DNA of 64,000 bases from Calditrichia bacterium (lineage in GTDB: Bacteria; Calditrichota; Calditrichia; JAJRVZ01), in contig CAVZSQ010000017.1 of the NCBI GenBank assembly GCA_963777955.1, positions 64,001-128,000 on the forward strand, written 5' to 3'. The notes under the pieces are model-generated. The model did no database searches. It was not told the DNA's origin and worked only from the letters and a program-made list of their open reading frames with translations. Below are positions 1 to 64,000 of the stretch, piece after piece (the first letter of the stretch is position 1; each line of letters starts with the position of its first letter). The translations under genes and the position numbers were made by a program.

Positions 1-215
1 CCGGATCGTACTTCCTGGCCAAAAATTTTTACATGCCCGGCTGTAGCCTGGATCAGATTCAGGATCAAACGGATGGTGGTGGATTTTCCGGCACCGTTGG
101 GTCCTAAAAAACCGAATACTTCCCCGGCATAGATCCTGAGATTTACATTTTCAATGCCCCGGTGCTTTTTATAGTATTTGGTCAGGGCACTGGTTTCGAT
201 GATCGGCTGCTCCAT
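1..215 (-). CDS. ABC transporter ATP-binding protein (N-terminal part; runs off window start)
   Basis: Manual translation from ATG at 215: MEQPIIETSALTKYYKKHRGIENVNLRIYAGEVFGFLGPNGAGKSTTIR, with Walker A GPNGAGKS. Confidence 0.9.
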   Translation of the reverse strand, partial: MEQPIIETSALTKYYKKHRGIENVNLRIYAGEVFGFLGPNGAGKSTTIRLILNLIQATAGHVKIFGQEVRS

Positions 216-356
216 GATACTGAATATAAATAGATTTGCCCTATTCTGGATAGAGAAATTTAAATATGATAATAAAGTAATTGTTTGCAGGCCATGCTTG
301 CAAGCATGGTTTGCTTTGGCTAAATTTTCTTTAAAACCACGGGTGTATTTATTCAA

Positions 357-1787
357 ATGAATTCAGACATCGAAGAAAAACTAAAACTGCTGCTGGAAAA
401 AAAATGCGGGCAAAAGTTGCTGCGGCTTGAACCATTACCGGCTCACGGTTCGGAAAGAAAATATTTCCGCCTGTATACCTCGCGGCAGACTTATATTGGC
501 GCCCATAATCGCGATAAAGCAGAAAATGCCGCCTTTTTATCCTTCTCCAGGCATTTCCATAAACTCAACCTGCCCGTTCCGGATATTTATGCTGAAGACC
601 TCCGGCAGGATATTTATCTGCAGCAGGACCTTGGTGATCTGACCCTGTTTGAATATCTGAGTTCGGTACGCAGCGAAGAAGGTTTTTCAAACCGAATAAT
701 TTCTATTTACGAAAAAGTGCTTGAAGTATTACCGGAATTTCAAATCACAGCCGCCAAAGATCTTGATTACACTCTCTGTTATCCCCGGCAGAGTTTTGAT
801 AAACAATCCATGATGTGGGATTTGAATTATTTTAAATATTATTTTCTAAAACTGGCCCAGATACCGTTCAACGAACAAATGCTGGAAGATGATTTTCAAC
901 ATTTCAGCGATTTTTTATTATCCGCCGAACGCGATTACTTTTTGTACCGTGATTTTCAATCACGAAATATTATGTTGCTGCAGGAAAAACCATATTTCAT
1001 CGATTATCAGGGTGGACGCCGGGGGGCCTTGCAGTATGATATCGCTTCCCTGCTGTACGATGCCAAGGCCGATATTCCTGTGCAAATCCGCGAGCACCTG
1101 CTGGATCGTTACATCGAAATATTAAGCAGGTACATGCGGATCGATCGTAAGACATTTAGCAGTTATTACTACGGATACGTTTTTATCCGTATCATGCAAG
1201 CTCTGGGAGCTTATGGTTTCAGAGGATTTTACGAACGAAAAGCACAATTCCTGAAAAGCGTACCTTACGCAATTGCCAACCTGGAATATCTGCTGCAGTC
1301 GGTCAAGCTGCCTCTGGCTCTGCCGGCTCTGACCGATGCCTGGAATAAATTAGTCCAATCTGTTTTTCTGCGACAACTCAGCGCTGTTCAGGCACAACTG
1401 AAAGTACGGATTCAAAGTTTCTCCTATAAACGGGGCATCCCCTGGGACGAAAAAGGACATGGCGGGGGATTTGTCATGGATTGCCGGGCCTTACCCAATC
1501 CGGGCAGGTACGCCGAATATGCAGATGTGACCGGAAATGATCAAAAAGTTATTGAATATTTAAAAAATAAAAATGAAGTCCAGTTATTTTTAGATAATAC
1601 CTGCAAACTCATCGATCAAACCGTAATCAATTACCAGCAGCGCAACTTCAGCGATCTGCTGGTGGCCTTCGGCTGCACCGGCGGCCAGCACCGCTCGGTT
1701 TACTGTGCCAATCAATTAGCGCAGCACCTTAAAACCAAATATGATATCGAGGTCGAAGTCCGTCATTTAGAACTGGAATCTAAATGA
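357..1787 (+). CDS. Aminoglycoside-phosphotransferase-family (AmgK-like) sugar kinase fused to a RapZ C-terminal-like domain
   Basis: GSERKYFR and YRDFQSRNIM..IDYQG kinase motifs; C-terminal SFSYKRGIP..DCRALPNPG..GCTGGQHRSV. Confidence 0.85.
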   Translation: MNSDIEEKLKLLLEKKCGQKLLRLEPLPAHGSERKYFRLYTSRQTYIGAHNRDKAENAAFLSFSRHFHKLNLPVPDIYAEDLRQDIYLQQDLGDLTLFEYLSSVRSEEGFSNRIISIYEKVLEVLPEFQITAAKDLDYTLCYPRQSFDKQSMMWDLNYFKYYFLKLAQIPFNEQMLEDDFQHFSDFLLSAERDYFLYRDFQSRNIMLLQEKPYFIDYQGGRRGALQYDIASLLYDAKADIPVQIREHLLDRYIEILSRYMRIDRKTFSSYYYGYVFIRIMQALGAYGFRGFYERKAQFLKSVPYAIANLEYLLQSVKLPLALPALTDAWNKLVQSVFLRQLSAVQAQLKVRIQSFSYKRGIPWDEKGHGGGFVMDCRALPNPGRYAEYADVTGNDQKVIEYLKNKNEVQLFLDNTCKLIDQTVINYQQRNFSDLLVAFGCTGGQHRSVYCANQLAQHLKTKYDIEVEVRHLELESK

Positions 1788-2508
1788 AAGCAATGATTCT
1801 GGCCGCCGGACTGGGTACCCGGCTCATGCCGCTGACCCGGTCTAGTCCCCAAAGCCTTAGTACCGTTCCGGCAAAAACCAATTCTGGAGCATTTGATCCT
1901 GCGCTTAAAGCAGGCCGGGATCACGGAAATCATAATCAACGTACATCACTTTTCCGCAGCAAATAGTCGCTTTCCTGAAAGAGAACCATTCTTTCGATAT
2001 ACGCATCGAAATTTCATTTGAACCGGATCTGCTCGATACAGGGGGAGGCTTAAAAAAAGCGCAATGGTTTTTTGATGACGGCCAACCCTTGCTGCTGCAT
2101 AATGTGGATGTCGTATCCAATCTGGATTTAAACAGGATGTTAGAGTATCATCTGCAAAAAAACAGCCTGGCCACTCTGGCCGTGCGGACCAGAAATACAT
2201 CCCGTTATCTCCTGTTTGATACGGATGACCGCCTGATCGGTTGGGAAGATCAGAGTTTGCAGCAGAAAAAAATTATGGCGCCATTCAGCGCTGAACCACG
2301 ATCTTTTTCGTTCATGGGGATTCATATCATCTCGCCCGGGATTTTTACCCAACTACCGCAAGCACAGAAATTTTCTATTATCACGGCTTATCTCGGTCTG
2401 GCGGCTCAGCGTAAATCCATCTGCGCTTTTAATGCCGATGGGTTTTCCTGGGCGGATCTGGGCCGGTTGCAGAATCTGCGGGCGGCTGAACAAGACCCGG
2501 ATTTTTAA
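1784..2508 (+). CDS. Nucleotidyltransferase (MurU-like), frameshifted
   Basis: MKAMILAAGLGTRL start; LDTGGGLK and LLHNVDV in other frames; at least two indels between ~1845 and ~1960. Confidence 0.8.
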
Positions 2509-2521
2509 TTGGTAAAACGTT

Positions 2522-3472
2522 ATGACACTGCCCTTTAAAATTGGACACTATACCGATCTGCATAATATTACCGGCTGCACGGTAATTTTATGTCCTGACC
2601 AGACAGTGGCCTCCTGCCATATCTGCGGATCTGCTCCCGGCAGCCGTGAACTTGCCTTACTGGCACCCGATAAGAAAATCGAATCGATCCAGGCCCTGTT
2701 ATTGACCGGCGGGAGTGCCTTTGGACTGAGTGCTGCTGATGGAGTAATGCAATATCTTGAGGAAAAGGGTGTCGGTTATTCAACATCTTATGGTTTGGTT
2801 CCTATCGTACCTGCTGCCGTGATATATGACTTGAATATCGGCAGCAATAAAATCAGGCCGCGGCCGGAAAATGCAGATCAGGCCTGCCGGAATGCCACGG
2901 ACGACTTTTCAACCCAGGGTTCGATCGGTGCGGCAACCGGGGCAACCGTCGGTAAATGGGCAGGTCTTAAATATGCTATGAAAGGGGGACTGGGTATATC
3001 AAGGATTGCCCTGGACCAGGCCTGGATAATCGCCGTCAGTGTGGTCAATTCGGTTGGCGATGTCCTTGATACCACGGGAGAGATCATCGCCGGAGCAATT
3101 GATCCTGATCGAAAATTTCTGGCCCGCACCCGCATACCAAAATTCCGCTCAGGTCTTATTACCGGGTTTGGCGAAAATACTGTTTTATGTGCACTGTTGA
3201 CCAACATCAGGTTAAGCAAAATGCAGTCTTATCTGCTGGCCCGCCGCGGACAAAATGGCCTGGCCCGGGCGATTGTTCCCGCCACTACCAGTTATGACGG
3301 CGACGTCATTTTTTGCCTGAGCCACGGTCAGGTTGATCTTGATCCGGAAATTGCCTATGAAATGGGCAGCGAGGTTGTGCAAATGTCCATTATCGAAAGT
3401 GTCCGCCAGGCGCAGGGTTTGGGGGGATTCCCGGCCGTGGCAGATCTGACTGGCAGGACAAAACGACGTTAA
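2522..3472 (+). CDS. P1/S58 (DmpA-like) peptidase
   Basis: TGCTVIL, GSAPGSRE, LTGGSAFGL, GAATGATVGK and DGDVIF motifs. Confidence 0.85.
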   Translation: MTLPFKIGHYTDLHNITGCTVILCPDQTVASCHICGSAPGSRELALLAPDKKIESIQALLLTGGSAFGLSAADGVMQYLEEKGVGYSTSYGLVPIVPAAVIYDLNIGSNKIRPRPENADQACRNATDDFSTQGSIGAATGATVGKWAGLKYAMKGGLGISRIALDQAWIIAVSVVNSVGDVLDTTGEIIAGAIDPDRKFLARTRIPKFRSGLITGFGENTVLCALLTNIRLSKMQSYLLARRGQNGLARAIVPATTSYDGDVIFCLSHGQVDLDPEIAYEMGSEVVQMSIIESVRQAQGLGGFPAVADLTGRTKRR

Positions 3473-3490
3473 TCAGGTAGCATTATCTGA

Positions 3491-4069
3491 ATGATACAAC
3501 TTTACTCGCAGATATGGCAGGTCTTAAATTTTAATATTCTATTCGTAGCCGTACTGCTTTTTTTAATCGGTTATGGCCTGGCTCCCACAGCCCATTATAA
3601 AAATATCAAATGGCTGACTGCCTATCCTTTTTTTATCATGGAGTTAATGAATAAATATTTCAAATACAACTGGCCGGCTGTAAAAATATTTTTTGTCATC
3701 TTTATTTTAAATTCATGCTCGTTATTCATAAATCTTCTCTCGGCCTGGGGTATAATTACCCCCTTCCTGTTCATAATCTATCTGGGCATCAACATGGGAG
3801 TGATCATCTATCACAGTTTTAATGGACAATTTTACTTTGCCAGCCTTTTAAATCCGGTGGCGATTTTTGAATTACCGGCAGCCTGGATCAGTATTACCAT
3901 GGCTATTCAATTCAGTCTAAAAAAATTTTTCCATGTTGGTTTTTTAAGTGAAATCCCCTTTCTGCAGTATATACAATATTATGTGCTTACCGTATTGCCC
4001 TTGCTGTTTATCGCCGGAGTCATCGAAGCAGCTCTGATAGTCTGGGCCAGACGAAAAGACGAAGAATAA
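3491..4069 (+). CDS. SpoIIM-like integral membrane protein
   Basis: Hydrophobic protein with IFELPAAWI and LLFIAGVIEA motifs. Confidence 0.6.
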   Translation: MIQLYSQIWQVLNFNILFVAVLLFLIGYGLAPTAHYKNIKWLTAYPFFIMELMNKYFKYNWPAVKIFFVIFILNSCSLFINLLSAWGIITPFLFIIYLGINMGVIIYHSFNGQFYFASLLNPVAIFELPAAWISITMAIQFSLKKFFHVGFLSEIPFLQYIQYYVLTVLPLLFIAGVIEAALIVWARRKDEE

Positions 4070-4084
4070 GTTAATAATAGTTTA

Positions 4085-5573
4085 TTATTTTTTTGTCGCG
4101 AATTGCCGGCCGGCGCAGAATAAGATCCGTTTAAAGTATTGATTGGCCATAACCAGCATGGCAATTATTAACAATACATAACCTGCACTTAAAACATATA
4201 TTTCGGTCAGGTCTTTTAAGCCAAATTTAAGCAGGTTGATGATTACCAGGAAAGGTGTAAAAAACGGGAAATAAAGCAGAATCCTGAATGAAAGCGCCTG
4301 GAAGTCAGCGGGGATGAGAAATAATAACAGGATTAAAATAAAAATCACCAGGGGACCCAGCGTGTTGATTCGCTGAATTTCATGCTCCATGGCGATATGC
4401 GTACCCAGAATACTCAACAGCGGCGCATAAAAAAGATACCCCGCCAGATAGATCAGCTGAAAATAAAGGAAATACTGGTAGTGCACGTACTGCATACTGA
4501 CCAGCGGGAAAAAATTAACATATATTAATATTGTAATAAGCACGCTCCAGACAGCTGATTTGGATCATACCCACAATACCCAGCCCCATAATTTTACCTG
4601 ACAATATCTGGCTGCTGCTGCTTTTGCTCATTAAGAGTTCGATCGTCCCTTCATTTTTTTCCTTATACACACTGCTGAGCAGAAAGCCCCCGGAAGTAAA
4701 AATCGCAATTAGTAAAAATACAACTGCAATGCTGATCACATAAAATTGCAGAAAGGCGTCCTGCTTAAGAAATTGCTTTGTATTCAGAAATTTTTCCAGG
4801 TGTACCGGTTTTAACCATTGTTCAACAAGACTTACTTCTAATCCCGCTTCAACTATTTTTGTTTTAATAACTACTTCTGTGATGATTTTTTGAATTTGTT
4901 GTGCTGACCATAGATCGTCAGTGTGCTTTGAATAATATTGCAGATTTGGCTCGAGTTCAAACTCCGCGGGAATAACAATATAAGCATCGATTTTGTCTTC
5001 CAGCAATAATGAATCCGCTATTCTTTTTGATTCTTCAAGTTGAACCCGGTTAACCCTGGCCTCCCGGGCAGCGAATTCTTTTTCAATCAGAATTTTCGAA
5101 TTACGGATATCGATGAGGTCCTGATACGTTTTTTCCAGCAAATATTCTTTGTCGCGGATATGGGGACTGGTATAATACTCATTGCGGGTGGCCACAATTT
5201 GATCATAAACCTGCGTGATTGAATCTTTGCGGGTACGTACGGCCTGATACTCCCGGTTGATTTGCAGATACAACGTTGATTGATTCAGGGAAACCGGCAT
5301 AAAGATATAAACCGGGGAACCACTGTCCAGGATATAATTCTGGTTGACATGATTCTGGATTTGTCCAAATAGCTGAACTTCGTTTAAATTAACCAGCCCG
5401 ATTAATTTGATAGCATCCTTATTTGCATTATCTTTTAATTGCAGCAGTAATGCAAACAGGATGAACACCAGCAACGGTAAAAGCAGAGTCAAAAAAAGAA
5501 AAGACCGGCTCCTGATTCGGGCAGTGAATTCCCAGGCGGCAATATGATAAATGTTTTTAATAAGGCGTATCAC
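4085..5573 (-). CDS. ABC-2/NatB-like exporter permease, frameshifted near 4545
   Basis: AWEFTARIRSRSF N-terminus; EKNEGTIELLMS..ILSGKIMG; transmembrane C-terminus continues in ORF 4085-4543. Confidence 0.75.
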
Positions 5574-6478
5574 TTTTTAGATCTCTGCAGATTTTTAACC
5601 AGACGGGGATAGATGTAGATTAAACCCGGTCGAAATCGCTCAAATTTTATGACTTCAATATTTTTATTCAAAACAGCCAGCAGCTTGCGTGCGTCAAATG
5701 ATTTATCTTTTATAGTAATTTTGTAGTGGCCTTGCTCTTCTGCTTTGAACTGTACTTCTTTGATCGCTTTCAGAAAAGCAAGATCATCGGGGGTTTCCAG
5801 ATAGTAGATATTATCTCTGACCTTTAGCCTGATTTCCGGCAAGGTCATGTTCAAAATCAATTTTCCGGCACTGAGCAGGCAGACGCGGTCGCAGATATCC
5901 TCCGCTTTATCCAGAGAACGGGTGGCCAGCAGTACCAGTTTATTCTTTTGTTTAAATTCAATAAGCAGGGATCGGACCAGGCTTTCATTCTGCCTGGAAA
6001 ATCCGGCGAAGGGTTCATCCACCACCAGAATATCCGGTTCATGCAAAATAGCACCCATGATCAGGATTTTTTCCTGCTGCTCTGAACTCAATTCTCCCAT
6101 TCGTCTGTTGACCTGGTCGGCCAGTTCATATTTATCCAGACAGCGTAAAGCCGTTTCGCGGGCTTGTGAACCGCGCAGTTGATTCAGAGCCCCCTGGTAG
6201 AGTAAATAGTTGATTACCCGGGCCCGTCGATAGATACCCCTTATTTGAGGAATGTAACCAAAATTTTTACCAGCCAGCTTTTTGACCTTTTTATTGTTAT
6301 AAATTATCTCTCCCTGATCAGCGCGGTAAACAGTAACCGCCAGCCTGATAATTGTCGTTTTGCCCTCGGCCGAAGGTGCTGATAGGCCCAGTATCTCTCC
6401 CGCTGTTACCGCTAAAGAAATATTTTGCACCAGCGCTTGGTGATCGAGAACTTTACTTACATTTCTTAATTCCAGCAT
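5570..6478 (-). CDS. ABC transporter ATP-binding protein with degenerate motifs
   Basis: Walker A APSAEGKT, Walker B ILVVDEPF; overlaps the permease start. Confidence 0.8.
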   Translation of the reverse strand: MLELRNVSKVLDHQALVQNISLAVTAGEILGLSAPSAEGKTTIIRLAVTVYRADQGEIIYNNKKVKKLAGKNFGYIPQIRGIYRRARVINYLLYQGALNQLRGSQARETALRCLDKYELADQVNRRMGELSSEQQEKILIMGAILHEPDILVVDEPFAGFSRQNESLVRSLLIEFKQKNKLVLLATRSLDKAEDICDRVCLLSAGKLILNMTLPEIRLKVRDNIYYLETPDDLAFLKAIKEVQFKAEEQGHYKITIKDKSFDARKLLAVLNKNIEVIKFERFRPGLIYIYPRLVKNLQRSKK

Positions 6479-6485
6479 GGCAGTA

Positions 6486-7115
6486 TTATGCTTTCAGATC
6501 AGTTAATTCATAAATAAATGGTTCTTTTTTTGCCAGCAGGTTTAATTCAGCTATGAAATCAGCTGATTGATCCTCCGGTATTTGGGCCTGCATCCTGACC
6601 TGATCCAGATAGTCGGTCTGGCTGATTACACCCTCGTATTTTTTTACCAGATAGGTAAGATCCTGGACTGACACATAGGGTAATTGAAACTTAAAATTCT
6701 TATAGAATATCCGGGGAACTATCCGGACTTTTTGCAGCGTTTCCTGTGCCGATTGCGTATAGGCCCGCACCAGGCCGTTCCGGCCAAGTTTTGTACCCCC
6801 AAAATATCTGGCCACAATCAGCAGAATCTGGTAAAGATTCTGTTCGGCCAGCACATGATAAATCGGTTTTCCGGCTGTACCACCCGGTTCGCCATCATCA
6901 TAGTAATGATAAAGGTTGGAGGTCAGGCGGTAGGCATAACAATAATGAGTTGCTTTAACATAGTTCTTCTGAAATTGCCGGTATATGGCATCGAATTCCG
7001 GCTTTGCTTCGAGGTGAAAAACCTGACCGATAAATCGTGACCCTTTTACCCTGAGCTCATGGGGCAACGAGGTATTATTAACTGTCATAAAACGGGCGAT
7101 ATGATTCTGTACCAT
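6486..7115 (-). CDS. yigZ: YigZ/IMPACT family protein
   Basis: KGSRFIG, ATHYCYAYR, DDGEPGGTAGKP and RYFGGTKLG motifs. Confidence 0.9.
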   Translation of the reverse strand: MVQNHIARFMTVNNTSLPHELRVKGSRFIGQVFHLEAKPEFDAIYRQFQKNYVKATHYCYAYRLTSNLYHYYDDGEPGGTAGKPIYHVLAEQNLYQILLIVARYFGGTKLGRNGLVRAYTQSAQETLQKVRIVPRIFYKNFKFQLPYVSVQDLTYLVKKYEGVISQTDYLDQVRMQAQIPEDQSADFIAELNLLAKKEPFIYELTDLKA

Positions 7116-7233
7116 GAATTATATATCTAAAGCTATTTTATTTAGGAGGACTGAATCCTCAATCAAATCAATATATACAAGGACAAAATTTAGATATTAA
7201 TTTATGTTATCCGGGAGTACTGTTTATTCGATT

Positions 7234-7968
7234 TTATTTTTCCGTTTGGCTATAATATTTCAGCAGCAACTGGCTGCCGTCAAAACAGGCATAACTGTAA
7301 TGGATCAGCCAGTCACCTAAATTAATATACTTATGCCGGCCTGTTTCGTAGGTTTTAGGTCGATGCTGATGACCCATGATTACATAATCAAAACCCTGTT
7401 GAAATTTGGCAGTGGCATATTCGATATAATCCTGTTCGCTGTCCAATTTTATCTGATCGGTATAATAGCGGCTGGAACCTGAAACAAAGCGGGCCAGTGG
7501 AATGCCCAGATCGGGATGGAGCAGACGGAACAATTTTAGATTGATATTTTTCCGTAAAACTTTTTTCAATAATCTGTACCCGGCATCCTTTTTGGCAATT
7601 CCATCGCCATGAAAAAGATAAAATTTTTTTCCGGCTATTTCTCCGCTCCAATCGTTTGGATAGCAAGTGATACCTAATTCCTTGCTGAAAAACTCACCCA
7701 GCCAAAAATCATGATTGCCGGGCAGATAATGCAGTTCAACATTTTTTTCCCTTAAACGGGCCAGCTGGTATAAAACCGAAAAATATTTTTTGGGAATTAC
7801 GTATTTATATTCAAACCAGAAATCAAACAGATCACCGATAAAAAAGATACGTTCGGTGTCTGTTGCCAGGCTGCGTAAAAACGACAGGAAATAATCCAGC
7901 TGTTTTCGCTCCTTCTCCGCAGCAAGGGTTCCCAGGTGGACATCGGATATAAAATAAGTTTGACCCAT
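7234..7968 (-). CDS. lpxH: UDP-2,3-diacylglucosamine diphosphatase (LpxH-like metallophosphoesterase)
   Basis: ISDVHLG, GDLFDFW, GNHDFW, HGDG, GHQH and NLGDW motifs. Confidence 0.8.
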   Translation of the reverse strand: MGQTYFISDVHLGTLAAEKERKQLDYFLSFLRSLATDTERIFFIGDLFDFWFEYKYVIPKKYFSVLYQLARLREKNVELHYLPGNHDFWLGEFFSKELGITCYPNDWSGEIAGKKFYLFHGDGIAKKDAGYRLLKKVLRKNINLKLFRLLHPDLGIPLARFVSGSSRYYTDQIKLDSEQDYIEYATAKFQQGFDYVIMGHQHRPKTYETGRHKYINLGDWLIHYSYACFDGSQLLLKYYSQTEK

Positions 7969-8136
7969 ATCTATCTTAAAACTGATGATACTTTGAATTT
8001 AAGCTAAAATTAACCATATTGAGATGCAACAGTAATGATGGAAAAACAATTTTTTCTCGGCCGGAGCGAAGCTGGCAATATCTGGAATTCTGCGCCGGTG
8101 TTATTCGTTCCTTTTAATAAACCAGCATAAAATATC

Positions 8137-9231
8137 ATGATGTACCGATATACATACTATACGCAGTGGCTCGCACAGAAAAATGTTCAGGCAGATACCA
8201 TGGCACAGCTACATACCCTGTTCCGGACGATCTTACTGCAAAGCAATGGTGATGTGAACGAAGCCCTGAACTGGATGACCTTATTGAATAATCGTTACCA
8301 GTTTACCCGGAATCTGGATACTTTCATCAAGCAACTGAAAGATCAGGGTTTAATTGAACAAAGGGATCAGTACTATACGCTGAGTAACAAAGGCAATCAA
8401 TATATCCGACAGTCCGCTTTCAATGACATCTTCACCAATTTAAAGAAAAAAGGATTGGGTCAGCACACTACACCCTTGGCCGGAAGTGGACAGGAGCCGC
8501 TGCCGGAAACCAGAAATTTTAACTTCGGCGATTCTATCGATAAAATCGAACCCGTACGGAGTATCAATAATGCCATCAAGCGCAACGGTCTTGACCATTT
8601 TCAATTAACCGAAGGTGATCTGGAGGTCTTTGAATCCGAACACCTGGCTAATTGTGCCACAGTTCTGCTGATCGATATCAGCCACAGTATGATTCTATAT
8701 GGTGAAGACCGTATCACCCCGGCTAAAAATGCGGCTCTGGCTTTAGCTGAATATATCATGAAACAATATCATAAAGATAGTCTGCATATTGTAGCTTTTG
8801 GTGATGATGCAATTGAGATAAAGATTTCCGAAATACTGAATTTGGCCGTTGGCCCTTATCACACCAATACCAAGGCCGCCTTACAGTTGGCTCGCCGGAT
8901 TTTAGGCAAGAAAAAGCATGACAATAAACAAATATTTATGATAACCGATGGTAAACCTTCCTGCATCCGGGAGGGGACAAGATTATATAAAAATCCTTAT
9001 GGCCTGGATTTAAAAATAATTAATCAAACCATACGTGAAGCAGTTCAATGCCGCAAAGAAAAAATAGAAATAACCACCTTTATGGTTTCGCGGGATCCTT
9101 ATTTGCAGAATTTTATAAAAGACCTGTCCAGCGCCTGTAAAGGGCGTGCCTATTTTGCCAGCTTAAAAAATCTCAGTGATTATATTTTCATCGATTTTAT
9201 AAAAAACAGAAAAAAGATAGTTCGTTCATAA
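8137..9231 (+). CDS. vWA-domain protein
   Basis: MIDAS-like DISHSM, TNT and ITDGKPS; paired with the downstream AAA ATPase. Confidence 0.85.
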   Translation: MMYRYTYYTQWLAQKNVQADTMAQLHTLFRTILLQSNGDVNEALNWMTLLNNRYQFTRNLDTFIKQLKDQGLIEQRDQYYTLSNKGNQYIRQSAFNDIFTNLKKKGLGQHTTPLAGSGQEPLPETRNFNFGDSIDKIEPVRSINNAIKRNGLDHFQLTEGDLEVFESEHLANCATVLLIDISHSMILYGEDRITPAKNAALALAEYIMKQYHKDSLHIVAFGDDAIEIKISEILNLAVGPYHTNTKAALQLARRILGKKKHDNKQIFMITDGKPSCIREGTRLYKNPYGLDLKIINQTIREAVQCRKEKIEITTFMVSRDPYLQNFIKDLSSACKGRAYFASLKNLSDYIFIDFIKNRKKIVRS

Positions 9232-10766
9232 TGAGGCTGCATATGGAAATCACAAATATAAAAAATCTGGGTGAACTTCGCCGCAGCGGGTATCAAATAC
9301 GTCCCGTAAAAGAAGAGTTAAGACAGAATCTGCTGATAGCAATTAATAAGCGGGAAAATATTTTTAGTGGTATTGTTGGCTACGAAAGCACCGTAATCCC
9401 GGAATTATACAATGCCATCTTGTCCAGGCATGATTTTATACTTTTAGGATTGCGCGGACAGGCCAAAACCCGAATACTGAGAAACTTAACCGGTCTGCTT
9501 GATCCATTTATACCAATTCTGGCCGGCAGTGAATTAAACGATAATCCTTACCAGCCGATTACATATTATGGTAAAAATATGATCAAGCAATACGGCGATG
9601 AATCACCTGTTGAATGGATCCCCCGCGAGAACAGATATAATGAAAAATTAGCTACTCCGGATGTTTCCATTGCCGATTTGATCGGCGATATTGATCCGAT
9701 TAAAGCTGCTACCCAGCGTCTGGAATACTCACATGAAGGTGTGATCCACTATGGCATTATCCCCCGAACTAACCGCGGTATCTTCGTGATCAATGAGTTG
9801 CCCGATTTACAGCCACGAATACAGGTGGGACTGCTGAACATTCTGGAAGAGCGTGATTTGCAAATTCGTGGTTATCCAATCAGAATTCCATTGGATATAC
9901 TTATTGCTTTCTCGGCAAATCCGGAAGATTACACCAATCGTGGTAATATCATCACGCCCTTAAAAGACCGTATCGATTCACAGATTATAACACATTATCC
10001 CCTTACTCTGGAAGATGGCATCCGGATTACACAACAGGAAGCCTGGCGGCAGGACCGCGCTGAGATGAAAGAAATTCATATTCCCTATTTTTTCCGTGAA
10101 ATTGTCGAATCCATTGCCCGCGAAGCCCGCAGCAATGAACTGATCGACCAAAAGTCCGGTGTAAGTGCCCGGCTGCCAATCTCCTGTCTGGAACTCCTGA
10201 TTGGAAATGCCGAGCGACGATCTAATTTTAATCAAATCCCCAGCCGCAGTCTGCGAATTGCCGATTTTCAGGCCTTACCTGCCGGCATCACCGGCAAAAT
10301 CGAACTGGTCTATGAGGGAGAGCAGGAAGGGATAACCAACGTTGCCAAAATCCTGATCGGTCAGGCTATTAAAAGAATATTTGAAAATTATTTTCCGGTG
10401 CTCAAAGAGACAGTTAAAAATAAAAAAAATAAATCAAATCCCGATCTGGATGAGATTGTCGCCTGGTTCAATAAAGGCCAGCTGGTCTGCGTCGATGGCA
10501 GTGGTACGGATGACGAATATATCGCATCCCTGCAACCCCTGGTCCCTTTGCAGAAACTAATCAGAAAATATTTTCCAAAGGATAGTATTAAAAACGAACT
10601 GGACCTTGCCGTGGTAAAGGAATTTGTACTGGAAGGACTCTATCAAAGTTCATATTTAAGTAAATTTTCTGCCGGGGGAAAGGTGACCTACAAAGATCTG
10701 ATGGAAAGTATTTTGAATTCCTGGCCTGCTGAAGAAGAAGATAAGAATTTGGAAAATACTGCCTGA
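9231..10766 (+). CDS. Magnesium-chelatase-like AAA+ ATPase
   Basis: GLRGQAKT, INELPDLQPRIQ and NPEDYTNRG motifs. Confidence 0.85.
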   Translation: MRLHMEITNIKNLGELRRSGYQIRPVKEELRQNLLIAINKRENIFSGIVGYESTVIPELYNAILSRHDFILLGLRGQAKTRILRNLTGLLDPFIPILAGSELNDNPYQPITYYGKNMIKQYGDESPVEWIPRENRYNEKLATPDVSIADLIGDIDPIKAATQRLEYSHEGVIHYGIIPRTNRGIFVINELPDLQPRIQVGLLNILEERDLQIRGYPIRIPLDILIAFSANPEDYTNRGNIITPLKDRIDSQIITHYPLTLEDGIRITQQEAWRQDRAEMKEIHIPYFFREIVESIAREARSNELIDQKSGVSARLPISCLELLIGNAERRSNFNQIPSRSLRIADFQALPAGITGKIELVYEGEQEGITNVAKILIGQAIKRIFENYFPVLKETVKNKKNKSNPDLDEIVAWFNKGQLVCVDGSGTDDEYIASLQPLVPLQKLIRKYFPKDSIKNELDLAVVKEFVLEGLYQSSYLSKFSAGGKVTYKDLMESILNSWPAEEEDKNLENTA

Positions 10767-10812
10767 GCTTAGATTTCAAGTATCGTAATTAAGGATTTTT
10801 AAAGGGGAGTTC

Positions 10813-11364
10813 ATGATGAACAAGGTATTGGTAATTTTAGCTACCGGCTTCGAAGAAATAGAGGCTATCACGGCGATTGACATTTTGCGTCGTGCCGGTA
10901 TCGAAACTACGGTAGCGGGTCTGGACAGTGAACTCATAACCGGCGCTCATAACCTGCTGATAAAATGCGATACTGTCCTGGCTGAAATTGATCAGCAGGA
11001 TTATAGTCACCTGGTTTTACCCGGCGGTCAACCCGGCACTAAAAATCTTAAGAACGATGCCCGGGTACTGCAACTAACAACCGATTTTTACAGACAGAAC
11101 AAAGTTGTGGCGGCAATATGTGCGGCACCGACTGTTTTGCAGGCCGCGGGGATTTTAGCCGGGAAAAGTGTCACCAGTTATCCTGCCGAACGTCAGAATT
11201 TAATCTCGGTCAATTATTCTGAGGATAAAGTTGTATGTGACAAAAACATTATTACCAGCCGGGGGGTTGGTACTGCCATCGACTTTGCTCTGACCCTGGT
11301 TGAAAATATCAGCGGTAGAGAAGTCCGCCGGACTATTGCGGAAAAGATTTTATGGCCGGAATAA
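10813..11364 (+). CDS. DJ-1/PfpI (YajL-like) protein
   Basis: GFEEIEA, LPGG, AAICAAP and TSRG motifs. Confidence 0.9.
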   Translation: MMNKVLVILATGFEEIEAITAIDILRRAGIETTVAGLDSELITGAHNLLIKCDTVLAEIDQQDYSHLVLPGGQPGTKNLKNDARVLQLTTDFYRQNKVVAAICAAPTVLQAAGILAGKSVTSYPAERQNLISVNYSEDKVVCDKNIITSRGVGTAIDFALTLVENISGREVRRTIAEKILWPE

Positions 11365-11379
11365 ATTGATTTGCTTCGC

Positions 11380-14300
11380 TCAGGAACAACCCATCGAATT
11401 ACCACAATTCAAACAGCGATAACAGGCGCCGTTACGGACCGTGATATGCCCGCAGATATCGCAGGGCGGAGCGTCGCTGTCCAAATCAGCCAGGAAATTA
11501 TCCAGTTCCGGCTGTCCCTTGGTATGGATCTTGGTTATTTCAGCACGTTCTTCAATATCCTTGGCCACATCATATGCGGTATCATCGGCAGCAGTAGGGG
11601 GCATCTGGGCCAGATCACTGCGTCCCAGATAATCAATGGCCAGAATACGGAATATAAAGTCAAGCACCGAGGTCGCATTGCGTACACTGGGATGATCGGT
11701 AAAACCGGAAGGATCAAAACGGGTATAAATGAACTTTTCTACAAATTTCTCCAGAGGTACGCCGTACTGCAAGCCCAGGCTGACAGCGACGGCGAAACAG
11801 TTCAACAGGCTTTTGTATGATGCGCCTGCTTTGAACATGTCGATAAAGATTTCTCCGAGTTCCTTATTTTCGTATTCGCCGGTTCTGAAAAATATTTTCT
11901 GCCCGCCGATATTGGCCGCATAATTGAAACCTTTTCTTTTACTGGGCAGGCTGATTTTATCACCGCGGGGAATAACATTTTTCAAAGCCTCCCGGATCAG
12001 CGCCTCGGTTTTAGCCGCCATTTCCTCTTCTTTTTCATCGTTTTCCAGTGCACCGGTACTGAGCGGCTGCGAACCCTTGGAACCATCACGGTAAATGGCG
12101 ATGGCTTTCAAACCCATCTTCCACGATTCCATGTATATCCGGCGAATATCATCGACGGAACTATCCTTGGGCATATTTACGGTCTTGGAAATCGCTCCTG
12201 ATAAGAAAGGCTGAACAGCGGCCATCATCCGCACATGCCCCATCGCTTCAATATAACGACGGCCGTTACCGCATTTGTTAGCCGTATCAAAGATGGCGTA
12301 GTGCAGCGGATCTAAATGGGGAGCACCTTCAATAGTTTCCGTTCCATTAATATAGATCAGGCTCTGTTTTATTTGCTCCTCCTGCAGACCTTTCTTCTTT
12401 AATTCAGCAGGATTAACGTGCCGGGTAAAGTCATTGAGGGAACGGGTTCGCTCGACATCAGATTGCGCTTCCAGGATTTGCTTTTCAGTATAACCGAGTT
12501 TTTTCAGCGCCTCCGGATTCAAATAAGGCGCCTGGTCCAGTGAATCATGACCCAGTACATAAGATATGATATCCAGGATCTCGTCATTATTATAACCAAG
12601 ATTCTTCAGGGCCCGGGGTAACGATTGATTGATGATTTTAAAGTAACCCCCACCTGCTAATTTTTTCCATTTGACCAGGGCAAAATCCGGTTCGACGCCG
12701 GTTGTATCACAATCCATCAACAAACCAATTGTCCCGGTGGGAGCCAGCACGGTGGCCTGGGCGTTCCGGTAGCCGAATGATTTACCGGATTCAATTGCTT
12801 TATCCCAATCCTCAACCGCGGCAGCCAGCAAATATTCAGGGCAGGTTTTACGATCAACCGCTTCCAGGGACTGGCGGTGTTTCAGCATCACCTGCAGCAT
12901 GGATTCGCGATTAAGGGAAAATCCGTTGAAGGCCCCTTTTACTTTGGCTATTTCGGAGGAAACATGGTAGGCCTGACCGGTCATAATCGCTGTAATCGCA
13001 GCCGCCTGAGCCCGTCCCTGCGCGCTATCGTAGGGAATGCCCTGCACCATTAATAAGGTACCAAGATTGGCATAGCCCAAACCCAGGGGTCGATAATCAT
13101 GACTATTCTGAGCAATCCGTTCAGTCGGATAGGAAGAAAGATCAACCAGGATTTCCTGGGCAATAAACAACATCCGGCAGGTGTGCCTGAATCCTTCCAC
13201 ATCAAAAGTACCATCCTCGTCCTGATATTTGATCAGATTGGCCGAAGCCAGGTTACAGGCCGTATTATCCAGGAACATGTACTCGGAACACGGATTCGAG
13301 GCATTGATCTGAGCGGTAGTGGAACAGGTGTGCCAGCGATTAATGGTATCATGAAATTGTAATCCGGGATCAGCGGTAGCCCAGGCTGCTTTGCATATTT
13401 CATCCATCAATTCGGAAGCTTTATAGCTATTAGCCACCTGGCCATTCATGCGATAGTGCGTTTCCCAGGTATTATTATTTTCAACCGCCCGCAGGAATTG
13501 ATCAAATACCCGTACGGAGTTATTTGAATTCTGTCCTGAAACTGTCCGGTAGGCCTCGCCATTAAAATCGGCCGGGAAACCGGATTTGATCAGTATTTTG
13601 GCTTTATCTTCTTCGCGAACTTTCCAGCGGATAAAATCTATTATCTCCGGATGGTCAACATTTAAAATCACCATTTTGGCAGCACGACGTGTGGTGCCTC
13701 CTGATTTGGTGGCAGCTGCTCCTTTATCTAAAACTTCTAAAAAGGAGATCAGGCCGGAAGAAGTTCCGCCGCCGCTCAGTTTTTCATCCTTACTGCGCAG
13801 TACGGAAAAATTGGTGCCCGTACCGGAACCGAACTTAAATAATTTGGCTTCGGTCTTGACCAGATCAAAAATGGAAATTAAATCATCATCCACCGAGTTG
13901 ATGAAACATGCAGATCCCTGCGGATGTGAAAAGGAGTCTTTTGTTTCCTGAATGGTATTAGTGTCCGGATCCCAGTAATAATTTCCGCCGTTGCCTTTGA
14001 TACCGTACTGATGAAACAAACCCACATTGAACCAGACCGGTGAATTGAAGGCTCCATGCTGGTTAATCAGTATGTAAGAAAGTTCCGCTTCAAAAATATC
14101 CGCATCATCTGTTGCAGCAAAATAATTTTGCTCTTCGCCATACTCCCGGATAGTATGTACGATTCTATGGACCACTTGTCTGGCCGACATTTCGTAACCG
14201 GTTTCGGGAACACCGGCGCGCCGGCAGTATTTTGAAGCTAAAATATCGGTGGCTAACTGCGACCAGGTTTTAGGGACTTCGATGTTTTTCAATTCAAATA

Positions 14301-14526
14301 CTACTTCACCCGTCGGTTCCGTGATCCGCGAAGTCCGCCGTTCATATTCAATCGTATCGAGGGGATTAATATTCTTCTGGGTATACAATCGCCGCAGGCT
14401 CAAGCCCTTTTCAAGATATTTTTCCATGGCTGAATTAGCCTTCTGCGCTGACGATTTCCCCCGGGTGGTCACCTTTTCCTTGCTATCTGCAGCAAACAAA
14501 TCCATAATCGTAGACTTGGTAGCCAT
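11380..14526 (-). CDS. nrdJ: Vitamin B12-dependent (class II) ribonucleotide reductase
   Basis: FNSPVWFN, SACFI, SNPCSEY, APTGTI, ISKTVN and C-terminal CxxC..CLNCGNSMGCS; no intein seen. Confidence 0.95.
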   Translation of the reverse strand: MATKSTIMDLFAADSKEKVTTRGKSSAQKANSAMEKYLEKGLSLRRLYTQKNINPLDTIEYERRTSRITEPTGEVVFELKNIEVPKTWSQLATDILASKYCRRAGVPETGYEMSARQVVHRIVHTIREYGEEQNYFAATDDADIFEAELSYILINQHGAFNSPVWFNVGLFHQYGIKGNGGNYYWDPDTNTIQETKDSFSHPQGSACFINSVDDDLISIFDLVKTEAKLFKFGSGTGTNFSVLRSKDEKLSGGGTSSGLISFLEVLDKGAAATKSGGTTRRAAKMVILNVDHPEIIDFIRWKVREEDKAKILIKSGFPADFNGEAYRTVSGQNSNNSVRVFDQFLRAVENNNTWETHYRMNGQVANSYKASELMDEICKAAWATADPGLQFHDTINRWHTCSTTAQINASNPCSEYMFLDNTACNLASANLIKYQDEDGTFDVEGFRHTCRMLFIAQEILVDLSSYPTERIAQNSHDYRPLGLGYANLGTLLMVQGIPYDSAQGRAQAAAITAIMTGQAYHVSSEIAKVKGAFNGFSLNRESMLQVMLKHRQSLEAVDRKTCPEYLLAAAVEDWDKAIESGKSFGYRNAQATVLAPTGTIGLLMDCDTTGVEPDFALVKWKKLAGGGYFKIINQSLPRALKNLGYNNDEILDIISYVLGHDSLDQAPYLNPEALKKLGYTEKQILEAQSDVERTRSLNDFTRHVNPAELKKKGLQEEQIKQSLIYINGTETIEGAPHLDPLHYAIFDTANKCGNGRRYIEAMGHVRMMAAVQPFLSGAISKTVNMPKDSSVDDIRRIYMESWKMGLKAIAIYRDGSKGSQPLSTGALENDEKEEEMAAKTEALIREALKNVIPRGDKISLPSKRKGFNYAANIGGQKIFFRTGEYENKELGEIFIDMFKAGASYKSLLNCFAVAVSLGLQYGVPLEKFVEKFIYTRFDPSGFTDHPSVRNATSVLDFIFRILAIDYLGRSDLAQMPPTAADDTAYDVAKDIEERAEITKIHTKGQPELDNFLADLDSDAPPCDICGHITVRNGACYRCLNCGNSMGCS

Positions 14527-14855
14527 AGAAAAATTACCCCCTTAATATAAAAAAAATATTTATGAGAAGTATGTAAATAATTGTTTAGTTTTGTGACAAA
14601 TTATGTAACAAAAGTGAAAATTATTATATTCCCACCCTCAAACAAATCAACCAAATATACTAAATTTTTAATATGTCACCAGAAAATATTTCAATTATTT
14701 TTAAGCACCTTAACTCGTTAAATATCAGTATATTATAAAAGCCTTAATAAAGCAGAATCGCTAATTCCCGCATCAGCAGCAGAAATGCAGACATTCGACT
14801 AATGAAAGCCTCTTTACAAGCGGTTTGGCAGGATTTTATCTTGAGTAGGATTTTT

Positions 14856-15227
14856 CTATTGTGAGCTGTACTTAGTCTGAATTTCTCTTAAACGCTCCAG
14901 GCTGCGGATGGAATTATAATTTCGTCCTTTGCCGAAGGCACTGAACTGCGCACCGATCATACAATCGCGGACTGGTGCTTTCTCATCTGTCCACTTCACA
15001 CTACCCAACAAACGTATTATTTTTTCACCAGGTATAAGAATATCAACACATAACGGTTCGCCACGGTTTAATCTTCTATCCGATCTGAAACAAATGCCGC
15101 TTTTAGTGATGTTATATAACTCCATAGGCTTAGAAAATCGCTCAAAAAAACCAAGCTTGTTTCTTTTTCTGAATATGACCAGGGCCCCTGGAATGTGAAT
15201 CCGATCGAATGCTCTCTGATCTCCCAT
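14856..15227 (-). CDS. PilZ-domain protein
   Basis: QRAFDR (RxxxR) and NITKSG (D/NxSxxG-like) c-di-GMP motifs. Confidence 0.75.
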   Translation of the reverse strand: MGDQRAFDRIHIPGALVIFRKRNKLGFFERFSKPMELYNITKSGICFRSDRRLNRGEPLCVDILIPGEKIIRLLGSVKWTDEKAPVRDCMIGAQFSAFGKGRNYNSIRSLERLREIQTKYSSQ

Positions 15228-15318
15228 GATCCTGCTGAGTTAGCTCAATAACTTATTAATCTGAATCGCTTAAAATTAGTTTCTGATTTTAAATCTGCAA
15301 AAATAGCACCACAAATGA

Positions 15319-15334
15319 TGTGACCATTATCACG
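15319..15334. promoter_or_regulatory. CRP/FNR-family-like operator
   Basis: TGTGA-CCATTA-TCACG, one mismatch to TGTGA-N6-TCACA, in the divergent PilZ/MFS intergenic region. Confidence 0.4.
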
Positions 15335-15520
15335 ATTGCATAATGTTCAGTCAACGTCCGTGTACTCTGCCTAGTCAAACAAAAATCTAAGACTTATTTT
15401 ACTATTTCACAATTAAAATATTATTTCGTAAGATTAAATCATTGCCGAATTTGTGATCAAAACGATTTAGCATGGCACTAAATTCCTGTTAGCAGCTATC
15501 AGTTTAAGAAAGGTTTCGTT

Positions 15521-16912
15521 ATGAATGATCAGCCTAAAGAAAGACCGGCCCTGTTCCGCTGGGTAATTTTATTTTTTGTCAGCCTGGCCATGTTCGGAAA
15601 CTATTATGTCTATGATAGTATCAGCCCTCTGGCGGATTTACTGCTCAAACAGTTAAATTTCTCCGATGCCAATATCGGCACACTGAATGCGATTTACAGC
15701 ATACCGAATATTTTTATGGTTCTGATCGGCGGTTTAATCATCGACCGCCTCGGTACCAGAAGATCCACTCTGCTTTTTTCTTCTTTATGCCTGATCGGCG
15801 CTGTCGTGACCTCTGCCTCTGCCCAGTTATCGGTTATGATTACCGGCAGATTAATATTTGGTCTGGGTGCGGAATCTTTAATCGTGGCAATTACCACTGT
15901 GATTGCCAATTGGTTCAAAGGCAAAGAACTTTCTTTTGCCTTCGGTTTAAACCTTACGGTCGCCCGCCTGGGATCATTTGCCGCGCTCAATTCCCCTACC
16001 TGGGCCCGGGCTTATTATCAGACCTGGCAGGGACCCCTGTTTATCAGTGTGGTCACGGCGATCATTTCTGTTATCGCGGTTATTATTTATGTTCTGCTTG
16101 ACTATCAAAGCAGCAGAAAATATCAGCAGAAAATAAAAAAGCCCCAGGATAAAATCGACCTGCGCTCCGCTCTAAAATTCAATCTCTCTTTCTGGCTGAT
16201 CACTTTGTTATGCGTGACCTTTTATTCCGGTATTTTTCCATTTCAGACTTTCGCGGTTAAATTTTTTATCCAGAAACATTTTGTCACCATCCCCGAAGAT
16301 TTCGCCCGATCCATGGGTGGATTTTTGTCCAGCCTGCTGACTCTGTCGGCAATGATCCTGACTCCGCTGTTCGGATTATTAACCGATAAAATCGGCAAAC
16401 GGGCCACCCTGATGATGGTTGGATCCATCATGATTATGCCGGTATATTTAATATTGAATTATGTCATCGTAAATCCCACAATCCCCCCGGAATTACTGGC
16501 CACCTCCTTAAGCAGCACTGAACCACTCTCACTCGGGAGCGCCGTTTATGCCAACCTGGTCTATTTTATGAACATGATTAAAATCTTATTCACTTATTTC
16601 CCCAACCTGGTAATACCGATGCTGGTCATGGGAATTTCTTTTTCATTGATTCCCGCTGTAATGTGGCCATCTGTAGCCTATATTGTCGAAGAATCAAGAC
16701 TCGGTACCGCCTATGGTTTAATGACGATGATCCAGAATATCGGCCTGGCTGGATTTAATCTGCTGATTGGCTGGAGCAACGATCTGAGCGGGGATTATAC
16801 CGCGGGAATGATAATTTTTTCTACGCTGGGTTTCATCGGCCTGACCTTTGCCTGGTTACTAAGACAACGGGAACTCGGCATTCATGGTCATGGCCTGGAA
16901 AAACGTATCTAA
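15521..16912 (+). CDS. MFS transporter
   Basis: About 12 TM segments; GGLIIDRLGTRR motif A and LTDKIGKR. Confidence 0.9.
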   Translation: MNDQPKERPALFRWVILFFVSLAMFGNYYVYDSISPLADLLLKQLNFSDANIGTLNAIYSIPNIFMVLIGGLIIDRLGTRRSTLLFSSLCLIGAVVTSASAQLSVMITGRLIFGLGAESLIVAITTVIANWFKGKELSFAFGLNLTVARLGSFAALNSPTWARAYYQTWQGPLFISVVTAIISVIAVIIYVLLDYQSSRKYQQKIKKPQDKIDLRSALKFNLSFWLITLLCVTFYSGIFPFQTFAVKFFIQKHFVTIPEDFARSMGGFLSSLLTLSAMILTPLFGLLTDKIGKRATLMMVGSIMIMPVYLILNYVIVNPTIPPELLATSLSSTEPLSLGSAVYANLVYFMNMIKILFTYFPNLVIPMLVMGISFSLIPAVMWPSVAYIVEESRLGTAYGLMTMIQNIGLAGFNLLIGWSNDLSGDYTAGMIIFSTLGFIGLTFAWLLRQRELGIHGHGLEKRI

Positions 16913-16917
16913 CAGAG

Positions 16918-17700
16918 TTGCTGATGGCTGGATTGTCAGGACCAAAAGAAGCAGAGTTCAGATTCTATGAAGAATTAAACGATTTCCTGCCCGAAGTCAG
17001 AAAGAAGAAAACTTTTACTTATGCATTCCGGGGAAAACCCGCCATTAAAGACGCGATAGAAGCACTCGGCGTGCCCCACACTGAAGTCGACCTGATTCTG
17101 GTCAATGGTAAATCAGTTCGCTTTGATTACCATTTACAACCGGCCGACCATGTTTCGGTTTATCCGCTATTTGAAAGCCTGGATATCACCCCGCTGCTAA
17201 AACTTCGTCCGGCACCTCTAAGGCAACAGCGGCAGCTGCTGCGCTTAAAATTTATTCTGGATGTGCACCTGGGGAAACTGGCCCGCTTGCTGCGCATGCT
17301 GGGTTTTGATGCTCTCTACCACAAAGACTATAACGATGACGAAATACGAGCTATCTCCTTAAAAGAAAGGAGGACCATACTCACCCGCGATCAAGATTTG
17401 TTAAAAGCGAAAATAGTTACTCACGGTTACTGGCTCCGTTCGACAACTCCATTGGAACAGGTGATTGAAATCGTCCGGCGTTTCGATCTGAAGTCCGGCA
17501 TCAAACCATTCGTCCGCTGTCTGGCTTGTAACGGTCTTATTAAAAAAATAAATAAAACTAAAATAGTACCCCCGTTACCCGAAGGTGTTCTAAGTTATTA
17601 TCAGGAATTCTTCCGCTGTTCAAATTGTAAGAAGATTTACTGGCAGGGCTCACATTTCCGGAAAATGAAGGAAAAAATTTCGCTGATAATCCGGGATTAA
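16918..17700 (+). CDS. Mut7-C ubiquitin-like/RNase domain protein
   Basis: RFYEELNDFL, GVPHTEVDLILVNG, DVHLGKLARLLRMLGFD, RCLACN and CSNC..YWQGSH. Confidence 0.9.
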   Translation: MLMAGLSGPKEAEFRFYEELNDFLPEVRKKKTFTYAFRGKPAIKDAIEALGVPHTEVDLILVNGKSVRFDYHLQPADHVSVYPLFESLDITPLLKLRPAPLRQQRQLLRLKFILDVHLGKLARLLRMLGFDALYHKDYNDDEIRAISLKERRTILTRDQDLLKAKIVTHGYWLRSTTPLEQVIEIVRRFDLKSGIKPFVRCLACNGLIKKINKTKIVPPLPEGVLSYYQEFFRCSNCKKIYWQGSHFRKMKEKISLIIRD

Positions 17701-17819
17701 TTTCCCGCGAATTATACGTTGAGTTTATAGTCCATAACAATTTTATATTTCAGTAAAATAGAGTACATTCAGCCACAAAAAAATTCTGTGCAATCAGCAA
17801 CTCAAAGACGGGGTGATCA

Positions 17820-19454
17820 ATGAAACTTTCCAGCAGAACTACTCTGGCTATACTTTTTCTGAGTTCCCTGCCACTGGCACTGCTTTTCCTGCCAATGGCC
17901 GCTGCCCAATCAATGTCCGATAAAAACCGACCCGACTGGGTGGGCGGACGCCCGGATGGATGCACCTCCATAACAGTCGGCAAACAGGCTACGGCCGATG
18001 GCTCGGTGATAACTTCACACACCTGCGACAGCCATCGCACCGAGGGAAGCCTGAATATAGTGCCGGCCCGGACATATAAAACAGGAACCTGGCAAACACT
18101 GCTCAAACGAACGAATGATGATTCGCTGGCCATGCCGGCCTATAAATATGTTCCCAGCGGCCGCATTGAACAACCGCCGCAAACCTTCGGCTATATTAAT
18201 ACCGCCTATCCTTGTATGAACGATCAACAACTGGCCATCGGTGAATCCACCTTCGGCGGCCGTTCTTCCCTGCAATCACCTAAAGGCCTGATTGATTGTC
18301 AACAACTGGTCCGCCTGATGATCGAACGCTGCAGTACCGCCAGAGAGGCTATTGAGCTGGCCGATCAATTAACCCGCCAATATGGCTGGAGTGACGAAGG
18401 GGAATGCTTGACGATCGCTGATAAAAATGAGGTCTGGCATCTGGAAATCGTCGGCTGCGGCCCGGAACGGGCCGGGGCCATTTGGGCCGCCCAGCGGGTA
18501 CCCGACGATCACATCTCCGTCAATGCCAATGCCAGCCGCATCAGGCAGATCAGTTTGGAAAAGCCCGATTATTTCATGGCCTCCGCAAATATTTTCCAGG
18601 TTGCCCAGGACAGCGGCTGGTGGAATCCGGCCGGAGGTCCCTTTGAATTTTGTTATGCTTATGACCCGCAGGGCCGGACCTCTTTCGCCGCGCGACGCCG
18701 GGAATGGCGGGTTCTGTCACTGGCTGCCCCCTCCCTGAAATTGGATGCCAATGCCGAAAATTTTCCCTTTTCGGTCAAACCAGATTCCCTGATCACCTTG
18801 CCAAAACTGGTCAGGATCTTTCAGGATTATTATGAAGGAACAGACTATAATTTTATTAAGGACCTTACCTGGATTAATGACAAAGGTCAAACCGAGATTT
18901 CACCCCTGGCTAATCCTTTTATGCCTTATGATATGAATAAACTTTTCCGGATTAACGGTGGTTGGGGCTGGCTGGGCGAGCGGACCATTGCCCGCTGGTA
19001 CACGATGTATGCTACCATCACCCAGTCGCGCAGTTGGCTGCCCGATCCGATCGGTGGTGTAGTCTGGCTGGCCTGGGATAATGTGGCTACTTCAATTTAT
19101 ATTCCGTTGTACTGCAGCATTAAGGATGTTTCCAGTTCTTACAAAACACCCGCCCGGGTTAAAGGTTTCACCCGCGATTCGGCCTGGTGGGCCTTTAATC
19201 ATTTAGGTACGCTGGCTGCTCAGCGCTGGGGGGATATGCGCCATGACGTCAGCAAAGTCTGGCAGCCCTGGCAACAAGAACTATTTGTACAGCAACCACG
19301 GATTGAAGCGCAGGCGCTGCTGCTTTACCAGCAAAAACCCGACCGGGCCAAAACTTACCTGACCAGTTATGCCCGGGAATGGGGCGATAAAGTGGTGCAA
19401 CGGGCCTGGAAATTGGGGGAAGAATTGTGGACAAAATATGATGAAAAATTTTAA
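17820..19454 (+). CDS. Peptidase C69 family dipeptidase, secreted
   Basis: Signal peptide; CTSITVGKQATADGS N-terminal nucleophile motif; MNDQQLAIGESTF. Confidence 0.85.
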   Translation: MKLSSRTTLAILFLSSLPLALLFLPMAAAQSMSDKNRPDWVGGRPDGCTSITVGKQATADGSVITSHTCDSHRTEGSLNIVPARTYKTGTWQTLLKRTNDDSLAMPAYKYVPSGRIEQPPQTFGYINTAYPCMNDQQLAIGESTFGGRSSLQSPKGLIDCQQLVRLMIERCSTAREAIELADQLTRQYGWSDEGECLTIADKNEVWHLEIVGCGPERAGAIWAAQRVPDDHISVNANASRIRQISLEKPDYFMASANIFQVAQDSGWWNPAGGPFEFCYAYDPQGRTSFAARRREWRVLSLAAPSLKLDANAENFPFSVKPDSLITLPKLVRIFQDYYEGTDYNFIKDLTWINDKGQTEISPLANPFMPYDMNKLFRINGGWGWLGERTIARWYTMYATITQSRSWLPDPIGGVVWLAWDNVATSIYIPLYCSIKDVSSSYKTPARVKGFTRDSAWWAFNHLGTLAAQRWGDMRHDVSKVWQPWQQELFVQQPRIEAQALLLYQQKPDRAKTYLTSYAREWGDKVVQRAWKLGEELWTKYDEKF

Positions 19455-19500
19455 GTGCTCCTTATAAATAATTTGGCATGAAAATTGACCCGATGTTTTC

Positions 19501-20340
19501 ATGCATCGGTTCAAAAATAAATGCCCCGGTTTTCACCTCGGCTTTCTCTATTACTTTACTCTGTTATTATCGAGCACCTGTCCGGCAGCTTTTGATTTCA
19601 TCGGAGTCGGGGCTGAACCACTGGCACTTGGCAATGCTATGGTCGCTTACCGCTACGGTGCTTATGCTGTTTATTATAATCCCGCCTATATCAGCGCAGA
19701 GCGAAAGCCCCTGATCGAGTTGGGTTACCGGTCATTTTATGGATTATCATCCCCAAATCAGACCAGTGTTCTGTTGCAATACCCCGTCCGGAGTGTTCCC
19801 TTCGCAATTTGTTGCATTCACCTCGGGGACAGGATTTACCGCGAAATGCACCTGGCTCTGGGTAGTTCCTATACTTATCAACAGAAATTGAGAATGGGTA
19901 TCAGCCTGAATCTCTATTATTTGAACATTGTTTCCTATTCTACTGCACTCAGCGCCGGGATCAATCTGGGTTTTGCTTACCCGCTGAGTGACCGATTTAC
20001 CATGGGAGTATTGATAACCAATCTGAATCAACCTAAATTCAGCATTATAAACGAAAAACTGCCGCAGGTTTTTGTACTGGGCTGGTGTTATGATCTGCAA
20101 CAGAAGATAATCTTCTGCTGTGATTTGTTTCGCGATGTAAAATATGAACAGGACTACCGGGCCGGAGTTTTGGTTAAACTCAAAACGGCATTAACTCTGC
20201 GCTTTGGCCTGGAAGACAAAAGTAACACCTGTTCTATGGGTTTGGGATTGACCTTAAAAAGATTAAAATTTGATTATACGGTTATGCTGCACAACACCTT
20301 AGGACTGTCTCAGGCAACCTCGCTGCAACTGGCGCTATGA
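19501..20340 (+). CDS. Outer-membrane beta-barrel protein (PorV/FadL-like)
   Basis: GAEPLALGNA..YYNPA N-terminus; alternating beta-strands. Confidence 0.55.
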   Translation: MHRFKNKCPGFHLGFLYYFTLLLSSTCPAAFDFIGVGAEPLALGNAMVAYRYGAYAVYYNPAYISAERKPLIELGYRSFYGLSSPNQTSVLLQYPVRSVPFAICCIHLGDRIYREMHLALGSSYTYQQKLRMGISLNLYYLNIVSYSTALSAGINLGFAYPLSDRFTMGVLITNLNQPKFSIINEKLPQVFVLGWCYDLQQKIIFCCDLFRDVKYEQDYRAGVLVKLKTALTLRFGLEDKSNTCSMGLGLTLKRLKFDYTVMLHNTLGLSQATSLQLAL

Positions 20341-21519
20341 TCATTATATATATTATATTGCTGTTTTTCCCGCTGGTAATTTCCGGACAAAATCCGGTCG
20401 GGGATGATATCCTGAACAATCGCCGGGCCCTGGAACAGATTAAAAATGAAATCCAATCGCTAAAAAAAGAGATTACCAAAACTGAAATTAAATCCAGTTC
20501 TGCCCTGGATCAGATCAGGATCATTGAGCGGGAATTAGCATTACTCAATAAATCCCGCCTCTTACTTATTAAAGAAGCGACTTTACTACGGCGGAAGATT
20601 GATGAAAACCAGAGACAGCTGCAGGAAAGAAAAAATAAATTGCAGCAAATCAGGGACGATTATGCCAGACAGACGCTATATAATTATAAACATGGAAAAT
20701 TAAAAGATCTGGAGATATTACTGACCGCCTCTTCTTTCAACCAGCTAATGGTTCGCTACAAATACCTGCAAATTATTACTACCCAGGAAAAGATTCAGGT
20801 GCGTACGATTTCCGCTCAAATTATCCGGATCAATCAACTTGAAGAAACCCTGAGCTCTGACCTGCGCCAGTTAAATCTGACCTTGAAGGAAAAAGAAGTG
20901 CAACAAAAAAATTACCTGGCCAAGAAAGAAGAAAAAAGAAATTTAATAACCCGGTTAAAATGGACCGGTACCAATCTGCAGCAGCGCTTGCGCGAGGCTC
21001 AGCAGGAATATGAAAAATTACAAAGTATTATTGCCACGTTGGAAAGACAACGTAATGTGCGGGAACGGGAAGGCCTGGCGGCCGGCAGCAGTGATTATGC
21101 CAAATTAAATCCGCGGAATTTTGCAGCTGAACAAAGGAAAATTTCCCTGGCCGGTAAAAGGCAAAATTCTGCATGCCTACGGCCGGCAACGTGATTTTAA
21201 ACTCAAAACCACCGTAAATAATACCGGTATCGATATACAGGCCAAAACCGGTACGGAGGTACGGGCTATTTATACCGGTATCGTCAGCATGATCACTTAT
21301 CTCTCGGGCTACGGTAATACTATTATTGTTGATCATGGCGACGGTTACTATTCTGTTTACTCGCATCTTGATGAAATCTATGTGGAGCAAGACCGTCTGG
21401 TAGATTCTGGTTCTGTAATCGCCTCGGTGGGTGATTCCGGTTCCTTGGAAGGATCAATGTTACACTTTGCCGTATTTGTCAATCAACAAACCGAGAATCC
21501 GGAATCCTGGTTAAAATAA
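20337..21519 (+). CDS. Murein hydrolase activator EnvC-like (coiled coil + M23), frameshifted near 21125
   Basis: Long coiled coil, then KGKFPWPVKG..NTGIDI..YGNTIIVDHG..YSHL..LHF. Confidence 0.8.
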
Positions 21520-21544
21520 CCAGCCGGAGCGGAGGTTTTCACTG

Positions 21545-23713
21545 CTAAAATTGTCTTTTTCTTTCTCTGGTGGGCGATTGTTTCCCTGTATGGACATCAC
21601 ATTCTTCAGTGGGTGCATATTTCATAATAAACATTTCATCGATAGTCTGTGGGCAAAGAGGGGTAGCTAACTTTTTTGTTTCTTTACAAATTTTAAGGTG
21701 TACCACATTCGGGGCAACCTCAAATTGGGCTGCAGGAAATTGCAACGAATCATATACCGTTTGCATGAATTGTCCCCAGAAGGGCAAAGCTGCTAAAGAG
21801 CCTGTTTCGCCCCTCCCCAGCGATAATTGAGGATCATCGAATCCAACCCACACTCCGGCCGAAAGTTGGGGGGTAAATCCGACAAACCAGGCATCAGTAT
21901 ACTCATTGGTGGTACCTGTTTTACCGCCGACAGGCATAGTCAACTGATAATCTCTTCTTAAAGAATAACCGGTGCCGTAGTTCACTACTCCTTGCAGCAG
22001 ATTATTCATTATATAGGCTGTTTCAGGACGTAGTACTTCCCGCCCAGGTGAGCGGTTTTGGTATATTACATTACCGGTTTTATCCTCAATCCTGGTAATC
22101 GAAATGGGATTAAAATATATCCCATTATCGGAAAAAACGCTGAAGGCCGAAACCATATCAAGCAGATAAACTTCCGAAGATCCCAGTGCCAGTGACGGTA
22201 CCGCCCTTAGGTTGGTTTTAATACCCATTCTTTTGGCATAATCAACCACCAGCGACGGTCCAATTTCCTGAATCAGACGGATGGTCACCAGATTTTTTGA
22301 ACCGGCTAATGCTTCGCGCAGTGTCATTAAACCTGAAACGTCATTCTCATAATTATGAGGTGTCCAGCGGGTTCCATCATCATTGATCAGCACAAAGGGT
22401 TGATTCAGGAATTCATCCGCCGGGGAGTAGCCATTGTCTATGGCGGCAGTAAAAACAAAAGGCTTAAAGGCTGAGCCGGGCTGGCGCGGAGCCTGTATGG
22501 CGCGATTGTATTTGTATTTGTCAAAATCCCTGCCGCCGATCATAGCCAGGATATGACCGCTGTGCGGATCGAGACAGATAAAAGCAATCTGTACCGTGGT
22601 TAATTCATTGAACAATGAATCAGTTATGGTCGAATCTGATCTGCTATGCAGACGTTGTTGCAAGGAAGATTTATAACGGACCCGTTTCTGGAATTCAGGC
22701 ATAATTGTCTGTACCGCCATATTCATATAGCGTTGAATGCGGGTATCCAGCGTAGTATAAATCCGCAATCCATCCTCATACACATTGACCTGCAGTGAAT
22801 CCTGTAATTGGTTCATCTGTACCCGGATGTATTCAGTGAAATAAGGAGCTATTTTCTTCGTCTCAGAAGCGGGTTTGAGCCGCAGGGGTATTTGTTTTAA
22901 TGAATCATATTCAGCTCTGGTCAGATACCCTTCTTTAATCATGGCATGTAAAACAATATTCCGTCGTTGCAGGCCCCGTTGTGGATTATTTATGGGATTA
23001 TAAGCGCTTTGCGCCCGCAGCAAGCCAATCAACACCGCGCATTCCTCTACGGTAAGCTCTTCGGTATTTTTAGAAAAATAGGTTTGAGCCGCGGATTGTA
23101 TTCCATAAGCATTACTGCCAAAAAAATTGACGTTCAGATACATTTCTACAATTTCACGCTTGGAATAGGTCCGTTCAATCTGAATCGCGGTTAATATCTC
23201 TTTAATCTTGCGGGTCCAGGTCCTGGCCAAGCCAAAATAAAGATTGCGGGACAGTTGCATGGTCAGGGTACTGCTGCCTTGAACTATACGCAGATGGGCT
23301 AAATTCACCAGTAACGCCCGGAAACCGGCGGAGATGTCAACTCCCCAATGACTGTAAAATCGTCTGTCTTCGGTAGCTAATAAAGCCTGCACCAGATAAT
23401 CGGGAAATTTATGATAGGGTACGATCGTTCGATTCTTATAATGAAAATTATCGATGATCTGACCATCACTGGAATATACCTGAGAAGCCAGAGAAGGATC
23501 TATGTGTTCCAGTTTGGTAAGAGAGGGCAAATCCTGGCTGATATACCAGAGAAAGAGGGCAATACCTGCACAGATTATCACTGCCAGGACTATCAACAAC
23601 ATTCTGATCCTTTGTGAGCCTGCAGCGGCCGGATTTGAATTTGTCCGGTCCGGTCGAAATTTCATAGAACTCCGGTTATCGTCGTAGATATTTGACCTGC
23701 GTTTACGCTTCAT
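21545..23713 (-). CDS. mrcA: Penicillin-binding protein 1A (transglycosylase/transpeptidase)
   Basis: ATEDRRFY, QGSSTLTMQL, RKIKE, SAFK, SKN and KTGT motifs. Confidence 0.9.
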   Translation of the reverse strand: MKRKRRSNIYDDNRSSMKFRPDRTNSNPAAAGSQRIRMLLIVLAVIICAGIALFLWYISQDLPSLTKLEHIDPSLASQVYSSDGQIIDNFHYKNRTIVPYHKFPDYLVQALLATEDRRFYSHWGVDISAGFRALLVNLAHLRIVQGSSTLTMQLSRNLYFGLARTWTRKIKEILTAIQIERTYSKREIVEMYLNVNFFGSNAYGIQSAAQTYFSKNTEELTVEECAVLIGLLRAQSAYNPINNPQRGLQRRNIVLHAMIKEGYLTRAEYDSLKQIPLRLKPASETKKIAPYFTEYIRVQMNQLQDSLQVNVYEDGLRIYTTLDTRIQRYMNMAVQTIMPEFQKRVRYKSSLQQRLHSRSDSTITDSLFNELTTVQIAFICLDPHSGHILAMIGGRDFDKYKYNRAIQAPRQPGSAFKPFVFTAAIDNGYSPADEFLNQPFVLINDDGTRWTPHNYENDVSGLMTLREALAGSKNLVTIRLIQEIGPSLVVDYAKRMGIKTNLRAVPSLALGSSEVYLLDMVSAFSVFSDNGIYFNPISITRIEDKTGNVIYQNRSPGREVLRPETAYIMNNLLQGVVNYGTGYSLRRDYQLTMPVGGKTGTTNEYTDAWFVGFTPQLSAGVWVGFDDPQLSLGRGETGSLAALPFWGQFMQTVYDSLQFPAAQFEVAPNVVHLKICKETKKLATPLCPQTIDEMFIMKYAPTEECDVHTGKQSPTRERKRQF

Positions 23714-23868
23714 TGTCCAGGGAACATTTAATTTATTGGTTAATATATAGTCATATATATACCTTCGTATGAAAAATAAACAGATTAAAAAATTAATGCA
23801 AGAACTTTACAGACAGTTTCCAAATTTGCACTTGTTATTAAGATTTAAGCCAAGTAAATTAAAAATTC

Positions 23869-25656
23869 ATGAAAATAAGATATTTTATACTGCTGATCAC
23901 ATTGCTCGTGGTACAGTGCAGCGCACCACGAACCGGTTATGTGGTTACACCTGTAGATAAAGAACGTCTGTTAAAAGCCCGCGATCATTTTACCGCCGGT
24001 TTATTCTATCAGCTGGAAAATAACCATGAACAGGCCCTGATTGAATTTTACCAGGTCCTGCTCTATGATTCCCTCTCCACCGAAATTTATAACCGCATCG
24101 CCGAAAACCATATGGCCCTGGGCCGTTATGAAAGTGCTCTGCGCTATCTGCAAAAATCTCAGGGTCAGAAACCCGGCGAAACAGAAACAACCCGTCTGAT
24201 TGCAGAATGTTATTACCGGCTTAAGGATGATGAAAAAGCAATCTATTACCTGAACCTGGTGCTTACCCTTGATCCCCTGGATGAGAATTCCCGGGCCTTG
24301 TTATTGCTGCTTTATCGTAAAACCAATAATCAAATCGGCATGGCGCGGCAATATGAAAAAATGATCGAAGTATACGGTGAGGATGAAGACTGGGTGCGCC
24401 GGGCCGCGACTATCTACCTGGAGAGCGGGCAGATTGATGAAGCTTTGATGCTGTTTCAGTCCTATCTGAATACCGATTCGACCAATGCGGGCATGTGGTA
24501 CAGTGTGGGTACAGCTTATGAGTTGAAAAATCAACCGGATGACGCTGTCAGCGCCTATGAAAAATCCTTAAAATATCTTCCTAAATTTGAACCACCGGCC
24601 CGGGAAATTTATGAGATCTGCCGGAAAAAAAATCAATGGGATAAAATTCTTAATGTCTTCCAATCATTGCATCAGGCTGAACCGACGATATTATTTTACC
24701 GCCTGATTCTGGCCGAAGCCTACCTTAATAAAGATCAATTTCAGCAAACCCGGGAATTGCTGTTGCCCGTGTCTGACCAGCAGGGCTTGCCCTGGCAGGT
24801 TTACGAATTACTGGGCCGCGCCGATATGGAAGAAAAAAAATATCCGAGTGCGGACAATTATTTTCAAACCATCATCGATAAAGATGCTCATAATCCTATG
24901 GGCTGGCTGTTGAAAGGCTTTGTGCTTTCCGACATGGACAGTTTGACCCGGGCCGAACAGCATTATCGCCATTCACTGGAATACCTGCCTGATAATTCCT
25001 ATCTGTTGTCCTTTCACGGCATCAGCCTGAGCAGGCTGGGCCGGGATGAAGAAGCACTGCTGCCGCTAAGCAAGGCCATTGATAAAGATTCAACGAATAT
25101 AAATGCCTGGCTTTCCTACGGATTTGCCTTGAATCGCCTGAATCGCAATTCCGCTGCGGCACTGGCCCTGGAGAAAGTACTTAAACTGGACCCGACCAAC
25201 CTGACGGCCTTAACCACCCTGGGCATGATTTATGATACCATGCAACTATTTTCCAGATCCGATAGTATTTACGAACATGCCCTGCAACTATATCCGGAAA
25301 ATGACTTGCTGATGAATAATTATGCCTACAGCCTGGCCGAGCGGGATGAAAAATTGGAATACGCCCTGGAACTGGCGCTGAAAGCCATCGAGGCCAAACC
25401 GGAGAATGGCGCTTATCTCGATACGGTGGGATGGATTTACTACAAACTGGATAAATTCCAACAGGCCCTCTCGTATATTCAACAATCACTGGCCAACCGT
25501 GAAAATAGCGCTGTGGTGATCGAACACCTGGGTGATGTCTATCTTAAATTAAATCAGCTCTCCGCAGCGGTTAAATGCTGGCGGCGGTCGCTGGAACTTA
25601 CTACCGATCAGGAAACCTTAAAACGCAAACTAGAGCAATATGAGCACGAAAAATAA
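23869..25656 (+). CDS. TPR-repeat lipoprotein
   Basis: Lipobox-like VVQC; many TPRs; NNYAY..YLDTVGW..EHLGDVY. Confidence 0.85.
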   Translation: MKIRYFILLITLLVVQCSAPRTGYVVTPVDKERLLKARDHFTAGLFYQLENNHEQALIEFYQVLLYDSLSTEIYNRIAENHMALGRYESALRYLQKSQGQKPGETETTRLIAECYYRLKDDEKAIYYLNLVLTLDPLDENSRALLLLLYRKTNNQIGMARQYEKMIEVYGEDEDWVRRAATIYLESGQIDEALMLFQSYLNTDSTNAGMWYSVGTAYELKNQPDDAVSAYEKSLKYLPKFEPPAREIYEICRKKNQWDKILNVFQSLHQAEPTILFYRLILAEAYLNKDQFQQTRELLLPVSDQQGLPWQVYELLGRADMEEKKYPSADNYFQTIIDKDAHNPMGWLLKGFVLSDMDSLTRAEQHYRHSLEYLPDNSYLLSFHGISLSRLGRDEEALLPLSKAIDKDSTNINAWLSYGFALNRLNRNSAAALALEKVLKLDPTNLTALTTLGMIYDTMQLFSRSDSIYEHALQLYPENDLLMNNYAYSLAERDEKLEYALELALKAIEAKPENGAYLDTVGWIYYKLDKFQQALSYIQQSLANRENSAVVIEHLGDVYLKLNQLSAAVKCWRRSLELTTDQETLKRKLEQYEHEK

Positions 25657-26433
25657 ATTCTTCATTTTATCCCTGCTGCTGCTGATGAGTTGCGCTAATC
25701 CCAAATTCGTTCTGGATACTCAAAAAGTATCATTCCGCCAACTTCTGGAATACGTGGAAAACGAACAACAGCAGTCAAAGCTTTGCAGGCGGTCTCACGC
25801 ATTACCATAGATTCCAAAGAGTTCAGCGGACATTTTTATGCCAATATCCTGTATCAGCAAAGCGATTCGTTACTGATCACCGTTAACGGCCTGTTCGGTC
25901 TTGACGCCGGCAATTTATTTATTGGCAAAGACCGTTTTATTTTTTATAATCAAATTACCAATAAGTTTTATAATGGTTCGGTGCAGGATTTCAAATCCAG
26001 AAGATTCATGCAATTCCCGCTGTCTATTTCCGAACTGTCGAACATTTTGCTCGGTAAAGAAAATTTTACGATCATGAAAATCATGGACTACTCGGTGCAG
26101 CAAAATTCATTCCTGATCAAGGCACAAAACGGCGACCTGAATTATAATATCTGGATTGATAATCGCAGCGGCCACATCTTCAAATTGCATGCATACAAAT
26201 TTGACCAGCTGCTTTTCACCCGTGAATATGGTGATTTTATCAAACAAAACGGTATTTATTTTCCCCGTAAAATTATTATGAACCAGGTCGAGGAACACCA
26301 GTCGATAGCCGTCTATTATACCGAACTGAAAATCAATAAAAAAATAAATCCGGATAAATTTGACATTAAAATATCCGATACCGCCCAGCAAATCGATATC
26401 ACCTTAAGTCAGGAAAACAACAAGCAGGAATAA
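25640..26433 (+). CDS. DUF4292/LolB-like lipoprotein, frameshifted near 25770
   Basis: ATG at 25640 with LLMSC lipobox; remainder in ORF 25783-26433; follows the TPR gene. Confidence 0.6.
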
Positions 26434-26435
26434 AT

Positions 26436-27360
26436 ATGGATCTTTCCATTGTCATACCGCTGTATAACGAACAGGACTCACTGGCTGAATTAGTAACCAG
26501 TCTCAGTTTGCAAGCTTAAACCGTTAAATTTAAAATATGAGATCATCTTTGTAGATGATGGCAGCAACGACGGATCCTTGCAGGTCCTGAAATCTTTACG
26601 CCCCCGGTTTCCGCAAATAAAAATATTAAGTTTCCGTAAAAACTATGGCAAGAGTGCGGCACTGTCCCAGGGATTTAAAATTGCTGCCGGTACGATCGTC
26701 ATTACCATGGACGCCGATTTACAGGATGATCCTGCCGAAATTCCCCGCTTGATCCAGCAGATAAATTCCGGTTATGATATGGTTTCGGGCTGGAAAAAGA
26801 AAAGACATGATCCATTGCGGAAAACAATCCCCTCAAAATTTTTTAATTTTACCACAGCCCGGCTAAGCGGAATAAAAATTCATGATTTCAATTGCGGGCT
26901 CAAAGCCTACCGTCAGGAAGTCATCAAGGATATTCCCGTCTATGGCGAACTGCACCGTTATCTGCCGGTACTGGCCCACCGTAAAGGGTATTCGGTCGGT
27001 GAAATTGTCGTACAACATCATCCGCGCAAATACGGATCGACCAAATACGGCTTTCGCCGGTTTTTCGAGGGATTCTTCGACCTGTTAACTGTATTATTCC
27101 TTACCCGCTACCGGCAAAAGCCACTGCATCTGTTCGGGCTTTTTGGCTTAGTCTCTTTCTTCTTTGGATTTTTAATATCCGCTTTCCTGACCATCCAATG
27201 GTTCCAGGGTCATCCTATCGGTAACCGCCCGTTATTATTTCTGGGAATATTATTAATTATTGTGGGTATGCAATCTTTTTCCATCGGTTTAATCGGAGAA
27301 ATGATAACCAATGTAAAAGACGAAGAACGCATCTATTCCATCAAAGAAAAAATGATATAA
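26436..27360 (+). CDS. Glycosyltransferase family 2 (DPM/ArnC-like), frameshifted near 26510
   Basis: MDLSIVIPLYNE, VDDGSND, NYGKSAAL, MDADLQDDP and two C-terminal TMs. Confidence 0.85.
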
Positions 27361-27378
27361 CACCTGAAGGACAAGGTC

Positions 27379-29095
27379 ATGGCCGCTAAGAGTTATTTTG
27401 TTCATGAATCCAGTTATGTGGATGAACCGTGTGAGATCGGCAGCGGAACCAAAATATGGCACTTTTCCCATATTATGAAGAATTCCAAAATCGGGGAAAA
27501 TTGCAACATCGGCCAGAACGTGGTAATCTCACCCGAAGTGGTTCTGGGCAATAATGTCAAAATCCAGAATAACGTCTCTGTGTATACGGGAGTGATCTGC
27601 GAAGATGATGTTTTTCTGGGACCATCAATGGTCTTTACCAATGTCAGTAATCCGCGCAGTCATGTGATCCGGCGTCATGAATACCAGGCTACGCGGGTTA
27701 AAAAAGGAGCCTCCATCGGCGCTAATGCGGTAGTAGTGTGCGGTCACGATATCGGTAACTATGCCTTTATCGGCGCCGGTGCCGTGGTCACCAAAGATGT
27801 TCCTGATTATGCGCTGGTGCTGGGCAATCCGGCCCGTATCGCCGGCTGGATGTGCTATTGCGGAGTCCGGCTGAATTTTAATAACAGCAAACAGGCAAAT
27901 TGTACCGCCTGTGGAAAGGAATACCATATGATCAATGAAAATAAAATTGAACAAAAAACCGAATCAGCTGTTGTAAGCAGTGTGCCGCTGCTTGATTTAA
28001 AATTACAGTATGCCTCGATCAGACAGGCCATTGAACCTGCGATCAAAGAGGTCGTTGAATCACAGTACTTTATACTGGGACCAAAAGTTAAAGAACTGGA
28101 AGAGAAAGTAGCCGAATATTCACAGACAAAATACGGGGTCGGAGTCTCTTCCGGTACCGATGCTTTATTGATGGCCCTGATGGCTCTGGATATCCGCAGC
28201 GGTGACGAGGTGATCACCACACCTTATTCCTTTTTCGCCACGGCCGGTGTTATTACCCGCCTCGGTGCCAAACCGGTATTTGTCGATATTCAAGCCGATA
28301 CCTTTAATCTGGACCCCGCTAAAATCGCAGCAGCTATTACCAGGAAAACTAAAGCGATAATTCCCGTACATCTGTTTGGCCAGCTGGCCGACATGGACCC
28401 CATCATGGAAATTGCCGCTAAACATAAAATTCAGGTCATCGAAGATGCAGCCCAGGCCATCGGTTCCGAATACAAGGACGGCAGACGCGCGGGATCCATC
28501 GGACAGCTGGGATGCTTTTCTTTCTTCCCCAGTAAAAATCTGGGAGCTTTCGGGGATGCCGGCATGGTGGTTACCCAGGATAAAATGCTGGCTGAAAAAT
28601 TGCAGCAGACTGCGCGTACACGGGGCCGAATTGAAATACTATCACAAATTTGTCGGCGGTAATTTTCGTATTGATACCCTGCAGGCGGCCATCCTGGTGG
28701 TAAAAATCTCTTACCTCGATTCCTGGACAACTAAACGCCAGCAGAATGCCCGTGATTATATTTCGATGTTTAAAGCGAAAGGACTGGATAAAATTCTTGA
28801 CCTGCCGGTCAGCCTGGATCATTATCGTCACATTTTCAACCAGTTTGTGATCCGCGCTCCCAAACGGGATCAGCTGCTGAAATACCTTAAAGAATGCAAC
28901 ATCGGCTGTGAAATCTATTATCCGGTTGCTTTACATAATCAGGCTTGTTTTGCCTACCTTAATTATAAGCAGGGTTCCTTCCCGGTTTCAGAACAGGCTG
29001 CTGCCGAGACCCTGGCCATTCCGATTTATCCGGAATTGACCCTGGCCCAGAAACAATACGTGGTAGATAAAATACATGAATTCTATTCCAAATAA
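27379..29095 (+). CDS. Fused hexapeptide N-acetyltransferase (WbpD/WlbB-like) and DegT aminotransferase (WbpE/WlbC-like), frameshifted near 28610
   Basis: [26 protein letters not shown], then [21 protein letters not shown]-terminus in ORF 28376-29095. Confidence 0.85.
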
Positions 29096-30649
29096 ATATG
29101 CACCGGTTTTTCTGATTTGTACTTTTTTGCATACTATGCTAGCAGCTCAGGTCATACAATATCTTGGCGCGGATCGGTTCACACATTATGCCTATGATGA
29201 CTGGATCTCCTACGCCCCTGCCTTAAACATCACCTCGATCGATATGGATGATAATTACGTTTATTTTGCCACCTCGCGTGGTGGAATATTGCGCTACGAT
29301 AAATATCAGAATATCTGGGATTATCCGTTCACCACCAGCAATGGCTTGCGCAGTAACCGTGTCCGGCAGGTAGTCTATAGTGCTGAAGATCTCTTTCTGT
29401 ACGCTGCCACCTCCGCCGGAATTGATCTCTATAATCCTGCGGAAAGGTACTGGCACCCTGCTGATTTCAGCAAACTGCCTCCCCGTATATCACCTGCCGC
29501 AGTTGAACTTGAAGGGATGGATCAGGATAAAAATTTTCGTTATCCCCCTTATTATCGCCCGGCTAATTCAGCCCTGCCTAATTTTTTTACTGAAATATAT
29601 CTCACCTATCAGCCAGGGGGTACTCTCTACGACCGTTACAACCGGGATTTTAATTTTACCGACCGGATTGTCGATCAGCTGGCAGAGACTCTGGATCGGC
29701 AGTAACGGAATGGGTCCGTTGAAAGCCGACCTTTACAATCTGCGCCTGGAATCGTTGCCTCAATCGCTGCCATTCATCAGTCCCCGTGATATTTATCTGC
29801 GGGCTGACCAGGTCTGGATAGGTGGTTCGAATAACAACACCGGTATCGCCGGCATTACATTGTGGAATACCAGTGATAACAGTTGGCGGTATTTTGAAGC
29901 CCCATATATAAATACACTATATAAAGATGATGTCGTCGCTATAGACGGCGACAAAACTCACATCGTCTTCGCCACCATTGATGGTGTGGTCATTTATACA
30001 CCGGCTAAAAACAAGTGGCTTACTTTAAACAGCCAGGCCGGTCTGGAGGGTGACCGGGTTAACGATGTTCTGGTTAAGGGCGATGTAGTTTACGTGGCCT
30101 CAGAATTCGGATTCAATTGGATCAGTCTCAATTCGCTGAAAGTTTATGAATCCGCTCAAACCGTACTTGATCATGTACGGATCAGTCAGTTAGACTTATA
30201 AAGACAGTCTGATCTGGGCTGCCACGCGGTCTGGATTATTCAGCATTGATATAAATCAGGATATAATCAAAAATCATCCCTCTCATGCGGCGATGGTTGA
30301 TTATGATCTGACTGCCATTGAAGCAGTTGCTGATGAAATCTGGATGGCTAACAAGAATGGTATTGCCTATTGGGATCAGCAGCGGGATGAATGGCATAGT
30401 TTCTCGAATTTAAATTTGCTGTTTTCAGTAAGAGATATCACCTATACCGAGAACTGTATCTGGTTTGCCACCGATAAAGGTTTGCTTAAATACAACCGCC
30501 GGCACGATTACTGGCGGATGTTTACCGAAAAAGACGGCCTGATCAGCCGGGATACCTACCATCTCGATCCACAGGATGAATATCTTTGGATTACCACCTC
30601 GGAAGGTATTACCCGTTTTCGCTGGCGAAGCGAAGAACGCATCGACTAG
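29076..30649 (+). CDS. Secreted beta-propeller protein, two frameshifts
   Basis: Repeated YFAT..G / W..FT..GL blades across ORFs 29076-29705, 29380-30201 and 30293-30649. Confidence 0.6.
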
Positions 30650-33069
30650 AGCCCTAATTCAAAACTGACCACAAAATTTCTGCCGGGACCGTTGAGGCCC
30701 GAACCATGTTCCCTGTAATTATAATCGAATAAATTCTCCACAGACAACCTGAGTATGGTATTTTCCGTGCTGTGCCAGCTCCCGCGTAAATTTACAATCC
30801 ACCAGCCGGGGGTGCCGCCTGGCGGAATACGCGGGTCATCTTTATCGTCAGCCGAGAGTCGATCCTGCTTTGCGGCAAAACGCAGGTAGAAATCAGCGGA
30901 GAACGCCGGCCCCGACCAGCCCAGACCAGCCAGTCCATATATTGGCGGGATCCCGCCCATGGGTTCATTAATTGCAGTATTCTGTCCAAAGGTGGATGTC
31001 AGATTGAAATACAGATTCAAATTCTTATAAAATTTGTAATGCAAGCTGGTTTCTAAACCTCTGATAAAGGCGCTGCCGGTATTTTGTTTACTTTTAATTT
31101 TATATTCCACACTGTCCCTGATCAGCGTGGCCGATCCCTGATAGGTTGCTTCTGCACTGGTTATCAGATCATGAATTGCTGCATAATAAACCGCTGCTCT
31201 GAAAACCAATCGGGAAAATTTTATTTCACCCCCCAGATCAATGCTGTTTAATTTTTCGGCTCGCAGATCTTTATTGGGAATTTCAAAAATATTGCCTTTG
31301 GATTCACCGAATTTTGACAAATCATTCAGATTGGGTGCACGAAAGGCCTGGGCCATATTCAATCTGAACAGAACCTGCGGCCAGGGTTTATAGATCATCC
31401 CCAGACTCCCTGTAAGCGACTGAAAATTCAAGTCGATTCCGCTTAGAGTAGAATCAAGCGCTTCCGCCGGCAAAAGATTGAAAGCGGTTTGGAAAAAACT
31501 CCATCTGATCCCGGAGACAACTGACCACTTTGAGTGCAACTCGATTTCATCCTGAACAAACATTCCCAGGCTGAGGTATGTCGAGTTATCCGGGTATCTG
31601 CCCCGCGAATCCCTGCTGAAATTTGAATCCATAGTGCCCCGTATAAAGCGCGCACTGGCTATTTTATCCCTGTAGATTTCCGTCCCCAGCGTTAATTGCT
31701 GTTTTCTAAAGGGAACAGTCAAACTTAACAACAGACCTGCTGTTCGTACCCGGTCACTTTCCCTGCTGAGAGCAGAACCGCTTGTCTTCTGCATCTCCCT
31801 GCCCTCCCGTTGTTCCTGGTAAGAAAGGGTGCCGCTAAAAGCAGCCAGCGACCGTGTCGATAAAATAGATTCATACTTTAAATAGAGCAGGTCGCGACTC
31901 TGCGGTTCATAGATCCAGCGGTAATAATTTTCTGTTTCGTACTTGTCATAGCGCGGAACATCATTCTGCCGGCAGTGCTGATAAAGCAGGGTCAGGGCCT
32001 GCAACGGCGTTAAACCAAAAAGTACTTTGGTATCCAGATCATAAGCATTAAAACCATTGGGCGACTGTTTCAGACCGTTGGTGGAGTTTTCAAGTTGCGG
32101 ATATTTACTGTTCGCACCGCGCCGCAGGTCGCCATAACTCTTATAACTGTAACCGGCCTGCACTGCCAGTTTACGGTAACTGAATGTAAAATCTCCATGA
32201 ATCGATTTTTCATTATCGGCACTGGCATAACGGCTAAAAAAATTAAAATCATAGTAGAATTGCCTGCTGTATAAATCCGGTTTTTTGCTGAGAACATTAA
32301 TGGTCCCGCCCAGGGCATCGCTGCCATATAATACAGATGCTGGTCCACGCACCACTTCAATTTCATCGGCCATGAACTGATCTACCGTCGTAAGGTATTG
32401 ATGACTACCCAGGCGATAAGTCGAATTGTTAATGCGGATGCCATCCACCAGTATTAAAATTTGATTTGAACTCAATCCGCGGATAATAGCTGAACCGCCG
32501 CCATGATTGGTTTTCTGAACAGCGATGCCCGCTTCTTCACGTAAGGCCTCCGCTGTGGTTTTGGCCTCGCGGTTTTTAATCAGGCTGGCTGGAATAATAT
32601 TTGTTTGTGCAGACACTTGTTCCGCAGATCGTTCGGAACGATTGGCGGTGACAATGATTTCACCGCTGGTATAAGTTCTGGATTCGAGAAAGACAGAATC
32701 CAATCGGGTGATCCCGGCTGCATTAATGCGCAGGTCAGAGATAATCTTGGTACGATAACCGAGGTGGACAAAAGTCACCGTGATAATTCCCGCTTCAATA
32801 TTTTGTATATTGAACAGTCCGGCAGCATCGGAACTCTCCACCCGGCCCAGGGCAGGAATTACTACGCGGACATCAGCAATCGGTTCAGCCGCCCTGCTAA
32901 AAATTCTGCCCTCGAGTTCTCCTGCAGGCAGTTTAGCCTGACCCTGAACCTGATTCTGCAAAAAGAGAAATAGTACCAGAAATACGGAATAAAGGATACG
33001 GAATGACAGGATAGATTTCGCTGACCGGTCGTGAGTTATAATCATTAATACTCCCCGTAAAATATACAT
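30646..33069 (-). CDS. TonB-dependent receptor
   Basis: Plug motifs IIRGL..ILVDG, IEVVRGPASVLYGSDALGG; C-terminal ENLFD..PGRNF. Confidence 0.95.
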   Translation of the reverse strand: MYILRGVLMIITHDRSAKSILSFRILYSVFLVLFLFLQNQVQGQAKLPAGELEGRIFSRAAEPIADVRVVIPALGRVESSDAAGLFNIQNIEAGIITVTFVHLGYRTKIISDLRINAAGITRLDSVFLESRTYTSGEIIVTANRSERSAEQVSAQTNIIPASLIKNREAKTTAEALREEAGIAVQKTNHGGGSAIIRGLSSNQILILVDGIRINNSTYRLGSHQYLTTVDQFMADEIEVVRGPASVLYGSDALGGTINVLSKKPDLYSRQFYYDFNFFSRYASADNEKSIHGDFTFSYRKLAVQAGYSYKSYGDLRRGANSKYPQLENSTNGLKQSPNGFNAYDLDTKVLFGLTPLQALTLLYQHCRQNDVPRYDKYETENYYRWIYEPQSRDLLYLKYESILSTRSLAAFSGTLSYQEQREGREMQKTSGSALSRESDRVRTAGLLLSLTVPFRKQQLTLGTEIYRDKIASARFIRGTMDSNFSRDSRGRYPDNSTYLSLGMFVQDEIELHSKWSVVSGIRWSFFQTAFNLLPAEALDSTLSGIDLNFQSLTGSLGMIYKPWPQVLFRLNMAQAFRAPNLNDLSKFGESKGNIFEIPNKDLRAEKLNSIDLGGEIKFSRLVFRAAVYYAAIHDLITSAEATYQGSATLIRDSVEYKIKSKQNTGSAFIRGLETSLHYKFYKNLNLYFNLTSTFGQNTAINEPMGGIPPIYGLAGLGWSGPAFSADFYLRFAAKQDRLSADDKDDPRIPPGGTPGWWIVNLRGSWHSTENTILRLSVENLFDYNYREHGSGLNGPGRNFVVSFELGL

Positions 33070-33191
33070 ATAAATCTATGTTGTAGTGACAATTTTTGAC
33101 ATTTCTTTACACAACTATAACATCTACTGGCAGTTCCCTTCGTACTTATAACAAGATGAAAAAATAAAAATTCATCTAGGAGGAATAGAAA

Positions 33192-33686
33192 ATGAAAAAT
33201 AAAAATTTTTACCTGGCTTTGTTAATCACTCTGGTTTTGACTTGCAGTGTTTTCGCACAGCAACAGGATCCTATCGACCGGGGTATTGAAAACTATTTAG
33301 CAGCCCTTAACTCAAAAAATGATGGCCTGATTGAATCGGCCATCATGAACCTCATGAAGTTAAAAACACTTCACCCTTCCCGTGATTATGCGAAGATCAT
33401 GTCTACCCTGGATCAGTTGACTCAAAAAACCTCTAATAAAACCATTCGCTACGAAGCGTTCATCTTGCTGCACTATCTGCAATACCCTGAACACTTCAAT
33501 TGGATTACATCCGGAGAGGATCAGCCGCTCGATGAGCTGCCTAGCCACGCTGCTGGTCAGAATCCATCAGCAAACGGAGTAGGGGCGCATCATTATTGGC
33601 CTCTGCTGATCTTCCGGGCAATCGATTATCTTCGCAACCCCTCGGGTCGGTCCCCGGGGGGTATTTATATTCATTTCTTTTTTTAG
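33192..33686 (+). CDS. Secreted hypothetical protein; true 3' end uncertain (probable frameshift)
   Basis: GGAGG RBS and signal peptide; C-terminal part reads through a terminator-like hairpin. Confidence 0.5.
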   Translation: MKNKNFYLALLITLVLTCSVFAQQQDPIDRGIENYLAALNSKNDGLIESAIMNLMKLKTLHPSRDYAKIMSTLDQLTQKTSNKTIRYEAFILLHYLQYPEHFNWITSGEDQPLDELPSHAAGQNPSANGVGAHHYWPLLIFRAIDYLRNPSGRSPGGIYIHFFF

Positions 33687-33712
33687 AGTAAAATAAAATA
33701 TATATTTATAGC

Positions 33713-34921
33713 ATGATGCGGAAATTCTGTCTGCCAGAATTCTCTGGGCCACGGGGCAGTAATTCCTCGTGGCAATTTCGTGTTTGCACATTAACCTTTA
33801 TTATTTTTACTATCATGACTAAATCTGCTCCGGCTAAACAAGATTCACTGCTGGTTTGTTTTCAGGTCGCAGCCAGTAATTTGCCTGATACGGCCAAAAT
33901 ATATATTGCAGGCAACCATCCGCAGTTGGGGAACTGGCAACCGGATCAGGTTGCTCTGCAGAGGCAGACCGGTACAAATATCTGGTCAGCCGGCTTTAGA
34001 TTCCCCTCCGGCCAGATTCTGGAATACAAGTTCACCAGGGGGGATTGGTCTGCAGAAGCTGCCAATGCGGATGGAACGGTTCCTGCGAACAGCATATTAA
34101 AAGTCGAAGAAGATACGACACTGGTTACTGAAATCAAATACTGGAAAGATGCCTTTCAGTATGAGATCCACAGACAAATTACCGGTACATTCCGTTATCA
34201 TCGCCGGGTTGAGGGCAATGACCTTAAGCCCAGGGATATAATTGTCTGGCTCCCTCCGGATTACGAAAAAAATACAAAACTCCATTATCCGGTTCTGTAT
34301 ATGCACGATGGGCAGAACCTGTTTGATCCGCATACCTCTGCCTTCGGGATAGACTGGCAGGTTGATGAAACCGCCGATAGCCTGATCCGGGATAAAAAAA
34401 TCAGTCCGTTGATTATTGTCGGCATTTACAACACTTCCCAGCGTAATGATGAATATGCACCCAATGATACCGGTCGGACTTACATGAAGTTCGTGGTGGA
34501 ACAGGTAAGGCCGTTAATCGATAGCACTTATCGCACTTTGACTGATCGGCAGAATACGGCTACCGGGGGTTCATCCCTGGGTGGATTGATTTCTTTCATG
34601 TTATTGTGGGAATACCCGCAGATATTTTCCAAAGCCGCCTGCTTTTCACCTGCCCTCAAAATCGGGGCACTGGATTATGTATCCCGGGTCCGCCAGGATG
34701 GCAAACAAAAACTGCCGGTCATGATATATCTGGATAACGGCGGTGTCGGACTGGAAGAAAAACTGCAACCGGGAATCGATGAAATGCTGCTAACCCTGAA
34801 AGATATCGGGTACAAAATGGATCGGGACTATTATTGGTACAAGGATAGTACGGCCACCCATAATGAATCAGCCTGGGCAAAACGGGTCTGGCGTCCATTG
34901 GTCTTATTCTGGGGCCGATAA
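33713..34921 (+). CDS. CBM20 domain plus alpha/beta-hydrolase (putative esterase)
   Basis: IYIAGNHPQLGNW..EYKFTRG; YPVLYMHDGQNLF, GSSLGG and HNESAW; true start may be downstream. Confidence 0.85.
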   Translation: MMRKFCLPEFSGPRGSNSSWQFRVCTLTFIIFTIMTKSAPAKQDSLLVCFQVAASNLPDTAKIYIAGNHPQLGNWQPDQVALQRQTGTNIWSAGFRFPSGQILEYKFTRGDWSAEAANADGTVPANSILKVEEDTTLVTEIKYWKDAFQYEIHRQITGTFRYHRRVEGNDLKPRDIIVWLPPDYEKNTKLHYPVLYMHDGQNLFDPHTSAFGIDWQVDETADSLIRDKKISPLIIVGIYNTSQRNDEYAPNDTGRTYMKFVVEQVRPLIDSTYRTLTDRQNTATGGSSLGGLISFMLLWEYPQIFSKAACFSPALKIGALDYVSRVRQDGKQKLPVMIYLDNGGVGLEEKLQPGIDEMLLTLKDIGYKMDRDYYWYKDSTATHNESAWAKRVWRPLVLFWGR

Positions 34922-34964
34922 TTATACTCACTGCACCCGGGCAGAATTCTAAAGAGGGTAAACA

Positions 34965-35681
34965 GTGTCGGATTCAATCAAATCCATCGCTAAATTAATT
35001 GATCATTCTTTACTCCACCCCAAACTTGGTGATGAGGAACTGCAGGCCGGTTGTCTGCTGGCCCGCCAGTATGATGTCGCTTCAGTTTGTATCAAACCCT
35101 ACGCTGTACCTTTGGCCAGGGAAATTCTGGCAAAATCACAGGTCCGCGTGGGTACGGTTATCGGGTTTCCGCATGGCAGTAATCACCTGGAGATCAAAGT
35201 TAAAGAAACCGAAAGAGCCCTGGCCGACGGCGCTGAAGAGTTGGACATGGTGATCAACATCGGTAAAGTACTAAGCGCCGACTGGGCTTATATAGCCGAG
35301 GAAATCAGGACAATTAATAATATCCTGATTAATAACAACGGAATTCTTAAAGTCATCTTTGAAAATGATTTTTTAACTGATAAAAACTATAAACTGAAAC
35401 TTTGTGAAATATGCAATCAGCAGGCAGTGGCTTTTGTCAAAACCTCTACCGGATACGGCTTTGTTAAACAAAAGGATGGAAATTATAATTATAGCGGTGC
35501 GACCGATGCGGATTTGGTTTTAATGCGCAATAATTGTAGTAAATCAGTCCAGATTAAAGCGGCCGGTGGAATACGCACCCTGGATGATTTATTGCGTGTT
35601 AGAGCGCTGGGGGTAACCAGAGTGGGCACCACTTCCACTAAAAACATATTGCAGGAAGCTAAAGACCGGGGTTATATTTAG
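34965..35681 (+). CDS. deoC: Deoxyribose-phosphate aldolase
   Basis: IDHSLL, VIGFPHG, ELDMVIN, FVKTSTG and IKAAGGIR motifs. Confidence 0.95.
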   Translation: MSDSIKSIAKLIDHSLLHPKLGDEELQAGCLLARQYDVASVCIKPYAVPLAREILAKSQVRVGTVIGFPHGSNHLEIKVKETERALADGAEELDMVINIGKVLSADWAYIAEEIRTINNILINNNGILKVIFENDFLTDKNYKLKLCEICNQQAVAFVKTSTGYGFVKQKDGNYNYSGATDADLVLMRNNCSKSVQIKAAGGIRTLDDLLRVRALGVTRVGTTSTKNILQEAKDRGYI

Positions 35682-35890
35682 ACTAAAACTAAAAAAGTTT
35701 GTCGACGATGTTTAAAACCTGATCTTTGTTCAAGAATTGTTTCGTAACTGTCGACAATTAAAGTAATATTCTCATTAAACCTTAAACCTTGCATTTTTAA
35801 ACGGGAAGGTTTAAATTTTTGGGGATGTGTAACTTCTTTAATTTTCAGTAAATTACACACTAATTTTATATAACAAGTCTGGAGTGTAAA

Positions 35891-38800
35891 ATGAATATTA
35901 AGGGGCAATACCAAAAGAGTTTTATACTTGTTGTTGTCGTACTGATTTACTTTTTGCACCTCTCGACACTTTATGCCCAGAAAGCCAGTGCAGAATTTAT
36001 CTCTACTATTATTCCCTCAAACTTAAATACGGGCCAGCAAGTCAAAGACGGCGTGCAAAATCTTACCTACAAGGACAATATTCTGTATGTAGTTAATGTT
36101 TGGGCTGGTATCCAGGTAATCGATGTGAGCAATGTTTATAAACCGAAAGAGATTGGACGTTATCAGAATGAACATCGCGCCCATAATTTATTCATCGATG
36201 ATAATTATGGCTACCTCTCCGATGAACTGGAAGGGGTCAGTATTCTGGACCTTTCCAATCCCACAGCCATCTCCCGCGTAGGCAAAATTCCCACTGAAGG
36301 TAATGCCTGGTGGGTCGAAGCGAACTTTCCTTATGTTTATATCGCCGAAGAAGAACGGGGAGTTACCGTATACAATATAACGGATGTGACCAATCCGATG
36401 CTCATCGGCAATTATGACACCCCCGGTTGGACCTGGGGATTGAATGTGCAGGGTGATTATGTATATGTAGCCGATAAAACCGGTGGACTATTGATCCTCG
36501 ACTTTACCGTAAAAGAATCCCCCGTCTTAGTCGGTCAATTCAAAGAACCCAGGCAGGCCAAAACGATCCAGATCGAAGATAATTATCTTTACCTTACCGA
36601 CGGACCCAATGGATTATTTATTCTTGATATCACCAATCCAAAATTCCCTGCTCTGGTCAGCCGGGTTAAAAGCGAAGGTTTTATTTTCAACGTTTTTAAA
36701 AGCGGAAAATACGCTTATCTGGCCAATGAATCTTTACGCCGTCTGGATATAGTCAGTTTAACCGATATAAAGAAGCCGGTTCTCGAAGCGAGTTATCAGG
36801 CGGACGATAAAATTTACAGCGTCTGGAAAAAGGATGTGTACGTTTTTGTCGCGGCTAATAGCAAGACGCTTATCCTGCGGCATAATAATCCTCCCGTACT
36901 GGCGGAAATTCCGGCCCAGACTGTTGATGAACAACAAGTACTTACAATTAAACCCGAAGGATATGATCCTGACGGCGATCCCATCTTCTATCGTGTAAAA
37001 AGTTTGCCTGACGGCGCCAGGTTCGATAGCACCAGCGGTGCTTTTAGCTGGACCCCGACGTATGATCAATCCGGACTCTATAAGAATGTAACGATCAGCA
37101 TCATTGAAAAAACAGATAGTAAACTGGCCACCAGTCAGACTTTTGATATTACGGTACAACATGTAAATCGCGCACCGGCACTTCCGGAAGTGGAAAATTA
37201 TACGGTTAGTGAAAATCAATCCCTCAGTTTTGAAATTAAAGAAGGGAGTGATCCGGATAAAGAGGATAAAGGTAAACTTGCCTACACCACCGAGAATTTG
37301 CCCGAGGGCGCAGTTTTTGATTCCCTGAAAAGAAAATTTACCTGGACGCCCAATTTTGACCAGTCCGGAACATATGCCCTCGATTTCATCGTCAAAGATC
37401 CCCCCGGTGCAACTGCCCGCGATGCCTCTACCATTACCGTGCTCCATGTGGATCGTAAACCGGTAATTGCGGCGATTGAAAATAAAACAGTTGACGAAAA
37501 TCAGAGTATGGAATTTACTGTCGAAGGCAGCGATCCGGATAAGGAGGATCAGAATATTATCGCTTACTCGGCCCGGAATCTGCCTAAAGGCGCTGTGTTT
37601 ACCGCTGCCAGACAACAGTTTGCCTGGACCCCATCCTATGACCAGGCCGGTGAATATCCAGACCTGTTATTTATCATTACCGCCGGTAAACAATCTGATT
37701 CGACCATGATGAATATTACCGTCAATAATATGAGCCGGCCACCTGTTCTGGAATCTATTGCAGCAAAAACCATCGATGAACAAAAACTCCTGTCTTTCAT
37801 GGTCAGTGCTACCGATCCTGATGCCGAAGATCAGCAGCGCCTGAAATTCACCGCACAGAATTTACCCCCGGGGGCAAAATTCAGCGCCGACTCGCTGCGT
37901 TTTAACTGGACCCCATCCTACGACCAGGCCGGCAGTTATGCGGAGATTTCCATAACGGTGACCGATCCTTTCGGTTTGAGTGACTCAAAATCTTTTACTA
38001 TTAATGTAAATAACATCAACCGGCCGCCGGTGCTGGCAGAAATACCGGCACAGATTGTGGACGAGGATAAACCATTGACCTTTACGGTGACCGGCAGCGA
38101 TCCCGATAAAGAGGATCAGGATAAATTAAAATACAGCGCAAAACAATTGCCGGCCGGAGCAACCCTGACAGATAACGTTTTTAACTGGACACCCGGTTAT
38201 GATCAATCAGGAGATTATGCGCCGCAAATTTCAATATCGGATGGTATCCTGTCAGATACAAAAACCGCGCAAATTACAGTAAAACACGTTAACCGTCCTC
38301 CTACCCTTGAACCGGTCATTGCCAAAACGGTCGATGAGAATAAAATTTTAGAATTTAAAATTACCGCCGGCGATCCGGATAAAGAAGATACCGGCCTGTG
38401 GAAATTAACCGTTGCCCAGTTACCTGAGGGCGCGGTTTTTGATCCGGCCACGGCTGATTTCAGCTGGACACCTAATTTTGACCAGTCAGGCCTGTATACA
38501 CTGAAGTTCACCAATACCGATCCGGCTGGATTGATTGCCGCCGAGGATGTTCAGGTAACCGTCAATCATGTAAACCGTACCCCTGTTTTCAATATCCTGA
38601 CCGCCCAGCCATTGGAAGAAAATACGCCTTTCAGTATGAACATCCCTGCCGGCGAGGATCCGGATAAAGAAGATGCGCAAAAATTGATTTATGCTGCACA
38701 AAATTTGCCGGAAGGTGCGACTTTTGACGCTGTGTCCCGCACCCTGTCCTGGACACCTTCCTATGCTCAGGCCGGTCAATACAATCTGAACATTTCATGC

Positions 38801-40031
38801 AGTGACGGCCCCTTCAGCGTAAAGCAACCTCTGAATCTGACAGTGAACAACATAAATCGTCCACCGGAAATCCAGTCGATCGCCGATCAAACAGTTGACG
38901 AAAATCAGGAACTTAATCTGCAGGTTATTTTCAGCGATCCCGACGAAGAAGATCAGGGCAAAATCCAATTAACAGCACTTAATATACCTGCCGGTGTGGA
39001 ATTTAATGATATAAACGGTGAACTGAGGCTGGAAACCTACATATGTACAGGCCGGAGTATATAATAATATTGAAATGACGGCAACCGATCCCGGTGGATT
39101 AATGATCAAGAAAAGTTTTAACATCACCGTTAATAATGTGAACAGACCGCCGTTGGTCAAACCGCTGGTCAAAACCACCATTGCCGAGAATACTCCTGTC
39201 AGCGTTACTGCCGAGGCGACAGATCCGGATCAGGAAGATGCCGGTAAATTACAATTTTCAGGCGATAATCTTCCCGCTGGAGCCACTCTGGAGCCCTCCG
39301 GCGGCACCTTCTCCTGGACCCCTGATTTTACCCAGGCCGGTGAATATACCGTCAATTTAAAAGTGACTGATAGCGGTAATCTGAGTGCTGAAACACCCCT
39401 GGCACTTTCGATCACCAATGTGAATCGTAATCCGGTTATCCAGCCTGTAGAAACCAAAGATATAAATGAAAATGAAACGGTAAAATTGAGTATAGCCGCC
39501 ACTGACGAAGATAAGGATGACCGCTTAAAATTCTCACTTGAAGAAGCACCACGTGGTGCTTCGATCAATGAGACCAGCGGCGAGTTGTCCTGGACTCCCG
39601 ATTATACCCAAGCGGGTGAATATGCATTTAAGGTTAAAGTCAACGATGGTACAATCGATGATGTCGCTATTGTAACCATAAATGTAAATAACGTAAATCG
39701 CAAACCTGATATTCAGGGTGTCAGTCCGGTGACAGCCACCGTCGGCGAATCTATTGAACTTAGTTTTAATGGTTCCGATCCTGACAATGATAAATTGACC
39801 TACCAGGTCTCGGGTTTACCGGCTGGCGCCAATTTTGACGTCAACAGCGGAAAATTCAGTTGGCAGCCGGGCGCTGACCAGGCCGGCTCATATAAATTTA
39901 CCGTAACCGTTTCCGACGGCACCGATTCGGCTGAGACGACAGCCGGCATCACGGTCAATCCGGCGGCAGTACCACCACCTGAACCCGTTCCGCCTGAATC
40001 AGCGCCACCGGAACAACCATCAACTCCGTAG
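35891..40031 (+). CDS. Large secreted protein: LVIVD propeller, 11 cadherin/He_PIG-like Ig repeats and Pro-rich tail; frameshifted near 39030
   Basis: LVIVD repeats (YVYVAD..GLLILD); ~95-aa repeats NRPP..DPDKED..LPxGA..FSWTPxYDQxG continue in ORF 39075-40031. Confidence 0.85.
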
Positions 40032-40144
40032 GATCGATGGTCTGACTTGTAGATCAGAACTGATAGCAAGTATACGTGGATTGCCGCAATCATGGCGGTC
40101 AATCCACGTTTTCATTTTTGATCGTATTGATATTTTGATTTGCA

Positions 40145-40775
40145 GTGTCTATGTCTCTCTGGCAAAACATAAAGAAAAAATCAAAAAGTTATTTCCTTTC
40201 GGGCATTTTGTTTTTCGTTCCGCTGGTAATAACCATTGTGGTCATTAAAGCGATCTTCACTTTTCTGGATAATTTGTTGTTTCCATATTTGCAGCCTTAT
40301 TTTGGATACTGGCTGCCGGGTATAGGTATTCTGATTATCCTGGGCATGATTCTGCTGACGGGTATGCTGGTAACCAATTATATGGGCCGGAAATTTTTCC
40401 AGTTCGGCGAGAAGATGGTCTTGCATATCCCCCTGGTAAAATCGATCTACGGTTCAGTCAAACAGATTCTGCAGACATTTTCCGGCCAGGAAAAACAGGT
40501 GAATAAGAAAGTGGTGCTGGTTGAATACCCCAGGGAAAATGTCTGGTCGGTGGGACTGGTCAACGGCGAGCTAGCTGCATCCGCAGACCCGGGCGGAGCT
40601 GTACAGTATCCTGATTATCGCCGCCATCAATCCCGCCTCAGGCTTTTTCATTATGGTGCCAAAAGAAAAAGTTATTCTACTTGATCTCAGCGTGGAAGAG
40701 GCCATGAAATGGATAGTTTCCGGTGGTATCATTACTCCCGATTCGTTCAAACATTTTCAGGCCCAATTGAAATAA
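40145..40775 (+). CDS. DUF502 family membrane protein, frameshifted near 40590
   Basis: FLSGILFFVPLVIT, IPLVKSIYGSVKQI, VVLVEYPR; other frame NPASGFF..SVEEAMKWIVSGG ending at TAA 40775. Confidence 0.8.
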
Positions 40776-41169
40776 CTAAAATCATCATCACCCTCCTGAC
40801 AAAAATAAGCAGCAGCATGTGCCGGCGCAGCTGACCGATTATTTTTCATTGGACATTGATTATTTCATAATTATATTAATAGTGTTAGATATTTATTACT
40901 TCTGATAGAATTCTGGATTCAGGCAATAATTATACCGGTTTCGTTAACGTTTTAAAGATAGCGGTGGGACGTATTATGACACGGCCGTATTCCAGGTTCG
41001 ATAAAATGTTAAAATTTTAAAAATACATCGAGTGAGGCGTGTTATTACACGGCTGTGCTTCTGCCTTTCGCCATGATATAAGGATAGTAAATACAAAAGG
41101 TTTCGGGAAAATAGTTGTATATTTTTTTTATTATTTATTTTATATTTTAGATGACGAAAAGACGGACTA

Positions 41170-41193
41170 GTCTAACTTAATTATATGTTAGGC
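41170..41193 (+). other. attI-like (or collapsed attC) site at the array head
   Basis: GTCTAAC-N10-GTTAGGC; the GTTAGGC pairs with the R'' of cassette 1. Confidence 0.5.
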
Positions 41194-41211
41194 AAACCTT
41201 GGGGAGGATAT

Positions 41212-41901
41212 ATGAAAATCTTTATCTTACTCCTCTTAATATTTATCTCAATCACGCTTTTTTCTTGCATAGATCTATCTGGACCTGAAGATCCATCACA
41301 TGCTCCCGGGAACATCTACGGTTATGTATATGATAAAATTTCAGATGAACCTGTTCCAGGTACACGTATTATTGTTCTACAAGGTGACGATTTCACCTTG
41401 ACAGATTCTTCAGGATATTTTGAAATTGATAGTATCAGCCAGGGTTATTACAGCATATTTGCCATCAAAGAGGACTATTATGTAGACTCTTTAAATATTC
41501 AAATTAAAACAAATGAAGAAATTCCGACAAATTTTTCAATCTCGTTTAAAGGATTGTATGCGATTACTGATTCATCAAGATATCACATTGAAAATCAACA
41601 AAATATTATAAAGGTAAGAATTATAAATAATGCGGAGTATACGCATTATCTATGGTGGTGGTGTGATATTATGTTTGAATCATATAAATATAAGGGAACT
41701 GCTTGGGAAATATTTTCAGCGCGTGCTTGTTTACTTAATGTGGCGCCCCAGCTTATTGAAATTGCAGCGAAGGATTCAACGATCGCACAGATGCCGATTA
41801 GCGAAGGAGGCAAGTTCTATATTAAAATTCCATACAGAATATCTGAAGACGATATAGACAGATTAGTATATACAAATATTTTTGAGGTAATAAAAAAATA
41901 A
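41212..41901 (+). CDS. Cassette: lipoprotein with carboxypeptidase-regulatory-like domain
   Basis: GGAGG RBS, LFSC lipobox, GNIYGYVYD..PVPG..TDSSGYFEI. Confidence 0.75.
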   Translation: MKIFILLLLIFISITLFSCIDLSGPEDPSHAPGNIYGYVYDKISDEPVPGTRIIVLQGDDFTLTDSSGYFEIDSISQGYYSIFAIKEDYYVDSLNIQIKTNEEIPTNFSISFKGLYAITDSSRYHIENQQNIIKVRIINNAEYTHYLWWWCDIMFESYKYKGTAWEIFSARACLLNVAPQLIEIAAKDSTIAQMPISEGGKFYIKIPYRISEDDIDRLVYTNIFEVIKK

Positions 41902-41907
41902 GGGTTT

Positions 41908-42023
41908 GCCTAACACCGCAGTCCAGCGGACCCGCCTGAGGCGGGCCGGTTATACCTGGTCGATAAGCCGACCGCTTGTGGTCGGCTTATCGGCGCGGCG
42001 GCTTTTCCGTCGCGCCGTTAGAA
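41908..42023 (+). repeat. attC-like site 1 (compound: 61-bp site to GATAAGC 41968, then two extra hairpins to GTTAGAA)
   Basis: GCCTAAC..CCCGCC-TGA-GGCGGG..GGTC-GATAAGC; GCTTATC..GTTAGAA. Confidence 0.8.
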
Positions 42024-42035
42024 TTTGGAGGTTTT

Positions 42036-42445
42036 ATGAGATCTGTTATTTTCTTAGAATTGTGTGTATTGCTTTGTTTATTATTTGGTTGTAATCCAAG
42101 TTATGTTAGTATGACACCAGAGCAAAGAAAAGAGCAATCCATTAAAGACTATGAGACAACTCAAAAAATGATAAATGAAGGGAAAATTACTTTTGAAGGT
42201 GGGGATGGTTCTTCAGAAGAAAATGCAATCATAATAAAGGGTACAACTAAGTCAAAATATGGTATAAAAGTCGAGTACATATATATTATGATGAAGCATA
42301 GTAATGGAGATAATGATTGGGAAATTATATCACAAGCTCTGGAGGAAATGATAGAAAAAAATATGATATATTCACTATAAAGAATAAAAAAACAGACGAA
42401 GAAAAAATATATTGTTTTGACATTACTAAATATTTTGGCAGATAG
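42036..42445 (+). CDS. Cassette: lipoprotein, frameshifted near 42345
   Basis: GGAGG RBS, LFGC lipobox, GGDGSSEENAIII; other frame ends IYCFDITKYFGR*. Confidence 0.65.
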
Positions 42446-42470
42446 AATAAATATATTATTGATCATTAAT

Positions 42471-42610
42471 TTCGCGAATTCATGTTTGAGTCCGGCAATA
42501 GCCGGACGAGTTTGAATTCGTCGAAGGTCTTTTTGCCTACTTTTTGGCCAGTCAAAAAGTCAGCCGCCGGAGGCGGAATAAGTTTATAAGAAATCAAATT
42601 TGGCTCTAAC
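42471..42610 (+). repeat. Structured non-coding element, copy A
   Basis: TTCGCGAATTCA-TGTTTGA-GTCCGGC-AATA-GCCGGAC-GAGTT-TGAATTCG; ACTTTTTG..CAAAAAGT; CGCC-GGA-GGCG; tail to CTCTAAC. Confidence 0.85.
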
Positions 42611-42702
42611 ACCACGCTCAAGTAGAGGACAACGAACCGGTTGAACGTGAATTGTAAAATGTGTGGAAATCGGTTTACGCCGGCTACCGTTGGTCGTTAG
42701 GT
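42604..42702 (+). repeat. attC-like site 2 (long class)
   Basis: CTCTAAC..GTTAGGT, 99 bp. Confidence 0.7.
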
Positions 42703-42723
42703 AGAAAAATTGAGGTGAAAAAT

Positions 42724-43264
42724 ATGTTTATCAAAAAGAATTTCTATTTTTGGATATTAATCATGTTTCTATTATTAAACTCAAATAATTTTGCTCAGGA
42801 TACACTTAATTATAGGCATTATAATTTTGGATTCGGAGTTACCTTACTAAAAGATTATACGTTTTATTTCCCGATATTTATTACAAATAATATCAAAATG
42901 GAACCGGAACTCTACTATCGTCGTGATTCAGATCCTTATCATGATCAGGAAAGTACAGAGTTAGAAATTGGTACAGGATTATTTTATTCGCGGCACTATT
43001 CTCAATTAAATATTTATTCGGGTTTGAGAGCGGTCTATAGTTTTTATAATAGCTGGGACAAGTATGAGGGAATCGAACTTGGTCCGACTTTAGGGGGTGA
43101 GTATTTTTTAGTCTGCTCGTTTCAGTCTTGGCACTGAAATGCAACTTAAATATTATCATCATAGGTACTCTTCCAGAAATGACCGCCAAGTTCCCCTTAA
43201 AGGTGTTACGAGAAGTGGTATCTGGACATATGCTTATTTCATTATGAGAATTTATTTGTTTTAA
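42724..43264 (+). CDS. Cassette: small outer-membrane beta-barrel-like protein, frameshifted near 43110
   Basis: Signal peptide, aromatic beta-strands, GPTLGGEYF; other frame ends MRIYLF*. Confidence 0.55.
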
Positions 43265-43290
43265 TTTTACAATTAAATATTTAGGTACTT

Positions 43291-43352
43291 GTCTATCAAG
43301 CGCTTTAAATCGAACCCGCCTTTGGCGGGCCGGTTATACCTGGTCGATAGAA
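43291..43352 (+). repeat. attC-like site 3 (ATC/GAT core variant)
   Basis: GTCTATC..CCCGCC-TTT-GGCGGG-CCGGTTATACCTGGTC-GATAGAA, 62 bp. Confidence 0.7.
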
Positions 43353-43541
43353 GTGGAGAATATTTGAGAAGAATTAATTATAGATAGAATTGGTTTTGAA
43401 GTTCGCGAATTCATGTTTGAGTCCGGCAGTAGCCGGGCGAGTTTGAATTCGCGAAGGGTTTTTTTGCCTACTTTTTGACCAGACAAAAAGTAGGTCGCCG
43501 AAGGCGAAATAGTTATATAATTAATTAATTTTGGCTCTAAC
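43346..43541 (+). repeat. Structured non-coding element, copy B (gene-less cassette)
   Basis: Fills the whole interval between attC3 and attC4; perfect hairpins including CCTACTTTTTG/CAAAAAGTAGG and CGCC-GAA-GGCG. Confidence 0.85.
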
Positions 43542-43628
43542 AAACATTTGTTGTGGACGCCGAACCGACCAGCTTGAAATATAGAATATGCTAAGCCATC
43601 AGGCGCCTGTGACTTTTTGTCATTAAAC
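43535..43628 (+). repeat. attC-like site 4 (long class, ATT right end)
   Basis: CTCTAAC-AAACATTTG..GTGACTTTTTGTC-ATTAAAC. Confidence 0.6.
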
Positions 43629-43640
43629 TTAGGACAATTT

Positions 43641-44085
43641 ATGAGAATATTTTATCTTTTAATTGTGCTTATTTCATTTTTTTCGAAAATCTTTGCTCAA
43701 ACTGAATCTGATTCTATTACTGTAACTGCGCTCGCCAGATCAGAAATTTCAATAATACAACTATTAGCTGATCTGGGGAAAATATCATAATTATGAGATC
43801 ATTGTTTCCGGATTTATGCACTTAAATTTTGAAGATCATGCTATTTATTTTTCCAAAAATCATGCAGATTTTTTGATTGGATCTGATGCTTTTTGGATTG
43901 ATTTTTCTGATACAGTAAAAGTTTTCGATATGGATATTAGTAATTCTAAAGTTGTTGGATTGAAAGATTTGAAAAATTTGAATAATAAATATGTAACTCT
44001 AAAAGGAATTTTTAATAAAAATAATAATGGACATCTAGCTTCATACTCAGGTGCTATAGAAAATATTACTGAAATACATGAGTGA
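43641..44085 (+). CDS. Cassette: secreted hypothetical protein, frameshifted near 43780
   Basis: AGGA RBS and signal peptide MRIFYLLIVLISFF; continues into ORF 43816-44085. Confidence 0.55.
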
Positions 44086-44177
44086 TTTAAAGACGGTATG
44101 ATGGATCTAAAGAATTAATTGGTATTGATAAAGCAACCGGTAAACTCGTACCTCTTGATTCAACAACAAATAAATAA

Positions 44178-44273
44178 GTCTAACCTGGGTATAAAGTTAA
44201 ACCTTCACGCGCCGGCTTTTCGCTAAGTTAAGTTATGTCAAGCGTTCGATCAACTTATACTTTGCAGATAAGC
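44178..44273 (+). repeat. attC-like site 5 (distinct sequence type, GAT right end)
   Basis: GTCTAAC..GTATAAAGTT..AACTTATAC..GATAAGC, 96 bp. Confidence 0.6.
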
Positions 44274-44304
44274 CCATTAATTAAAAATAAATTATTATAA
44301 AAAA

Positions 44305-44921
44305 ATGATTATTGAGACAAATACGATCAAATTAACTGAATTTAGTTAAAATGATGTCAAAGATATTATAAATCAATTAAATAATTCAAACTGTGAAATT
44401 ATAATTTTAGGTAAATCAAAATACGAATTTATTCAAGGTGCAAATAATGAGAATAAAGAATTTCAAATAGAAATTAGTGAACAAAAAAATAATGTGATAG
44501 AGTTCGTCGAACAATTAGATACATTTTATAATTAATGAAGTCAAAACACTTTTTATTCAATATTATAGAAATGATTCGACTTGGACTGAGAAATTTAAAA
44601 TGGAAGATTATATTAATAAGAAATGGTTACTTTTTAAGTGATAGTGCTAGAAAGGTATGCTTAATATTTGGTGCAATTTTACTCGTGGTGTACTTCGCTA
44701 TTCGTATAAATATTCCTGATAGTTCGTTAAGAAATATTTTGGGATTAAAGTGGTACTATTATCTGACCATATGTTGAAGTTTAATTTCTCTTGGGACTGG
44801 TCATGAGTTAAAAAACTTGAAAAATAATGAGGGAAATAACCAGGTTTATACAGTTGGAACGTGGATTGCGACAGCAATTTTACTTATAGTAAGTTTTTTG
44901 TCATTAGTTGGCATCATTTAA
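44305..44921 (+). pseudogene. Cassette: fragmented membrane-protein ORF
   Basis: Several short AT-rich + strand fragments with hydrophobic stretches, ending in TAA just before attC6. Confidence 0.4.
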
Positions 44922-45000
44922 ATCTATCACCGGCCTCAACCAGATTCTGGCTTTGCCTGCCTGGCGACAGGTCGGGGCCGGTTATGCCTGGTCGTTAAAG
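44922..45000 (+). repeat. attC-like site 6 (ATC left end)
   Basis: ATCTATC-ACCGGCCTCAACC..CCGGTTATGCCTGGTC-GTTAAAG. Confidence 0.7.
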
Positions 45001-45167
45001 GTGGAAAATATTTGAGAAGAATTAATTAAAAATAGAATTGGTTTTGAAGTTCGGTAGCCGGACGAGTTTGAATTGGTCGCAGATCCTTTTGCTGACTTTT
45101 TGGCCAGTCAAAAAGTAAGCCGCCGGAGGCGGGAATAAGTTTATAAGAAATCAAATTTGGCTCTAAC
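44994..45167 (+). repeat. Structured non-coding element, copy C (gene-less cassette; left arm of hairpin 1 deleted)
   Basis: Same leader (GTGGAAAATATTTGAGAAGAATTAATT) as copies B and E; same tail as copy A. Confidence 0.8.
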
Positions 45168-45257
45168 AAACATTTGTAGTGGACGGCGAACCGACAAGCA
45201 AGAATTGTAAATTTTGTGGTAAGTGGCTTACCACCACTAAAATATACCATCGCAAGG
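45161..45257 (+). repeat. attC-like site 7 (long class, degenerate right end)
   Basis: CTCTAAC-AAACATTTGTAGTGG..CCACTAAAATATACC; interior nearly identical to site 17. Confidence 0.6.
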
Positions 45258-45282
45258 TAACTTTATTTTTCATTAGGAATCT

Positions 45283-45822
45283 ATGGAGACAGATCTTAAG
45301 AAGATAAAGCATTTCGGCGAAAGACGTAGGAGAGAAAATTTTGCTTTTCGAGCATTTTTGAAAAACCTTGATATCAGTACAAAGAAATTAGATACACTTG
45401 TTTGTACTATTTTTCATGAAGTTTCATCTCAAATTGATTGTAAGAAATGTGCCAATTGCTGTAAACAGATGAAAATTATTTTAACAAATCAAGATATAAG
45501 AAGATTAGCAGATGGGCTAGATCTTCAATTAAAATCATTTAAAAACCAATACACAAGTTTAAGTGAAGATAAATCTGAGATCTATTTTAGTAAAATACCA
45601 TGTCCACTTTTAAAAGATAATCTTTGCTCAAAATATAAGTTCAGACCTACAGATTGTCGTTCATTTCCTCATCTGGAAAAACGAATATTTGTGTCAAGAC
45701 TCTGGGATGTTGTAGATAATTATTCGATCTGCCCGATTGTTTTTAATGTATATGAAATTCTCAAGAATAATTTATGTCCATATAAGGAATATGATATTTA
45801 TAACGAATATGAAATGTATTAA
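45283..45822 (+). CDS. Cassette: YkgJ-family cysteine cluster protein
   Basis: CKKCANCC..CPLL..CSKY..RPTDCRSFP. Confidence 0.85.
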   Translation: METDLKKIKHFGERRRRENFAFRAFLKNLDISTKKLDTLVCTIFHEVSSQIDCKKCANCCKQMKIILTNQDIRRLADGLDLQLKSFKNQYTSLSEDKSEIYFSKIPCPLLKDNLCSKYKFRPTDCRSFPHLEKRIFVSRLWDVVDNYSICPIVFNVYEILKNNLCPYKEYDIYNEYEMY

Positions 45823-45827
45823 AATCT

Positions 45828-45914
45828 ACCTAACAAGTGCTTCAAATCGGACGCCGAACCAATAAGCATGAATTGCTAAATTGGTGTGACGGCTCTTCCG
45901 CCGCGCCGTTAGAC
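45828..45914 (+). repeat. attC-like site 8
   Basis: ACCTAAC..GGACGCCGAACC..GCGCC-GTTAGAC. Confidence 0.75.
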
Positions 45915-45943
45915 GCGCTTTCATATTAAAAATCAATTTATAT

Positions 45944-45972
45944 TTGAAATAGCAAAAGAAAACCCATAAAAT
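45944..45972 (+). promoter_or_regulatory. sigma70-like promoter of the DUF4160/DUF2442 cassette
   Basis: TTGAAA-17 bp-TAAAAT, with ATG 5 nt downstream. Confidence 0.6.
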
Positions 45973-45977
45973 TATAT

Positions 45978-46229
45978 ATGCCTACGATTCTTTTTATAGA
46001 TGGGTGGCGTTTTTTCTTCTACTCAAATGAGAAGAGGGAACCCATACATGTTCATGTGCAGAAGGGAGAGAAAGAGTGCAAATATTGGTTGGATCGTATT
46101 AATTTTGAAGTTACCGAAGCGTATTCATTTCAAATGAATAATAGAGACAAACGTATAGTAAAAAAGATTATATTTGAATACTTTGAAGTGATTGAAAAAG
46201 AATGGGACAAGTTTCAAGAGAGTAAATAA
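45978..46229 (+). CDS. Cassette: DUF4160 family protein (putative TA component)
   Basis: MPTI..GWRFFFYSNE..EPIHVHV..KYWL. Confidence 0.85.
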   Translation: MPTILFIDGWRFFFYSNEKREPIHVHVQKGEKECKYWLDRINFEVTEAYSFQMNNRDKRIVKKIIFEYFEVIEKEWDKFQESK

Positions 46230-46230
46230 A

Positions 46231-46494
46231 ATGAAAATATATCATCGTATAAAGAATATTCGATTTCAAGAGGATAGACTTGTAATCAATATTGATAATA
46301 AAAATTATTCGTTTGAATTAATAAAAATATCCAAAAAGTTGCTGAATGCCACAAAAAAAGATAGAAATCAATATATTATTTCTCCATCAGGTTATGGAAT
46401 TAATTGGCCGACGTTAGAAGAAGATCTATCAATAGATGGATTGTTAGGAATAATTCATAAACCAACAGCAGTAAAGAAACAGCTATCATTTTAA
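46231..46494 (+). CDS. Cassette: DUF2442 family protein (putative TA partner)
   Basis: LLNAT..R..Y.ISPSGYGINWPTLEEDLSIDGLL. Confidence 0.85.
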   Translation: MKIYHRIKNIRFQEDRLVINIDNKNYSFELIKISKKLLNATKKDRNQYIISPSGYGINWPTLEEDLSIDGLLGIIHKPTAVKKQLSF

Positions 46495-46499
46495 GGTAC

Positions 46500-46562
46500 G
46501 TCTAACACCGGCCTCAACCGAATCCCGACAAAGTCGGGACCGATTATGCCGCGCCGTTAGAA
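46500..46562 (+). repeat. attC-like site 9 (short class)
   Basis: GTCTAAC..TCCCGAC-AAA-GTCGGGA..GTTAGAA, 63 bp. Confidence 0.85.
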
Positions 46563-46566
46563 GGAA

Positions 46567-46980
46567 ATGAGAATGGGAACACTACTTCATAAATGCATGG
46601 TTAAGGCGACAATTAAAGAAGGTGAGAAGATTCGTAGTTCATTGAATTGGGCTTTTTCACGAAGAGAAATGCTTTATGTGATGTCTGATTCATTAAGATG
46701 CGGTGATTGGGAAATACCGTATTCGGAAATCGAGGATTCAAAAATTTATTCTGTACCATGGCTTTTTACTAATGCCTATGTACTTGTAGTGAAAATCAAG
46801 GGACAAATATATCAATTTGGATTAAATCCAGGACGATTTTGGAAAGGAGATCTTCCTTTTCCAGTGAAACGAGAAACTCTAGATAATCGATATTGGAATA
46901 TTGTTAATCTTATCAGAATTATTATATTTGGTCTCTTAGCTTATTGGATCATAAATGAAATAATTAAAAAATACTTCTAA
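46567..46980 (+). CDS. Cassette: hypothetical protein with C-terminal TM
   Basis: Starts 4 nt after R'; stop TAA lies within R'' TTCTAAC. Confidence 0.75.
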   Translation: MRMGTLLHKCMVKATIKEGEKIRSSLNWAFSRREMLYVMSDSLRCGDWEIPYSEIEDSKIYSVPWLFTNAYVLVVKIKGQIYQFGLNPGRFWKGDLPFPVKRETLDNRYWNIVNLIRIIIFGLLAYWIINEIIKKYF

Positions 46981-47069
46981 CAATGGCATCAACCGGACGC
47001 CCAGCCGACTAGCGTGAATTGCTAAAATATGTTAAGTGGCTGGTCGCCGGTTATGCCTGGTCGGCGGAC
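46975..47069 (+). repeat. attC-like site 10 (long class; right end G|GCGGAC)
   Basis: TTCTAAC..CCGGTTATGCCTGGTCG followed directly by GC-rich DNA; interior near-identical to site 13. Confidence 0.7.
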
Positions 47070-47089
47070 AGAGGGATCAGAGCAAGCGC

Positions 47090-47503
47090 ATGTGGTTGAC
47101 CGACGGGATACGTAGCCTCGTTGCCCGATACAGGTTCAATCGGACCTATGGGCGGCACCTGGGTGTCCTGTCGGTCACGGACGAGAAGCTGGCGCTCGGC
47201 CGCTACCGCTTGCATGGCACGACGACCGTTCTCGAGAACGACTGGCGCGTACCCTGGCAGAAGATCAGAAAGATCCAAGCGTACAAGCGGGACTGCTATA
47301 TCGTGGACCTCATCTGTCTCGCCCTCGAAACCGAAGATGGCCGGCAGTTCGAGGTCAACGAGGAGATGGATGGCTGGCGGGAGATGCAGGGCGCACTGGC
47401 GGCACGGTTCGGAATCCAAGAGGACGCGTGGTTCGTAGAGGTCGCTGTTCCCGCGTTCGCGACGAATCTGAAGACACTCTGGGCACGTGAAGGAGAAGCG
47501 TAG
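47090..47503 (+). CDS. GC-rich hypothetical protein (foreign insert)
   Basis: ATG at 47090 within ORF 47036-47503; W..I..I.AYKRD..DLICL..E.NEEMDGW; about 60% GC by eye versus about 30% in neighbours. Confidence 0.65.
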   Translation: MWLTDGIRSLVARYRFNRTYGRHLGVLSVTDEKLALGRYRLHGTTTVLENDWRVPWQKIRKIQAYKRDCYIVDLICLALETEDGRQFEVNEEMDGWREMQGALAARFGIQEDAWFVEVAVPAFATNLKTLWAREGEA

Positions 47504-47511
47504 GTGGCATT

Positions 47512-47554
47512 CACCGGAGGCGGAATAAGTCAAAACTAATAAATTAACTCTAAC
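47512..47554 (+). repeat. Structured non-coding element, copy D (3' fragment only)
   Basis: CACCGGAGGCGGAATAAG..CTCTAAC matches the tail of copies A and C. Confidence 0.65.
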
Positions 47555-47608
47555 ACTTCAGTCCACAGGACCTGCTTTAAGCAGGCCGGTGACTTTCGGT
47601 CATTAGTA
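47548..47608 (+). repeat. attC-like site 11 (short class, ATT right end)
   Basis: CTCTAAC..CCTGCTT-T-AAGCAGG..GTGACTTTCGGTC-ATTAGTA. Confidence 0.7.
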
Positions 47609-47625
47609 TACATTTTAGGAGAGAT

Positions 47626-48174
47626 ATGACAAAATCCTTCATTTCTATTTTAGTTATACTTCTATTTTATTCATGTTCAAAACCGATAGCGAATCTACAA
47701 CCCACTCAAAATGGAAGCTATTTCATAAAAGATTTCGGTTTTGAAATTACTTTACCTGAAAGTTGGATTCACAGCGAGGTAACAAGAAACGGCTCTGTTA
47801 CAGATTATAATTTTGTAAGAAAAGGAATTAAAGACAATACTGGATTATTAGTTTCACCATTTATTGGTATTATGTGTGAAAAGGTTACGAAGGATTTAAA
47901 TGTTCTTTTTTATTCAATGGCAAAAAGAGCACAATTTGTACCTTGGAATTTAGAAACTGTACTTACTGCTGAGAGTAAGGATTTCCCACTTGTGTATGGA
48001 ATTGGGTATATCGGTACATATAATGATGCAAACAATTTAGAACATAAAATTATTATTCTACATATGATAAATGACACAAATGGAATTCAAATAATAATTG
48101 ATGGGACTACTTCAATTTATGAAATCATGAAAAATGAATATTTAAGTATTATTTCATCAATTGTTTTAAAATAG
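47626..48174 (+). CDS. Cassette: lipoprotein (PsbP-like fold possible)
   Basis: AGGAG RBS, FYSC lipobox, FGFEITLPESW. Confidence 0.7.
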   Translation: MTKSFISILVILLFYSCSKPIANLQPTQNGSYFIKDFGFEITLPESWIHSEVTRNGSVTDYNFVRKGIKDNTGLLVSPFIGIMCEKVTKDLNVLFYSMAKRAQFVPWNLETVLTAESKDFPLVYGIGYIGTYNDANNLEHKIIILHMINDTNGIQIIIDGTTSIYEIMKNEYLSIISSIVLK

Positions 48175-48180
48175 TATGAA

Positions 48181-48241
48181 TGCTAACACTGGCCCCAACC
48201 GGACCTGCCTGAAGCAGGCCGGTTATGCCTGGTCGATAGAA
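48181..48241 (+). repeat. attC-like site 12 (short class, GAT right end)
   Basis: TGCTAAC..CCTGC..GCAGG-CCGGTTATGCCTGGTC-GATAGAA, 61 bp. Confidence 0.8.
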
Positions 48242-48250
48242 TGAAATAAG

Positions 48251-49096
48251 TTGAATTTATTGCCTATGCAAGACTATCAATATAGTAAAATGGCTAGAAA
48301 GAAATTTGCATATACTGTAATATATCTCCTAATATTATTTCATATTCTTGTGCTTATAATTATCCCAGTACTATTCGCTACTAATAAAGAGTTTGGATCA
48401 CAGGTACAAGGCGTTGTACATGGGTATATTGTATTTTATAATGCTATGATTGAGTGGGAGAATATGTACTTGGTTTTAGTTATGTGTAGCGCAATAGTTA
48501 TTGCAATAGTCGTTGAACTAATATTATTAATAATTCAGTATAATATTCACCAAATAAAATTAAAGAAAATAATAATTATAGTTTCCACTTGCTTTACAAT
48601 AGTTACAATTGATTTTATATTAGAGCACCCAACATTATTAGGATATGATATATTATTTCCGAAGTCAATTATTACTAAGTATGAATATGCATCGAATGAG
48701 TATAATAATTCTCTTGCTCCTGAAGACAAATATGAAATATACAACTTACTTATCAAATTCCCTTCTGATGTTTTTATATATGATAGTCTTCATAATAATG
48801 CTGGATTTAGGGGTTTATGGAGGCAGTACAGTATACCAATTGATCCCGATGTCCAAAGTATATTTAGAGAATATTGGGCGAAAACCAATGGTAAAGGTAA
48901 ATTTATTTCGAAATATTCATTAGAAGATCATGGTTGTCGTTTTGTATTTTCTCCAATAAAAAAAATTGGAAATAAAATAATTATAGGATGTGCGTATACA
49001 TGTGCTCCGCTTATAGGAAAAGGTTGGTATAGTGAAATAGAGAAAGTCAATAATAAATGGATTATTATAAAAGAACATCTTCTATGGGTATCTTAA
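48251..49096 (+). CDS. Cassette: membrane protein (3 TM plus soluble C-terminal domain); start uncertain
   Basis: Hydrophobic N-half; CAYTCAPLIGKG..W.I...WVS C-terminus. Confidence 0.65.
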   Translation: MNLLPMQDYQYSKMARKKFAYTVIYLLILFHILVLIIIPVLFATNKEFGSQVQGVVHGYIVFYNAMIEWENMYLVLVMCSAIVIAIVVELILLIIQYNIHQIKLKKIIIIVSTCFTIVTIDFILEHPTLLGYDILFPKSIITKYEYASNEYNNSLAPEDKYEIYNLLIKFPSDVFIYDSLHNNAGFRGLWRQYSIPIDPDVQSIFREYWAKTNGKGKFISKYSLEDHGCRFVFSPIKKIGNKIIIGCAYTCAPLIGKGWYSEIEKVNNKWIIIKEHLLWVS

Positions 49097-49214
49097 ACGT
49101 TATACAACTAAAATCGTTATATGAAATAAAAGTAATATATAAAAACAAATTGCCGGATTAATATCAATTAATTCTGATGACTAACAAAATTATGCTGATA
49201 TAATTGATTTTATT

Positions 49215-49309
49215 TACTAACACCGGCCTCAACCGGACGCCCAGCCGACTAGAGTGAAATGCTAAGTTGGGTTAAGTGGCTGGTCGCCGGTTATCCCTGG
49301 TCGATAGAA
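49215..49309 (+). repeat. attC-like site 13 (long class, GAT right end)
   Basis: TACTAAC-ACCGGCCTCAACCGG..CCGGTTATCCCTGGTC-GATAGAA, 95 bp. Confidence 0.8.
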
Positions 49310-49560
49310 GTGGAAAATATTTGAGGAGAATTAATTAAAAATAGAATTGGTTTTGAAGTTCGCGAATTCATGTTTGAGTCCGGCAGTAGCCGGACGAGTT
49401 TGAATTCGTCGCAAATTTTTTTGCCTGTTCCTCGCTAGAGTTTATCCCGTTGAAAAACGGGACGGGGACAAGTTTTGGCCAGACAATAAAAATGCCCCCG
49501 CGAAAGCGGGGGTAGGCCGCCGGAGGCGAAATAATTCTAAATTACACGAATTTGACTCTA
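49303..49560 (+). repeat. Structured non-coding element, copy E, with two internal palindromic insertions
   Basis: Leader and hairpin 1 as in copy B; extra TCCCGTT-GAAA-AACGGGA and CCCCCGC-GAAA-GCGGGGG; ends at CTCTA without an attC. Confidence 0.8.
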
Positions 49561-49573
49561 CGGATCAACGGGT

Positions 49574-49962
49574 ATGACTAAACAGCAAGCGATTTCCGTC
49601 GCAACATTGAAGGCAATTGTTGATGCGTTCAACGCCCACGACCTGGACGCCATCATGGAGTTCTTTGCCGACGATTGCTCGTTAGACATGCCTCGGGGAC
49701 CGGATCCCTGGGGTAAACCTTCACGGGCAAAGCAGCCGTGCGAGAAGGCTTAGCGATACGCTTCAAGGATCTCCCGGACGTTCACTACAGTGACGACCGG
49801 CACTGGGTCAGCGGCAACATGGGCATGTCCGAATGGCTACTAACCGGCACAACGCCCGACGGAGTCCGAATTGAGGTACGTGGATGCGACCATTGGGAAT
49901 TCCGAGAAGGGAAGGTAATTAAGAAAGACTCGTACTGGAAGATCGTTGATAAATCCCTGTGA
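49574..49962 (+). CDS. GC-rich SnoaL/NTF2-like protein, frameshifted near 49715
   Basis: DAFNAHDLDAIMEFFADDC..G..AVREG..EW.LTGT..GCD..F..GKV..KDSYWK. Confidence 0.8.
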
Positions 49963-49971
49963 GTGTCAGCG

Positions 49972-50000
49972 CTCTAACATGATATGTAAGTGTGAACCCG
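49972..50000 (+). repeat. Truncated attC-like left end (site 14)
   Basis: CTCTAAC 9 nt after the SnoaL stop; no matching right end found. Confidence 0.35.
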
Positions 50001-50009
50001 AAGCATAGT

Positions 50010-50743
50010 AGATTTATAAATTATTGGCTTATTTCTTTATTATGATGATCAGATTGATGAGCCTTAAAGAATCATCCAAAATTTTGGAAAAATTTATGGA
50101 GAAGGTAAGTTTGTTTTTTATCTTCGCTAAAGGCTTCAAAGGGTGAATGCCGACTTCTAGGCGATTATTTTCCACGGCGACAGTTTAACCCTAATGATTC
50201 TGTAACAGTCGGTTTTGAGATGTGGTATGAGTTTTATCACGGCTAACCGTAATAGTATTTCGACCATAAAGGAAAAGCAGGATGTCGACGAGCGTATCTC
50301 ACATTCATTACTTTTCAACCAGATCGAATGAAGTAATTTTCATTACAGGTTCGTTTCAATCATGGATTTTAGGGGATGGAATAAATTAACATTATATGTG
50401 GCCTATAAGATTATCGATTTAAAGATGCTGCAAGATAGAATACTTTATGAATTCAGTTCAAGGATTAATGAAGAATTGTCACCCATTACCATTGGTCGTG
50501 GTGTGATATCATGTATATTTTATACAAGTATAATGGACATTTTGGGAAATTTACCATGGTTCCTCCGTGCATCCAAATTTATGCGCCACAATATTATTGC
50601 AATAATTGCAAAAGATACTACGCTCCCACAGATGTCATTTCAGCGAAACTAGAAGGTATTATTATTTATTTGGATATAGAATATCTGAAAATGATCAAGA
50701 TAGAATATTATTTTCAAATATTTTTGATGTTGTTAAAGAATAA
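50010..50743 (+). pseudogene. Heavily disrupted paralog of the cassette-1 lipoprotein
   Basis: Fragments GKIYG, GDSLTL, HWSWCDIMY..YKY, APQ, AKDTT and YRISENDQDR..NIFDVVKE* parallel 41212-41901; the 3' flank also matches. Confidence 0.65.
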
Positions 50744-50749
50744 AGGTTC

Positions 50750-50811
50750 GCCGATCACCTTAGTCCACTGGATCCCGACCTGTCGGGGCTAGTGACTTTC
50801 GGTCGTTGGGC
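50750..50811 (+). repeat. attC-like site 15 (short class, GCCGATC left end)
   Basis: GCCGATC..AGTCCACTGG..CCCGAC-CT-GTCGGG..AGTGACTTTCGGTC-GTTGGGC. Confidence 0.7.
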
Positions 50812-50831
50812 ACTAGTAAATAGAGATATAT

Positions 50832-51200
50832 ATGAAATCCTACACACCGATAAACTTAAAAGAAAAACTATTAAAAATAGGGGAATTGTGGTCCCCGAAA
50901 GTAATTGCAGAGATAAATGATTACCAAATAAAATTAGTAAATATAATGGGTGAATTTGTCTGGCATGACCATAAAGAAACCGATGAAGTGTTTATTGTCC
51001 TTTCTGGTGAGATGATTATTGAATTTAGGGATGGTATAGCCCACCTTAATACAGGTGAGTTATTTGTTGTTAAAAAAGGAATCGAACATCGTCCTCGAGC
51101 AAAAGATATCTGTAAAATCATGGTAATAGAGCCTCGGGATGTAGTAAATACTGGTGATGCTGGGGGTACATTAACTGCACAAAATAATATATGGATCTAG
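50832..51200 (+). CDS. Cassette: cupin-domain protein
   Basis: WSPKVIAEIN..GEFVWHDH..DEVF..GELFVV.KGIEHRP. Confidence 0.9.
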   Translation: MKSYTPINLKEKLLKIGELWSPKVIAEINDYQIKLVNIMGEFVWHDHKETDEVFIVLSGEMIIEFRDGIAHLNTGELFVVKKGIEHRPRAKDICKIMVIEPRDVVNTGDAGGTLTAQNNIWI

Positions 51201-51231
51201 CGCCAGAACGTTAAAATTAAAATTAATTGGA

Positions 51232-51388
51232 TTGTCCCGTCAGGGACAAAATATTTGTGGAAAAACAATGTCACCCTAATTTATGTATAGTGCCGTCAGG
51301 CCTGGCGGGAAATATGTCGTCCCTGGCGGGACTACAACAAATTATGGGAGATTTTTCGATCTAGAAATATTTCATCCCTGACGGGATG
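51232..51388. repeat. REP/BIME-like palindrome cluster in a gene-less cassette
   Basis: TTGTCCC-GTCA-GGGACAA (51232), GTCCC-TGGC-GGGAC (51319), CATCCC-TGAC-GGGATG (51373); outer copies inverted with a shared AAATATTT flank. Confidence 0.7.
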
Positions 51389-51443
51389 TTGATTGATAAT
51401 CATTAATATTTAATTACGTTAAAAAAGGGAATCTTTGCATTGC

Positions 51444-51505
51444 GTCTAACACCGCAGTCCACTGGGTCCGCCAGCTGGCGGGCCAGTGACTTTCGGTAGT
51501 TAGAC
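51444..51505 (+). repeat. attC-like site 16 (short class)
   Basis: GTCTAAC-ACCGCAGTCCACTGG..CCAGTGACTTTCGGTA-GTTAGAC, 62 bp. Confidence 0.85.
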
Positions 51506-51699
51506 TTGGAACTTATTTATAGAAGGATAAAATTTCTCGGGGTTTTTTGAATTTGGCGAATTTATGTTTGAGTCCGGCGTAAGCCGGACGAGTTTAAATT
51601 CGCCTTGATTTTTTGCTTACTTTTTGATCAAGCAAAAAGTAAGCCGCCGGAGGCATTAAAACGAATTTAGATATATAAATATGAAAGCCAAATCCTAAC
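51499..51699 (+). repeat. Structured non-coding element, copy F (divergent gene-less cassette)
   Basis: GGCGAATTTA-TGTTTGA-GTCCGGC-GTAA-GCCGGAC-GAGTT-TAAATTCGCC; GCTTACTTTTTG..CAAAAAGTAAGC; GCC-GGA-GGC; different leader and tail. Confidence 0.85.
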
Positions 51700-51787
51700 A
51701 CCGGCCTAAACCGGACGCCGAACCGACTAGCATGAAATGTAAATTTTGTGGTAAGTGGTTCGCCGCCACTAAAATGTACCGTTAAAA
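51693..51787 (+). repeat. attC-like site 17 (long class)
   Basis: TCCTAAC..CCACTAAAATGTACC-GTTAAAA, 95 bp. Confidence 0.75.
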
Positions 51788-51813
51788 GACTATTAAAGAT
51801 GGGAAAAAATTAC

Positions 51814-51842
51814 TTGCAATTACGTACATAATCACGTACGTT
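51814..51842 (+). promoter_or_regulatory. Promoter and operator of the YefM/YoeB cassette
   Basis: TTGCAA-17 bp-TACGTT overlapped by the inverted repeat ACGTAC-N8-GTACGT. Confidence 0.6.
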
Positions 51843-51856
51843 ATATATAAATTGAG

Positions 51857-52105
51857 GTGCTAATGAAAACTATAAGTGTAACAAATGCAAGATCTAAACT
51901 ATATAAATTATTGGACGAAACAAATACTTCCGGCGAACCAATTCAGATTACCGGAAAACGATCAAACGGGATATTGATTTCAGAGGCTGATTGGCGAGCC
52001 ATTAGCGAGACCTTATTTCTCTTATCTATACCTGGTATGCGTGAATCTATTCGGAAAGGATTGAAGGAACCTATTGAAAAATGTGCGCCGGAGATTAAAT
52101 GGTAA
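51857..52105 (+). CDS. yefM: Cassette: Phd/YefM antitoxin
   Basis: SVTNARSKLYKLLDE..PIQITGKR..ETLFLLSIPGMRESI. Confidence 0.9.
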   Translation: MLMKTISVTNARSKLYKLLDETNTSGEPIQITGKRSNGILISEADWRAISETLFLLSIPGMRESIRKGLKEPIEKCAPEIKW

Positions 52106-52365
52106 AATGGAAGCTGGTTTATACGAAACAGGCTCAAAAAGATGCAAAAAAAATATCAGCGGTAAATCTTGAGGAAAAAGCTATTGAGGTTCTAAAAATC
52201 CTTGCCGAGAATCCATTTAAGTCCTCTCCAGCGTATGAAAAACTTGTTGGTGACTTGACGGGAGCATATTCCAGAAGAATCAATATTCAACATAGAGTTG
52301 TTTATCAAATATACGAGAAAGAACATATTGTAAAAATTATTCGGATGTGGACGCATTACGAATAA
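52099..52365 (+). CDS. yoeB: Cassette: Txe/YoeB toxin
   Basis: NPF..YEKLVGDLTGAYSRRINIQHRVVY..MWTHYE. Confidence 0.92.
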   Translation: MVKWKLVYTKQAQKDAKKISAVNLEEKAIEVLKILAENPFKSSPAYEKLVGDLTGAYSRRINIQHRVVYQIYEKEHIVKIIRMWTHYE

Positions 52366-52379
52366 TAAAATATATTATT

Positions 52380-52412
52380 TTCTAACACCGGCCTCAAGCG
52401 GACCCCGACAGC
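52380..52412 (+). repeat. Truncated attC-like site 18 (left half only)
   Basis: TTCTAAC-ACCGGCCTCAAGCGGACCCCGACA then unrelated sequence. Confidence 0.6.
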
Positions 52413-52478
52413 ACTGAAAAAATCGAGAAACTGTTTCCGCTCGTGCTAGTGGTGCAGTTCGCCGTCCCCAGAATTGCT

Positions 52479-52570
52479 GCCCAACAACAACATGCAGTGG
52501 ATGATGTTTCGCGCAAAAGAGGAAAGGATATATATTTCCCTGATGGCTATAATGATAGACCACGTTAGAG
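52479..52570 (+). repeat. Terminal attC-like site 19 (degenerate)
   Basis: GCCCAAC-AACAACATGCAGTGG..GTTAGAG. Confidence 0.45.
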
Positions 52571-52730
52571 CCTGGTAACTTAATTGTTCAAGATTATAAT
52601 CAGTTCAACAGCTTTGAGGATAAAGTCCATTGGGATTTTCTTGAAGAATATGAATTAATTAGTAAATTAACATATAAGTGGAAAATTTTAAATGTGAATT
52701 AAGGATTGATTTGTTTGGGGAGAATGTAAA

Positions 52731-54203
52731 ATGAAGATTAAATCCTGCTTCCGGATCTCATTTGAACGGCTGTTTAATAGACAAAGTTTGACCTTTTTCA
52801 TTTTGGGATTATTGCTTAATACACCACTTTTCTCACAAATGCCAACTGCTTCTGAAATTGCCGGCACAATGAAGATTGGATGGAATATTGGCAACTCCCT
52901 GGAAGTACCTTCCGGAGAAACCGGTTGGGGTAATCCAATGGTAGACCAGGAATTGATCGATGCCGTGAGCAATGCAGGATTCAATACCATTCGAATACCC
53001 TGTGCCTGGGACAGTCATGCTGACCAATCTACATTGGAAATTGATCCTGCCTGGCTTAGCCGTGTAAGCGAAGTGGTTGACTATTGCTATGCTAATGATA
53101 TGTATATCATTATCAACTGTCACTGGGATGGCGGCTGGCTGGAAAATAATGTTACAGTAGCCATGCAGGATACAGTAAATGCCAAACAGGAAGCCTATTG
53201 GACCCAAATCGCCGACTACTTTAAAGATTATGATGAGCATCTCCTTTTTGCCAGCGCTAACGAACCTAATGTTGAGAATGCCACTCAGATGACTGTTTTA
53301 TTATCCTATCACCAGACCTTTATAGATGCAGTTCGAGCCACGGGTGGCAATAATAGTTCCCGTGTTTTGGTTATCCAGGGTCCATCAACCGATATTGACA
53401 AAACCAATCAATTGATGTCATCCCTGCCTGCAGATCAAATAGAAGATCACCTGATCGTCGAAATACACTATTATACTCCCTGGAATTTTTGCGGCCTGAC
53501 CAGTGATGCCGATTGGGGTAAAATGTTTTACTTCTGGGGGCAGGGCTATCATTCTGCAACCAATCCTGACCGCAACGCTACCTGGGGAGAAGAAGCAGCG
53601 GCGGAATCTTATTTTCAGTTAATGAAAACCAAGTTCGTTGATCAGGGAATTCCGGTGATTCTAGGTGAATACTCTGCCGTCAAACGCACATCTCTTACAG
53701 GAACAGACCTGGATCTGCATCTGGCTTCAAGGGAGTATTATTATAAATATGTTACCGACGCGGCTATTCGTCATGGTTTGGTTCCAATTTATTGGGATAA
53801 TGGCTATAATGGAAACAATGGTGTGGCCTTATTTAATCGTATCAATGGCGCAATCGTCGACCAGGGTGCATTGGATGCCCTGATAGAAGGTGCCGAAACA
53901 GGTACTTCGGTAGAAGAACAGCAAGCACCTAAAAAAAAAGCGGTTGATCAATTCATAACTGCGTTGCCAAATCCGGTTTCAGCTTCAACAGAGATTCAAT
54001 TGACTCTGGAAAAAGCTGCACATGTGAATATTTCCGTCGTTAACATTCTCGGACAAGAAGTTGCTTATTTTAATAACTTAAATTTCAGCCGGGGCGTAAA
54101 CAGTGTGACCTGGAATGCTTTTAACTTGCCGACAGGTGCTTACTTTATCAGAGTGAATAATGGTGCACATCAGTTGACCAGGAAAGTTCTAGTAGTACAT
54201 TAA
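52731..54203 (+). CDS. Glycoside hydrolase family 5 (endoglucanase-like) with C-terminal secretion domain
   Basis: GWNIGNSLE, GFNTIRIP, ANEP, EIHYY, ILGEY and YWDNG; PNP..NILGQ..GAYF C-terminal domain. Confidence 0.9.
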   Translation: MKIKSCFRISFERLFNRQSLTFFILGLLLNTPLFSQMPTASEIAGTMKIGWNIGNSLEVPSGETGWGNPMVDQELIDAVSNAGFNTIRIPCAWDSHADQSTLEIDPAWLSRVSEVVDYCYANDMYIIINCHWDGGWLENNVTVAMQDTVNAKQEAYWTQIADYFKDYDEHLLFASANEPNVENATQMTVLLSYHQTFIDAVRATGGNNSSRVLVIQGPSTDIDKTNQLMSSLPADQIEDHLIVEIHYYTPWNFCGLTSDADWGKMFYFWGQGYHSATNPDRNATWGEEAAAESYFQLMKTKFVDQGIPVILGEYSAVKRTSLTGTDLDLHLASREYYYKYVTDAAIRHGLVPIYWDNGYNGNNGVALFNRINGAIVDQGALDALIEGAETGTSVEEQQAPKKKAVDQFITALPNPVSASTEIQLTLEKAAHVNISVVNILGQEVAYFNNLNFSRGVNSVTWNAFNLPTGAYFIRVNNGAHQLTRKVLVVH

Positions 54204-54237
54204 ATAAAGCGGTGTTAATTGCGCCGCTCTTATTTTC
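54204..54237 (+). terminator. Putative intrinsic terminator after GH5
   Basis: AGCGGTGT..GCGCCGCT stem followed by a T-rich tract. Confidence 0.4.
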
Positions 54238-54573
54238 TATCTATTTAAAAAAACTCCAGATGCTGTAATGAATCAGGAGTATTACAAACATGATATTGAC
54301 CTTCCCCTATTCATTGGACAACTTGATCTGAGAGTATTTCCTGTTGGTTAGACTGCTGTGGTAAAATTTTCAAGGTGAACTATTTCCGAATTTGTGGACA
54401 TACCAAACAAACAGACCATTGCCTCTTCGTCTAAATTCAATTATCTGTCTTGTAAATTTAAAAATATGTACTATATTTAATGTATAGTATGCGCTGTTGA
54501 CAGTTTATTCTCTGGTCATCCGGCAACTGCGATTATCAGGCAAAACAATTAATCATTCGGGGAGGATTTTCAA

Positions 54574-57500
54574 ATGAAACACAGTCACTTTAAAACCTTA
54601 ATATTCATGGTTTTGTGCTTTTATATCCATTCCGGCGCACAGGAAGATCCTTTGTCCGGGAATTACAATCTGCGCAATTCCAGGGAAATCATTTTTTCGG
54701 GAAGCAGCGCTAATCATTTTACTCAACAGGTTTTTGATTACTTAAATTTCCCCGCCAGAGGCGATTCATTGGTCGGCGGACCTTTCGATATTCTGTCCGG
54801 CGACAGTCTTCAGGTTTACCAGTATAACCAGGACTGGTATGACATGGACGCGGGGAATTTTTTTGGCGACGGCAGCGAGGAAACCGTTACCGCCTGGAAA
54901 AATCTCGACAATGGCATCTCCTTGCTGGTTTCCAGCATCGATCCTTTCAGCCGGCAGTGGCATTCGCAATTTTATGCTGAACTCGACAGCGGATTGTGGG
55001 ATATTGAATGGCCTTATAGTGAGTTTGGCTGTATCCGGGTCGTCAGCGGAGATTTTGACCTGGACGCCCAGAAGGAATTTGTACTGGCCTACTGGGGTGC
55101 TTCCGTATCCACCTTGAAAATGATTTTATATGATGGAGACAACACCGCTAATTTTCAGATCAAGGCTGTGAGTAATGAGCAGATCATGTATAACCAATTT
55201 ACTCTGGTAGAGGCATATACCTTTCCGTGGTTTGATTTGAATGCTGCGGATTTAAACCGCGATGGCCGGGACGAAATTACCCTGACCGGCGTGGAACCGG
55301 CAAATCCGGGCTGGCAGGTTTTCTTCCAGATATATGGATATGATAAAAATTTGCCGGATTTTGTTGAATACGGCAGAAAAACCATATATCAAAGCAGCAC
55401 GGATTCTGATTTCGACAATCCCTATCCTATCCGTATAGCGCTCAGTTCAGGCCACTTTACCGACCGTAAATTCATGGATTGCGCCGTAGGTGTCTGGGCT
55501 ACGGATTCTCTAAATATTTTCGAGTATGATGTGGATCAAAATTTGATTCTGATCAGGATTGATTCAAGTCTTACGGAAATAACCCAACAGCGAAATTTTA
55601 CCAAATATCTTGAGGAACCGGAAAGTTCAAAATTCGGCCTGGCCGCCGGTGATCTGAGCGGCACTGGATATGATTATCTTTTTCTGCAACAGCACCAGCA
55701 TCTGATAATTTACCGGGTCCAGCAAGATCTGACCCTTGAACACTTATTCGATCACCATGAGCAGTACCACTATTATGGTCTGGCCACGTCATCACGGCAC
55801 AACCTGGTTATAGCCGATATCGATACCGGTTTTACCGGCTTTAACGGCTTACCGGAAATCATCGTTTATGAAGGAATATATTTTAACTACTATCCATACT
55901 GGAAAGACAGGTTATCCGTGTTTGAAGCCGAACTGGACAGCAACGGCGCCGTGCTGGCACTTAATCTGAAAGCGATGAGGGATAATTTTGAAGATGCTGG
56001 ATTTTATCCTGACATCATGATTGCAGCGAATCTGGATATGGATGATATTCACCTCGGTACGCCGAAAAGATTCCAAAAAACCGATATCGTACAGCCGATC
56101 GTTGTACTAAATGCGCCGCCCATCCATTATGACATTCTTGACGGCACACCTTTTGATCTCTGTTCCGCCTATAATGAAAATGAATGCCAGTTCTTTTCAA
56201 AGTATCAAAAAATATCTGAAAGACTCGATCGAGGTATCGACGGAAGTTGTTAAATCGTGGACAACTTCCAACACGCTGAGCGGCAGTTTCAGCGCTTATA
56301 ATATTTCCATCGGTGCCAGTCTTTCGGAAAAATATGGAAAAAACTTTTCCAAGCGCGAAGGTTCGGCACATTCGGTGACCATTGAGGTCGCTGCAGACGC
56401 CATAGTGGACGACCGGATTTATGCAACGATTGTCGATTACAACCTGTGGGAGTATCCCGCCTTCGCCGGTAATACGCCAATCGGCCATATACTGGTGATC
56501 GAACCGGTCGCGGTCAGGAATCAATGGTTTCCCAGTAAAAGTTCGGTGGCCACGACCTATGTGCCCAATCATGAAGTCGGCAATATTTTTTCCTACAAAG
56601 AATATCCCGAGTTATTTAATAATGAAGAAGTTGCCAGCCTGATCAAGGGTTCTTACAGCCAGAGTTTTACCCTTGATGAGAACTCCGGTTATGACTGGGC
56701 ACTCACTTTCAATGATTTTTCAACTTCCGGGGCTGCCACTTCCAATACGGTCACACGTGAAGTAGGCGGTTCCGTCGGAATATTCGGCCTCTCAGCCGGT
56801 GTAACCGACACCTATGAAAGAAGCAGTACCGAGACCCACAATATTTCGGTAACCCAGAATCTTTCTTTGCAGGTGCATCTCGATCAGATTAACCAGACTA
56901 TAGGCGAAATTTATTATACCGTGACTCCGTATGCCTACTGGGCGACAAACGGCGCGCTGGTTATCGACTATGCCGTAAAGCCGGAACTTGCCGAGCCGGG
57001 ATATCCCCTGACCTGGTGGCAGGAAAAATACGACAACGAACCTGATCCAGCTTTTATTTTGCCCTGGCGTTATGATGAGGAAAAAGGCCTGGCCCCGCCG
57101 GCTGAAAAAAAATATCAGACCAAGGAAATTTTATTCACACCTGCTGAACCGACTCCCGGAGAGGTGGTCACGATCAGCGCCCGTATCCAAAACTATAGTT
57201 TACTGGCCACATCCGGTCCTGTCAAAGTGCGGTTCTATATTGGTAATCCCGACAGCGGCGGGACAGCCATCATCGGCGTCGGCGCTGAAACTGAGGTTTA
57301 TACGGAAAATATTATTCAGCCGCGTTCAGCCGCCTATGTTTATCTGGATTGGGAAATACCGGTTGAGCTGGAACAGTTTCCGCGGATTTACGCAGTAATA
57401 GATCCCGATCACGAGATGACTGAAATTCATGAAGGTAATAACATGGGATTCTCGGTTTTAGGCAAATACACCATTCCCACAAATATCAGTCAAAATGAAA

Positions 57501-57775
57501 AAACAGTACCTGCTCATTTCAATCTAAAACAGAATTATCCGAATCCTTTCAATCCGTTAACTCATTTTGAATACCAGTTGCCGAAAAAGTGTCAGGTCAA
57601 TTTAAGCGTATACAATATTCTGGGCCAAAAGGTAGCTGAACTGGTATCGAGGGATCAGGCCGCCGGCCTGTACAACATGACTTGGGATGCGTCGCAAATG
57701 GCATCAGGAGTTTACTTTTACAGGTTAAGCGCTGACGAATTTGTCTCTGTAAAAAAGATGTTATACCTGAAATAG
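54574..57775 (+). CDS. Large secreted protein: FG-GAP-like repeats, Ser/Thr-rich beta region, CARDB-like domain and C-terminal secretion domain; frameshifted near 56220
   Basis: GDFDLD, ADLNRDGRDE; VIDPDHEMTEIHEGNN; QNYPNPFNP..ASGVYFYRL. Confidence 0.75.
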
Positions 57776-57805
57776 CGTAACGGGAAAACTGATAAACAGA
57801 CACCG

Positions 57806-59338
57806 TTAAACGTCAAACTTTATTCCCTGAGCCAGGGGCAGTTCCTTACCATAATTGATCGTATTGGTTTGCCTGCGCATATAAGTTTTCCAGGCATCCG
57901 AACCCGATTCACGCCCGCCGCCGGTGTCTTTCTCCCCGCCAAAGGCCCCGCCTATTTCCGCTCCGGATGTCCCGATATTTACATTGGCAATGCCGCAATC
58001 CGAACCACGGACCGACAGAAACGTCTCTGCTTCCTGCAGGTTGTTGGTGAATATCGCCGAAGATAATCCCTGCTGCACTCCGTTATGAATTTCAATGGCC
58101 TTTTCTATTCCCCCGGTATACTTGATCAAATACAGAATAGGCGCGAAGGTCTCTTCCTGCACTATGGCATAATGATTTTCGGCCTCAACTATCGCCGGGC
58201 GGACATAACATCCTGATTCATACCCTTTCCCGCTGAGAACCTCGCCGCCATAGATGACTTTACCCCCTGCGCTCTTGACCTGTTTAAGAGCATTTTGCAT
58301 AGTCTGCACCGTTTCCTGGTCAATCAGTGGTCCCATATGATTGCCGGCATCCAGCGGATTGCCGATCTTCAAACTCTGATATGCTTTCAACAAGGATTCT
58401 TTAACTTTGCCATAGATCGATTCATGAATAATAAGCCGGCGGGTGGTGGTGCAGCGCTGTCCCGCTGTACCCACGGCACCGAACACCACCGAGGTCATGG
58501 CTAATTTAAGATCAGCCTCCGGGGTCAGAATTATCGCATTATTGCCCCCCAGTTCCATAATATATCTGCCCAGACGTTTGGAAATGACCTCTGCCGCATG
58601 TCTGCCAACTTCCGTAGAACCGGTCAGGGAAATGAGCGGAATCCGTTTATCGTTCAACATCTGCTCGCCGATAATCCGGCCTGAACCGATGACCAGGTTA
58701 AAAATCCCTTCGGGCAGATTATTTTCCTTAAGTACTTCCCCGATAATATTCTGGCAGGCAATGGCCGTCAATGGTACTTTCGAGGCAGGTTTCCATAAAT
58801 TTACATCACCGCACACCGCTGCAATCATGGCATTCCAGGACCAGACCGCTACCGGAAAATTGAAAGCGGAAATAGTCGCCACAATCCCCAGGGGATGATA
58901 CTGGTCATACATACGGTGATTCGGCCGTTCGGACTGCATGGTAAAACCGTAGAGTTGACGTGATTGTCCCACGGCAAAATCACAGATATCGATCATCTCC
59001 TGCACCTCACCCCAACCCTCCTGTAAAGATTTGCCCATTTCAAAAGACACCAGCGTGCCCAATGGTTTCTTATAGGCCCGTAATCGCAGACCTATTTGCC
59101 TGACTATTTCCCCCCTTTTTGGTGCCGGCATTGAACGCCAGTCCAGGAATGCCGCCGAGGCGGTACTGATTACCTTTTCATAATCTGCTTTAGACGCCTG
59201 GTAAACAGAAGCAATATACTCACCCGTGGCCGGGGAGTGAATCTTTAACTCCCCCTGGTCCCTGGTTCCCAGCCATTGCCGGCCGGTGGCCACACCATTA
59301 TTTTTATCTTTAATGCCCAGTTCTTTCAAGAATTCCAT
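57806..59338 (-). CDS. Aldehyde dehydrogenase family 7 (piperideine-6-carboxylate dehydrogenase-like)
   Basis: SAFNFPVAVW, TGST, ELGGNNA, GTAGQRCTT and SGAEIGGAFGGEK motifs. Confidence 0.92.
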   Translation of the reverse strand: MEFLKELGIKDKNNGVATGRQWLGTRDQGELKIHSPATGEYIASVYQASKADYEKVISTASAAFLDWRSMPAPKRGEIVRQIGLRLRAYKKPLGTLVSFEMGKSLQEGWGEVQEMIDICDFAVGQSRQLYGFTMQSERPNHRMYDQYHPLGIVATISAFNFPVAVWSWNAMIAAVCGDVNLWKPASKVPLTAIACQNIIGEVLKENNLPEGIFNLVIGSGRIIGEQMLNDKRIPLISLTGSTEVGRHAAEVISKRLGRYIMELGGNNAIILTPEADLKLAMTSVVFGAVGTAGQRCTTTRRLIIHESIYGKVKESLLKAYQSLKIGNPLDAGNHMGPLIDQETVQTMQNALKQVKSAGGKVIYGGEVLSGKGYESGCYVRPAIVEAENHYAIVQEETFAPILYLIKYTGGIEKAIEIHNGVQQGLSSAIFTNNLQEAETFLSVRGSDCGIANVNIGTSGAEIGGAFGGEKDTGGGRESGSDAWKTYMRRQTNTINYGKELPLAQGIKFDV

Positions 59339-59500
59339 ATTTTTCCTTTCAAAAAATATTATTTTAAAAATCGATTAAATTTATCAAAAGTCCGGGAGAA
59401 ATAAAATCATCACCGCAAAAAATTTATCTATTTCCTATTGAAATAAATGTTTTTATCATCGTGCAATCTTTGTTATATTTTTATAAAAAAGGGGACTTAA

Positions 59501-60322
59501 ATGGACTTCCTCAAGATCGATCCGCAATCGGTTACTCAGATTCTGGAACAGTTCCTGGCTGCAGAAGTTCATAAATGCGGTTTTGATAAAGTCGTGCTGG
59601 GTTTATCAGGCGGACTTGATTCAACCGTCGTGGCATATTTATGTGCCCGCGCCTTTCCGGCCGGCCGGGTCCACGCTCTGATCATGCCTTATAAGACCAG
59701 TAATCAACAGAATATACAGCATGCCGAACTGGTCGCCCGCACCCTGAAGATCAACTGGCATTCTTTTGATATTTCAGCCATGATCGATGCCTTCTTTGCT
59801 AACGATTCCGGTGCTGAGGCAAACCGGCGCGGCAACCGTATGGCCCGGGAACGCATGTGTTTTCTTTATGACTATTCCTATAAACATCAGGCCCTGGTCA
59901 TCGGTACCAGCAATAAAACCGAATTATTGTTAGGTTACGGTACAATTTTTGGTGACCTGGCCAGCGCCATCAATCCCATCGGTGATTTATATAAAACTCA
60001 AATCCGGCAACTGGCGGAATATCTGCAGGTTCCCAGGGAAATTATCGATAAACCCCCTTCGGCAGATTTATGGAAGGGCCAGACCGATGAAGGGGAAATA
60101 GGTTATAGTTATGCTGAAATCGATCGATTATTATATTTTTTAGTCGATAAACGGTATTCCAGAGAAATGTTACAGGATTTAAAAATACCCGTCAAAATGA
60201 TCAAGGATATCCAAAGCCGCATACAAAAATCACAATTTAAACGCAGGCCGCCGATTATCGCCAAACTATCCAACCGTACTATCAACCAGGATTTTCGTTA
60301 CTGCCGGGATTGGGGAGTTTAA
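59501..60322 (+). CDS. nadE: NH3-dependent NAD+ synthetase
   Basis: LGLSGGLDS, GTSNKTE, GDLYKTQ and PPSADLW..QTDE motifs. Confidence 0.95.
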   Translation: MDFLKIDPQSVTQILEQFLAAEVHKCGFDKVVLGLSGGLDSTVVAYLCARAFPAGRVHALIMPYKTSNQQNIQHAELVARTLKINWHSFDISAMIDAFFANDSGAEANRRGNRMARERMCFLYDYSYKHQALVIGTSNKTELLLGYGTIFGDLASAINPIGDLYKTQIRQLAEYLQVPREIIDKPPSADLWKGQTDEGEIGYSYAEIDRLLYFLVDKRYSREMLQDLKIPVKMIKDIQSRIQKSQFKRRPPIIAKLSNRTINQDFRYCRDWGV

Positions 60323-60325
60323 AGT

Positions 60326-61027
60326 TTGGAAGAAATTATACCCGGCACCTTATACCTGGTCAGTACCCCGATCGGGAACCTGGGGGATATCACCTATCGT
60401 GCGGTTTTTATCCTGAATAATGTGACTGTGATTGCTGCCGAAGATACCCGTACGACTTCAATTTTACTGGCCAGGTACAATATCACCAAGAAAATGATCC
60501 CTTATTACAGTTATAATCAGAAATTTCAGACTCCGAAAATTATCGAGTTGCTGAAAAGCGGCAACTCGGTTGCCCTGGTTTCCGATGCCGGCACACCCGG
60601 AATATTGGATCCGGCTTACGATCTGGTCGTATCTTGCATCGAGCAGCAGATAAAGATTGTTCCCATTCCGGGCCCCTCGGCATTTTTGACCGCCCTGATC
60701 GCTTCCGGTCTGCCCTCCAACCGGTTTGTGTTCGAAGGATTTCTGCCCATCAAAAAAGGTAGACAAACAAAAATTCAAAAACTTGCCGGCGAAGAACGGA
60801 CTATTGTTCTTTACGAATCACCTCATCGCCTGTCGAAGACCTGCGCAGAGTTGCTGAACCAATGGGGAGATCGCCCCTGTGTGATGGCCAGAGAATTAAC
60901 AAAAAAATTCGAAGAATTTTTCCGGGGGAATTTATCAGGCCTGGTCGCCTTCCTCAAATCAAAAACAGTTAAAGGGGAAATCGTTTTAATAATTGCTGGT
61001 TGTAAATCAAATAAACATATAGATTAG
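60326..61027 (+). CDS. rsmI: 16S rRNA C1402 2'-O-methyltransferase
   Basis: TPIGNLGDIT.RA, AEDTR, SDAGTPG, YESPHR and RELTKKFEE motifs. Confidence 0.95.
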   Translation: MEEIIPGTLYLVSTPIGNLGDITYRAVFILNNVTVIAAEDTRTTSILLARYNITKKMIPYYSYNQKFQTPKIIELLKSGNSVALVSDAGTPGILDPAYDLVVSCIEQQIKIVPIPGPSAFLTALIASGLPSNRFVFEGFLPIKKGRQTKIQKLAGEERTIVLYESPHRLSKTCAELLNQWGDRPCVMARELTKKFEEFFRGNLSGLVAFLKSKTVKGEIVLIIAGCKSNKHID

Positions 61028-61086
61028 TTGTTTGCACATTGATTAAATTTTGAGTCTGAATAAAAAGATGTATAAACCGGGCAGGA

Positions 61087-61734
61087 TTGTTGTTCATGTC
61101 AGATACCACCAGATTCATCTCCTTCGAAGGGATTGATTTTTCAGGGAAGTCGACCCAGATCCAGTTATTAAGAAATAAACTGGAACAGATCGGCAAAAAA
61201 GTAACCGTACTGCGGGAACCCGGAGGAACTCTGATCTCTGAACGGATCAGGGATATCCTGCTCGATGCAAGAAATAAAAATCTTACCGATATCTGCGAAC
61301 TGCTGTTGTACAGTGCCGCCCGGAATCAGCTGGTCACAGAAGTAATACAGCGGGAGCTGACTGCCGGCAATTTTATACTGGCCGACCGCTATGTAGATTC
61401 GACCACCGCTTACCAGGGGTATGGCCGGCAATTGCCCCTTGATTTTATCCGTACCCTGAATGCACTGGTCACCGGTGGTACGATGCCCCGGATTACATTC
61501 CTGCTCGATCTGGATCTAAAACAACAATCCTATCGTAAAAAAATCAGGGGGCAAAGCAGCGACCGCCTGGAAAAGGAGAACCTCGATTTTTACAACCGGA
61601 TCCGTACCGGCTACCGGAAAATAGCCTCAACTCAGAAACGCCGGATCAAGATCATCGATGCCAACCGCAGCATCGAAAAAATAGAAATTGAAATTTGGGA
61701 ATATGTATTGAAAAAATTGCAGTTAAAATTATAA
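61087..61734 (+). CDS. tmk: Thymidylate kinase
   Basis: FEGIDFSGKSTQ, REPGGT and DRYVDSTTAYQGYGR motifs. Confidence 0.95.
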   Translation: MLFMSDTTRFISFEGIDFSGKSTQIQLLRNKLEQIGKKVTVLREPGGTLISERIRDILLDARNKNLTDICELLLYSAARNQLVTEVIQRELTAGNFILADRYVDSTTAYQGYGRQLPLDFIRTLNALVTGGTMPRITFLLDLDLKQQSYRKKIRGQSSDRLEKENLDFYNRIRTGYRKIASTQKRRIKIIDANRSIEKIEIEIWEYVLKKLQLKL

Positions 61735-61748
61735 AAAGAGAGATATAA

Positions 61749-63425
61749 ATGAAGCGAAACAATATTACCCTGATCGCCCTGCTGCTGACCCTGCTCATGC
61801 TGAACACCGGTCTCAACCAGGTCCGGGCTGATGAAAATGAGTATTATATCAAAGTCCGCAAGGGGCTTACTTATTTTCAGAAAGTATACGAACGGGTGCA
61901 GGCCAATTATGTCGAAGAGATCGATCCCTATGCTTTTGTCAAAACCGGCATCGAAGGCATGCTGCAGGCCCTTGATCCTTACACGGTTTTTATCGAAGAA
62001 GACGAAGATGTCCGTTTAAAAATTCTAACCACCGGCAAGTATGGCGGGATCGGGATGGAAATAGGGATCCACAATAATAATATTACAATAATCAGTCCCC
62101 TGGATAATTCTCCCGCCCAGAAAGCGGGCATTCAGGCCGGAGATATAATTACTAAAATTAATAATGAGCCGGTACAGAATTCCACCACGGAAAGGATATC
62201 GAAACTATTACGCGGTCCGATCGGTACCACTGTGCAAATCACTATTCTGCGCCCGGGCTATGAAAACGAAATCACCCTGATCATTAAACGTGATGAAATT
62301 ATCATCGATGATGTAACCTATGCCGATTTTGTAAAACCAGGAGTCGCCTATGTACGGCTGACCAGTTTTACGGAAAAAGCGGCTTTTGAATTGGTCTCGG
62401 CCATCAAAGTATTGCAGCAGAAGGGGGTGATCACCTCATTTATACTTGACCTGCGCGGAAATTCGGGCGGATTACTGGAAGCCGCTGTTGATGTCGCCGG
62501 TATTTTCCTGCCCAAGGGTACCCTGGTAGTCACTACCAAAGGATTCCGCGATGGTAAAAATGAATTTTCGACCAAACATGATGCTGTCTTACCGGACGTA
62601 CCGATGGTAGTCATGGTTAATGAAGGTAGTGCCAGTGCCGCTGAAATTGTAGCGGGATGTTTACAGGATCTTGACCGTGCTATTATTATCGGCACCCGTA
62701 CTTTCGGCAAAGGCCTGGTGCAGCGCGTATACAATATTGATAAAAACAGCAGTACCAAGATAAAAATTACTACCGCAAAATACTATATCCCCAGCGGGCG
62801 CTGCGTTCAAAAACAGGACTATACAAAAGACAGTATGGTTTTCGTTACCAGTGCGGCCACTGACAGCACCACCCTCAATAAAAATATCCCTTTCTATACC
62901 AGCAATAAACGCATGGTTTATGAAGACGGGGGTATCACCCCCGACCGCTATATTGAAGACAGTACGGTCGATTACCTGATTACCGAACTGTGGCGCCAGA
63001 GTCAGACCTTTAATTTCACCGTTCAATATCAAAAAACCCACCCGGAACTAAAAAATAATTTCCAGGTTGATGATAAAGTGTTCGATCAGTTCATGTCCTA
63101 TCTCGATGATCATAAATTCACCTACCAGATTGAGGGTGAAAACGAACTGAAAAAATTCATAACCATTTCGCAACAAAATAATTTTTCAAAAGATATTGTC
63201 CAGCAAACCGAGGCCTTAATTGCAAAACTGAATTCTTTAAAAAGAACGAATCTGCAGAATCATCGCCTGGAGATAACCCGCATGCTGCTCGATGAACTGG
63301 CAGAAAAGTATTTTGGTACCAATGAAAAAATACGCTATACCCTGGTGAACGATCAGCAACTGCCTAGCGCCATTGACATCGTACTGAATAATTCAGAATA
63401 CAAAAAGATATTAGCCATTAAATGA
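61749..63425 (+). CDS. S41 carboxy-terminal processing protease
   Basis: LDPYT, PDZ domain, DLRGNSGG, SASAAEIVAG, TFGKG and TAKYY motifs. Confidence 0.92.
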   Translation: MKRNNITLIALLLTLLMLNTGLNQVRADENEYYIKVRKGLTYFQKVYERVQANYVEEIDPYAFVKTGIEGMLQALDPYTVFIEEDEDVRLKILTTGKYGGIGMEIGIHNNNITIISPLDNSPAQKAGIQAGDIITKINNEPVQNSTTERISKLLRGPIGTTVQITILRPGYENEITLIIKRDEIIIDDVTYADFVKPGVAYVRLTSFTEKAAFELVSAIKVLQQKGVITSFILDLRGNSGGLLEAAVDVAGIFLPKGTLVVTTKGFRDGKNEFSTKHDAVLPDVPMVVMVNEGSASAAEIVAGCLQDLDRAIIIGTRTFGKGLVQRVYNIDKNSSTKIKITTAKYYIPSGRCVQKQDYTKDSMVFVTSAATDSTTLNKNIPFYTSNKRMVYEDGGITPDRYIEDSTVDYLITELWRQSQTFNFTVQYQKTHPELKNNFQVDDKVFDQFMSYLDDHKFTYQIEGENELKKFITISQQNNFSKDIVQQTEALIAKLNSLKRTNLQNHRLEITRMLLDELAEKYFGTNEKIRYTLVNDQQLPSAIDIVLNNSEYKKILAIK

Positions 63426-64000
63426 CCAAATCTATAAAGCTTTCCGACCAGACCCGCGACCTTTTTAAACGCCTCAATCAGGTTGGCCGGGAGAATCAAC
63501 TGAAAATATACCTGGTGGGAGGATACCTGCGTGATTTGTTGCTGGGTCAGGAAGGTAAAGATATAGATTTTGTCGTGCTGGGGGATGCGATTACCTTCGC
63601 TGAAAATTTTCGCAGGAAAAATTTAACTACCGAACTGGTGGTATATCCTAAATTCGGAACCTGCATGCTGCAGCTCGATGCATATAAACTGGAGTTTGTC
63701 TCAGCCAGAGCAGAACAGTACAGCAATAATTCGAGAAAACCACAGGTATATCCGGCGGATTTAAATGCCGATCTGAGCCGGCGTGATTTCACCATCAATA
63801 CCATGGCTGTAGATCTGGCCGACGAATCTTTCAACCAGATCATCGATCCGTTTCAGGGCAAACAGGATCTGAAAAAAGGAATTATACGTACCCCCCTGCA
63901 GCCGCAACAGACATTTAATGACGACCCGTTGCGCATGATGCGGGCCATCCGCTTCGCCACACAATTGTCATTCACCATAGAATCCGATACGCTGCAGGGA
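63422..64000 (+). CDS. CCA tRNA nucleotidyltransferase/poly(A) polymerase family (runs off window end)
   Basis: Manual translation: YLVGGYLRD..DIDF..DLSRRDFTIN..DDPLRMMRAIRF. Confidence 0.9.
   Translation, partial: MTKSIKLSDQTRDLFKRLNQVGRENQLKIYLVGGYLRDLLLGQEGKDIDFVVLGDAITFAENFRRKNLTTELVVYPKFGTCMLQLDAYKLEFVSARAEQYSNNSRKPQVYPADLNADLSRRDFTINTMAVDLADESFNQIIDPFQGKQDLKKGIIRTPLQPQQTFNDDPLRMMRAIRFATQLSFTIESDTLQG

What the first reader, a model, noticed from the sequence alone, without database searches (positions are those of the whole stretch)
42471..51699. A conserved three-hairpin non-coding element carried as gene-less integron cassettes (6 copies)
Seen: a ~105-nt core recurs in copies A 42471, B 43346, C 44994, E 49303 and F 51499, with a 3' fragment at D 47512. 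Hairpin 1 has an invariant internal loop TGTTTGA/GAGTT beside the stem GTCCGGC-N4-GCCGGAC. A T-run follows, then hairpin 2 (ACTTTTTG..CAAAAAGT) and hairpin 3 (GCC-GRA-GGC). Copy F shows compensatory changes: AATTCA/TGAATT becomes AATTTA/TAAATT, TCGCGAA/TTCGCGA becomes GGCGAA/TTCGCC, and CCTAC/GTAGG becomes CTTAC/GTAAG. Its leader and tail are unrelated to the other copies, so the fold appears conserved rather than the flanking sequence. Every copy has the same orientation and ends 35-45 nt before an attC left end; B, C and F fill an entire cassette. Known: C(GNA)G triloops are unusually stable in ssDNA, and attC sites recombine as folded ssDNA. Inference: this is a cassette-borne ncRNA, an ssDNA signal such as an attC-associated non-autonomous element, or a transcription-punctuation module. 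I cannot assign it to a named family.
Basis: partly seen in the sequence, partly recalled or inferred. Interest (0 to 1): 0.88.

Follow-up and report, generated by a model that had tools for sequence, protein, structure and literature searches.

The report
Triple-helix repeat riding integron cassettes
The repeated element is real but not special to integrons: it belongs to a widespread, uncatalogued bacterial repeat that ends in a predicted knotted triple helix, and in this one genus it has been packaged as gene-less integron cassettes.

Summary
The ~105-nt element is real and its stems covary. It is not integron-specific: the genome holds 21 strong copies, 13 not beside an attC. Relatives occur between ordinary genes, in all four orientations, in Bacteroidota, Gammaproteobacteria and other Calditrichota. 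No Rfam family matches.

The T-run and hairpin 2 form an H-type pseudoknot with a pyrimidine triple helix whose three strands change together across lineages. The same 3' module ends extended TwoAYGGAY elements, and this scan noted such modules before on other DNA.

The cassette link is real but local: 8 of 21 copies sit 22-36 nt before an attC, and the link was seen only in this genus and close metagenomic relatives. Copy C lacks the TGTTTGA arm, E has lost its attC, and D is a remnant. No partner enzyme or RNA run was found.

Best reading: a non-autonomous structured repeat that travels as a passenger, here carried by the integron. Whether it acts as RNA or ssDNA is open.

The parts
41171..41193 (+). 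attI-like site heading the array; no intI in the window
   Evidence: Motif at 41175-41187 followed by GTTAGGC. The same motif lies beside intI on contig C20 and on C21 and in L241. The attI assignment is inferred.
42471..42576 (+). Copy A: full core behind an ORF cassette (probably two cassettes fused by loss of an attC)
   Evidence: R1 118.6 bits; ORF 41976-42380; fusion is inferred
42604..42702 (+). attC behind A, decayed
   Evidence: HMM 61.9 bits (training member); bottom-strand fold z 0.21
43347..43628 (+). Gene-less cassette B: ~56-nt leader, core 43402-43506, ~31-nt tail, attC 43535-43628 (degenerate R')
44995..45258 (+). Gene-less cassette C: core with the 5' arm and TGTTTGA deleted, attC 45161-45258
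47512..47608 (+). Copy D: hairpin-3 remnant, tail and attC 47548-47608 behind a foreign ORF
49304..49563 (+). Cassette E: B-type leader, core 49359-49529 with two hairpin inserts (about 49427-49472 and 49492-49511); attC lost after an R''-like remnant
51500..51787 (+). Gene-less cassette F: unrelated leader and tail, core 51553-51655, attC 51693-51787
51553..51604 (+). Hairpin 1 (shown for F): basal stem, TGTTTGAG/CGAGTT loop with tandem G.A, exchangeable tip hairpin
51604..51644 (+). Predicted pseudoknot-triplex (shown for F): CTTGAT 51604-09 pairs with loop ATCAAG 51627-32; third strand T 51610-14; turn 51615-20; pyrimidine arm 51621-25; purine arm 51634-38
   Evidence: Sequence; cross-lineage covariation; the fold itself is inferred, not measured
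51645..51654 (+). Hairpin 3 with a C(GGA)G loop; present in this family of Calditrichota, Pontibacter and TwoAYGGAY elements, absent in several lineages

Best explanation
The element is one lineage's version of a widespread, multi-copy, non-coding repeat. Its plus strand folds into a tandem-G.A hairpin, an H-type pseudoknot with about five Y.R-Y base triples, and a small end hairpin. It encodes no enzyme and travels as a passenger.

SHOWN: the copies, their dispersal, stem covariation, three-strand covariation across lineages, a 3' module shared with extended TwoAYGGAY, different carriers in different lineages (inverted-repeat frames in Arcicella, Flectobacillus and Calditrichota G045/G059; attC cassettes in this genus), and strong attC adjacency here.

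INFERRED: (i) the fold is kept because it is the recognition or processing signal of an unlinked, trans-acting mobiliser that works on a single strand, as REP/REPIN repeats are for RAYT or SRM repeats for Ssn nucleases. (ii) In this genus a few copies acquired an attC; IntI then duplicated and shuffled them, while the AT-rich leaders, tails and attC sites drifted. (iii) Any effect on array expression is secondary.

I put the identity (dispersed pseudoknot-triplex repeat captured as cassettes) at about 0.85 and the selfish-signal mechanism at about 0.45. RNA versus ssDNA as the working form is about even.
For: 21 copies at E<1e-9, 13 not at an attC. 80 copies fall in all orientation classes: 24 +E+, 20 +E-, 15 -E-, 13 -E+, 8 incomplete. 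Copy number is patchy: 25 of 86 phylum genomes. Flanking inverted repeats in 29 of 112 scan copies, and one frame holds unrelated cargoes. Third-strand position 5 in the parse of 140 copies (121 reach this position): C.G-C 19, T.A-T 100, T.G-C 2, C.A-T 0. With TwoAYGGAY loci added, a C is matched at position 4 or 5 in 16 of 139 copies, absent in 117 and discordant in 6; run lengths correlate, rho 0.80. Linker-loop pairing 4.05 against 3.08+-0.12 bp for swapped partners (88 combinations). R1 hits the 3' end of 15 of 26 TwoAYGGAY-type loci at E<=0.02. Tip loops are DNA-hairpin type: GNA 63, GNYA 15, GNNNA 46, GNRA 3, UNCG 0 of 165. The element is parasitised like REPs: an IS110 sits inside one Arcicella copy, and hairpin inserts occur in E.
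Against: No mobiliser was found. Element within 1.5 kb of the gene: 0 of 47 Y1 loci, 0 of 30 DDE, 0 of 4 TnpB-like, 2 of 30 GIY-YIG, 2 of 8 IS110 (one an insertion into the element). No clean filled/empty pair and no target duplication. Two copies persist at orthologous sites in G000 and G001, and cores stay intact where the attC has decayed; both fit host-level selection as well. All 45 copies of the own class and metagenome group carry only T.A-T, so the triplex cannot be tested by covariation there, and positions 6-7 do not covary. The pseudoknot is only 3-4 bp in A/B-type copies and mismatched in C23. Kin are not independent in any of these counts. The tip hairpin is shared with an SRM-like repeat in this genome (5 hits outside the copies, 4 in that context), so the loop census may not describe the whole element.
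Confidence: 0.5

Rival explanations
1. Host-useful RNA module. In read-through transcripts the pseudoknot-triplex acts as a 3' stability cap or roadblock, and the cassette form is a shuffleable punctuation mark for the array.
For: [quoted passage not shown] Strand bias G.T over A.C: 15:3 in helix 1 and 35:12 at the turn. All 15 attC-linked copies parsed lie on the transcribed strand. 49 of 78 scan copies are co-oriented with the upstream ORF. Cores outlast their attC. The shared module sits in elements whose AYGGAY loops are proposed Csr/Rsm sites (preprint).
Against: 13 of 80 copies lie between divergent genes and 15 face against both neighbours. RNA-type GNRA/UNCG loops are nearly absent (3 of 165). 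Copy numbers vary wildly. The terminator scan is at chance level (11 against 7.4+-2.4), and its hits on the element lie on the minus strand.
Confidence: 0.25
2. One reading: a stand-alone ncRNA gene with its own promoter in the ~56-nt leader, carried as a cassette.
For: Leader lengths cluster at 56-58 or 21-23 nt and tails at 27-31 (11 of 15) or 37-41 nt (4 of 15). B, E and F leaders have borderline sigma-70-like hits (p 0.03-0.10). Gene-less Vibrio cassettes often have promoter activity (10.1101/2023.11.21.568050, passages).
Against: Only 6 of 34 leaders reach p<=0.1, median p 0.56. Promoter-like sites in the array number 50 against 46.6+-6.7 by chance. Solo copies share no leader with cassettes (1 of 17 at p<0.05).
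Confidence: 0.1
3. An attC-targeting non-autonomous element, like IS1111-attC or group IIC-attC introns, that inserts next to attC sites.
For: 8 of 21 copies are at a narrow distance from an attC, as are 5 of 6 metagenomic copies. Both core subtypes occur in cassettes and alone.
Against: The element lies 27-41 nt upstream of R'', not inside the attC. No RT and no IS110 in G000 (92% complete). IntI passes its cut-off in 41 of 86 phylum genomes and the element is in 25, yet the hairpin-3-plus-R'' pattern rings in only 3 (6 hits in G000, 1 in G001, 1 unexamined in G079). Many tails are related (mean identity 0.56 against 0.45 shuffled), which points to descent. No empty leader-tail cassette was noticed.
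Confidence: 0.08
4. Neutral debris. The arms covary through palindrome-driven template switching and gene conversion, with no selection on a fold.
For: Both strands fold about equally. Tips are swapped with other hairpin repeats. Broken copies (C, D, E) persist.
Against: Template switching repairs inverted repeats (established knowledge, recalled). It does not explain an invariant unpaired motif across phyla, linker-loop covariation, or mirror-register changes at matching distances from the turn.
Confidence: 0.07

Closest known systems
Extended TwoAYGGAY elements of Pseudomonadota (Rfam RF01731 core; bioRxiv 10.64898/2026.09.22.753630; outline, section 8 and passages read, figures and supplements not seen)
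   Same: Multi-copy, copy-number-variable intergenic element with a 3' pseudoknot and end hairpin. Rfam-positive loci fetched here end in the same run-turn-arm-loop-arm module plus a CGCC..GGCG hairpin, and the Pseudomonas-type viral-contig loci also carry a GAG..CGAG hairpin.
   Different: No AYGGAY loops (0 of 21) and no RF01731 hit. The 5' domain is a single hairpin with TGTTTGAG/CGAGTT. The preprint's main text has 0 occurrences of 'triplex', 'attC' and 'integron'.
BoxC / PIT / TM intrastrand triplex repeats (PMC4666352; parts 1-2 of 10 read)
   Same: Dispersed bacterial repeat able to form a single-strand triplex. The plus strand has the class IV order: third strand, pyrimidine, purine.
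   Different: A/T-rich rather than G/C-rich, pseudoknot-capped, and preceded by a second conserved hairpin. Only 2 of 21 copies meet the ITxF stem and loop limits as I coded them.
Gene-less (non-coding) integron cassettes of Vibrio (PMC1382264 passages; 10.1101/2023.11.21.568050 passages)
   Same: Paralogous non-coding cassettes repeated in an array and conserved between relatives; selfish or regulatory roles proposed.
   Different: The Vibrio ones had no homologues outside vibrios. Here the cargo is a known-shape repeat that lives mostly outside integrons in many phyla.
REP/BIME/REPIN with RAYT, and SRM/NTS with Ssn nucleases (PMC11893778 passages; REP/RAYT otherwise recalled)
   Same: Extragenic hairpin repeats with DNA-type loops, patchy copy number, doublets, and IS110-family insertion into copies.
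   Different: No cognate enzyme gene flanked by the element was found, and 0 of 21 copies match the SRM motif. It has a tertiary fold rather than a simple palindrome.
Telomerase-type pseudoknot triple helix and ENE stability elements (PMC7583470 passages)
   Same: H-type pseudoknot with major-groove U.A-U / C.G-C triples (architecture only).
   Different: Bacterial repeat. No RNA, protein partner or function shown; no homology implied.

Membership tests
TwoAYGGAY (RF01731) | Two hairpins with AYGGAY loops on a basal stem; Rfam score | tested here: not met
   0 of 21 copies hold AYGGAY; no Rfam hit
Extended TwoAYGGAY superfamily | 3' pseudoknot plus terminal hairpin module | tested here: met
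   Same module in Rfam-positive loci; R1 hits 15 of 26 at E<=0.02
Flavo-1 (RF01705) | Rfam model match | tested here: not met
   0 matches at E<=10 in G000; the first seed row shown is unlike the element
BoxC/PIT intrastrand triplex | Three tracts in triplex register | tested here: met
   (comparative only)
BoxC/PIT intrastrand triplex | Stems of 6-15 nt with loops of 1-6 nt; G/C-rich TM sequence | tested here: not met
   2 of 21 pass; the element is A/T-rich
BoxC/PIT intrastrand triplex | Triplex formation in vitro | not testable with these tools
   needs CD, NMR or chemical probing
Gene-less integron cassette | Bounded by R' and an attC, with no ORF | tested here: met
   B, C, F; IntI on contig C20 in three frameshifted pieces
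Gene-less integron cassette | attC still recombinogenic | tested here: inconclusive
   A and B attC fold no better than shuffles; C, F and D modestly; no excision seen
Promoter-bearing gene-less cassette | Promoter in the cassette | tested here: inconclusive
   Borderline for B, E, F; at chance overall
REP/REPIN-RAYT | Cognate Y1 transposase gene flanked by the repeat | tested here: not met
   0 of 47 Y1 loci fetched; only 30 loci of several hundred matches were fetched
SRM/NTS-Ssn | SRM motif; flanks a small GIY-YIG gene | tested here: not met
   0 of 21 match SRM; 2 of 30 GIY-YIG loci have a copy nearby, none flanked on both sides
MITE | Terminal inverted repeats and target duplication | tested here: not met
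   0 of 21 G000 copies above the shuffle 99th percentile; only short AT-rich direct repeats. Met by carrier frames in other lineages.
IS1111-attC / group IIC-attC intron | Insertion inside attC; IS110 recombinase or RT present | tested here: not met
   Lies 27-41 nt upstream of R''; no PF01548 or PF00078 hit in G000, 92% complete
TnpB omega-RNA / bridge or seek RNA | Adjacent nuclease or recombinase gene; variable guide matching targets | tested here: not met
   0 of 4 TnpB-like loci; the variable 31-34-nt loops of other genera match their flanks only by chance-length words or neighbouring copies; genome-wide targets were not searched

The most novel reading that the evidence does not exclude
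The element is a discrete single-stranded molecule, RNA or its DNA copy, with defined ends and a telomerase-like triple-helix knot near its 3' end. It was converted into integron cassettes several times independently, each time gaining an attC at a fixed distance behind the knot (27-31 or 37-41 nt). These cassettes would then be a natural record of how cassettes are made, with the knot marking where the attC is added.
Probability: 0.08. Interest if true: 0.9.

Novelty: new variant of a known kind. Interest (0 to 1): 0.5.

Why it matters
It gives a gene-less cassette family an identifiable cargo. That cargo is a cross-phylum repeat with a comparatively supported pseudoknot triple helix, absent from Rfam 15 and not found in my paper searches. 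It links Bacteroidota and Calditrichota repeats to extended TwoAYGGAY elements and suggests that their 3' pseudoknot is a triplex. It also offers paired solo and cassette versions of one sequence for asking how cassettes arise. Interest is tempered because gene-less cassettes and triplex repeats are known kinds, this scan has already noted the module on other DNA, and the function is untested.

Tried and rejected
Rfam at gathering and E-value thresholds on the window and on relatives: only chance hits. Flavo-1, my first guess from memory: rejected.

Leader-tail pairing or terminal inverted repeats in G000, which I first suspected: rejected, 0 of 21. Guide-like role of the variable loop: no support in flanks. 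Promoter and terminator roles: at chance. Solo copies as decayed cassettes: 3 of 15 tails at p<=0.05, so at most a minority.

Partner enzymes Y1, DDE_Tnp_1, GIY-YIG, IS110, TnpB-like and RT: none flanked by the element. The copy just behind intI on C20 is not repeated behind intI in G002, G004 or G007; G001's contig ends 23 nt past the gene. Filled/empty pairs against G001 and the family: none clean.

Viral scans: 15 mostly chance hits and 0 for a stricter pattern. Plasmid and phage BLAST with cassette B: no match and one chance hit; an Arcicella copy hit one Ilyobacter plasmid.

Sequencing runs: no RNA holder listed. Two DNA runs with small share were laid as contigs; they show related element-tail-attC junctions but no excision, and are not used as evidence.

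Motif searches in paper text gave only unrelated hits among the 30 of 111 listed. The supplements of PMC5737381 could not be read and those of the bioRxiv preprints are closed, so a description there cannot be excluded.

Full report
OBSERVATION. The copies are at the stated places and share one strand. A, B and F are complete, E has two hairpin inserts, C lacks the 5' arm with TGTTTGA, and D is only hairpin 3. A, B and F fold far better than shuffles on either strand as RNA, and B and F also as DNA. Nine insertion-free genome copies give 95.8% paired cells and 8 of 34 pairs with two-sided changes, above all 500 shuffles and all slid controls. The copies are related, so this is support, not a p-value.

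SETTING. The window holds an integron-type array. It has an attI-like site at 41171-41193, about 15 attC hits, and toxin-antitoxin and small-gene cassettes, but no integrase. The genome has 48 attC-like hits on nine contigs by profiles trained on the window's own sites. Its integron integrase is on contig C20 in three frameshifted pieces, which may be real or an assembly error. B, C and F are gene-less cassettes. E has the B-type leader but no intact attC. The attC sites behind A and B no longer fold as one hairpin. The phylum, Calditrichota, is taken from earlier scan notes.

DISTRIBUTION. Model R1 finds 21 copies at E<1e-9 in the genome. Eight lie 22-36 nt from the model's end to an attC on the same strand, where random non-ORF placement gives p about 4e-16; 13 do not. 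The copies are not independent. R1 rings in 25 of 86 phylum genomes. R1 recognises 42 of the 43 loci tested. Motif counts were 47, 77, 44, 4 and 7 in five genomes, against 3, 1, 6, 2 and 2 for the control. Eighty copies fall in all four gene-orientation classes among unrelated genes. The element is therefore a dispersed repeat.

THE CASSETTE LINK IS LOCAL. Among 34 copies parsed from G000, G001 loci and five metagenome loci, 15 have an attC behind them, including 5 of the 6 metagenomic copies. The metagenome pattern was written for this lineage. Tails are 27-31 nt (11 copies) or 37-41 nt (4), and leaders of whole gene-less cassettes are 56-58 or 21-23 nt. Tail identity averages 0.56 against 0.45 shuffled and falls into roughly five or six groups. 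Both core subtypes occur in cassettes and alone. Across the phylum IntI passes its cut-off in 41 of 86 genomes, yet the hairpin-3-plus-R'' pattern rings in only 3: six hits in G000, one in G001 and one unexamined hit in G079. That pattern cannot see lineages lacking hairpin 3. Copies fetched from G002, G004, G005, G007 and G008 showed no attC with the G000-trained profiles. Elsewhere the core rides in inverted-repeat frames: 29 of 112 scan copies against 0 of 21 in G000. One such frame also holds unrelated cargoes.

The linker after hairpin 1 pairs with the loop of hairpin 2. In F this is CTTGAT with ATCAAG, and variants change both sides together. Over 88 linker-loop combinations the mean is 4.05 Watson-Crick pairs against 3.08+-0.12 when partners are swapped (maximum 3.39 in 200 swaps). 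The T-run mirrors the pyrimidine arm and matches the purine arm in parallel. At position 5 from the turn the counts are C.G-C 19, T.A-T 100, T.G-C 2 and C.A-T 0; position 4 gives 2 and 138 with no discordance; positions 6-7 do not covary (140 distinct copies). A second parse including TwoAYGGAY loci gives 16 matched C, 117 with none and 6 discordant of 139, in at least three named groups, with run lengths correlated at rho 0.80. The two parsers differ: the second missed the Pontibacter C variants that the first listed. Limits: the own class shows only T.A-T (45 of 45), the A/B-type pseudoknot is 3-4 bp, and one copy (C23) is mismatched. The fold is inferred by comparison and has not been measured.

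RNA OR DNA. For the plus strand as the folded one: G.T outnumbers A.C 15:3 in helix 1 and 35:12 at the turn. [quoted passage not shown] For DNA: of 165 short tips, 63 are GNA, 15 GNYA, 46 GNNNA, 3 GNRA and 0 UNCG. The loop preferences are established knowledge, recalled. The tip is also shared with an SRM-like repeat in this genome, which weakens that argument. The question is open.

RELATION TO KNOWN THINGS. No Rfam family matches. Earlier scan notes pointed me to two papers, which I checked. The preprint 10.64898/2026.09.22.753630 (outline, section 8 and passages) describes extended TwoAYGGAY elements with a 3' pseudoknot and mobile-element-like copy variation; its main text has no 'triplex', 'attC' or 'integron'. 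Rfam-positive TwoAYGGAY loci fetched here end in the same module and end hairpin, and R1 hits 15 of 26 such loci at E<=0.02. Our copies have no AYGGAY loop (0 of 21). Gene-less paralogous cassettes are known from Vibrio (PMC1382264 and 10.1101/2023.11.21.568050, passages). Passages were also read in PMC5737381, PMC2864571 with supplement hits, PMC9723704, PMC11893778 and PMC11511950; none of them describes this element. Supplements that I could not see may.

MECHANISM. No enzyme gene is flanked by the element. Copies lay within 1.5 kb of 0 of 47 Y1, 0 of 30 DDE, 0 of 4 TnpB-like, 2 of 30 GIY-YIG and 2 of 8 IS110 loci, and G000 has no RT or IS110 hit. One IS110 sits inside an Arcicella copy, as a parasite. 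Promoter and terminator tests are at chance. The simplest account of a fold kept across phyla in dozens of randomly oriented, patchily distributed copies is that it serves the element's own spread through an unlinked single-strand-acting factor. The integron would be a second vehicle acquired in this genus. That step is inference. Persistence at orthologous sites and intact cores beside decayed attC sites leave room for a host-useful RNA role, the main rival.

VERDICT. Real, and more structured than described, but less integron-specific. It is a new variant of known kinds (TwoAYGGAY-like and triplex repeats; gene-less cassettes), and this scan has noted the module on other DNA. Interest 0.5. 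The boldest open reading, repeated capture at fixed spacing as a record of cassette genesis, gets 0.08.

Noticed in passing
window 41171-41193; G000:C20:47803; G000:C21:182924; L241: The same attI-like motif heads cassette arrays at three genome sites, only one of them beside intI. These look like integrase-less satellite arrays that keep an attI.
   Followed up: partly
window 41963-42023; also G000:C20 and C27: A ~30-bp perfect-hairpin mini-cassette followed by a very short (~34-bp) attC-like site recurs, once as the first cassette after attI on C20.
   Followed up: no
L545 (G062:C1:~404000-405400); L196: An IS110-family element is inserted at the third-strand/turn junction of the repeat in Arcicella; another copy has a 16-nt insert at the same spot.
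   Followed up: partly
L273-L292 (G045, G059, G074): One inverted-repeat frame of 150-450 bp encloses at least three unrelated hairpin cargoes, one of them this element. No transposase with these ends was found.
   Followed up: partly
L359-L378, L209, L214, L217, L218, L222, L234: In other Calditrichota genera the tip of hairpin 1 is a 31-34-nt loop of near-constant length that varies between copies; no match to own flanks.
   Followed up: partly
L273, L222, L368: A longer family member has an extra ~45-nt segment between hairpin 1 and the pseudoknot-triplex.
   Followed up: no
window 49427-49472 and 49492-49511; G000 C6, C15, C21, C27: Small hairpin inserts land repeatedly at the same two places of hairpin 2, the turn and the purine arm.
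   Followed up: no
L005:1826-2066 (G000:C20): Two copies lie tail to tail directly behind the frameshifted intI and before an NfuA/IscA-like gene; the gene label is from its sequence look, not a family scan.
   Followed up: partly
window 45978-46494 and 51857-52365: Two toxin-antitoxin-type cassettes: DUF4160/DUF2442 and Phd/YefM-YoeB.
   Followed up: no
window 35891-40031: A large protein gene with about ten ~94-residue tandem repeats, split in two ORFs.
   Followed up: no
window 52672-52702: 31 nt resembling the B/E cassette leader (81%) with no core, ahead of a 490-aa gene just past the array.
   Followed up: no
L240: A solo copy lies shortly upstream of a sequence that looks like a selenocysteine tRNA gene (by eye; not scanned).
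   Followed up: no
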